DNA of 55,534 nt, counting the filler, from Perkinsus olseni (taxonomy: Eukaryota), in NCBI GenBank assembly GCA_013115125.1. It is 4 parts of 4 records of this genome, joined end to end, with 100 filler letters (N's around TTAATTAATTAA, not from the genome) between each part and the next. Parts side by side here need not be neighbours in the genome. Positions count along the whole stretch, not along the records: positions 27,863 to 41,664 come from JABANN010000743.1; 3 more parts are not named here. One strand, written 5' to 3'. Under the pieces are notes generated by a model that saw nothing but the letters and a program-made list of their open reading frames with translations, did not search any database and was not told where the DNA came from. Shown here in pieces: positions 1-55,534 of the stretch (positions are counted from its first letter, which is position 1; every line of letters starts with the position of its first letter). The position numbers and the translations under genes are program-made.

Positions 1-373
1 GTTGTAAGGATGCCTCACTAATATCAATACCGGTAATGTTATAGCCGTAGGTTGATGCCATCTCCTCCGTCAATAGACCACCACCACAACCCACATCCAA
101 ATATCTACCATTAGAGGGGACCTTCCCACCGCGAGAGAGATGACGATGGAAGTACGGCGCGCGGATTGTGTTCATCATCTCAAGTGCTCGCCATATTGTG
201 CCATTCTCATACCACTGAGCCTCATCATATAGCGAATTGTCGATAACCGTATCATCACCATGAATCGAGCCCAGCCTGTCCGAGTAGGGTTGTAAATAAT
301 ACCGAGAACGAGAGAACCACGTCACACCAAGAGCGACGAGTACTATTGCGACAGCGGTAGCCGGCCTGGGCAT
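1..373 (-). CDS. UbiG/COQ3-like SAM-dependent O-methyltransferase, tandem copy 1 (3' part runs off the window)
   Basis: Manual translation from ATG 373: MPRPATAVAIVLVALGVTWFSRSRYY...IDNSLYDEAQWY...YLDVGCGGGLLTEEMAST. Contains SAM motif I and a hydrophobic N-terminal anchor; paralogous to the next three genes. Confidence 0.85.
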   Translation of the reverse strand, partial: MPRPATAVAIVLVALGVTWFSRSRYYLQPYSDRLGSIHGDDTVIDNSLYDEAQWYENGTIWRALEMMNTIRAPYFHRHLSRGGKVPSNGRYLDVGCGGGLLTEEMASTYGYNITGIDISEASLQ

Positions 374-607
374 TTAACACAAACTACCGGGGCTGGCTCA
401 AACCATGGATTGCGAACGGAATGCCATGTCACCCATGAAAGATGTAATTCCCGTGGCGATCACTACCTTGCACAACTCTCAACAGACAAATTGAAAATGA
501 CCACTACTACGTTAGACTTGCCTAAATTACTATAACTGTGGGTAATGCGATAACTTCAAAAGATAGTGTGCCTTCGTTTGCACAGGAGAAAATGGAAAAA
601 TAGAAAC

Positions 608-1841
608 TCAACTATCGACGGTTTCGGGCTTCCTCGCTACTCCCCCATAAATCATGCTGAGATCACCCGGCAGTTCCACAGGGTTGCCCTCGAACACTTC
701 ATGTTTGTCCTTCATGCCACCGAGAACATACCGAGCAATCTAAAACGACGCACATCGTGAACGACAGAGCAGCCACGAAGACAACTCAGGTGACTAGGGC
801 GAATGGTGAGGACTTACCCTGTAGGGAATGTCTTCGTAGTCCATGCCAATCCACTCATCTTTCGGCGAACCTGAGGTTGAAGGCGATGAACAGCGAGCGG
901 TACATATACGCGTTGTGATCTGCTACAATATTCCTCGACATCTCCGAAGATTACGGAAAATATGGGAAACATTTCGACTCCGATCGTTCGCTGGAAACAA
1001 CTTATGGTATTAACAACTACTGTGTGAGACAGTCAAAGATTTCGAATGGGCTGAGCGAAAGACGCCGCACGACGCACTCACCCACTACGAATCCGATGTC
1101 GCCAAGCAAGCGCTCCATCTCTTCGGGAGTAATGAAAAGCCTCCAATCGTGAGTGTCGTTGTACATGACCTAAAGAAGAGTCCTTCTCAAGAAACCAGGC
1201 TCGCAGCGCATCACCTGGAGCATCTCCTGAGCGACCAGCCAGACGAGTAGGTAACTCTTGAAGTTCCTCGAGATGGTATCGAAAACGACCACGCCGCCAG
1301 GTTTAAGTACACGATAGATCTCCTGCATGGCCTTCCGAAGGTCCATAAGGTGGTCTAACACTTCAGAGATGATAACACCATCAAAGGAGTTATCGGGGAA
1401 CGGTATCTCGTATGCCGACCCAACTTGATAGTGTAGATTGGGAAGATGACGTCCATGGTGACGTGCCTGTTGTAAGGATGCCTCACTAATATCAATACCG
1501 GTAATGTTATAGCCGTAGGTTGATGCCATCTCCTCCGTCAACAGACCACCACCACAACCCACATCCAAATATCTACCATTAGAGGGGACCTTCCCCCCTC
1601 GAGAGAGATGACGATGGAAGAACGGACAACGAATGACGTTTGTCTTCCTCAGAGTGTACACAACTTCCTTCTCGTCCCACCAAGTAACGTTATCATAGAG
1701 GTGGTTGTCGATACGCGTATCTTCTTCCTTAATGACAGCTAGCCGGTCAGGATATGGCGCCGGGTTATATCTCGACCTTGAAAAAAGCAGACCAGCCAGG
1801 ATAGCGACCGTTGAGGTACTAAGAAGAGTAAAAGAAACCAT
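608..1841 (-). CDS. UbiG/COQ3-like SAM-dependent O-methyltransferase, tandem copy 2 (4 exons)
   Basis: ORF 1170-1841 has LDVGCGGG, SFDGVI and VLKPGG. A GT-AG intron at 1170-1214 leads to exons VMYNDTHDWRLFITPEE (UbiG-like THDW..FI.P.E), GSPKDEWIGMDY and IARYVLGG...ARKPETVDS*. Confidence 0.85.
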
Positions 1842-2367
1842 AATAGTAAGACGAAGAAACCTAAGAGTCGATGAAGAATACTTTCACTAACGAATCCGAG
1901 AAACGTATCGCACGCGTGCGAACGGTTGCACAAAAGCAGCTCATCTCAAAGATTCTCACGTAGCGAGCATCGGCCTCGGCAAAGACAAGCACAGGAATGA
2001 TTTCGACGAAGGATGGTATTATGACGCCAGATTTCCGAGGTTCAGGGAAATCAGGCGCAATACAGTGCCCGTGGGCACGTTGTCAATGAGAATTACATTC
2101 TGAAATGCTCCTACTTTAACGTAACGGTAGCACAACTCATGAAAATCTCGCCCTGCAGGAGTACGCTACGAACCAATAGCAATCGGAAGCGTAGACCAGT
2201 GAAATGTGAGCGAAAGCGGCAATTAGGGACAGCAGATAATGGCGGTGCTTCAATCAATTCAATTCTACTGCCCGAGAATAGTCGAAGCACTCAGTCTAAT
2301 CACAAATTCTTCCAAAACACAACTCTGACTTGGTGAGAATGAAACAACTTAGTCATGTCTTTGAAAA

Positions 2368-3430
2368 TCAGACTGTCGGTTTCGTGGCGACTCCACAGTA
2401 GGAGTAGCTGAGATCCTCGGGTAGCTCTACGAAGCCCTTGCTGAAGCTCTTGACTGAAGTAAAGCCGCTGAGGACGTATTCAATAATCTAAAACGAAACT
2501 ACCTCGCTCCCAACTGAGTTGAGACTCACCGCAAACCACATGCTGGTACGCTGCATGCCAACCCACTTCAACTCGGGCTCATCGCCTGAAGGAGAGAATC
2601 GCCGTACTCTGAGAATACTTGGGGAGGACGAGGCGGTCAGGCGAATCCTGCTGCGGACGTCACTACTGATAGAGAAGCCCGCCCAAATCAGCAAGGCCTT
2701 CATCTCACTTGGGTTGATGAACAGACGCCAGTCGTGGATATCCGGAGGTAGAACCTTGAACGACACAGACGAGTAAGATGCGAAACTGGTGCTACTCACG
2801 CGCCTTCAATATTTCCTGCATCGTCAGCCAGTAGTGGGCGTAGGTGAGCCTCGTACGAGCGACGGTGTCGAACACAAGGGCTCCGCCTGGCTTCAACACT
2901 CGATACACCTCAGTGGCCGCCTTCCTCAGATCTAGCAGGTGCTCGAAGACGTCCGACACGATGACCCCGTCAAAGGAGTTATCCGGGAATGGGATAGAGT
3001 AGATGGTACCCTTCTCAAAGGAGAGATTCGACAAGTTGTTGATGTGCTGACGTGCCTGTTGTAAGGATGCCTCACTAATATCAATACCGGTAATGTTATA
3101 GCCGTAGGTTGATGCCATCTCCTCCGTCAATAGACCACCACCACAACCCACATCCAAATATCTACCATTAGAGGGGACCTTCCCACCTCGAGAGAGATGA
3201 CGATGGAAGTACGGCGCACGGACTGTGTTCATCCTGCGCATTCCAGAAGCGAAGCCCTCGGGGTCCCACCAAGTGATATCGTCATAGAGTTGGTTATCAA
3301 TCTCAGCAGCATCCCTCTCAATAACAGCGAGCCTGTTCAAATAGGGGGTGGGGTTGTAACGAGACTGATGGAACCACCCGAGGAGGGCGCCAATACCACC
3401 AACCACTAGACCGCTAGTCAACCATTTCAT
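2368..3430 (-). CDS. UbiG/COQ3-like SAM-dependent O-methyltransferase, tandem copy 3
   Basis: Likely start MKWLTSGLVVGG (3430), matching paralogue length. Same motifs; downstream exons VLPPDIHDWRLFINPSE, GDEPELKWVGMQ and IIEYVLSG...ATKPTV*. Confidence 0.85.
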
Positions 3431-4236
3431 TGCGAAAACTGCGGTCTGCGTGGGGGCGGCGCGAAGATAGGATACAGCCGTTATTCGTTCGCTCAGCAAG
3501 AAGTCTTTCAACTTCTTATAGAGCGATTCGAAGACGCTGGTGAGAACAGACAGACGAGAATTGTGAGGCAAACGTATTTCTGAACTTCCTGTGCGCAACG
3601 CCAAGACACCAGTGAGAAAATCAGTCTTTGGTTGGGCAACGGTGCATGCTGTCTCAGGGGGATCGAGCCTTGGAAGCGGCACCAGCGTAAATCATGCTCA
3701 AGTCGTCAGGGACTTCTACGAAGCCGCCATCGAAGACTACGGACTTCTCTGTCATTCCATTGGCAATGTAGCGTAGTATCTGACACACCAATGGTCATGT
3801 TGGGTACACTGCGATGCTGATCCCATCTTCCTCCCATAAAAAGTTACGCTGGAGCTTAGCCGATTCGCTGATGATGCTAGACAATAGGTCAAGGATTGGA
3901 ATCCAGATCACAGAACCCGGGTGCTGTGTTCTCAGTCAGCCCGTCTCTTCACAGACTCCAGACCGCAAAACTCAGGTGCTGGGTTCCCAGTCACTCGGTT
4001 TCTAACAGCCACACCCAGTCTAGCCGGACAAACCGGTCGGTGATAACTTCAGTAGGTTCGGTGACGGGGCCGATGAGGACGCTACGGACTGCGTTTTCGC
4101 TTCCCTTCGACACACTGGTAAAAACCGAAATTGATCAGAGCGTATTATAAGAGGTCCTGTAGACGACTGATGCGAAGGGGGGTCACCCCCGGTCAATTTC
4201 GGCGGAAGAGGACTTCATAACAGCCTCCAAGAGACT

Positions 4237-5188
4237 CAGTAATTCAACTGCAGTGCTCGCGCCAGACGATCACGAAAGCTTACTCCGAGCGGCACGTCCT
4301 TGAAGTCCATGCCGGTCCAGCCGTGCTCTGAAATGCAACCAATTGACAAACGCCCGTCCAACATCCATCCAGTCGAGTGGATACTTCAACAGCAGGAAAG
4401 AACGGCGCTGTGACCCTACCCAGTAAGAATCCAGTTTCCTCTAACAACCGAGTGACCTCCTCTGGGGTTATGAACAGCCTCCAGTCGTGAGCGTCTTCGT
4501 ACATGATCTACGGAAGGTCGAGAGGTGAGCAAGGGGAGACGCGCTCGATGGAGAGTAGTACTTGGAGGAGCTCCTGGGAGATCAACCAGAGCAGAGCGTA
4601 GCTCTTCAGAGTTCGAGAGATGGTGTCGAAGACGAGCACACCGCCGGGCTTCAATACGCGGCGGATTTCACTCAAGGCGGCTCGGAGGTCCAAAAGATGC
4701 TCGAGGACGTCCGAGATGATGACGCCATCAAAGGAGTTATCGGGGAATGGTATCTCGTATGCCGATCCAACTTGATAGTGTAGATTGGGAAGGTGACGCC
4801 CATGGTGACGTGCCTGTTGTAAGGATGCCTCACTAATATCAATACCGGTAATGTTATAGCCGTAGGTTGATGCCATCTCCTCCGTCAATAGACCACCACC
4901 ACAACCCACATCCAAATATCTACCATTAGAGGGGACCTTCCCACCTCGAGAGAGATAACGATGGAAGTACGGCGCGCGGACGGTGTTCATCCTCCTCAGG
5001 GTGTATATAACTTCACTCTCGTTCCACCATATAACATCGCTATAGAAGCTGTTATCGATGCGGGCCTCGGCTGCATCAATGACCGCGAGCCTATCGGGAT
5101 AAGGCGTGAGAAAATACCGCGAGCGAGAGACCAGTAGAGAGACTACGAGGATGGTCACTGCCGAGACTGCCGGAAACGTGAAAACCAT
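4237..5188 (-). CDS. UbiG/COQ3-like SAM-dependent O-methyltransferase, tandem copy 4 (3' end uncertain)
   Basis: Start MVFTFPAVSAV (5188). Same motifs; exons IMYEDAHDWRLFITPEE and EHGWTGMDFKDVPLG. The last exon was not clearly resolved. Confidence 0.8.
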
Positions 5189-5678
5189 GGGGAAAGTGCG
5201 CAGGCAGAAAACTATCAATAAAATCCATGCAAGTTAAGTAAAGAGTGCTGTAGTGATTTCGTCAACACAAACGACTCAAAAGAAGGCGCTCGAGAGCGTC
5301 AACCAAGGAACAGTAGACGAGCCCATGATAGTACTACGAGTTGGCTCGACAGGTACGAAAGCGGGGTCCTGATCATGATTCTCCGGAAATACTCTTAGTG
5401 CGGGATTCACAGGAACCTCGTGAGAAGAGCTCTGCGGCCTCTAGGAAGATGACGACAAAAAGGCGATCGAGCCGCGCCGCCACTGCCCGGAAATTTTCAG
5501 GTTTGCTACCGGGCCGCGAGTGTTGAAACACCCCCTCCCCCATAATGGGGGCCCCATTCCAAACTCTCATTCCCCAACTACCGATCTCGAATGCAAAAAT
5601 GCGTCCGCCGAACCCCGAGCCACACGATGCTGGGGAACCCGAACCCTCTTAGACCACGGCTCCTCGGGAAACAATAAT

Positions 5679-5775
5679 ACGGTTACGCAAACACGGTTAC
5701 AGTGGTACGGTTACACAAACACGGTTACAGTGGTACGGTTACACAAACACGGTTACAGTGGTACGGTTACACGGT
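5679..5775. repeat. 28-bp tandem repeat (acggttacacaaacacggttacagtggt) x3 plus a partial copy
   Basis: Direct reading; built from an acggttac core alternating with two different 6-nt spacers. Confidence 0.9.
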
Positions 5776-6563
5776 TGTACTATTCTCAGAAAGTTGCTTA
5801 AAGCAGGATGTTTGCTTCATCCTTACTGTGACCCGGAAGAAATTATACCGATTGCTTCACCCTACCATTGAGTATGTTACGCTTATTCTATCTTGCTTCG
5901 ATAGGAAGCTACGCTGAGGCTAAGCTAAGTGACAAGAAGACTGCGGATAAAAGATCGGACCCTAGACGATAGAACCCGGGTGTTGTGTTCTCAATCAGTC
6001 AGTCTCCAACAAGACGCAATTTTTTATTTTCACGATTCGCATGATACTTCTCTTAAAATGGACTCCGTCCTCCATGATGTCCTCGCCTCTCTGTCTGCGC
6101 AGCTCGTTTGCTTGTGTCCGCTTCCACCGCCTAGAGGGCGAGGCTAGCGAGGTCATAGTCAGAGTTCGATGCACGTTATCAAGTAGTAGATTTATATTTT
6201 ATAAATGGCGATACGAACTGGGCTCTCGCTAAAATAAGTATCATACTGACTGGAATCGGGTGATGGTTTAGTTATGATTAAAAGCTATAAAAACTCGGAT
6301 AGTTCGCCCAAAAATTATTGCGCACTCCCCTCCAAAAACTCCTCTGTCGCAAAATGTCGAACGGGACAGGACCTGATCCGAGGAAGAATGGTGCCAAGTT
6401 CCACCGCTTGAACACAATGCTATTAGCATCGCAAGTGTAGCACTATCGCCTCAAAAGACGAGTAAACATACTGTACAATCATCATCATCATCATCGCCGT
6501 CAATTAACGATGGAATTAATATTAAAGTATTTGACAATAGTTTTCAGAATGCAGAATTGACGT

Positions 6564-7240
6564 TTACAGCAAAGAGTAGTCGTATTCACCAGCAGCAGCA
6601 CGCACGGCCGCAGCGGCCTCTTCTTCCGGGGAGTGCTCCCCGCGATGCCCCCAGCCTTCCCGGCATACTCCTGGGCTCGAGACTTGCGTAGAGGTCGGCG
6701 TACCTGCAAAGTGCATCCCATGGGCTGCTCTGAAGATACGTTTTCGATCGGCCAGAATACAGGACCAACCAAGGCTTATGGAGCTCGACACTATTATATA
6801 TTAGGCAGGACTTATTCTTCCCGCAATCGTACGTATTTCCCGACTACCGGAAGCTCCCACCGAGCCGGGGATTCCCTCCCTTCACCACCCACCCTCAGTT
6901 GCTGTTGATATCTCCGCCTTCACCCCGCTCATCGACCCATCTAGTTGCCTGCGGAACTTCACAGCGGCTTCGAAGGCATGATGCAGACCGAGGCGCGGGA
7001 TGCTGAATCCTTTCGTCCGCACTGTCCCGTCAGTATCGGGCACTCTAATGTACCTACGAAGTTGGAGATAACACCTTTCCGATTTAGGGTCATCATCACT
7101 CACCAAGTCCGGCTAGACTTATTATAGTAAACTCCTTCATTCCTGCCAACCTCGATCATGGCCTTTGACGGGTTCACCGAATTCTCTCCCGGTCTATCGC
7201 CACTATGACGACCATCCGACTCCGCGGAGTGGGACGCCTA
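6564..7240 (-). CDS. AP2 (ApiAP2-type) DNA-binding domain coding segment; separate gene or 3' part of the upstream AP2 gene
   Basis: Spliced reading GVYYNKSSRT|WYIRVPDTDGTVRTKGFSIPRLGLHHAFEAAVKFRRQL (about 6942-7136) fits the AP2 pattern GV.....W......R.K.FS...G...A...A..FR. Probable terminal exon ends at 6564. Confidence 0.65.
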
Positions 7241-7592
7241 CACATCACGACCAAGAAATCGGTTGATATCGTTGTTGTAGCATAAAATCCTTCCACGCTT
7301 ATCACTGTCGAGACGAGAAATTCCAGCGTCGACAACCACGGAAAATTCCTCAAACCCTCAAGCTCGTCAGCATCTCACCACTGCCAAAAAGAAAGTCATT
7401 CCAGCGTCAAAACCTTAAAGTCAAAGCGAAAATTTCCCGCGTCTTCACGGTGGAAATTTCGCAAAAATTAATTTTGCGAAATTTTTCTCGCCCTACTGCT
7501 GAACCAAAACAGATACCAGACCAAAGAGAAGCAATTCCGAAGCAAAACATGGTGACGATGACAGCGCCCATGGCTCATCCAGAATCACGGGG

Positions 7593-9502
7593 TTACCTCC
7601 GAAGCCTCTGGTGACGGCAATTCGCTTTTGATATCCTGAGCACCCACGGCACCATCACTGAGCTCGACCCCTTCCGGGCTCTTACACTGCCTACGCTGTG
7701 CAGCCGCTTCAACTCCATACTCCTTCGATATTTCTCCGCCATCTCCAGCGCTTTCTCGTAGCCGTATCTTCGAGATCCATTCAACAGCGCGAAGGGCAAG
7801 TGATGCTACTTTCGCGAAGAAAAGCTTTTCGTCCGCAACTTTCCTTCTTCCATCCACCGGGCTATCCAACTTTGACCTGAAGCCATCCATCAATTGCCAG
7901 TTCCAATTTTACCCGCTCACTCTGGGCCACCCAAGAGACCCCGCGATGCCGAGATCGCTTGCCAGGACTCCGTCTGCGAGAAGGATCGTTCAACTGAACT
8001 TCTACTATCTCGTCTTGGGGGAAGCCGCTGAGCAGCTGGACCTGATTCCCTCGAGGTGAACTCGCAGCTCGGCAAACCCTTGGTGACACCTCTTTGTCAG
8101 CCTCCTCTTCTCTGTAGGGCCACTTTACACGTGCGGTAGGAGGTTCACCATTTCGAAGTTTGAAATAGCCGGGCTACGCGGGACAAAATAACGGGCGATC
8201 ATTAAGCGACATGAACCCACCAGTGCGCTAGGAATTGGATCCTCGGTAGAGTCGACAGGCCTCTCCGGTCGCGACGACTCCGTACGGGACCGCTTGGACC
8301 ATCCCAATGGCATGGACGGGCCCGCCGCCGCAGACGGCCGTTTCCTGAGGGCACCGCTGTGTTTTACAAGCCCGCGATAGGTGGACTTACCGAGTTGTGG
8401 CATCACTAGGCTCGGCAGCATAGGACTCTCGAACGGCTCGTAAAGCCCGGGCGTTGGCGTGAGCGACCATGCTGTTCATGCGCTGTAACTAACATCAACA
8501 ACCCGCTCGAATGTATCTCGGTCAGTGATGCACTGAGGAGTTGTGACGGGAATAGCAGGGGGCGATGGCGAGGACGGCCCGACCTACACCGCCCACCGTC
8601 CCCAGGCTAGTTCCTGTCGGTATCGCTGCTGCTGCTGCTGCTGGTGGTGGTGGCAGTCCCGGAGCGGTGGCCTCAGCTGTGTGGAACTGCAGGAAGGAGG
8701 CAGTCGTTGCTTCCCCCTCTACTTTTCCTACAACCACCTCATCACGGGACACCGTATTTCGGTAGCGTAGGTCGGGCTGTACCGATGCTTCCCGCGGCGG
8801 GAATCCCGCCATAGACAAGGAACGTGCGCGGGATGCCATCTATCGTCACGAGCAGTTCTCTCCATGAGGTACGCTGCGGCCGATTGCGATAACGATTCCG
8901 CGAAGGCTGGAAGCGCAACTTTGGATTCATCCATGGCAAGACTGGGTCAAGTGTCGTATAGTCCGAACATTTTCCGCCGCGTACCATGGTCGACCAAAGA
9001 TTCCTTTGTGGAAAATCTCGCGGAGAACGCGTGTGAAGACTCTCACCTTCTTCCATTCTCCTTGCAGTTCCCGCCGTTGTAATATTAAAGTCTGCCGTTC
9101 TCTGCTAAGAACTCCGAGAAGCCCGACGAGCTGCTGTAGTGTTTGGTCCAGAAGATACTGAGCAGCAGAAGCACACGCGTACTTAGCTCCGACGTTAGGA
9201 TATAAGCTTACTAAGGGATCGGTCCCGGGTTCAATCCCTGGTGACGGTAATCTCGCGAAGGTGGCCTCTTGATGCGGATGGTTTTGCGTCGTCGCTGTCG
9301 TGTCAGTCGACGAGGTCGCCTGCTGCTGCAGTTGAGGTTGGCCGAAATCACAGCCTTGTTGTTGTAGTGGTGGTGGCGGATGCTGCGTAGAGGCACCTGC
9401 GTCCTTCACAACTGCCGCTGCCGCCGTTGTGGAAGAGGTGGAGTCCTTCTGGGCGTCCGACCGGCCGTCCGAATTAAGGGCGTTTGAAGGACTACTCATC
9501 AA
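7593..9502 (-). CDS. AP2-domain (ApiAP2-like) transcription factor, multi-exon with low-complexity N-terminus
   Basis: Removing two short GT-AG introns gives RHRGVSWVAQSQSWIARWMEEGKLRTKSFSSRKYGYEKALEMAEKYRRSME (about 7717-7955), a canonical AP2 domain. Upstream exons are Q/A/P-rich. Boundaries approximate. Confidence 0.75.
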
Positions 9503-10121
9503 ACCGTCCTCTCGAGAGGCACGATAGCCACGCGAATGAAAGCAACCCTGAAAGCAGGCATCAAGACTCGCTGCGGAACATCTACTCCAGAGGAGGTACT
9601 TCGACCTCGAAGGCTCTCGATTGAACTGCTAACGACGAAAAGAACGCCCATACTACAGAGGGGAACTCGGTGACGAACAGCATGGATGAGAGATCAATTG
9701 TACGGAAATAGATGAGTCTTTTGCAAGTTCCGTCCACGATGAGGGTGCCCCACGAACCGGCCGTTGTGATGACTTTGAGCGTCTCCCTAGTACAGCTAGA
9801 CAACATCACTTCTGAAGCCCTGAGAGCAACTAATAGAACGCGTCTACTGTGGCGGAAGGCCGGTCAAGAACGTATCCAACCGTTTTGGAATGAAATGAAG
9901 CCTCAGCTGCCCACAAATCGCGAAGAGATTTCGGGTCACGGTGCACTCGTCACGACGGATCGAACCCACTAGAGTACGGAGAACTAGAATTGAGGTTTGT
10001 GACAGAGACAGCAAAAGTACGTATATAATGATATACTACTTTCTACAAATCGATCAAGACACATTATTTCTGGGCGCGCGTTTTTTGCAAAAGACGCGTT
10101 TTATGTGGTAAGTAGTTGGTC

Positions 10122-11570
10122 ATGGTTTGCGAGGCAATCAATGACCTTCTGAACGCGCCGCTGTATGCTTCCGCTGAGGAGTTCATACAACACAGTCTCA
10201 CCGAAGCCAGGCCTGCTAAAATACCGCTGAACGGCCATAAGTACCCGAAGGTATCTTACCTCGACCCTCGCTGTTGGCGGAACAGCGATCACTTCCTGCA
10301 AGACCTCCCGGAGACCCTCGAAAGGCTGGCGGCAAGCCCGCTGTGCGCAGAACTGAGGACTGGTCTCGAAGAAGCCTTTGCCATTACGAAGTCAAGAACG
10401 GTCGTCCTGTCCCTTTCCGGTGGAGTGGACTCCTCGTCGACTCTCATTCTGCTGAGCGCACTACGGTATAATACATCTGTCGACTGGGAGCTTCGAGCCT
10501 TGTACATGGGGTACTCGGGCAACCGAGAGAACCTGGAGGAGGCCCGCTCAGAGCTCAACCTCGTCGCCTGGCTTTGTCAGCAGTGCCAAGTCCAGCTCTT
10601 CGCCTTCAACGTTGACTTGCCACGACCACACGGTCCGGAGGGGACGTCTTCGAGCGGTGTTACGAGAGATGAGTACGAGACCCAAACGAAGGCTATCAGA
10701 TTCCGCATGTACGGTCTAGTTGGCGGTGATGACTGCGTGGTGGTCCTTGGGCATCACCAAGATGATGTTGATGAGAATCGTCTGGAGCAGCTAAGCCGTG
10801 GGCACGTCATGGGCGACATGGACGGGATGCATCGTGTCCGAGAGTCCCCGCCCGGCCTCAGTAGGTGTATCGTCTGCCGCCCTCTCATCCACAACAGGAA
10901 GGCCAATTTCATTGCCACTGCCACCGAAGCCAGCATCCCCTACGTCAGAGACAGCACGCCCGCTTGGTCGGTCCGAGGCATCACTCGAAGGGCCCTGGAT
11001 GCCGTCCTGCGTGACCACAACGCCGCTGCGATGCACCAGCTGCTCGCTGACGTCGCCGCTATGTCCGCCCGGGCGGCGGAGTTGGTCGTGTCCATCGCGG
11101 AAAGTGGGGTCATGGAGCCTCGGGAATTACGGTCGAAATCAAAGGGCACTTGTCTGACCTTTTGGCGCCTTGATTTAAGGCGTATCTTTTCTCACGGGGA
11201 GCTCGCGGATGTCCTACCCAAACTGATATCTTCTATTAACGACGTCGCCCAGCTTTGGAATCAGGCCCTGCCTCGCGGCCAGGACGCCGTTCGCCGGATA
11301 CCTCCGGTCAAGGACTGGCACTCGGTGGTCTTTGAAAGAGTTGTCTCTACTTGCATTGAGAAGATGAAGTCCGGCGAGAAGGTCTCTCGGAAGGCCCTCA
11401 ATCATCTCTTTCATGAGGCTGGCAGCCCCGGCATTCGGTGTGGTGGTTTTACTGAGACTCTCGGGTTCGTATCCGATGGCAGCCGGGAAGTGATGCTGCT
11501 GTACGTTATCGACAAGAAAAATAACACTGTCAAAGATCGTCGGCAAGAGGTCGTTAAATTACTCGAGTAA
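10122..11570 (+). CDS. TilS/MesJ-like PP-loop ATPase (tRNA(Ile)-lysidine synthase family), intronless
   Basis: PP-loop LSGGVDS, R..MY, GHHQDDVDEN, CRPL and IPYVRDSTPAWSVRG motifs in the 484-aa ORF. Confidence 0.8.
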   Translation: MVCEAINDLLNAPLYASAEEFIQHSLTEARPAKIPLNGHKYPKVSYLDPRCWRNSDHFLQDLPETLERLAASPLCAELRTGLEEAFAITKSRTVVLSLSGGVDSSSTLILLSALRYNTSVDWELRALYMGYSGNRENLEEARSELNLVAWLCQQCQVQLFAFNVDLPRPHGPEGTSSSGVTRDEYETQTKAIRFRMYGLVGGDDCVVVLGHHQDDVDENRLEQLSRGHVMGDMDGMHRVRESPPGLSRCIVCRPLIHNRKANFIATATEASIPYVRDSTPAWSVRGITRRALDAVLRDHNAAAMHQLLADVAAMSARAAELVVSIAESGVMEPRELRSKSKGTCLTFWRLDLRRIFSHGELADVLPKLISSINDVAQLWNQALPRGQDAVRRIPPVKDWHSVVFERVVSTCIEKMKSGEKVSRKALNHLFHEAGSPGIRCGGFTETLGFVSDGSREVMLLYVIDKKNNTVKDRRQEVVKLLE

Positions 11571-12309
11571 GTGTCTGTACAAAACGATTGCCTTCTTCCT
11601 TTTGGTTTCTGCATCCCATCTTGCATTGAGTTGCCAGTTGACAAACGGTGCCGCTGTTAGCATTTATCAGAAGACTTCCTCTCTTAACATTCGCTGCCTG
11701 GCTGTCATTCGGCAATGATTAGCGTTTGGAGTGGTATGCGTGTTCAGATGCTCCTCGTCGATCCCCTCAATAACATTCGGGTTTTCACGGGTTCTACTGT
11801 GAACGCAACTCGCCGTCTCCTTCCCTTATCAACGCTCTAGGGCGGTAAGGATTAATCTGATGGTGTGTACTTTCAATAATCTGCCAAACTAACACGCTAC
11901 ATAACAGCGGAAAATTTACTGAGTCTTCTTGGCGTCGCCACCGAGCTGCTTCTTCCTCTGATGCAGCATATGAGTATACTGCACGTAAAGACCGGGCAGG
12001 TAGATGACCAGAAGGAACTGAACCGAGCGTGACAAGGAGGCAGTGGCGACCGGCTGGGCCCACCTTGAGGAATGCAGCGAAGCAGAAGGAAAAGTTGAAG
12101 GCGTTGGGCATCGCCACCGACAGGATTAACTCTTCAGATAAGTCTTGTTTAATGAACCGGAGATGTCCGGTGGAGAGTGATAACAGTCGTGGGAAAGAGC
12201 ACATGATGTGGCCGCATGAGTAAACTGCACACATCTTAGGAGCTAAACGCAGAATTGAGGCCATGTATCCTAAAAAGCAAATCTTGCAAACCTTTACGGC
12301 AAAGAAGGC

Positions 12310-13077
12310 TCAAACTGGAACTCTAGAAAGAGGTTCGTGAATCTGAATGCCATACATCGTATTCCTATCGACGAACCTAATGTTCTTCAGTTGGTTCATG
12401 TAATCATTATCCTCCGACCAGGTAGAAGGACAGACTTCCTTCAATTTCTTGAGGAGGTGCTGCACGGACCTACCAGTCCGAGCGCGTGTCAGCTCGTAAC
12501 GTCCGTTGCCATCCTTCCTCAGTGTGAGTCGGTACAACATGTAACCAGTGTCCCCTCTATTCAAGTCACACCGAAATCTCACATAAACATATCCATCCGA
12601 GTAAATGTCGAACTGCTGCTTGATAAGTGATGTCGGACTGTTGGTCATAAACCTCCCCGATGTGAGCGGCGCCCATTGACGCGTCAGGGTAACCGTCTTG
12701 CCGCCCAGCTGGGTTGTCATACCGCCACTTGGGCTACGAGCAAACTCTCGGAGATCAGAGGACGCCACCTTAACCACACCACTGCAATAACGTTGAAAAC
12801 CAGCGATCATATCCGAGTAGGTGAGGGTCACTGGGCTGTGATCCGGGAATCTATGAAAAACATGGCCGCCACCGGGGTGTAATGTGAACCAGTCCGTGCT
12901 GTATACAGCGTGATTGCATGCCGCAGCAAGTTCACCCATACCCGGGGCGGTTTCCAAAGATATTTCCACGTTTTTGGCTTTGTAAACGTAGGAAGCATTA
13001 CCGTCATCCACAACCAGGCTAGCCACGGCGATACTGGTAGCAGCCAAGAGAATAATGACGGAGGAAGAAGTCATCAT
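12310..13077 (-). CDS. Secreted hypothetical protein, intronless
   Basis: 255-aa ORF with signal peptide MMTSSSVIILLAATSIAVA and four Cys; no recognisable domain. Confidence 0.65.
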   Translation of the reverse strand: MMTSSSVIILLAATSIAVASLVVDDGNASYVYKAKNVEISLETAPGMGELAAACNHAVYSTDWFTLHPGGGHVFHRFPDHSPVTLTYSDMIAGFQRYCSGVVKVASSDLREFARSPSGGMTTQLGGKTVTLTRQWAPLTSGRFMTNSPTSLIKQQFDIYSDGYVYVRFRCDLNRGDTGYMLYRLTLRKDGNGRYELTRARTGRSVQHLLKKLKEVCPSTWSEDNDYMNQLKNIRFVDRNTMYGIQIHEPLSRVPV

Positions 13078-13839
13078 GGAGAGTCACCCGGAAGTCCTGA
13101 AGGGGTTATGAACGACACGATAATGCGATGTTTATCACGGTGACCCTATGCTGCTCGGATGGGAGGAAGTAAATCATCATAGGATGTCTACAACTTGCTA
13201 TCTCCATCAAACCTCATTGCGATGAAAGCGAAAAGATGAGAGCTCCCCGAGATGTCACCAATTTCCGAGTCATCCGGTCACCCGCCCACCGATGAACGCA
13301 AGGACCGTCCGTACAGCGTCACGAATTGGTGGACGCCCGGACAAACACCGCGGTCGTCACCTACGGGCTGTATAGTGGCAACACACTGTGTTAAACACAG
13401 TGACGACTACAGTAACAGCTACAGCCAGGTTGAGTACTATTCAGCTGTTAGACTATCATCGCATATGTATACACCACTTCCAGACCAAATTAGTAAAACC
13501 CCAGAGCAATTTGATTTTATGAAAGACCAATTTAGTAGAGCCCAACAAAATCACTAACAAGTGTGAGAGTTTGACCGGGCTCCGCCTCATGAACGCGACT
13601 CGCAGGAGATGCCATTAAGTCTCAAGGTCAATAACTAACTACTAAGGCATAAATCTGATAGCGATGGAGCCTACTACGACTCAGACTTTGGTTGTACGAA
13701 TGGAAACTGGCCACGGCTCGGCCCGAGCAAAGCACGCGTGCCCCCATGGCACGCAAGCGCACTAATCGCCTGAGCGGTCAAAGATAGACAGAAAGACAGG
13801 TGACGCACACACCCTGTGCGTGAGACCCACTATCGGCCA

Positions 13840-13939
13840 NNNNNNNNNNNNNNNNNNNNNNNNNNNNNNNNNNNNNNNNNNNNTTAATTAATTAANNNNN
13901 NNNNNNNNNNNNNNNNNNNNNNNNNNNNNNNNNNNNNNN
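13840..13939. other. Artificial contig linker N44-TTAATTAATTAA-N44
   Basis: Six-frame stop linker flanked by exactly 44 N on each side. Confidence 0.97.
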
Positions 13940-13940
13940 G

Positions 13941-14006
<66 letters not shown>
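13940..14006. repeat. (GTT)n microsatellite at contig start
   Basis: About 22 perfect units. Confidence 0.95.
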
Positions 14007-14007
<1 letters not shown>

Positions 14008-14170
14008 CATGATGATTAGCTTAGGTATGATCTTGATGATGAGTTATCATCGATCTATGATAGGATAACCAAACTAGCCATCCAGTGTATACATCATAAC
14101 AACAACAAGACAGACCATAATCGACAACAACAACATGGTGGACATGAGGATGATGATAATGAGAATATCA

Positions 14171-14210
<40 letters not shown>

Positions 14211-14563
14211 ACAACAACATATGTCACCAACTATTTCTCATTTCATACAGCAAGCCTATCCTATGGTCGCTACTTTACTACCGCCGGCTATTCAACATGG
14301 AGAGGTAACAGCAGGTGTACCGCGATACGGTCGTCCTCGGCATTATTATAGTGGTAAGGCATGGCGGCGGCACTCTATGTACTACTACAGTCTCCAATCA
14401 TCATTAGGTAATAACAGTGATCATCATCATCATTATGGTGATGATGGTAAGATATTGGATGATGATGGGCTGTTATCGAAATGTAAAGAGATGCTGTATC
14501 ATATGTATAAACACATAGTTCATTGTAAGAGCTGATGAGACTGATGATGATGATACCTTCGAC

Positions 14564-14595
<32 letters not shown>

Positions 14596-14833
14596 ACCTT
14601 CGACATGATGATGATGATGATGATCATGGACACATTATTTCTATTCTTGATGGATTAGCGTTATAGTGATTAACACTCGTACCATATTATTATTAATAAC
14701 CTGGGAGTATTACCTTCAGTAATGATCATAAGCCACAATAACAACAAGAAGGGCTTTACGACTAGAGCCAACAACAGCAGCAGTAATGGTGGTAATACTA
14801 CCAACAGTAGCAATGATAACAACAACAACAACA

Positions 14834-16547
14834 ATGGGCGGTTTTATGCTCTTGTCAGCCGCCCCTCCTGCTTCTGCTGTACACGAGTATCATCACCATC
14901 CACCCAACAATACTTCATTCTTTCCAACACTTGATAAGGATGCTGGGGCATTCGAATTTGAACAAAGGTAGTAGCAGCAATGGTAGTGTCATGATGGTGT
15001 ATCATGTCGTATTACCAATCCCCTATCATCAAGATATCAAAGAACAGAGAAGAAACCCCTGGGTGAGGGTACATATGGTGAAGTGTATAAAGCAAGGTGC
15101 CAAGCTACAGGATTAGTTGTAGCAATGAAGAGGATGAAGTAATGCGCCCGATGACAACTGTTGTTGATGATGATACAGTATCTTCGGTGGTCATTACCAC
15201 TATCATGCCGGGTGATCATCATTAGATTGGATCAAGAAGATGAGGGTGTACCATCAACAGCCATCAGAGAAGTATCCTTACTCAAGGAACTCAAACATCC
15301 TAATATAGTTAAATTATTGGATGTATTTTGCAGTCAGAAGAAATTGTAATAATAATGGCAATTATTATTACCATCATACCTTAGTACATATAACGCCAAC
15401 ATCAACAACAGTTGTATTTAGATACCTGATATTCGAGTTTGTAGATTTGGATTTGAAAAAGCATATGAAACAGGTGGGAGGCCTCACCAAGGATAAGGTA
15501 ATACACCAACAATAGCTTCTACCACGACAAAGCTGCTGCTGCTGCTCCTGCTGTTGATGATGATGTAGGTTCAATCATTCGCCTATCAACTCTTGCTTGG
15601 TACCAACTATTGTCATGAGTATCGTGTTATTCATAGGTGACCATCATCATCATCACTGAGTGTATGAATACTTCTTCCTTGTCAGAGATCTCAAACCCCA
15701 AAATCTATTAATAGACGCCGACGGTACACTCAAATTGGCAGACTTTGGTTTGGCCAGAGCGTTCAGTTTACCAATACCGAAGTATACACACGAAGTAAGA
15801 AGTGTGTTGTGGTAGTGGTAAGGTGTATCATCCTCTAGGTGGTAACTGTATGGTATCGTGCTCCCGAGATATTATTAGGCAGTAGCAAGTAATGAGTAAT
15901 CATATTTACTCATTCTCAATTCTTATGTGTTCTATAGATATTCTATACCTATTGATAATTGGTCTGTTGGTTGTATCATAGCAGAGATGGCGACTAATAC
16001 ACCATTATTCCCGGGAGACTCTGAGATCGACACTATATTCAGGTAGTCGAGACATTGCCAAGTCATCATGTGTATCATCAGCATTTCAGAATATTCCGTA
16101 AACTTGGCACACCTAATGAATCCGTGTGGGCTGGTGTAAGATCATTACCCGACTTTAAGGATACCTTCCCGCAATGGCGTCCGAGAGGCTGGGAGAATAT
16201 ACCTGGTTTGATGGATAAGCTTGGACCAGCTGGTTGTGATCTACTCTCCGTAATATGATGATTATCTTCAATACTCGATGTTTATCGGTGCCTTGGCGGT
16301 GCTCATGTTAGATGTTCCTCGCCTATAACCCAGCTGATAGACTATCATGCAAGAGGGGTTTAGAGCATGTAATCAGCATCCTCATCATGATGATGATTCG
16401 ACTAATTCTCATTCTTATCAGCCATACTTCGCAGCACTCGATAAAACTCAATTCCACGACTCTATCATCACAGCTGCTGGAGATAAAAGTTATGATATGA
16501 GCAACAGTGATGGTAATGGTAGTATCAAAACTGTTACCTCATCATAA
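14834..16547 (+). CDS. CDK1: Cyclin-dependent kinase CDK1/cdc2 (PSTAIRE), about 11 exons
   Basis: [48 protein letters not shown] and LFPGDSEID are recovered across short GT-AG introns; stop at 16547. Confidence 0.92.
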
Positions 16548-17772
16548 TCATCTGCGATATTAATACCACTACAACCATCAGCATGCTTCATCATATAACT
16601 AATTGTTGAATTACAAGTCTTGGTAATCTTCGGGCGGGAATAGACCCGATACTATCGCGCTTTCTATTCAACAGCCAAGGAAAACGATACAGATACGACG
16701 CCCAGTTCAGTGACAAGATGATGGCAGTAAAGTTCCTTTCCCACGCCCGGCAAGCTGCTGAACACCAATTGAGGTATCATGTGCTTGGTTGATGAGTATG
16801 ACCGTATGATGACGGGTCATGACCTACAACAGTTCCAACCCATGCACGCAATCCTCCCGTATACTTCATATATAATAACTCAAGATGGTAATTGAACGAT
16901 GGATAGATACAGATGAGAGTAACTGGGCGATAATCGATGTGTTACACAAAGGGACAGACAACGGCAGCATAACCAACACCGATGATGATTGAGAAAGGAA
17001 GAAGACCATACACTCGAATGTAGTATGGCTGTTGAATGATTATCTGCTTGCGGATACTAGTCAACAACATTAGTGTAGTCGAGCATAATAATCTCATGAC
17101 TAATGACTGTAATATCATTAATAATAATGATCATAGTTCTTGATCATCAACGGCAAAGACGGAAATCTACGACTAATACAGCTGTTAGAGTAGTATCATC
17201 ATAGTACTATCCGCTCATCATCGACACTAGAACCAATACTTTCAACAATCATTCATGATGTGGCTGCTACTGCTGTCGTTGCAAAACTACTCAGGCTACG
17301 CTATTATTATTATCATTATTATCAGAACTATCAGAATAGGACTCATTTGCATCAGCAGTACAGTAAAAGAAGAGCCAGAAGCGTAGAAAAAGCGATAAAG
17401 AGGAGCGAAGAATACATTAAAAGCCGCCGTACTAAAGTAGTAGAAGTAGTAGTAAAAGTAGTGGTAGTAGTAGTACTACCATTATGAACAGTAGAGACAT
17501 CATCTCCATCAGTGGCAGCAGCAGTGGCAACAAGTGCGAAAATAGAGCTATTAAAATGGATAAGCGACAAGAAAGATACTCCTCTGATGATGATGAAATG
17601 AATGATATCATCTTACCCTTGGATAAGGATGAAGGATTCATCACAACCACAGAGACGGTGCATGGTTAGGATGATAACACCACCACCACTTGATGATCGA
17701 CTCTCAACACTCGAAGTAGTCCAAGATGACCATAGTCACCATAGTCATCCCAATCATCAAAGTCTACAATTA

Positions 17773-19623
17773 TCAAGGGTGGCTGCTGCTAAGATCTTCT
17801 CCTCTTGATTGTATCTTGCCGCCAAGCGAATCGTCTGAAGATGAAGCATTATTGAAGCCTTGGACTGATGATGGAAGTATATCATCGTTACCTCTACTAC
17901 TGCTGCTAGCTCCACTGCTTAGTTGACTTGTATAACCATCAACAGATTCATCGTCAGTGGCGAGAGCTTCCTTCTCATCCTCTTCTACTTCCTCTTCCTT
18001 GGCATCTTCGACCTCGTCGCTACTCATCTTACACACATCGTCACTTTTGGACTTGACCTCAGATGAAGAAGCAGCAGCTAGTTCAGCATCCTCTTCTTGT
18101 TGACGCTTCTTAGCTTCACGATCAACACGATTGAAGTACGGCATAAGTGCTAAACACATGAATGCCCCAATCACACATATACCAGCCAAAAGTAAGTAAT
18201 AGTAATCGTAATGGGAACCATAGTACATGACAGAATCTGGATAATCTGATGGAGTAAAATCAGGCATCCAGGGAGAACATACTTGAAAGATGGCGCCAGC
18301 AATGAAATTTGCGATGGCGAAGAACAGCAAGTTAATCGCCGATGACACTGCTTTTAAATGGCTTGGTGAATATGTGAATGCAACTTCGTATGATGTTGAT
18401 GTTAAGAATATCTCACCAGCTGCAATTACCCAGAATTGTGGTACTTGCCACCATACGGATACTGTATATAGAGGTCGATACATAATAGCATATTCAACAG
18501 CAAGAGATAGTAACAATGAAGCAGAGCCCATAAGAGAACCAACACACATACGTGTAAGAACAGACCACATTTTACCTTTTGATCTAAGCCACGAATATAG
18601 AAGACCATCAATCAAAAGGGAATTAACAATAATGGCAACACTATCAATATTCTGCATTAATGCTGCAGGCATCTGCCACCCAAATGTATCAAGATTCATC
18701 TTCTCAGCCTGAGTCAACCATGCAGTAGTCATCTGATCATAGGCGATGGTAAAAGGTATGATGATGGTAAAAAGAGGTATCAAACGGAATATCTCTTTAG
18801 CATCCTCAATAAAACGATCATCAAATGGTCCACCTCTAGACTTCTTGCATTTCTCTAAGGATAGCTTGTAACAAGCATAACCGATAACTTTACATACCTC
18901 TAATACAGCAGATCCTTGGGGCTTAGGCTTAACGAATCTACCCATAACACCGCCATATAAGAATACAGCTGTCGCTATAATATAAGCAAAGAATGGTACG
19001 AGATATGCAACGAAGAAAGATACATCTTCGACCAATATAGGTGTTACGATACCACCGACAAGAGCACCAATATTAATACTGGAATAGAAATATGTAAAGA
19101 ATCTAGTAATGAGTGCTTTATGCAACTCTGGATGGAATTGTTGAGCACCCATTACATTGACACAACTTTTGATACCACCACTACCTAATGTGATAAGTAC
19201 CATTAAAGAGAGATGAACCATCCATGGTTTACATAACCTGGGAACTGATGCCACACAGAATAATGCTAGACCGATGGTATATACAACAGAGAATATGAGA
19301 ATAGTATTATACACACCTAACCACGTATCAGATAATACAGCGGCTATTAACGGTGTTACATATATAATTGCCTGGAAATCGGCAATATATGTATTGGCAG
19401 CAGAATCAGTATAACCCAAATTAACCTTAAGGAAGGTTTGTAAATTAGGGGTTAAACCGTAGAAAGCCAGTCTCTCACACATCTCTTGTAGTAATACGAA
19501 TATAGTCGCCTTCATCATAGGATGCTCATAATAATGGTACGTATTGCCATTAGGATCAGTCCATGTTAGGGGCTTATCCTCATCGGTAACCTTCAAATTA
19601 AAGAATGATTTCCAAGACTTCAT
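17773..19623 (-). CDS. POT/PTR2 proton-dependent oligopeptide transporter, intronless
   Basis: EMCERLAFYG (ExxER motif), GSGGIKSCV, FFTYFYSSINIG, PQFWVIAAGE; many TM helices and an acidic tail. Confidence 0.92.
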   Translation of the reverse strand: MKSWKSFFNLKVTDEDKPLTWTDPNGNTYHYYEHPMMKATIFVLLQEMCERLAFYGLTPNLQTFLKVNLGYTDSAANTYIADFQAIIYVTPLIAAVLSDTWLGVYNTILIFSVVYTIGLALFCVASVPRLCKPWMVHLSLMVLITLGSGGIKSCVNVMGAQQFHPELHKALITRFFTYFYSSINIGALVGGIVTPILVEDVSFFVAYLVPFFAYIIATAVFLYGGVMGRFVKPKPQGSAVLEVCKVIGYACYKLSLEKCKKSRGGPFDDRFIEDAKEIFRLIPLFTIIIPFTIAYDQMTTAWLTQAEKMNLDTFGWQMPAALMQNIDSVAIIVNSLLIDGLLYSWLRSKGKMWSVLTRMCVGSLMGSASLLLSLAVEYAIMYRPLYTVSVWWQVPQFWVIAAGEIFLTSTSYEVAFTYSPSHLKAVSSAINLLFFAIANFIAGAIFQVCSPWMPDFTPSDYPDSVMYYGSHYDYYYLLLAGICVIGAFMCLALMPYFNRVDREAKKRQQEEDAELAAASSSEVKSKSDDVCKMSSDEVEDAKEEEVEEDEKEALATDDESVDGYTSQLSSGASSSSRGNDDILPSSVQGFNNASSSDDSLGGKIQSRGEDLSSSHP

Positions 19624-20604
19624 TGTCGTGGTTTTTTAATAATAAGAGGGCCAGTAATGTAGTAAAACTGCAATAAGTACTCCCTTCTTCTTGTTGTTCT
19701 TGTAGTGGAAGATTACTTCTTGACTATGCTCCTGCTGCTGTTGTTGTTGTTGATGCTGTTGTCCCGATGGTGATAACCAGGAACAAAAGATAACAATATG
19801 AAAAAACAATAAAACAACAACTGAAATCATACAGTATAGTTGTAGATAGTGGCGATGAACGAAGGATACTCTCCCTAAAAGGAATATCATCAAATAGCAT
19901 AATCTTATGTGACCCTAGACTGCTAGAGGGCTTGTCGGGTATCGGGAGACAGAGATTGTGTGATTGGCTTAGCGTGATCAGAGCATCCACGACGGTAGCC
20001 CCGATTATCCGAATGCCTTTTATACTGCCAAAGATGATGCCAATGATTAGAAGAGAAATGATACGATAGTAAATCGTGATCATCATCATCATAATCATCA
20101 TTGATCGAATCGCTGATGATGTATTGGTAGTCAGTGAGAACACTGAAAAAGGGAAATGGCGACCATGACATAAATCTATGGAGATAGTAGTATTATCGTC
20201 AGGGATGTGGAATAATGAACTTCGTACGTACATGATGTACGGTGATGTGTAGTAGATGTGGTATGGTTACCATACTATGGTACATGTACTCTACGCGACA
20301 GGATCATTCAAATATGCTCACCATGACTGTACTGAGCGAATAAGTCACCGAAATCGCCAGGGGAGACAGGATAGTAACGATTGTGTTGATAACGAAGCTT
20401 GAAGGGAATAGAAACGAGAAAGGAAAGGATGAACCCTCACCACTGCCGAGATTCGAAACCACACCTCCTACATATTATATATCATCCAACTGGTGATGAA
20501 GAAGAAGAAGAACACAACAACACTGTTGGTGGTAATCTTGAGTTGCGACAACAGCAGTGTGCTGCACGTCAGGATCATGGACAACAAGAACACCACCATG
20601 ACCA

Positions 20605-20643
<39 letters not shown>

Positions 20644-20822
20644 ATATGAACTGGTGAATGGTGGCGCGTAAGACGAGCGGAAATAGCACCATCATAGAGA
20701 TGATTGAATCAGGCGAATGATTCCCGGGTCCTCGGACTCCTTAATAAACTTTTATTAGTCACCATTTGCATCGTTACTTCGATGATGATGATGATGCTCT
20801 AACCTAAATGTTATCGTCATTG

Positions 20823-23800
20823 TCAACATAAGACTTGATGATCGATGTTTGGGAGTCGTGATGGTGTAATGGGTCGTAATGGGTGAACTGTTATCAACGA
20901 ACTGAGTATAGTGGAAGATTTATCCCTAGGCGCTGTTCTATTGGGAATAGTAAGAGGGAGTAGCTGTGATGATGATGATGCTCGAAGAGGACGAAGACCG
21001 TGTGCCTGCTGCTGCTGCGGCATCTTTTCACATCTTCGATTATGAGAGGTGCCTTTAAACATAATGAATGATGATTATAATGATGATGATAGCATTTGGG
21101 CGATGCTATCACCTCCATGCATTAGCCTGATCATCGTCTTCTTGTTAGTCTTCTTTCTGTTGTTGTAGTTGTTGGAAGCCACACCCCTCCTACGCACAAC
21201 AGGCTCGACTCGGAAGAGAGTTGTCGACTCATAACGACGACGATCATCATCATTCATATGATGACCATAATCACGATGGCGGGAGTAGGAGAAGTCCTGA
21301 TGATGAGCGAAAACATTAGTGTAGACAACAGGAAGGAGAGAGAGACATAACGACCGTGAATAGTGACCATATTCCCCTGTATCAGAACACCTCTTAGTGA
21401 CACAACACCTACCTCTCCTCCGTCTCGTGATTCCTGCGGTGGATGGTACTTCAATGTAGTCGTTGTTGGTGTTGCTAATGATGAGTAGCTGACTGTGGTC
21501 GAGGTAGTTGGTCCTATCTTGTTAGCGCCCCTATTCTGTACCACCGTAGTAGTAGTAACAACACCGTCATGGGCATTCGACTCCCTCTCCTTCTTAATTT
21601 CAACTGTACCATTCCGTAAGGCATGATGGCCATACTCAACATGATGGGAATGATAGGTGGTATTAACAGTAGTAGGGGAGGTAATTGATAAGTTAAGATG
21701 CTGTATCTCTTCTCCTTCCCCTCTTCCTCGTTTTGGAAGAGTCGGAGGTTGTTCAATACTACTCCTAAGTATTCTTGGTATAACCCCGCACATAACCTAA
21801 AATACTTTCATCATTATAATGCTGATGATGTGTCGAATAATAAGTCTTACTACCTCTCCATCGTTGAGGAATACTATATCGTATTTTCCGTTAATCAATC
21901 TCTTCTTAACAAGGACCTTCTCCCATCCAAGGTTAGTCTGCACTTTAACAACATCCCCCTCCTTCACATTACTCTCAGGGGACTCCGTTGCTGACTTCTC
22001 TACTGGAGACTCACCTCCCGGGCCGGCGTTAAATGATAATGACGATGTTCTGTATGACAATGACGACTACGACGGCATACTAGGACCAGTAGCATTACAA
22101 GTGATTCCCTGCTACTAGTCCGACAGTCGGCATCATCATGAGCAGCATAGCCGGTGGTACCACTGGTGTTGTGGTTCTTAGTTCTGCTATTGTTGTCGGC
22201 CCTACCTGTTGCGCTGGAACACCTGATGAGCTTCATCAAGGATAATTAAGCAAACGAGAGGTTCATTATAGCATTAGTACCTTCACGTGGTGAGCTGTTC
22301 TGATGCTGCCGAATTCCTTTTAAACTAGTCCCTTTGTTTTTGATCGATCCTGGAGTCCCATTCGGGACACTACCAGCTTGTAGATTCTCTTCTTCTTCTT
22401 CTTCTACTACTCCTTTCATCTTGCTCTGTTTTATATGATGTAGTGCGCGTAATAATACAGCTTCATCATGATATTGAGATGACAGTAATACTGTGTTTAT
22501 ACGAACTGGTCTACGACTACGACCACCTGATGGTAATGATGATAATGATGAACAGCTATTAGAATGAGAATACTTATCATAATACTACCAGTAAGGGTTT
22601 CCCAAATATCTATAGCTTCATCGTGGTACTCACGATACTCAATCTCTTTATCTTTAGTAGGATATAACAAAGTGAACCTAAAGGGCAATACCCTAGTATA
22701 AGCATTAGCTGTAGTACCAGTAGTAATATGTATAGCTATTACCCTATAGATGATGATGATGTTATGGCACACTCTCTAATACATCTATCAATGGCTGCTT
22801 GCCTTATCATATATAATCGCATTATTCTCATAGTTTCCTGATAAAATGCTCATTACCACCATAACGATAATCATGACGATGTGATAGTCGTAGTTGTGGT
22901 TGCAATCGTACTTCTACAAGAGAACAATTATGCTCAGATATTACCCTCTTATACTGTTTCCTGTTATTCTTGCTCATCACATACTTTGCATGTGGCCCTC
23001 CTTTAGCAATGCCATTCTGACCAGAATTAGACTCTTCACACTTCACAATCCCACCACGTCCCCATGGTGGACGCTCATCCGGTATTATTGTCGAGCTTGA
23101 TGATGATGATGATGATGATGATAATGAACACTTCCTCGCTCCTTTATCTCTCATCATTTTCTCCTTCCATACTTCATCAGCTATCTCCTTCAGCAACATA
23201 TCCTTAGTCAATCTACACTGAGTGGCACTAGTGCCAGGCCATGATGATGTCGATTGATGATGATGATGAGAGTTAGTATGCATCTCATTGCCTCGTGTCC
23301 TCAGACTACTCCGCTTTTTCCTTCGTAGGCTATTTTCTGTTGTTCTATTTGTTGTCGGATCATTAGTGATACCAACAATCTCGAATGCATCGCGTATAAC
23401 CTATGATCAAGCAGCACAACTACTCTATCATATTGCGAGTACATTTTGGTCTGACATTTCATCAGTTAGTATTAGTGCTTGTGCTATTATTACTTTATCT
23501 TTAACCCTGTAGTCGAGCTCACTTTCTGTTGCGAAGGATGGAGCATGATTCACTTCGACCAACCTGATGACAATGTCAATAGATTGGTTACCGATATGAC
23601 TAAACAACCCGCATGTCATGCACGTAGTAGTATGATAATTATTACCATGGTTTAAGTTTATAGTCCAATAGGATATCGAAGCCTAATATCTCAAAACACA
23701 TATTATTATGTATATCATCAGGCTGGCAACTATGGTAAACATGTGCTAAGGATGGTTGTACCGATATTAATGTCTTTATAATAAGATCCTGGACAGAATG

Positions 23801-24204
23801 AAACAACAGTATCATTGAGTATCATCGCGATGACGATTCGATTACATTAATTTTGCATTTAAGCAGAGTAACATCATGACCAAGTTCTGCTAGATGATGA
23901 TAAAGAGCTTGTAAGGACCGTTTATGGCCAGAGTGTATCTAATATCAACATAATGATAATCTAAATAACAACAATAGTCATAGTTGATGATGGCGATGAT
24001 GATGAAGTAGTAGTAGATTATTATTATTATTACATCATCAGGATCAGTATTATGCTCATATGATTCACTTTTTGAGTTAATCGCATAATTGGTTAGATGC
24101 ATTGTTGTTTGTTTAATATTGTTGCAGGTAGGGCTTGTATAAGGTGTAGTAGCAAGACGGACCAATCCTTCATCATGTAAGAATATGCGTAATGGGTCAC
24201 ATCC

Positions 24205-24254
<50 letters not shown>

Positions 24255-25216
24255 GCGGCAGAGTGATGATGAGCATACTACTATTACCTGTCACTAGGAC
24301 ATAGAGCCGTAAATCGAATTTGTACCCATCTAATAAGAAGGGTTTATTGATGTATCTTTGAACTATTAATGTACGAGAGTAATCCAGGGTTATATCATTC
24401 AAGTCACGAGTAAGAAAGATACCTTTACCTAGTAGCATAGCACCGAGATGCAAAACAAGCAGCAGCAGCCAGTACTGAATCCATTACCTTGGGAGCCGTT
24501 ATCGGGCTTAACGATGTAGGTTTTATTACACTTCTTTTTTTTATTAAACTTCTTACTCCCAATACTGCTGTTGTTGCCGTTCTTATTATTATTGTTCAAC
24601 TGTGCTTTCAGATGGTTAAGGTCCGTAGGTAGAACCCAAGTATCGGGGAAGAATGCGTACTCTAAGGAGAGGGAGAGGAAGAAGAACTGCTGGAGGAGTT
24701 TTATGAGACCGTCATCGTCATCACAACGACGATGATGATGATGATAATGAATGTATTACCATTCGCAAAGCGTTTCCTCATACGCAATAAGTTCCTTCCA
24801 AGATTGTTCTTCCTACTCAGTGCACTCATACCAACAAAATGATTAACCTAATTAGCCTTATTATATTCACTCATAGACGTTGAGCCATCGATGTTCATAT
24901 GATGATTCATCATACTATCCACTACTACTCTTTCATTTTTATTCATCTTCATGAATCTTTCAGCTGATATACCGGTGTCGCTCCAAATCAGACCTATAAT
25001 TGACAGAGGTGTATGATGATGCAGCAGCATGGTCATTATCTGTATCACGACTATCAAGGGGCTGCTCTTACTTTTCTTCATCCATTGCCGGTTGTGTCGT
25101 TTACTACCACTAAACGATGATGATGTTATCGTTTTGGTTTCTCCCTTGTTATTAGTATCATCAATGTTAGGGTAAGCATTCTCTTCACTCTCTCTCTGCG
25201 GTGTCTCTAGTCCGCT

Positions 25217-25272
<56 letters not shown>

Positions 25273-26093
25273 CCATAATAGTTGGCAAGTGATGTTGATT
25301 ATCATCATGTGCATTATTCGGTTTCATGACATGACGATGATCATTATTATAATCATGTAATAGCGCTTCATACGTCTTATCATAAGTATCATCTGTTTTA
25401 TCATTGGCATTATCGTTTATATGACCTTCTTGTTGTTCGGGTTGTGCTTTGTGCGAGGACACCAGCTGGGCACATATATCTTCTACCAAGGTATACTTCG
25501 TTTCCACTGTCATCTGCCATCTCTCTCCACTATTCCTCCTATTATTACTACTACCGCTGCTGTACTTCTGTTTTTTCTTGCTACTTTTGCCATTGCTACA
25601 ATGCACGTAATGATGATTAAAATTACATGTGCCAATACCACATGATACTTACCACCACCATGATGATGATGACCCTCCTCTTCTTCTGCTTTCGTCCTTA
25701 CATCCATCATCGTCTACGCCTGGTGCTCTTGGTCCTACCGCCGCTTCTTCTCGATGTTCGTTGTCTTGGTGAAGTGCCGATCTATTATTGAATAATGATG
25801 ATGATGGTGTCTAACATAACAGTACTTAGGAGCATGATGATGATGGTTATCACTAATACTACTACATCATCATCCTCTGCATCCTCTTGTTTGCCAATAA
25901 TAATCGTATCATCTTCTTCCTCTTCTACCGCACCTTCACCTAATAGTAGATCACCATCATCAATACATCCTAGATGATAGAGTCTTTTCTCTTCTAAAAA
26001 TATCTCATGATCAGGAGTTGGCATGGCGTCGTTATGAGGGTCCTCCTCTCCTCCTGTCCCTCTCACAATTCTTCCTACTACATCATCAGACAT
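20823..26093 (-). CDS. Tubulin polyglutamylase, TTLL family (TTLL6/13-like), multi-exon; 3' end approximate
   Basis: Exons with VNHFVGM, FFPDTWVLP, YIVKPDNGSQGKGIFL, VQRYINKPFLLDGYKFDLRLYVLVT, HLTNYAIN, CFEILGFDILLD and LVEVNHAPSF. Confidence 0.85.
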
Positions 26094-26406
26094 GTCAAGT
26101 TACAATCATAACTAGAAATGATGGGCCTGACGATGTGGGTAAGTATTAACAATACTCATCCATATTGAGGGAGGGAGAGGATCCATTATCAACCCGACCC
26201 AAAATGATCATCATCATCATCATCATCATCATCTGGTGTAAGTAGTAGCATAAAAGCATTACTTCCGCGTATATGATGCCCAACAGAAGCAGCGTGTTGG
26301 GATGATGATATCATCCACAATTAAACAACACAATATGGGACTATAGTCATTGACACTGTTTTATTATTATCATCACTATAGTGGATAAGCATGCATGTTA
26401 TTGTTA

Positions 26407-27694
26407 CTATTCGCAACATATTTTATAATCAAAACTTGATAGGCATATAGCGAAGGCCTGAACATGATGATCATCGTTACTATTATAGTAATAAGTGTAG
26501 ACCAATGAGAGTAAACCTACCTGCATTGCTGATAATGGATACCTGTAATCCATAGTGAATTGGTCTTTATGTGTTCTCCCAAATTGAAGATACACCACGG
26601 ATTCTTCTCCTTCTTCCTGTCTCCCGTGTTGTCGTTGTTGCTGTTGTTGAAGCGTGATGTCTAAGATAGCATTATTATTCTGACTATGTACCCTGCTTCT
26701 TCAAGACCACCATCGGTTGTTCATCATTATTACCTTTATCATCATCATAAGCAGGAGGAGCGGTGGTATTGTCTAGTCGTATCAATTGGAAGTTCTTCAC
26801 TGATGCTTTAGTGACTCGACGATTGAAGTTGAGAACGAATGCTCGAAGCTCGTCATTCCACTTGGGATCCTTGTTAACATACCTGCACCAGCAGCAGCAA
26901 CAAGCACTCGCCAGTGGTAAGCCATCATCACTGCATGCTGCCACTCATATGTATTACATTTGAAGATCGTGTGGTAGTGATGGCGTCGAGCGTAGAGTTC
27001 TAGTATCGTATATTAACGGTGGTCGTGCTGAGATTGCGAATAGCAATAGTGTCGATGAAATGAATGAGTGTTGATGTTGATGTTGATAATGGAAAGTGTA
27101 CGCTTCTGTTCCTCCTGTTCTTCTCGTTTCTTTTTCCTGAACTTGTCCCTCAGCTGCTTTTTATACTGAGGATGTGAGGGTCCAACTTCACGACTGATGA
27201 CGTGTTTCTACCAACAACAAGTTGGAAGATTAGTAGTTATGATGAGAATGAGGATGCTGTTGTTGTAGCGGTTGCTGTTTGTATTATTACTGGTAATGAT
27301 AATCTGGCTCTCGACATTAATGATGATGATCTTGATTCAGCATCCTCGGCATACTCGCCAAATCCCACCTTCTCGTCTGATAATGACAGTTTCATGCATC
27401 AGAACCTTGTCCTACTATTCCGCCTTACTCGCCTTCTCGTGCAATGATGATAACCCTGCTTGTCGTTTTGCTTGTGGGTGTATTTTTGGTATCACTACAT
27501 GCATTCGTCGAGGACCCCGTGGATGATTAGTAAATAAGGTATTCGTATAGAATACCCCGCCAAGTTCTATCTTTCTTCCTTCATTATTAGCTTTGCTTCT
27601 CATCACATTCTTATCATCAATATCATCATTCATGATAGTAGAGGCAGCATCATTGCTGCCGGGGTTTGGTCTGCTATCATTATCATGTATATGC

Positions 27695-27761
<67 letters not shown>

Positions 27762-27762
27762 G
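26407..27762 (-). CDS. Tubby-like protein, C-terminal Tubby domain (5' truncated by contig end)
   Basis: [47 protein letters not shown]...[29 protein letters not shown]. Confidence 0.9.
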
Positions 27763-27862
27763 NNNNNNNNNNNNNNNNNNNNNNNNNNNNNNNNNNNNNN
27801 NNNNNNTTAATTAATTAANNNNNNNNNNNNNNNNNNNNNNNNNNNNNNNNNNNNNNNNNNNN
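27763..27862. other. Artificial contig linker N44-TTAATTAATTAA-N44
   Basis: Same structure as at 13840. Confidence 0.97.
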
Positions 27863-28654
27863 TTGCCAAAGTACCATCCCAGGCTTCTTGTCATCCTTCA
27901 TGGTTGGAGAAGTGTCCTTCACACTTTGCGTGATGTATTTCGTTACCGCAACACGGGTATATTCCTTATCTGCTACTTTTTCTATAGTGATGCCTTCTCC
28001 ACTATAACGTATTTTGGTGTACTATTTGCACAAGAGTCTCTTTGCTTCGCTGTCACTCAGCAGGCTATCATGCTCAATATATTTTGGCCTGCTTCAGTCA
28101 TTGGTAACTACTTCTACATATGGCTCAAAAAGAAATTTAACCTACGTACCAAAACTGTGATATTGATGAACTTGGCTGTGTATGCTATACTCTGCCTTTA
28201 CGGGAGCCTGGGTATAATCGACGCTCTGCCGTTCGGTTTGAAGACCAGCGCTGAGATGTATATTTTCGCTGCAGTACATGGTCTCCACGTTGGAGCGCTG
28301 CAGTCCTTCCAGCGAGTTTTGTTCGCTGATTTGACCATCCCCGGGAGGGAAACTGAGTTCTTCTCCCTTTACGCCATAACCGACAGAGGCTCTAGCTGGC
28401 TAGGACCACTGGTTGTAGGCATCATAAAACAGAGCACGGGCTCTTTCAGAGCCGGATTTGTTTACTTGCTTATCATGCTGGTGCTGCCATCGCTAGGGCT
28501 GGCGTTCTTCGTTGATCATGATCAGGGTATGATCGATGTTGGCAGGTTGCTAGTTGATCCCGAGATCCCGGAGGCTGAGCGACAAAGTCACGAGAAAGTA
28601 CACTCCATGCGTGATGACAACAGGGATCATGAACAAGTGCTTCCTCATTCTTGA
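27863..28654 (+). CDS. Atg22/UMF1-like MFS transporter, C-terminal half (5' truncated)
   Basis: FFYSDAFSTI and GALQSFQRVLFADLTIPGRETEFFSLYAITDRGSSWLGPLVVG are typical of the Atg22 family. Confidence 0.8.
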   Translation: MPKYHPRLLVILHGWRSVLHTLRDVFRYRNTGIFLICYFFYSDAFSTITYFGVLFAQESLCFAVTQQAIMLNIFWPASVIGNYFYIWLKKKFNLRTKTVILMNLAVYAILCLYGSLGIIDALPFGLKTSAEMYIFAAVHGLHVGALQSFQRVLFADLTIPGRETEFFSLYAITDRGSSWLGPLVVGIIKQSTGSFRAGFVYLLIMLVLPSLGLAFFVDHDQGMIDVGRLLVDPEIPEAERQSHEKVHSMRDDNRDHEQVLPHS

Positions 28655-29243
28655 AGTGTTGTTTATCACCGCAAACAAGTTGTTCTACCAAACTTGTTGC
28701 AATCAGTATGATAATGATTCGTTCTCATCTGTTAATGCTCTTCTATTTGCGTATTGAGTTGTGAAGTGGGGCTTCGCTTCGCGGGTGAGGCCGCCATTGG
28801 TCGATCGGTTAACTCTGTATAGCTCTTTACACCAATAATAGTGGAAGGCATGTAACAGGTCAATAACTGATTAACGAATATGATCATATTTCCTGTCCAT
28901 CGTCTTGGAACTCACGTCCTCGAAGTACTCTGACCACGGTACTTACTACGATACGTGTCTCGTCATTACGATACATGACCTTTATCTGCAACCTTTGGCC
29001 ACAGTGGGCACGAACTCAGGCACGAGTCTACTGGTTATCGCATATGCTATACAGAGGACGATTACTATGAAGGGTTATCGGCTGATTGAAGCGTAGGGGC
29101 GGCCATCCAACCAGATTGCAACAGCTGCCCGGTTTCCTCGTGTTGAAGGACTGGATAACTCCGAAAAAGACATCCCTATGCACAACTACGGCAACAGCAC
29201 ACTGACAACTAAGATAACAATTCATTGACATATGCAGCTGCAT

Positions 29244-30349
29244 TCAGCGCCGTCTCATGGTTCCACTATCAGCACCATTCCCATCTTCATTCCAATTGTC
29301 GAGTCGACGTCTCCCAGCTGCACTCCTACAACAGGCAGCAGTCAGAGGCGGAAGTAGCCTCGCACAGACGGTTGGTCAATACTACTCATCATCAGAAGTT
29401 TGATTCTCTTCCTCCTTCCTGTATTTCCAACCGATATCTTCATCCTCGCCTGCGAATGCCCCATCAGGGCCTGGGAGCATCGTCAGTACTACTACGGCTG
29501 TTAGAGCCACGAAGAGGATCTGAGACATTACTCTTGTGGCAAGGAGAGATGCTCCGCTTACCCAGAATGCAGCACAGAGCCACTGTGTCATTCTCCCCAG
29601 CTCTCGAGAAACATCTGCATTGACTCGGCACCACAGGCCCATCTGGAGGAGGAATCCTTACAGTCACTATCAGCGTATGATTCGAGCCTACCAATTGCTC
29701 TCCCAAGCGCTCGTTATGCATACACAACTTCCATTCCTTCATATGATCGGCATCCTCCGGCTCTTCCTCGGTGAGATCATTGAGCCAGTTATGTATCTGA
29801 TACATATACCAGCATGCACTATCTCCATACTATTGTTCACATCCGCACCCTCCAATCGCCGCATTTGGGCCGGGTGAAGGCCTCAGTGGAAATCATGTAA
29901 CCGCCGTACTGGCAGTCAGCGGCTATATAGGTATCATCAAAAGCGGCATACATCCTCTCAGTGAGACTTTGGACATGTTCGTCTCTGGATGGTATAATCG
30001 TTAGCTCGGATCTATCGAGCTCCAACTTGTACATGGTAATAGAATGCCAACAAAGATACCCTCCCATCAGGGCGAAGAGGATAGCCACTACACCACCAAT
30101 AGCAGCATATACGATTCGAAGTGCAAGAGGATCCTTTCCCTGCATTAGACCAATACCAATCCCAATGCCAGAGGTAATAAGAAGAAGGCATGTTGCTATT
30201 ATAGCCAAACACACGTGGGCGTGGACGAAGTAAGCCTGGTAGAATGGTTGGTAGTAGCACCAAAAGCAGGTGATCAAAAGGGAGATACCAAGAACCAGTA
30301 AGACACCATTGGCCGCGATGTGGCCAATTGGAGGTAATACGCCGCCCAT
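29244..30349 (-). CDS. Tetraspanin-like membrane protein, multi-exon
   Basis: Three N-terminal TM helices, a Cys-containing loop, a fourth TM (ILFVALTAVVVLTML) and an acidic tail ending ...GTMRRR*. Family inferred from topology only. Confidence 0.55.
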
Positions 30350-30518
30350 GGATGAAGAGTAAACCTGCGAAGGTGCGATTCCTGGAACCTGCGCTGTGAA
30401 TCGATCAGAAACTTCGCGCGCGCCCCAGGTATCGCGCCGCCGCCGCGAGGCTCGAGTTCGATAGCGACGTACGATGAATGGCTGATCACTTGTGTAGTTT
30501 TATTACAACATAGCATCC

Positions 30519-30927
30519 ATGGCTTCTGATCCTACTACCGAGAAGGACTTCAACGCTGCTGTCGCGTATGTCAGAGGCCTTCCTAAAGGCAAGAGCCCCA
30601 TCAGCACATCTAAACAGTTGGATTTCTATTCCCGATTCAAACAGGTAATACAGTGGTCAGTCACTACTCCTAGTCTTCAATCATCATTATACTCTAGGCT
30701 ACTATTGGTACTTGTGCTGAACATGGTGGATCTCAACCATGGGCTGTACAAGTAGAAGCCAGGGCTAAATGGGATGCCTGGAAGAAGCTGGGGGATATGT
30801 CAAGGGACGAGGCAATGAAGGTTAGTCCATTCAATAGGGGACTCTGATGACCTCATCATCTTTCAATCAGGAGTATGTATCCATGCTTACCGAAGTGTCA
30901 CCGAAGTGGAGAGAAGGAATCAACTAA
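30519..30927 (+). CDS. ACBP: Acyl-CoA-binding protein (3 exons)
   Basis: FNAAVAYV...QLDFYSRFKQ|ATIG...ARAKWDAWKKLGDMSRDEAMK|EYVSMLTEVSPKW. Confidence 0.93.
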
Positions 30928-31118
30928 TATACCAACATTTTGTTTGACTACAACAACGCACGCCTAATTGCGTTCGGCTTCAATTGCATCGGAGACTTGT
31001 TGTGTTCATCTAGTTGCCCTGTAGTAACCCTATAGATCTACGTAACACAAGACCCCACGGCTGGTAAAATGAAAGAGGTATAAATGGTGGAGAGAAGGGA
31101 ATGATAATGTTACAGTCA

Positions 31119-31640
31119 TCATCTCCGCCGTTGCCAAGCATATCTTAATTCGCCGCCAACACAGTAGACTGCCGCTAGGCCTCCCACTGCTATCAAACAC
31201 GCTGTTACTATACAAGGAACCTGGCAGCAACAACAGGAGAATAGGGGTTGAAGAATAAAGGCATTGGCAGTTACCATGGAGTTGCTGCTGCCACACCATC
31301 CATAGGATGATACTAAAGCTATACCCATTATGATCCACAGGATTGCAAAGAAGACATTGTTGAGCCAGAAATACCAATGCTTTGTCTTATGCCGCATTAT
31401 AAACATACCCATGAGCCCACCGAAGGGGGCAATAATCCCGAATCCTGAAGATCATACATGATGATGAGAAGACGGTGGCAGTCGTAGATTACCGAGTAGC
31501 GTTGGCTCGGATATGCGCCAACGATCATACTGGGCCTTCTTCTTGTCCACAAAGTAGAGTATGAAGTTTACTAGATTGAAGAAGAGAATGAGTGATAGGA
31601 ATATCCAAGATAGATCATCACCAGCTGTTGGGCTGACCAT
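31119..31640 (-). CDS. DUF1294/YsdA-like membrane protein (2 exons)
   Basis: YFVDKKKAQYDRWRISEPTLL|GFG..APFGGLMGMFIMRHKTKH. Confidence 0.8.
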
Positions 31641-31840
31641 CCTCTGAGGGATACCCCACTACTACCACTACTAATATCATCATTATCATCTTCATCGTTA
31701 TCAATTGAAAAGCGCAACCAGGAGTATTGAGGTGGTAGGGGATGATGATGATAGAATATTACCGCGTATTAGTAACAGTGGGTTTACAGAAAGGTATACT
31801 ATGTTCTTTGAACCGAGGCTCTATCGCATTAGTGATATAC

Positions 31841-33663
31841 CTAGATTAGGTCAGCAAAGGGATCGGCAGAAGACTTGTAGTTGCTGCTGTTACTGCCTGT
31901 CGTAGGAGCTCCTGGCGGGGGTAATGAGGAGGAACGCTGTAGGAGAGAGAAGGAGTTGAGTTCACATACGATGTCCATCAATACTACCATTTGCTGCTGC
32001 TGATTACTATCTACAGGCTGATGATAAGACTGTGTCGTTGATGATGATGATGCTTGAGCCACACTACTTGATGGGAAGCCGAGGCCTTGCAGCGCCGCAA
32101 ACGGGTTGGTAGAATCTCCAACCTTCAACTGGGGTGCACTGCCCTGTTGCTGTGGGATTGAGGTAGATGAAGAAAACTACAAGCACAGATAGACCTCCAG
32201 TACGGCAAATACGCAAGGAACACTACAATGTCTAATCCAGGCGATGGTCCTGATGATGGTCCTGGTGACGATGATGCAGGTTGGTGACCAAGAGGATCGA
32301 AACCCCAACTACTTGACGTCGGTTGGGAGTCTGATGATTATCATAAGGATTGAAGACATAATCCTATCCTACACCAGTTACCTGTGCGGTCTTCTGTTAT
32401 TCGAGTGGGTTGCTGCTCTTCATCATCATCAAAGCCCAAGAGGTCCATACTCCCTTGCTGCTGCTGCTGCTGAGTAGTTGTGATGATCGAGGGACCCTGG
32501 GCTACATCATGATGATGTTGTTGTTGACGTCTAGATGGAGGAGGTGGCAACTTAGGCAAAGTACCCGGAGCAGCCTGCAAGGGTACATGAAGAATACAAC
32601 TTGAATAATGAGGAGTATACTACAAGCTTCGGTATAGCGCTGCTACTGCCGTTGCCATGATTCTTTGTCTCTGGTTTAGCGCGAACAGCAACTGTACTCA
32701 AACTGGCAGCTGAGTAGAGGAAGGTCAGGGATGGGTTACCCCGGCGACCATTTAACTACCAGTTGCAACAGCGCTATCCTCTTGGGCAGAATCCCTTCTG
32801 TTAGCATAACCAAAGTCAGCAGCCGTACCACCGGCATTGCCTGACGGTAACATTTAACAGCGCTTTACATTACTCGCTGAAAATTACTTTCTTTTTGGTA
32901 ATATCGCTCGGACGCTGCAGCACTCCCCCCACTACCATCTCCTCCCTCTCCCATAGCGGCTGTTGCATGGTCATTAGCAATCTTCACTGCTTCCTTATAC
33001 CCTCCAACTCTATCCTGTTCTCTTTTCACTTGCTCGAAACGTCTGAAACGAACAGTGACGAATGCCGATAATGGAATAGATGAAGATCCTGTCATCTTTA
33101 GAGATCCACGCCTACCTATCAAGATGCATATTCTGTTCACGTCTATCAGGTGGTAGAGTTTGTCTCATGATTACTTCACCATCGGCAGTGTAAAGGGATA
33201 CCCAACCCTCTGAGACGAGAGGCAGTCACGACCCTAACTGCTGCGTTCGGTGACACCCACCAACAGGCTCGACTATTCTCGCTCTTCTGCCACTAATTTT
33301 CACGACTGTACAGATATCTGCCCTTCGCAGACCATGGACCTATTATAATGTGATGGGCATGCTCCCTACCATGATGTTGCTTAACACCTGTGGACTGTCC
33401 ATTTCAATACCTTTCCTAACCATGGCTCCTTGCCTCGCCACCACGATGTAGTATCGAGGATTAGTTTCAGTACATGGTCCAGTTGGTAGCCCCGCTGCCT
33501 GAGGTATCAGTGTATTACTATTCACCACTACTGTTATAATAATAACAAGCACCTTCTTTATTTCTTTATTCGCTTTCTTCCCCAACTTTTTCGCCTCCTT
33601 CACCCCCTTCCTGAAGAGATGAATCCCCTTATCTATATACTCGTTATAGTTATCGGAGGACAT
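31841..33663 (-). CDS. Protein with SH3b-like domain and NPF/DPF/DLL motifs (putative endocytic adaptor), multi-exon
   Basis: GAMVRKGIEMDSPQVHGLRRADICTVVKISGRRARIVEPVEGWVS after splicing; tail has MDLLGF, NPFAAL and DPFADLI*. Confidence 0.6.
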
Positions 33664-33838
33664 GGCTATTGACAGCAACAATAACTGAGTACAACTCAAT
33701 ACGGCGCATCTTGCTCTCCTTCAATGATTCTGCAGAACAAGAAGCGTTTCGCTCCGCCAATCGCTATGAAATCGATCAGTTGGCGCCACGCGTGAATTAC
33801 GCCCGGTCATCAACCCCCACAGGTGTTCCATTTCTGGT

Positions 33839-35224
33839 ATGTCAAGTGGCAACAAACGCCGAGCCCTCGTCATTGGTGGTGGATTTTCCGGTCTCTTCGC
33901 GGCCCACGATCTTTCCAGTCACTTCGAGGTGACTGTGGTCGATGCCAAGGAGTACTTCGAGTACACCCCCGGTGTTCTGCGAGCCTTTGTTCATCCCGGT
34001 CATTACGATGCTCTGTCCTTCACTTATCAACATGTACTTGAGCGGAAGATGGGTATCAAGTTTCTGTGGGGCGAGGTGAAGCAGTTGGACGGTAGCCGTC
34101 AAGTCGCCCATGTGAAGCCTATGTTCTCTGAGACCACTGAAGAGGTACCTTTCGACTACTGCATCATTGCAGCTGGTTGTAACTTCGGTGTCTTCCACAA
34201 GTGGGGCGAAAGCCTTTGGTTCCCAACCATTCACGAGGATGCTCGACCTGAAGGCTCGTGGTCTCACATCGATGAAAGGTTCATCGAAGGTCGCCGTAGG
34301 CATATCTTTGAGGAACATGAGAAGTTGAAGGCTTTGAACAAGAAGAAGGCAACTGTCCTCGTTGTTGGTGCTGGCTTTATTGGTGTTGAATGGGTCACTG
34401 AGCTCCAGTACTACTTCCCTAATCTCAAGCTACACATCATTGACTTCCTGCCAAAGTGTCTGGGCCCTCTACCCAAGTCCGCCGCTGATTACTGTGATCA
34501 TTATATGAAAAAGAAGGGCATCAAGGCAACTTATGGTGTCAAGTATGCCCCTGATGATCCGGAGTTCTTCAGCAAGATCGGCATGAATGGCAAACCTGAT
34601 TGCACGTTCGTGTGTATTGGTGTGAAGGCGTCCAATTACTTCATGCCAAGAGAGACGCTTACTGGGTATAATCCTATGGAGGCTGATAAGAAAGAGAAGG
34701 ATGTCAAGAAGCGTGGCCCCGGTGGTGGAGGATGGATTCGTGTCAATAATAATCTCCAAGTCACTCAACTCAATGACGATGGTTCTGAGTCACTTTTCGG
34801 TGGTGGTCATATCTTCGCTGTCGGTGACTGTAACATGGTTCCTGGTCTGCCTCCAATCCCTAAGATCTCCTACCCTAGTGAAGAGCAAGCTCAACATGCC
34901 GTCCATAACATACGTGTCATAGACCATCTTGAGAAGGGCGCTTGGGCTCCCGGTGGCTGTTGTGGTATTTTCGGTAAGAAGTCTCTTCGTGATACTTGGT
35001 GGCCATGGGGTGCTGGTATGTTCGCCACTTCTCTCGGTCCTAAGGATGCTTGCTTCGTGCTAGGAGCTAAATCTACTCCTGGTACTGGACACATGGTGCT
35101 GTGGGGTAAGGCATCGGCTATTCAGAAGGCTCTTATTGAGTCTACCAAGACCAACGAATGCAAGAGGGGTCTCCTAGGGAGCTCTGGTTGGTATTTTGTT
35201 CATCATACACCTTGTATGAACTAG
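33839..35224 (+). CDS. AIFM2/FSP1(AMID)-like FAD-dependent NAD(P)H oxidoreductase, intronless
   Basis: VIGGGFSG, FDYCIIAAG, VVGAGFIGVE and IFAVGD motifs in the 461-aa ORF. Confidence 0.85.
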   Translation: MSSGNKRRALVIGGGFSGLFAAHDLSSHFEVTVVDAKEYFEYTPGVLRAFVHPGHYDALSFTYQHVLERKMGIKFLWGEVKQLDGSRQVAHVKPMFSETTEEVPFDYCIIAAGCNFGVFHKWGESLWFPTIHEDARPEGSWSHIDERFIEGRRRHIFEEHEKLKALNKKKATVLVVGAGFIGVEWVTELQYYFPNLKLHIIDFLPKCLGPLPKSAADYCDHYMKKKGIKATYGVKYAPDDPEFFSKIGMNGKPDCTFVCIGVKASNYFMPRETLTGYNPMEADKKEKDVKKRGPGGGGWIRVNNNLQVTQLNDDGSESLFGGGHIFAVGDCNMVPGLPPIPKISYPSEEQAQHAVHNIRVIDHLEKGAWAPGGCCGIFGKKSLRDTWWPWGAGMFATSLGPKDACFVLGAKSTPGTGHMVLWGKASAIQKALIESTKTNECKRGLLGSSGWYFVHHTPCMN

Positions 35225-35433
35225 ACGCGATGGATTAACCATGGGATACAAGTAGTACTATTGTTGACGGCATGTGCTTCATCATCGGTGAGCGGTCATG
35301 TGATCTCGATGTTAGTCTCAACTGCATCGATGTGGTATTAGTTTTTTCTTGTGGAATACAACATTCCTGATTATTTTCTAATCAGTATGTGTTGCGTTGT
35401 TTTGGGTGAAGTTTTCGTATGCGATGTGTCACA

Positions 35434-35546
35434 GGCGATACCACTAACATTGGTATCAGTCTTCTTTCGGATCGCTATAATAAACGGTACGAGATTGCGT
35501 GCTCACCCTCTCATGAGTGGCTGCGTAAATTGAGTGCCGCATAACG
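35434..35546 (+). ncRNA. Candidate H/ACA snoRNA (AUA variant of the ACA box)
   Basis: Hairpin ggcgat/atcgct, H box ATAATA at 35477-35482, hairpin cggtac/gtgccg, ATA at 35541. The 3' pocket strand starts 14 nt before the box. Confidence 0.5.
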
Positions 35547-35559
35547 CACTTGTATGCCA

Positions 35560-35638
35560 ATGATGATACCCGTAATACCAGTTCTGCTACTGAAAACTCA
35601 TGTAGAGAACTCTTACCATTCATCTCTCATCGCACTGA
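35560..35638 (+). ncRNA. C/D box snoRNA, SNORD38/snR61 homologue, copy 1
   Basis: C box ATGATGA at 35560, guide CCAGTTCTGCT-A-CTGA (D'), second guide TTCATCTCTCATCGC-A-CTGA (D). Confidence 0.88.
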
Positions 35639-35657
35639 GACGAGAAAATGTGATCGA

Positions 35658-35836
35658 ATGATGATACCCGTAATACCAGTTCTGCTACTGAAAACTCATG
35701 TAGAGAACTCTTACCATTCATCTCTCATCNNNNNNNNNNNNNNNNNNNNNNNNNNNNNNNNNNNNNNNNNNNNNNNNNNNNNNNNNNNNNNNNNNNNNNN
35801 NNNNNNNNNNNNNNNNNNNNNNNNNAATCGCACTGA
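35658..35836 (+). ncRNA. C/D box snoRNA copy 2, interrupted by N gap 35730-35825; a 3' end ATCGCACTGA resumes after the gap
   Basis: Identical to copy 1 up to the gap; the gap may hide further copies. Confidence 0.75.
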
Positions 35837-35853
35837 CATGTATCGAATGTGTA

Positions 35854-35988
35854 CTTCTCCAGTCAAAAAGGGACTCTCTAGTTTTGGTGCTTGGGTGTCT
35901 AAGACATGACTGGAAGATAACCATGGGTAGTTCTCATTGATGCTTCGCTGCATTGTAGTGCTCGTGTCTGCATTACCGCTCGACATTC
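35854..35988 (+). ncRNA. Candidate H/ACA snoRNA
   Basis: Hairpin tccagtca/tgactgga with an internal pocket, H box AGATAA at 35915-35920, hairpin ggtagt/attacc, ACA at 35983-35985. Both 3' pocket strands begin 14 nt before their box. Confidence 0.65.
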
Positions 35989-36031
35989 CGCTGCTTTCGT
36001 GAACTACGCAAGCCGAGGCCGAGTATTCAAA

Positions 36032-36110
36032 ATGATGATACCAGTAATACCAGTTCTGCTACTGAAAACTCATGTAGAGAACTTTTACCATTCATCTCTC
36101 ATCGCACTGA
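36032..36110 (+). ncRNA. C/D box snoRNA, SNORD38/snR61 homologue, copy 3
   Basis: Same boxes and guides; two substitutions versus copy 1, both outside boxes and guides. Confidence 0.88.
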
Positions 36111-36129
36111 AACGTAACAACGATTGAGA

Positions 36130-36208
36130 ATGATGATACCAGTAATACCAGTTCTGCTACTGAAAGATCATGTAGAGAACTTTTACCATTCATCTCTCAT
36201 CGCACTGA
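36130..36208 (+). ncRNA. C/D box snoRNA, SNORD38/snR61 homologue, copy 4
   Basis: Same boxes and guides; extra changes only in the D'-C' linker (aagatc vs aaactc). Confidence 0.88.
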
Positions 36209-36292
36209 TTCGTACATGAAAAGAACTGTGAGCACATACCGCGGGTAACTGATTCCTGGCTACGTTAAAGTACCTCTAATGTCTTAAGAGGT

Positions 36293-38269
36293 TCAAGACC
36301 CGTCAGGAATATCGCCATTGGCTAGAGTGCCCACTTGATGACATGATTCATCCATCGGTGGATATATTAGCTGGACAACAATAAGGCTATTACTTCCACT
36401 AGAGTAACCAAACAGATAGAGTATAGAAACGTATACAATGAAGGAGGCTCTATCAATCACATTGTATCTCCTCATCACCGCCACTCTGAAGGGAGTCATC
36501 GATAGGAAGCCATCCACAGTAGCTAGCAACACTACCTCAGTCTCGGGGGTGGGTGACGGCTCAGCAGGAAGGTCTTCCTCTGCTTCAGCCAGGCACTGAT
36601 AGTACGAAACATACCGAGGACACCGAGGAGAAGGCAATTACCTCTGGTTTCTCCCATACACTCTCTCCAGTAGCATCATTATTATAATATACCAAACCAG
36701 TATCATCAGCAGTATACTCAGTCCAATGGGTATGGGGAAGCTGGGGAACCGAATAATAAGAGCAGACAACTGATTCACTATTAAGAATACCTTTTTTCCG
36801 TATATACTCGGCGCACGGTCGAAGACCGTACCCGAGAGGTTCTCATGAAGCTTCTCGCAGGTGAGTTTAGCATGGATAGGTCTATTGGCATCTGATTCGA
36901 GCATCATCACCAGTGGAAGGTAACTGCATCAACCTACTCTTGAATACGAGGTTGCCGTTCATCTCATTAACACAATCCTGAGCTTCCTCTTTGGTAGAGA
37001 AAGTTACGAAGGCCACACCTCGATCTGATTGTTGACCATCCCGCACATAACACAGGCCGAGTATCTTCCGTGCTTGACTTCGTTCCCCTGTTGATGACCC
37101 TATTAGACATGCCCCTAATGAATAGTATGAGGATAACAATATCCAGTATTACCGATGCCCCGAAGTTCCCTTTTGAGTCTTTCGTCGGACACGGTCTGTG
37201 GTATGCAACCAATGAAAACCTTATTCTCGGGTACTCCTGAAAGCGACGACAAAAAGTAAACCTATGAATAATAAGGCACTCAAGGAGTACGAATACGAGG
37301 GCTCCGACTCCCCAACTCCGAGGGCTCAGCCATCTGATCCCACGCTGCAAGGCTGCGTTGGCGAAGGCGAGAGGTAGTGATGAGACTTTATCTACATTCA
37401 CGTAGCTATACCATCCAAAAGTCTAATCGGCGCATAAGGCAGTGAATCCCGCAGCTAGCTGAGGTACTGTAACCAGAGTCACGAGGTCACATTGCCGATA
37501 AACGCCCAAGGGTCTACACTTAAGTGTCTCGCTGTTCGAGACACAGAGTTGATTTTCCAATACATCAATTGAAGGCACTCTATACTCTCTGGAACCGAGC
37601 ACTATATTGATGCCAATCAATCCCCGCGAGCATGATACGCGCGGAAATGGCGGGTGCTTTGACCCCCAAGCGAACTTCTGATTAGTATACATTCCTCCGA
37701 GTGGTCAGCAGGAAATTCTCCGTTGACAGAAAATAAGCACCCGAGAGCCCCCCCAGCTGACACTTAATCTAATAATCATTGTAGGTCGCGGGGCTACTAC
37801 TCACAACAACGGACAGGTAGTATGCCACCGTACATGCTGATGGTCATCATGTCTACGATATAGTATACAGTAGCAGCACAGGCTGCTGTTGTTGTTCGAT
37901 GATGAGTGGTCCGAATATACTACCATCAACTTTGATCTCAGTACGTTGCACTTTGGCTGGTGGTGGTTGTTGTTGTTGCCCTTCTTCCTCTGTTGTGTTA
38001 TGATCCTCTTCCTGTGATACATCACCACCATCATCATTGGCAATACTTGATGAGCCTGGTATCATCATAATAATGATCCATACCCGTCACCCTTACTGTC
38101 CAATACAACTGCTGCTGTCGATGTTATTGCCCCAGCACCATCATCAACTACCGATGATGATTCAACCTGATCATCATCATCACCATACTCAATATAGCGA
38201 TGAATACCCTGTTACCTCTGAAGTATCCAAGTCGACAACCAATCCTGATGATACCCCTTCTGATGACAT
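36293..38269 (-). CDS. RRM + WW domain RNA-binding protein, multi-exon; 5' exons uncertain
   Basis: RNP1 RGVAFVTFSTKEEAQDCVNEMNG (about 36950-37025) and WW domain WTEYTADDTGLVYYNNDATGESVWEKP (about 36641-36740). Tentative start MSSEGVSS at 38269. Confidence 0.6.
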
Positions 38270-38456
38270 ACTAACAACAGATGGATGCTCCTGGCAACAG
38301 CAGTACAAAGACGCCGAGGGTCAGTTCAGTTCCGTCACGCGCCACGAAATTAAATCACATCATCATCTTCAGTAATGAACTTTCTCGCGTTGGGAGTGAG
38401 AACTTGCTCTCCCCAGTCCCTTCTTCTCCTTGTTGTTGTTGTTGTTGTTGTTGTCG

Positions 38457-41664
<3,208 letters not shown>

Positions 41665-41764
41665 NNNNNNNNNNNNNNNNNNNNNNNNNNNNNNNNNNNN
41701 NNNNNNNNTTAATTAATTAANNNNNNNNNNNNNNNNNNNNNNNNNNNNNNNNNNNNNNNNNNNN
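41665..41764. other. Artificial contig linker N44-TTAATTAATTAA-N44
   Basis: Same structure; preceded by an (AGT)n tract. Confidence 0.97.
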
Positions 41765-41884
41765 GCCCAGGAACATTCCTATGAGCGTGCCCAGGAACAT
41801 TCCTATGAGCGTGCCCAGGAACATTCCTATGAGCGTGCCCAGGAACATTCCTATGAGCGTGCCCAGGAACATTCCTATGAGCGT
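41765..41884. repeat. 24-bp perfect tandem repeat (gcccaggaacattcctatgagcgt) x5, truncated by contig start
   Basis: Five identical units read directly. Confidence 0.95.
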
Positions 41885-42046
41885 GACTTCCTCGGCTACC
41901 CCGTGGTCGAGGATTTCGTGGCGCGTGACACTCTCTTGGACTAGTTCGTAGAGTAGTTCGGCCCTCGGTTCCAGCGAGACTCGCCACCGTCCAGTGTCCA
42001 CTACGGCTACTACTGCCACCATCATTCTGGACTTCATTAGTGATTG

Positions 42047-42117
42047 TCTTCCTCCGGGGATCGAACCCGGCTCACTAGGATAGAAGTCAGCCGCTCTACG
42101 TACTGAATCAAATTCAC
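42047..42117 (-). mobile_element. tRNA-derived (SINE-head-like) sequence or tRNA pseudogene
   Basis: Minus strand TGATTCAGTACGTAGAGC (A-box-like) ... CTTCTAT ... CCGGG-TTCGATC-CCCGG (perfect T-arm, B box). Anticodon and acceptor stems do not pair. Confidence 0.6.
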
Positions 42118-42438
42118 CGAGCTCACGCGGAGTTGTCAGTTCGCTTTGAACTTGCTCGTCGTAGCGGAACGCGATTCACGCTTTAGGAACTTTCCTGAGG
42201 CGCGTTCTTCAAGAACGTTCCTGGGAACGAAGTCCCGCTTGTCTATTGAACAGCCCGAGACATCTGAACGAACCTGCTGTGGATGATGGAAGAGAAGTGA
42301 GCCACCCTCCTGGGACAGATTTCCATTCGGAAAAAGATCATTTCTGTTGTTGATACTTTCAGTGTTGTTATTAGTATCGCTGCATCAGAGTGATGATGTT
42401 CTCTTTCTTAGTGTTGTTGTGACGTGTGCGGTATAATA

Positions 42439-44147
42439 ATGGCAACTGATCATGGTCATCATGATTACCCTAGACAGGTCACTGACGACACTGGAACATC
42501 ATCGTCATCGGTGAGGGGTGGAGGTGATAACGGTGGTAACAACACTCTATTATTGCTACAGTCATGTCATCATCATCATCATGATAGTACTACTACTAGT
42601 AGTAGTATGAGTACGCAGCCAGGAGTGGCAGGTGGTAGTAGTAGTGGTGGTGGTGGTTATGGATTATTAAGGGATAGTAGGAAGAATACTGGTACTTATG
42701 ATGGTACTAATCCTGCTGGTACGACTAGGAATATATTATCATCATCATTACTTGATCATTCGACTGTAAATGATTTTATCCTTGGTAAAACATTGGGTAC
42801 TGGATCTTTTGGAAGAGTTAGATTCGTTACTAATAAGAATAGTGGTCGACATTATGCCCTTAAGATACTTAAAAAAGCAGCTATCATCAAACTCAAACAG
42901 GTAGTTATCATCATATTCGTCTTCATCATCGACCATAATGATTGATATCGATCATCATCATCATCATTACCGAGGATCTTATTATGATACTCGTTGTCAT
43001 CATCAGGTTGATCATATTATATCTGAGAAGAGTATCCTCAAGGTTATACATCATCCCAACATAGTCAACCTTTATGGTTCATTTCAAGATAAAAGATATC
43101 TCTACTTGGCTATGGAGTAATACCACACATAATCATCATTACGTTGCCAGGATAAAATCGAATTGGTAATTGTAGATACGTGAATGGCGGTGAATTCTTC
43201 TCACACCTTCGTAGAGCTGGTAGATTTACCAACGAGATATCAAGATTCTACGCAGCACAAATAGTTAGTATATTTGAATATCTTCATAATAAAGATATTA
43301 TTTATCGAGATCTCAAACCAGAGAATATATTACTAACACCGGATGGATATCTCAAACTGACCGATTTCGGTTTTGCTAAGGTACTAGTAATGACATTCTC
43401 ATGAGCATTATTCTTAGTACTAGTGATTACCAGGTAATCCATCATACGAGAACTTACACTCTATGCGGCACTCCTGAATATATTGCCCCCGAAGTTCTCC
43501 TCAATAAGGTAATAACGTGAAGACATCAATTTAAATGTATGTGTATGGTACTTGCAGGGACATGGTAAAGCAGTAGATTGGTGGACTCTTGGTATACTTA
43601 CATACGAGATGATAGTTGGCTATCCACCCTTTGTTGACGAGGATCCTATGGGTAATACTATTCTCCGCATCATTCTAGCATCATCATCATTATAGGTATC
43701 TATCAAAAGATACTTTCGGGTAAGATAGTATTCCCTCGTTACTTCGACAAAGATGCTAAGAGTCTTGTTAAAAGACTTTTGACTGCGGATCTGAGTAATA
43801 ATACCACAACTTTCGGAACTTCTCTTTCTTCGTTCTCTTGTCGATTATCATCATTTTTGTTAGCTAAAAGATATGGTAACTTGAGAAATGGTGTTGATGA
43901 TATCAAAGGATGTGATTGGTTCAAAGGTAATAATAACAATAATGGGTATTGATAGATCGATATTATAATGATTCATCCATTGCTAGGTTTATCATGGTAT
44001 GATCTTTATAATAAGAATATACCAGCACCTTATAAACCCAAGGTTAAGTCGGATACTGATACATCCAATTTTGATGAATATCCTGATTCAACTGATGGCC
44101 TGCCAGCAGCGATACCGCCGGAACAAGATCCATTCCTCAATTGGTGA
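42439..44147 (+). CDS. PKAc: cAMP-dependent protein kinase catalytic subunit, multi-exon
   Basis: [58 protein letters not shown] and C-terminal DPFLNW*. Confidence 0.93.
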
Positions 44148-44370
44148 TAATAATAATAACACTTACTCTCGTGAAGAGCATCATACTACTCATCAATGTT
44201 GTCCATAATAATGAATGCATCATCATCATCATCATCTCGCGGCTACTTTTCCTCAATATTTAATATCATTAGATTTTCCTTTTTCGCTTGTCTTTCGTTA
44301 TTTCCGGTGGATTAATGAAACCCAACAAGAACTGTTACAGACAGGAAAAATGAGTATTATCAGCCTCTCA

Positions 44371-44991
44371 TCATTGCCTAACATCTTCGTCATCATCGTC
44401 CATAACCTCTATCAGATTATCATCAATATCACCCCAATGCTTATATATAACTTCACATAAGCTCACTAGATGTGCGGCATCATCAACGCTACATGTTTCC
44501 CTGAAAGAAGAGCAACAATAACCTGACTGATGATTATGGTGATGCTGGACATGTTGTTACCTGCATGAATGCATCGCCCATTGTGCTGCCCCAAGGTCGA
44601 TGGTTCTGATACCAATATTGGCACTCATCATCGGACCAATCGTAGAACCACATGGTGAATCATTACGGACTACGAAGTCCTGTATAGGTATAGGAGCAGC
44701 AGTATTAACACCATCACCCGCATCACTGCCACCACATGGTGTGCGTGTGTCGTTGGATGATGATGATGCCAATGCCCTTATCATTGATGCAGTGAGTGCA
44801 TTGGTAGCATATCTTTGATTAGTATTGGTCTTAATAACAATACCATCATGTAGGTATACTTTATGCTCAGATTGATGTTTACTGGGATAGTTGGGATGAA
44901 TAGCATGAGCACCATCAGCCGATACTAATATCGACCTGCAATGACCACCAATATTACACATGCACACTATCATCACAGTGATCATGATGAT

Positions 44992-45039
<48 letters not shown>

Positions 45040-46361
45040 CTTGCAATGATCTGTGAGAAGTATCTATGAGCATGGGATTGTTGGTCTAGTGAGGATAGAA
45101 TACGTTTAATCCAGGATTGTAGAGTCATAGAGTTAGCACCAGTATAGGAAGTAGATCCACACTCTTCATGATCGAATGCTGCTGCTATATAAATATCCTT
45201 ACCTAAAATGTATAATAACAAAGATAATGATAATGTCGTTATTATTACCATCGATAAGATGATCTGATTGTGACGATAACGCTTCCATACAGGCCCAAGT
45301 CGACAATAGATTATCAATACGGGGAGAGCTGATGAACTCATCATAAACACCAATCATAGATGATGGTGTTGCATCCATCATACATACATCAAAATCTATA
45401 ATATCATTAATAGAGCAACTAAGGATCATCACAGCAGTATAGCGATGAGGGAGATTATTATGATGTTAATATTACCCAGCTTCCTTCGACAACAACTCCA
45501 TCAATGCTCTATGATTACCGTTAACCATGGCATCATCATCAGTATTCTGTTTATCATCATGTCCTCCTGCTGCTGCTTGTTGTTGTTGATGATGATAATA
45601 TTTACTTGAACAGAATATTGGCATCAGATGTTCTTCTGGATTAATCTAATAGTAAGAGTAAACATGATAATAACATCAACATCAGGCAGCATACTAGCAT
45701 CGGATAGGTGATGGTGATAAGCAGCAGCAGCAATAGCTGCTAGTGTTACCTTAAAGCCGGCATTCCTTTCTTCTGCGGTTTGTAGATGTATAGCAAGATT
45801 TGGTATTATAGCAACTGGCCTGTCGACCCTAATAAGCCTTTCCTCAATACAACCCTTGTTGTTGTGTATAACAACTTTACCAGCCATACCAAGACCTCGA
45901 TCAAACCAAGTGTGCCATAGACCACCACCATAAGTAGAAACACCAAGTTGTATAATACCCTCTTTAGGTTTAATAGGTGATCTTGGCCTCAGTCTCAGAC
46001 AGGGTGAATCAGTATGAGCACCAATCATAATGATACGACTACCACCAGCAGCAGCATTGCTAGCATTATTGGACATAGCATCAGTATTGAATTTATTACC
46101 AATGATGAAGGCAAATATCTCCGAATGATTTCGAGTTATGAAGTATTTTCCACCAGGTTGAATAATAGAAGACCATGATTTCTTCTCTGATAATGGTATA
46201 AAGCCTTTATTAAGTAATAACCTTTTACTAGCTAGTACCGAATGATAAGGCGATCCAGTTCTATTAACAAAATCAATAAACCTTCTACCAGCAGCAGCAG
46301 TGGTAGTAGTAGTGCTTGTAGTAGTAGTCAAGGGTTTGTTACAGCCAACTGCCTTCATCAT
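44371..46361 (-). CDS. DNPEP: Aspartyl aminopeptidase, M18 family, multi-exon
   Basis: GAHTDSPCL, YGGGLWHTWFDR, LAIHL, RIDNL, FDHEECGS, SADGAHAIHPNY, SPCGSTIGP and MHSCRE. Confidence 0.92.
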
Positions 46362-46480
46362 GTAGTGATGATTATGATGATGAGAGGCGACAACATCGTT
46401 AGGGAATTGCAAGAATAGGTAAGAGTGCAAGATGTACATGCCGCGCATCATCATTGAATTGAGTCGTCGTCGTCGTTGTG

Positions 46481-47948
46481 ATGATGACGGGTGGTGGTTG
46501 TGGTTGTGAGAGAGGTATATATGATATTGCATTAACATCATCAATAGCATCATTGATATCTCGTTGTCTACTACATCCACTGGATACTATCAAATCTAAA
46601 ATACAGGTATTGATCATGGTCAGGGGGCAATAATAATACTCACTCTTAGGTTAGTATTAGACATAATAATAATACACCAACAACGATCAACACCCCGCAT
46701 GATAGGGTAATATAATCGATATTAATGATGATGCTAATATTGCTTATTAGACTATTATGAAGAATGTATTATTATATACCCGGTCATCATCAAGTTTGGG
46801 AGGTGGTGGAGGTGTGGTAAAGGAACTGTATAAAGGTATTGGTGTTGCTGCTATCGGAGGTATACCAGCAGGAGCATTGTAATAATAATAATCATGATGA
46901 TATTACCACTCATCACGGTCAGGTACTTTACTTGTTATCATATTATACGTAATCAATGTATTAATATACGCCAATCAATGTCGTCTTCACCACCATCAAT
47001 TCATGGTGATGCTGTTATTGATTTAACAGCTGGATTCATCGCTGAGGGCATTAGTTGTATGATATGGGTACCAATAGATGTATGTAAAGAACAGTTACAG
47101 ACACAAAAGGAGTTGGGAATAACTAACTTTAAAGGTAATAATGCCAATAATGCTTGTTGTATTAGTAGTAGTAACACTCATCACCTTGACCATAATTGGC
47201 ATTAGGTTCTATTGATGCATTACGTGGTAATAGTTTATCAAGGCTATATAAAGGTTATTGGGCAACTCTCGCTAGTTTTGGTCCATTCTCAGCACTTTAC
47301 TTTGCATTCGCCCAAAAGTAATAACAACACCAACAACGATACTCAGCTCATAATATTGCATATCACATTGCTCGTCGATGAGGTATAAATCCTGGATAGC
47401 ATCATCATCATACTATCATTCTTGTGGTCATGACCGACTGAACACTAATGAGCATCATGATGCAACGGTGAACATGATGATGTTGCCATTCCATGCTCAT
47501 GTATTATCATGTGCCGCTGCTGGTGCATCAGCTGCTTTTATTACTACACCTTTGGATCTTGTTAAATTGAGATTACAAGTAATAACAACAACACCAACAA
47601 TGCAACTACATGTTATCATCACAGGTACAACGTAGTAGTGGCATCAGCTCATCATCTTATCACCATCGACGACGACCACGACCCCCTGACAGCATCATTG
47701 CTCCTTCTGCCACAACCACTACTACTGCCTCTGCATCATCATCATCATCATCGGCGTCGTCGTCGTTGTCGTCGTCGTCGTCGTTTCACTATACTTCATT
47801 TATTAATGGGTTAATGACATTATACCGGACTGAAGGTGTGAAGGGTATGTTTCGTGGCTCTTTAATGAGGATACTATTCTTCGCACCGAACACGGCTTTA
47901 ACCATGTCAATAATGGAGTATTTACTACAACTAAAGCAGCAAGGATGA
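46481..47948 (+). CDS. Mitochondrial carrier family (SLC25) protein, multi-exon
   Basis: Three Px[D/E]xxK repeats: HPLDTIKSKIQ, VPIDVCKEQLQ and TPLDLVKLRLQ; also EGVKGMFRG. Confidence 0.88.
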
Positions 47949-48425
47949 CGACCACGACAACAACAACACCCTCATGACACCTACAGTAAATAATAATTAC
48001 CGTCTATTGTCATTGATAGCATCAGCAGCANNNNNNNNNNNNNNNNNNNNNNNNNNNNNNNNNNNNNNNNNNNNNNNNNNNNNNNNNNNNNNNNNNNNNN
48101 NNNNNNNNNNNNNNNNNNNNNNNNNNNNNTGACGATTGTCATTAATGATAATATTATTATACTATTCTGAGTTATAGTACTCATTATATTATCATAGTCA
48201 TCAACAACAACACCCTCATGACACCTACAGTAAATAATAATTACCGTCTATTGTCATTGATAGCATCAGCAGCAGCAGCAGTACCACCACTATCATTGCA
48301 TTGTTGTTGTATTAAGTGACGATTGTCATTAATGATAATATTATTATACTATTCTGAGTTATAGTACTCATTATATTATCATAGTCATCATCAATTGTGT
48401 CATCTTAGTAATACCCCTCACTACT

Positions 48426-49189
48426 ATGATACAACAACAGCAACAGCAACAACAACAACAACAGCAACAGCAACAGAAGCCATTGCATCTGCAGAATTTC
48501 CTGGATAGGATAATATTGGAAGAAACTATGATAACCTCGATAAGAAGAGAATTGCTATTCACCAGTACTACTATTACTACTGCTGTCATCATCACCGTTG
48601 CTCTGAGTATTCTTCACAATAATACCGTGATGATAATGCCCAGCATCAGCAGCAGCAGATGGAGGTGGTGGTGGTAATGATGTTGTTTCATCATCAGTTG
48701 CGGTTGTTGTTGGTATAATAACGTTATCTATCGAATCATCAACAATATCATCAGATATGCTGCATATAAAGGATCTGATCGAAGTACTGAGAATAACAAC
48801 AACAGTGATGATGATGTCAACACCGTCGTTAGTCATCATTATGTTCTTAGACACATATCCTCACATCATCACCATCACCATCATCCTTAGAGGACGTAAA
48901 TGATTGGATGAGGGAAGTATATCTGCCCAACATTCAATCTAGTATATTCAATCCAATTGTAATAATAATCATAACTACGACTTAAACCACCACCACCAAC
49001 ATCAACAACAACAATTATATCATCAGTTCGGTTACATGGTTAGTATAATCGAAGGTACGACGAGAAAGTGCTGAGAAGCAAGAACCCCATGAAGGTCTGT
49101 GGTCCTCCTCCTCATCCTCATCAACCTCGGACCAGCGCCAGCAGCAGCGCCAGCAGCAGCATGACGATGTTCATTCAGTTGATGATCTG

Positions 49190-49225
<36 letters not shown>

Positions 49226-50034
49226 GCGATTTTAGAATCTATTTATCATCATCATTCTCACAGTAGTAATCCTGTAGTTATAATGTGGCCGTTGTTGATG
49301 ATAACTCGGAGACGGTTGGACACATGTAATAAACATGATACAGACGACATCATCATACCATCTCATCATCATCATCATCACTTCAATACTAAACATGAAT
49401 CATTACTTATTAGGTAATATTGATAACGATTATTATTATAGACAGCATAAGGTGGATGCTGCCGCTCGCTAATATTCTCATTATTCAGGCATCTTCAACG
49501 GGCTGTGTATCGACCATCATCATCATCTTCGTCATCATTGGTAACCAGCAGCAGCACCACCACCAGCAGCAGCAGCAGAACATTCCCCTACACACCCTCC
49601 CCTAATTGCCCATCATACTCCTATATTGATGATAACACCCTTCTAACCTCATCACCACGAGGATCATGTCCAGGATTCAATCATACCATAACATCACCAA
49701 CTGATGGGAGTCTCTCCACGCTATCAGTTACTGGAGGCTGTTTACAAGTAGTAATCATCATCACCACTATCACCTCACATGCATTCCGATCTAGGCGTGC
49801 ATCATAACACCATCATCATCATCTACATCATCATTATCACTCAGCCCTGAGTGTATGAAACCATTTGGGAATATTAATAATATGAATATCAGCAGTTCGG
49901 ATAATATCATCAATTGGGGTGTTATAGATGATCGTAATAACAATGATATACAGTGGCTAGCATCATCAATCATCAGTAAACATCATTTTAAAGGTAGTAG
50001 TAGTGATATTGCGCTTCATACCAACAACCACACC

Positions 50035-50095
<61 letters not shown>

Positions 50096-50693
50096 GACTA
50101 CTACTGTAGCATCATCATCATCAGTGATGAGAGAAACATTGATGTGGATACTATTGGTATCATCATTGATATCTTTATTAGATGTTACAACATCTGATTG
50201 GCTCGGTCAAGATACTGCTATGATAAAGATAAGAGTATCTTTCTATCATCCAACTAGCGCAATATTCACTTATGTAATATCTAATAGTAATAGTATCGTC
50301 GTTGTAATAATCGGCCTGGTTATTCGGAGCACCTACTACTATCATCATTGATCATCATCATCATCATCATCATCATGATGATTAGGTTGAGACTAGCGGT
50401 GAGGTGGGTCCCATCGATGGGGCAATACCGATAAAGACGCATATTACGAGTATGAGGAATATCCTGCTTCTTCATGAACAACAACAACAACAACAACAAT
50501 CCACAACAACAACAAGCTCATCATCATTATCATTCATCCTATTTATATCCCTAAGTGTAATACTAATGAGCATAATGATAGTCATTATTATTACTCTGTT
50601 TTTTCTTGCTGCTGTTATCAGCTTATCTTGGGCATCCTAACTCTGCTACTCGATATCTATTCATTATTATTATCACAGACATCATGTACCCGA

Positions 50694-50726
<33 letters not shown>

Positions 50727-50932
50727 AATAATAATATTGATAACAACAACCGTACAGTACTGCCCAAGCATCATCATGAAGTGTTCTGATGATAGTCATA
50801 ACATGACCATAGTTATTCAGGTACGGACATCGGTTGATGATACTACGATTGTAAGTGGTAAAGATGAGAAGACTTCGCAGCATGCTCAACAGCAGGGGGA
50901 AGATAGCCAACGACTCGATACGAAGTCACTCT

Positions 50933-50973
<41 letters not shown>

Positions 50974-51602
50974 GACGATGTTGATGAGTTGAGAGGAAAC
51001 AGGCGGAACTACAGATGGAAGCCAATAGCATTCACTCTGGTCATCATCAGCATCAGCATCAGCATCAGCATTATTATTATTACTCATGATCACTTCTTAT
51101 CAGGTATTCCTGTGTATTATGATCTTGAGACTTGTACTACATACTTCGATAATTAGATATGACCATGCTATGCATCACTTACTCGATAACGCGTATATGA
51201 ATAACAACAACAAGAAGAAGAACATTGTGATGATGATGATGATGACTGAGGAAGGAACGAGCCACATAACGTCATCCGGGATCGGTCTAGGAGCCTCGGC
51301 AACAGCTGCAACAGCAGCAGCAGCAGATGCAGCAGCAGAGAAGAGGCAGCAGCAGCAGTCTTATCAGGAGTTTATACAAGTAGTGCATCTGTTCTTGATC
51401 GGTGATTGTGATAGTACCGCAAGTGTAGTATGAGTCCTCCATTCATCATCATCATTGTTATTCTCCTAGGTATATTATGATACTATGGAACGTCTATCTG
51501 ACATGAGCAACACCTATTTCATCATCAATATATGTAATAACTATTATCTCCAAGTTTCAGATAATGGCATGGCATCACCATCATCATCATCATCACTACC
51601 GC

Positions 51603-51646
<44 letters not shown>

Positions 51647-51812
51647 CGACTTTAGAGGTTTCCTCTAAAGAACACCTTTCACGATATGCATACTCCATGA
51701 GGGGTACTCAAAGCACAGAGGGACTTAGATGATATTATACTGTACCAATGCCCCCCCTACGGCAACTCATCTCAACTCATCCAACTCATCCAACTCTTGG
51801 AGAGAGGCATCG

Positions 51813-51864
<52 letters not shown>

Positions 51865-54440
51865 ACTTTATCTGTTATTTACATTCTACTGTACTTTCCC
51901 ACCCTTCTTGGTATCTTCTTCTTCAATACAATTGGGCACCCTGTCATTCATGCATCACGATATAACCGCATTTCAATGATTCATTCATACAGTAGCTTCC
52001 TCGACCACCTTAGTAGTATCGATAAAAGTATAACTGTTATTATCGTTATGGTAATCGTCGGTATCAGGTACAATGATCGGTATGACATTATGTGGGTGGA
52101 GAGTATTACAGATAATACATGCACATCCTAGAATAGCTCTTCTCGAGATGGTGAGATCAGAATAATATCAAAATATTGTAAGAACAGATATTACAATAAT
52201 CTAGTGAGAATAAGCGTATCTGTGAATCATATTCTAGTCTCACTAGATTATTGTAATATCTGTTCTTATGATAGTATTCTCACTGGATTATTGTAATATC
52301 TGTTCTTATGNNNNNNNNNNNNNNNNNNNNNNNNNNNNNNNNNNNNNNNNNNNNNNNNNNNNNNNNNNNNNNNNNNNNNNNNNNNNNNNNNNNNNNNNNN
52401 NNNNNNNNNNTGTAATATCTGTTCTTATGATAGTATTCTCACTGGATTATTGTAATATCTGTTCTTATGATAGTATTCTCACTGGATTATCGATTAGTGC
52501 ACATCATTGTTTTCCCATTCTCCTTCTCGTTGTCGTTGTTGTTGTTGTTGTTGTTGTCGTTGTTGTTGTCGTTGTCGTTGTCGTTGTTGTTGTTCTTCTG
52601 TCAGACCTTTGATTTTGCTGGTCCTCATCTCATCAATTTCATAACGATATTATCCATAATCCTGATGTTATTCGCACAAATCGGTAACTGGAGTATTGGT
52701 TCCTCATTCCCACCCTTCAATAGTTTATTCCATGCTCTACGTGCAGAAGTAATAATAATAATGCTCTTCATGCTTCTGTCATTGATAATTCAGAAGTGTT
52801 CAGCAGGTACAAATGATGATTGGAGTATGGCCATTTGATGAAGCATTAGATGAATCAATTAATAAGGAGTTCATATTCCTGTGATGATGATGATGATAAA
52901 TAAAATGATACTAATACGGCGTTTCTCTCATCATTCTCATTGCAGGTATTATATGATATTTGGTCTAGTGTGTTACTTTATTATGATAACACTATTTCTT
53001 GTTATAGTATTGGATGCCTTTCAACAATATAAAAGAGTGATCGAAGAGAACGTAGTGGAGGGTAACTTCATATCCGACATGTAGTAAAGATAACCGCATC
53101 TGCTTCCTCCTTCTTATTCGTAGCATCATCATCATCATTATATAATGATGATCATTTTATCATGATCATCTTCGCTCGTGCAGCATTTCTCAACTTGCAA
53201 GGGAGATGGTATAGAGCTCACCATTAGCCTGAGATTGGTATTCATTATATACTCGTTGTTGTGATCCTCTTTCCACCCTCCTCCTCCTCTCAGAGGTGTA
53301 TGTCTACGATATTGGATGAGGAGAAGGAAAGATCTGCTCATTAGTATTTGCTGGCCATCTCGATTGCATGTTGCAGAAGCACTCAAGATCATCAAATCTG
53401 CAACTCCTGTAAATTTGCCAGCATCATTGTTTCGTATCGCTAGAAGTTGATTATAATTCTGTGCACTTTTTAGAAGTCTATGCGACATTATGTCACTTGT
53501 GAAGATGTCAACAAGCTTCTCTGTTCTCAAAATCATCCTCATACGGATGCATGCTATGGTGATGATGATAGTGGCATTGGAGATGGCGGGACAAGAGGAC
53601 CAATAGAAGAAGAAGAATTATATAATGCTTTATCAAAATACTCACATCAAGGAGTCGAGAGAATGTGGAACTTCTATTCTCAACAGTTTCGTGGTGACCA
53701 TCATCATAGTGAGAGAGTAGAATCTATAACGGGTAAGGGCTCGGACATTAAAGTTGACGACATCGTCGTATCAGGGACGACTCCTAAGGCTGGTCAACAC
53801 TACCCAACACCTTCCGCCCTCGATCTTCCTTTATCTCCGGCCCACGGCTTTTTACACCCTCATTTTGCTGTTGATGCTCACCGATGGGCTATTAAAAGCA
53901 GAAAAATCACCAAGGATATTGATGGAGTAAATTAATGATGATCAGCGGCTTCAACAAGCGAAATCTAATCTTCTGTCATCATCATTTCCAGATTCTACGG
54001 AAGAAGCTGAACAATCTCACCTGTCTTCTGCATTCCGTTTCTCAGCATTTGGGAGATGAATGTGACAAAATGGATAAGATGCATAAAAAGTCATTGATAG
54101 AACATACAACACGTCTGTATAGCGACGTTCAGAAGTATCATCTCAGGAAGGATATAGTTGTCAATCAAACAGTTGTAATATCCGACTCTCCTTAACCTTG
54201 GTAATCCTGCTAGCCCATCACTAGTAGGATATAGTAGTCTTGAAGAACAAAGGCCCGAAAAATCGCACTATGTTTCAGGTTGGAATGTACGAAGAGGAAG
54301 AAGACAAAATTCTAAGGAGGATAGCTCTGGAGGTGAGTATAATACGATCTCTCCCCCCTTGCTGTCACTGCATCTTGGGATGTATTTTCGAGGTAAGTGT
54401 GCAAGGACGCCGGATTGCTGACTGCGTAGAGCGTGGTTGA
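48426..54440 (+). CDS. Polycystin-2 (TRPP/PKD2)-like cation channel, many exons; boundaries approximate
   Basis: WLGQDTAMIKIRVSFYHPTSAIFT (TOP-domain-like), S5 HLINFITILSIILMLFAQIG, pore FNSLFHAL...QMMIG.W and S6 YYMIFGLVCYFIMITLFLVIVLDAF. Confidence 0.65.
52179..52490. repeat. Intronic 31-bp perfect inverted repeat followed by a 40-bp tandem array spanning an N gap
   Basis: 52179-52209 is the reverse complement of 52238-52268; unit atagtattctcactggattattgtaatatctgttcttatg repeats to 52490. Confidence 0.85.
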
Positions 54441-54460
54441 CCTGCTCCCACGCCATCGCA

Positions 54461-54590
54461 GTGTGCGACATATGTTTCGCCGGAGAGTTGCTTTTCGTGC
54501 ATGCACATGATATGTTGCAATGAACGCGCCTAGCTTTCCATCTGCCCTAGTTGCCGAGTTACGTGCGGAAGGGTCCGACGCATTGAAAAC
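54461..54590 (+). pseudogene. Degenerate RING-HC finger remnant
   Basis: VCDICFAGE, then a frameshift to SCMHMICCNERA*LSICPSCRVTCGRVRRI. Confidence 0.4.
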
Positions 54591-55534
54591 CGCATTGTCA
54601 CTATGAAATAACCAGAGATATACGACCGAGAGTGGTTCAACGGGAATGCCTTGTGTGAATCACTGCTCTCATTTAAAGCAGTACAGAGTTAGAAGTATTA
54701 GGCAATCATAATCGGCTCCCGCGAGGAGGAGGACTCTCACAACGTTCTCTGGCACGTTTCGTTCCGCGTTTGTGTACGCTACTACGTTGCGTATGGAGTT
54801 CGCTTGAACTACTTTTGCTCTTCCCTGGGACTTGTTCAGCTTCGTCTCGAAGCTCGAGTTTCCCTTGGATTTGGGCTCCTGTACCACTTGGACTGTCTCC
54901 CTATGTATTTTTGCCTTAGGATTACGTTCATTTAATTGCTGAGCTTGGATTACAAGGACTTTCGGGTCCTTTCGGATTTCTCTGCTGAGTTCTTCTGTGG
55001 GTTAACACCCTCAGGCCTTGACTGCTGCAACCTCTTACTGACTTGGGTTCTTTAGTGACTCGGGAAGTACCCTCAACGAAGACGCTCACAAGGTGGAGCT
55101 TGCTCGCCCGCAATAGATCAGCTTTGTACTCGCTTACCCCCATTAGCTGTGGGGAACTGGCAAATCGCTCATCATTGAGTTCGGACTTATTGACTAGTAC
55201 ATATATATACAGATATTATTATCGTCATTTCCTTATGAATGACCCGGATTTTGGAACGGATACTGAGTCGTCACTGGGAAGGACCGTGCTTGAGCCCCAA
55301 GACGCTACACCTCGGCTTTTCCATGCGAATGAGCGATTCTGTTTCCGTTTTGCTCACTACCACAACAGGAAGGGAGTTCCCGTTGGTTCCGTTGATAATA
55401 CTTGCACACTGGCATTTCGTAAACACACTCACTGTCAACTCGAGCATTATGTGTACAGGCATTCTAAAGGCCTGTCTATACCCAGACTAAGGCCATGATC
55501 GATATCCTGAGCCAGCGTCACATCTTTGTCACGC

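Follow-up and report, generated by a model that had tools for sequence, protein, structure and literature searches.

A tandem cluster of snR61/SNORD38-type box C/D snoRNA genes with a predicted second rRNA guide in Perkinsus

Organization of the locus

The window (the whole stretch of DNA analyzed, 55.5 kb) carries at positions 35560-36208, on the plus strand, an array of 79-nt units with a 98-nt period, as established by direct reading and by script. Four units are readable in this interval, and the tail of a fifth follows a gap of 96 Ns. The array and its neighbors comprise the following features.

33839..35224, plus strand: intronless ORF of a FAD/NAD(P) oxidoreductase (Pyr_redox_2, E = 2e-21), upstream neighbor
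35560..35638, plus strand: snoRNA gene copy 1 (79 nt; RF00476, 46.4 bits); from the sequence, C box 35560-35566, D' guide 35578-35588, D' box 35590-35593, C' (AUGUAGA) 35600-35606, CUUACCA element 35612-35618, predicted D guide 35619-35633, D box 35635-35638
35639..35657, plus strand: spacer between copies 1 and 2 (19 nt; 10 of 19 positions unlike the homologous spacer 36111-36129)
35658..35729, plus strand: snoRNA gene copy 2 (first 72 of 79 nt, then a run of Ns; RF00476, 46.1 bits)
35730..35825, no strand: assembly gap inside the array (96 N)
35826..35836, plus strand: tail of a further copy (final 11 nt, AATCGCACTGA, the end of the D guide and the D box)
35837..36031, plus strand: unique stretch between the array halves (195 nt), without a supported RNA gene
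36032..36110, plus strand: snoRNA gene copy 3 (79 nt; RF00476, 49.1 bits); from the sequence, C box 36032-36038, D' guide 36050-36060, D' box 36062-36065, C' 36072-36078, UUUACCA element 36084-36090, predicted D guide 36091-36105, D box 36107-36110
36111..36129, plus strand: spacer between copies 3 and 4 (19 nt, from the sequence)
36130..36208, plus strand: snoRNA gene copy 4 (79 nt; RF00476, 48.2 bits)
36585..37148, minus strand: exon-like ORFs with RRM and WW domains (RRM_1, 30.4 bits; WW, 29.8 bits; both above cut-offs)

Since the upstream neighbor is on the plus strand and the downstream neighbor on the minus strand, the array lies between two convergent genes. The stop codon of the oxidoreductase ORF is located 335 nt ahead of copy 1 on the same strand, and this gene is a possible source of read-through transcription. 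Other ORFs in the window include members of the ATG22, PTR2, and M18 aminopeptidase families. The PTR2 transporter ORF is 96% identical to a P. olseni protein, compared with 75% for P. chesapeaki and 73% for P. marinus, and these protein neighbors indicate that the host is a Perkinsus, closest to P. olseni.

Every complete unit opens with ATGATGA and closes with CTGA, and a further CTGA lies internally at unit positions 31-34, in agreement with a preliminary description of this DNA that had placed the repeat boundaries exactly at a C box and a D box enclosing a D' box. At the RNA level, box C (AUGAUGA) occupies unit positions 1-7 in all four readable copies; box D (CUGA) occupies positions 76-79 in the three complete copies and recurs in the tail fragment, while that of copy 2 falls in the N gap. 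The C' sequence, AUGUAGA, is degenerate, agreeing with RUGAUGA at five of seven positions, and the consensus of the snR61 family is itself UGAaGA here. Tandem Repeats Finder reported a period of 98 with 97% matches (score, 342) at 36031-36208. A repeat search additionally identified a 171-nt block present in two copies (91% identity) and a repeat family, D2, in which the ATCGCACTGA end occurs in four copies, including the tail fragment at 35826-35836. The earlier count of at least four repeats thus holds for readable units, but the number of visible copies is five once this tail is included.

If sized correctly, the 96-N gap would hold the missing part of copy 2, a spacer, and the greater part of another unit. 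A gap true to size therefore leaves room for exactly one more unit, whose end would be expected at 35834 when 96 N is taken as the real length, compared with the observed 35836. The first base after the gap (35826) is A, compared with C in the other copies. It falls inside the second guide, seven bases before box D, and may be unreliable because it borders the N run. The 195-nt stretch at 35837-36031 contains a hairpin followed by AGAUAA, and was considered as a second snoRNA of the H/ACA type. This candidate was rejected: its match to ceN126 scored 23.3 bits against a cut-off of 80, and its fold (z = -1.19) was equaled by 23 of 200 shuffled sequences.

Family assignment and sequence constraint

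We assigned units to the snR61/Z1/Z11 family (RF00476) where the covariance-model score reached the Rfam gathering cut-off of 45 bits. All four readable copies did so (49.1, 48.2, 46.4, and 46.1 bits), with window-wide E-values of 2.6e-4 to 1e-3; because four independent Rfam matches exceed the gathering score, the resemblance goes beyond chance. Nothing else in the 55.5-kb window matched at any Rfam cut-off, and weaker matches from the same clan overlap the snoRNA copies. Likewise, a search of the whole window for other C-to-D units with a 12-nt perfect complement to LSU rRNA returned the array alone (the LSU fragments used being those of other organisms). Judged by sequence, the array consists of tandem genes for a box C/D snoRNA of the snR61/SNORD38 type. 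The preliminary description had proposed just such a SNORD38/snR61-type cluster, and the Rfam covariance scan it suggested as a check bears this out, with RF00476 above its cut-off in four of four copies (46.1-49.1 bits versus 45).

Yeast snR61 directs methylation of 25S rRNA at Am1133. The Perkinsus units share with the RF00476 model a 5'-terminal C box and a 3'-terminal D box, the CAGUUCUGCU guide and, after it, CUGA (D'), a C' region of the form UGxAGA, and a UACCA element in the 3' half. They differ from the consensus in that a 15-nt rRNA-complementary stretch in the 3' half of the unit aligns as a 6-nt insertion, in the presence of at least five tandem copies at the Perkinsus locus, and in a two-base offset of the flank-pairing element, which pairs with UGGUAAG in Perkinsus and with UUUUGGUA in the family consensus. 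A sub-threshold match (30.5 bits versus 70) was also obtained to TtnuCD8 (RF02285) of Tetrahymena, an alveolate relative. This RNA has the D' guide, the C' region, and a CUUACC element just before box D in common with the Perkinsus unit, whereas its consensus is without the 15-nt second guide; a literature search for the name TtnuCD8 returned no paper.

The units have diverged far less than the spacers between them. When the two homologous blocks are compared, 16 of 170 positions differ: the 19-nt spacer accounts for 10 of these and the 151 nt of snoRNA units for the other 6 (Fisher P = 1.3e-7). Differences among the readable copies are confined to unit positions 12, 37, 38, and 53, none of which falls in box C, D', or D or in either guide, just as the preliminary description had observed that substitutions avoid these elements. 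For the 15 nt of the second guide taken alone, the chance of containing none of the four variable sites is 0.42, which is weakly informative and not significant. The comparison of units with spacers nonetheless clearly indicates constraint on the snoRNA unit as a whole.

Predicted pairing with LSU rRNA

To sample potential targets, we used the exact 25-nt string predicted from both guides, which occurs in at least 99 metagenome contigs. Among the 85 contigs with full context, 84 LSU contexts are distinct, and because they differ from one another the string is carried by many lineages. All four loci tested were identified as LSU_rRNA_eukarya. The genus ITS primers PerkITS-85/PerkITS-750 (PMC6657052, excerpt), with up to three mismatches allowed, had no match in the 99 LSU loci, many of which stop before the ITS.

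The D' guide (11 nt) is complementary to LSU AGCAGAACUGG, which comprises the 3' strand of the helix-39 hairpin together with the end of its loop, and the A of AGC[A]G faces the fifth base from box D'. The duplex has 11 bp and an energy of -19.5 kcal/mol, as calculated with environmental LSU loci; the Rfam LSU consensus at this target reads AGCAgaAgUGG. Pairing with the LSU loci agrees in this respect with the preliminary description, in which the target A was set at the fifth position from D'.

Upstream of this site, (C/U)UUACCA at unit positions 53-59 is complementary to UGGUAAG, which forms the helix-39 hairpin loop plus the last two bases of its 5' strand. Of the 99 LSU loci listed, 98 have UGGUAAG upstream of the target; the remaining locus (L018) ends 1 nt upstream of the match. 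The UACCA of the units aligns to upper-case positions of the RF00476 consensus, and the UUACCA element is probably the extra-pairing element of van Nues et al. (2011; PMC3116282).

The D guide (15 nt) stops one base short of box D and is complementary to LSU GCGAUGAG(G/A)GAUGAA, the segment abutting the D' target, which in the Rfam LSU model corresponds to a linker and the next small hairpin. Taken together, the three elements are complementary to an uninterrupted run of about 30 LSU nucleotides. Opposite the fifth base from box D stands the A of GCG[A]UG, which lies 10 nt downstream from the first A. The pairing consists of 14 Watson-Crick pairs and one G-U pair in 98 loci and of 15 Watson-Crick pairs in one (L031), with duplex energies of -25.8 or -26.7 kcal/mol. 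The wobble position is accordingly G in 98 of the 99 LSU contigs listed and A in one; in the latter, the sole perfect 15-bp locus, a non-standard pair occurs at this column of the small hairpin. The abutting site is the best ungapped match of the D guide (15/15 pairs) in 98 of the 99 loci listed, and the next best elsewhere in the LSU loci has 10-13 of 15 pairs; the exception is L018, in which the D guide site is present twice. The Rfam eukaryotic LSU consensus, GGUAAGCAgaAgUGGCGAUGcGGGAUGAACCgAA, agrees closely with the target, and the second target A is upper-case and unpaired in it.

Guide register follows the fifth-base-pair rule (PMC3116282, excerpt). We took as the mark of a double guide a stretch of roughly 10 or more base pairs with rRNA, stopping one or two bases short of box D and matched at the fifth pair. 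The D guide has such complementarity to the environmental LSU loci: its pairing is mismatch-free, the fifth pair is U-A, and pairing begins at the second base before box D, which is the register expected of a methylation guide. Two earlier claims are thereby substantiated by the environmental LSU loci and the Rfam consensus, namely, that the 15-nt stretch before box D is complementary to the adjoining LSU segment and that a second A lies about 10 nt downstream (the predicted position is exactly 10 nt downstream). The two duplexes abut and share one G; hence, both guides cannot pair fully with one rRNA molecule at once. A gapped-pattern search for dual-guide orthologues in collections of genome and viral contigs, which are nearly without eukaryotic DNA, returned no match.

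We also considered the idea that the second target pairs in mature rRNA with a UUCAUC strand farther downstream and that the guide imitates this strand. The idea was unsupported: when 25 of the 84 distinct LSU contexts were folded as an alignment, the downstream UUCAUC strand paired instead with GAAUGRACUA, with compensatory changes present.

Comparison with known snoRNAs

Dual guides are a known feature of snoRNAs, and tandem or polycistronic snoRNA clusters are known from plants, trypanosomatids, and Euglena. As in those clusters, the Perkinsus units share one orientation and are separated by short spacers, presumably within one precursor; the known clusters are usually composed of mixed snoRNAs, whereas in Perkinsus a single snoRNA is repeated. 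SNORD38, the human counterpart, we take to be a member of Rfam clan CL00051, the same clan as RF00476, and we know of no second guide for the neighboring site in human SNORD38 RNA.

Human SNORD38 is assigned to 28S A1858 (PMC6466398, excerpt) or A1871 (PMC12288042, excerpt), and SNORD48 to C1868 (PMC5389715, excerpt) or C1881 (PMC12288042, excerpt). Under both numberings, the two sites lie 10 nt apart, which is the offset of the predicted second site in Perkinsus; this equivalence of human and protist positions presumes that the 10 nt align without gaps. One review table gives a differing SNORD48 site, 28S-C2279 (PMC6466398, excerpt). The helix-39 target of SNORD38A/B (A1858/A1871) corresponds to the D' target in Perkinsus. 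The human genes are listed with RPS8 as their host gene (PMC6466398, excerpt), whereas the Perkinsus array lies between convergent protein genes. The SNORD48 site, in helix 39/40 and 10 nt past the SNORD38 site, has the offset of the Perkinsus D guide, but SNORD48 is a separate RNA and its target base is C, whereas the predicted Perkinsus target is A. An Rfam comparison of copy 3 gave no SNORD48 match up to E = 10.

Yeast snR61 belongs to a group of 13 snoRNAs in which conserved elements are complementary to rRNA directly beside the methylation site, and such extra pairing, with snR61 named, has been suggested to dock the snoRNP and to help open local structure (PMC3116282, excerpt). An rRNA complement immediately beside the methylation site is common to these RNAs and the Perkinsus unit; in Perkinsus, the flanking complement reaches 15 bp, lies in guide register at box D, and pairing occupies both flanks of the D' target. 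In addition, snoRNPs that modify several sites in one rRNA region have been described (PMC5389607, excerpt), and the proposed Perkinsus particle would have this arrangement in common with them. The novelty claimed for the second pairing in the preliminary description was therefore overstated: flanking extra pairing has been reported for yeast snR61 (PMC3116282, excerpt), multi-site snoRNPs are on record (PMC5389607, excerpt), and the offset is that of the human SNORD48 site. What likely distinguishes the Perkinsus RNA, going by its sequence, is an extra, lineage-specific second guide in an snR61-family RNA. The literature search found no paper on snoRNAs of Perkinsus or dinoflagellates and none on Perkinsus rRNA modification.

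Proposed role of the second guide and alternative explanations

We favor, with a probability of about 0.62, the interpretation that the locus comprises five or more tandem genes encoding one snR61/Z1/Z11 (SNORD38) box C/D snoRNA in the nuclear genome of Perkinsus and that this RNA is a dual guide. The units would be released from a shared precursor transcript as the 19-nt spacers are trimmed away, and every 79-nt RNA would be expected to bind the box C/D core proteins fibrillarin, Nop56, Nop58, and Snu13 as a discrete, stable species and to base-pair with the LSU rRNA precursor. The RNA may then direct 2'-O-methylation of both A residues, one per guide, with the short UUACCA element acting as a docking contact, as in the extra base-pairing of yeast snR61. 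The host LSU would be expected to bear the A...AG(G/A) variant of the second target.

A less probable explanation, although the strongest of the alternatives, retains the same snoRNA and array and treats the 15-nt stretch as a long extra base-pairing element, the second A being left unmethylated. Such an element might keep the snoRNP anchored to the flanking rRNA, help to unfold the helix-39 hairpin, increase methylation at the D' site, or serve solely as a folding clamp. Because the duplexes abut and share a G, the second pairing could indeed serve the first, and to our knowledge, yeast has no methylation 10 nt downstream of the snR61 site, a point that fits this explanation. It also fits that UACCA(AAA) is kept in the 3' half by the family consensus and CUUACC by TtnuCD8, and that yeast snR61 has extra pairing of this kind beside its methylation site, for which docking or opening has been suggested (PMC3116282, excerpt). 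However, the 15-nt stretch stands in exact guide register: a single base separates it from a canonical box D, and the A opposite the fifth base has no mismatch nearby. The terminal C/D motif beside the D guide is canonical. Moreover, 15 bp exceeds the extra pairings quoted, for example, 4 bp for snR87 (PMC3116282, excerpt), and human rRNA is methylated at this offset under the guidance of a separate snoRNA (PMC12288042 and PMC5389715, excerpts).

A more elaborate scheme, which we consider doubtful, is that one particle does the jobs that fall to two separate snoRNAs, SNORD38 and SNORD48, in human cells, its three elements covering about 30 LSU nucleotides as a stepwise clamp or folding chaperone in LSU domain II. 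The region covered would begin at the helix-39 loop and end at the loop of the hairpin after it; the particle would dock on the loop, unzip helix 39, methylate the first A, and hand over to the second guide, acting as much as a local folding chaperone as a methylation guide. The multi-copy tandem dosage would then reflect a structural role.

Far less probable is that the repeats are silent or decayed copies, such as a satellite seeded by a snoRNA gene or retro-copy, with a functional gene elsewhere. The array stretch contains a gap and is possibly mis-assembled, and no promoter or terminal stem was seen in it, the fold having only an internal hairpin and weak end pairing; yet the units have been kept while the spacers diverged (6/151 versus 10/19 positions, P = 1.3e-7), the box sequences and the two guides are all intact wherever a copy is readable, and four of four readable copies pass the Rfam cut-off.

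CRISPR arrays are prokaryotic, with repeats of about 23-50 nt and spacers of similar size. A CRISPR-type array, or another prokaryotic or mobile repeat element, has a negligible probability here and is refuted by the RF00476 matches and the Perkinsus protein context: the visual pattern of repeats with short unrelated spacers and a sub-threshold CRISPR-DR38 match (16.4 bits versus a cut-off of 44) speak for it, but the 79-nt repeats and 19-nt spacers invert CRISPR proportions, the repeats exceed the cut-off of a snoRNA family, and the window is eukaryotic, with its closest proteins from Perkinsus. The term "CRISPR-like" in the preliminary description thus reduces to a visual resemblance, given the 79-nt units, 19-nt spacers, and eukaryotic context.

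Implications

The repeats are a real cluster of an ordinary kind of gene. Current understanding is not overturned, and routine Rfam annotation of the genome would already flag these snoRNA genes; the array is, judging by the literature search, a first concrete box C/D snoRNA locus for Perkinsus, a shellfish parasite. It offers a natural test case of whether a long flanking complement is a guide, a helper of the neighboring guide, or both. If the second guide is active, two neighboring sites would be served by one RNA in Perkinsus and by two RNAs in mammals, and guide functions would have been redistributed between snoRNAs in the course of evolution.

Array organization and snoRNA family

Tandem box C/D snoRNA units of 79 nt, each with ATGATGA at its start and CTGA at its end, occupy positions 35560–36208 of the window (direct reading of 35200–36700, with a script). 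The array and its neighbours are laid out as follows.

35224, +: stop codon of a Pyr_redox_2 oxidoreductase gene, upstream of the array
35560–35638, +: snoRNA copy 1 (79 nt)
Directly after copy 1, before copy 2: 19-nt spacer
From 35658, +: snoRNA copy 2 (72 nt, then interrupted by an N run)
35730–35825: N run (96 N)
35826–35836, +: end of a further copy (last 11 nt), directly after the N run
35837–36031: unique stretch (195 nt)
36032–36110, +: snoRNA copy 3
Between copies 3 and 4: 19-nt spacer
36130–36208, +: snoRNA copy 4
36585–37148, −: exon-like ORFs with RRM and WW domains, converging on the array

The coordinates and the 79/19-nt geometry of the preliminary description hold, but its count of at least four repeats becomes five visible copies, with copy 2 incomplete. 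Should the run of 96 N be true to length, it would hold exactly the rest of copy 2, a single spacer and the larger part of a fifth unit. The first base past the N run (35826), seven bases before box D and inside the second guide, is A versus C in all other copies; either a genuine variant copy or an error at the edge of the assembly may account for this base, and it is not relied on because of its position beside the gap. Copies 3 and 4 repeat with a period of 98 and 97% matches (Tandem Repeats Finder), and the two pairs form a duplicated block of 171 nt with 91% identity (repeat search).

At Rfam gathering thresholds, the whole window gave four matches only, all to RF00476 snosnR61 (snR61/Z1/Z11, clan CL00051), at 49.1, 48.2, 46.4 and 46.1 bits (cut-off 45 bits), which bears out the SNORD38/snR61-type identity proposed earlier. 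Extra matches in a permissive scan were all sub-threshold: overlapping, lower-scoring members of clan CL00051, and other box C/D families with the common guide, namely Tetrahymena TtnuCD8 (30.5 bits versus a cut-off of 70) and sn1185, whose consensus includes CCAGUUCUGCUACUGA.

Elements of the snoRNA unit (unit positions)
1–7: C box
19–29: D' guide CCAGUUCUGCU (11 nt)
31–34: D' box CUGA
41–47: C' box AUGUAGA, degenerate
53–59: (C/U)UUACCA element
60–74: 15-nt stretch UUCAUCUCUCAUCGC
75: single A
76–79: D box CUGA

Each unit can also fold an internal hairpin in which GUUCUG (the 3' part of the D' guide) and the D' box oppose the C' region and the following AGAAC (36049–36082 in copy 3, likewise in the other copies; z = −2.44 for a 99-nt stretch). 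This fold may be the stem of the C'/D' motif, or it may mask the guide by self-pairing.

Predicted guide targets in LSU rRNA

The D' guide is the reverse complement of AGCAGAACUGG, which is present in every LSU locus fetched (AGCAgaAgUGG in the Rfam eukaryotic LSU consensus; duplex energy −19.5 kcal/mol). The fifth base from box D' (U, unit position 26) lies opposite the A of AGC[A]G, the predicted first methylation target; the yeast snR61 site is Am1133. The human SNORD38 site is given as 28S A1858 in a review table (PMC6466398) and as A1871, in helix 39, in another table (PMC12288042).

From both guides we predicted a contiguous 25-nt LSU string, with either A or G accepted at one position, and searched a metagenome collection for this string. 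At least 99 loci carried the string; among the 99 listed, the variable position was G in 98 and A in one, and the string was preceded by ..TGGTA and followed by CCT.. in 98, the exception in both cases being locus L018, where the contig is cut so that only 1 nt precedes the match, and TTT follows it. All four loci tested were LSU_rRNA_eukarya, and flanks were complete for 85 loci, of which 84 were distinct from one another; hence, the string is carried by many lineages. Since the predicted string was recovered in LSU loci, the 15-nt stretch pairs with GCGAUGAGGGAUGAA, through 14 Watson-Crick pairs plus a G-U pair or, where the variable position is A, through 15 Watson-Crick pairs (second-guide duplex energies −25.8 and −26.7 kcal/mol). 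The abutting site was the guide's best ungapped match within the locus in 98 of the 99 listed (next-best match elsewhere, 10–13 of 15 pairs), except in L018, where the target is present twice. Pairing begins at the second base before box D, and the fifth base from the box (U, unit position 71) is opposite the A in GCG[A]UG. This predicted second target lies downstream of the first, at a distance of 10 nt. The complementarity, register and distance claimed for a second guide were all correct.

Two loci stand apart. L018 has the second-guide target at 12–26 and 263–277, 251 nt apart, and the first-guide target once only; the contig may be chimeric or rearranged. The sole A-for-G locus among the 99 listed (L031:798–822) matches the guide perfectly over 15 bp, its A forming a non-standard pair within a small hairpin of the Rfam LSU alignment, and it groups with L021, L051, L058 and L066 by its flanks (CCATTCTTGGTA ... 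CCTAATGTT). Perkinsus ITS primers from a paper matched none of the 99 LSU loci listed. The dual-guide pattern had no match in prokaryote-genome and viral collections, as expected there, and this is uninformative.

Target structure and a putative docking element

In the Rfam LSU model, a hairpin (GCCAcUuuUG, loop GUAAG, CAgaAgUGGC) is followed by an unpaired GAUG and then by a second, small hairpin, cGG-GAUGAA-CCg. Of the two target A residues, the first is base 2 of the 3' strand of the larger hairpin and the second lies within the unpaired linker; the remainder of the second duplex extends over the small hairpin, taking in its 5' strand and its loop. At the consensus 'c' position, A is present in all 99 loci listed, opposite CCU in 98 (UUU in L018); this small-hairpin change is a compensated A-U pair, with a matching U in the guide.

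The (C/U)UUACCA element is complementary to UGGUAAG, comprising the hairpin loop and two bases of its 5' strand. At this element, the RF00476 consensus has UACCAAAa, complementary to UUUUGGUA, and Tetrahymena TtnuCD8 has gCUUACC. Together with the guides, it makes one Perkinsus snoRNA complementary to about 30 contiguous LSU nucleotides. Van Nues et al. (PMC3116282) list 13 yeast snoRNAs, snR61 included, in which conserved elements are complementary to the sequence directly adjoining the site of methylation; they suggest, naming snR61, that the pairing serves to dock the snoRNP and contributes to opening structure locally. The snR61 element is presumably UACCA.

Double guide or helper pairing

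We consider it probable (roughly 0.6) that the array encodes a snoRNA that truly guides methylation at two sites and also carries a short docking element. Units would be released from a multi-copy precursor by trimming at the 19-nt spacers, the (C/U)UUACCA element would dock the snoRNA, and the D' and D guides would direct methylation of the first and second A, respectively. The 15-nt stretch might instead only help the first guide or clamp the rRNA, leaving the second A unmethylated. One G is common to both duplexes, and the helper pairing described for snR61 (PMC3116282) offers a precedent; however, the stretch is in guide register, the terminal C/D motif is canonical and the second site has a human counterpart, and we regard this alternative as distinctly less probable, albeit not mutually exclusive with a double guide.

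That counterpart is the SNORD48 site, placed at 28S C1868 in a discussion passage (PMC5389715) and at C1881, helix 39/40, in a table (PMC12288042), although one review table lists SNORD48 at C2279 instead (PMC6466398). In both of the former numberings it lies 10 nt past the SNORD38 site (C1868/A1858; C1881/A1871), so mammalian rRNA is ribose-methylated at this offset, but by a separate snoRNA and on C rather than A. Positional equivalence between the human and protist sites assumes no indel in those 10 nt.

Silent repeats are very improbable because of how differences are distributed. The homologous blocks (copies 1 and 2 versus 3 and 4, with spacers) differ at 16 of 170 nt, 10 of these in the 19-nt spacer versus 6 in 151 nt of units (Fisher p = 1.3e-7). 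The variable unit positions (12, 37, 38 and 53) all avoid boxes C, D' and D and both guides, as had been proposed (chance probability 0.049); the lack of changes in the second guide alone is uninformative (0.42).

Genomic context and novelty

ORFs in the window belong to eukaryotic families (ATG22, PTR2, M18 aminopeptidase and Pyr_redox_2 oxidoreductase), and a PTR2 ORF (17773–19623, −) is 96% identical to a P. olseni protein, 75% to P. chesapeaki and 73% to P. marinus, which places the window in a Perkinsus genome near P. olseni. The array is placed between two convergent genes, on the same strand as the upstream one. This context and the Rfam result exclude a CRISPR-type array.

Within the unique stretch between the array halves, 35856–35920 holds a 62-nt hairpin followed by AGAUAA; an H/ACA-family assignment was rejected (ceN126, 23.3 bits versus 80; fold no better than shuffles, z = −1.19). 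Low-complexity DNA at 37800–38800 has several overlapping, homopolymer-rich ORFs on both strands (N, H, S, C, L, V, A, T, R, D). G+C varies in blocks: 0.47–0.56 at 1–14 kb, about 0.39–0.43 at 14–28 kb, 0.45–0.48 at 28–42 kb and 0.36–0.39 from 42 kb on.

Tandem snoRNA arrays are known from protists and plants. The snR61 family, double guides and flanking extra pairing are likewise already known, and Rfam annotation by itself is enough to flag the array genes. No literature on snoRNAs of Perkinsus or dinoflagellates was found, as judged by titles and the start of abstracts. What is new is the organism and an apparently lineage-specific second guide, which would bring a SNORD38-type site and a SNORD48-position site together on one RNA.
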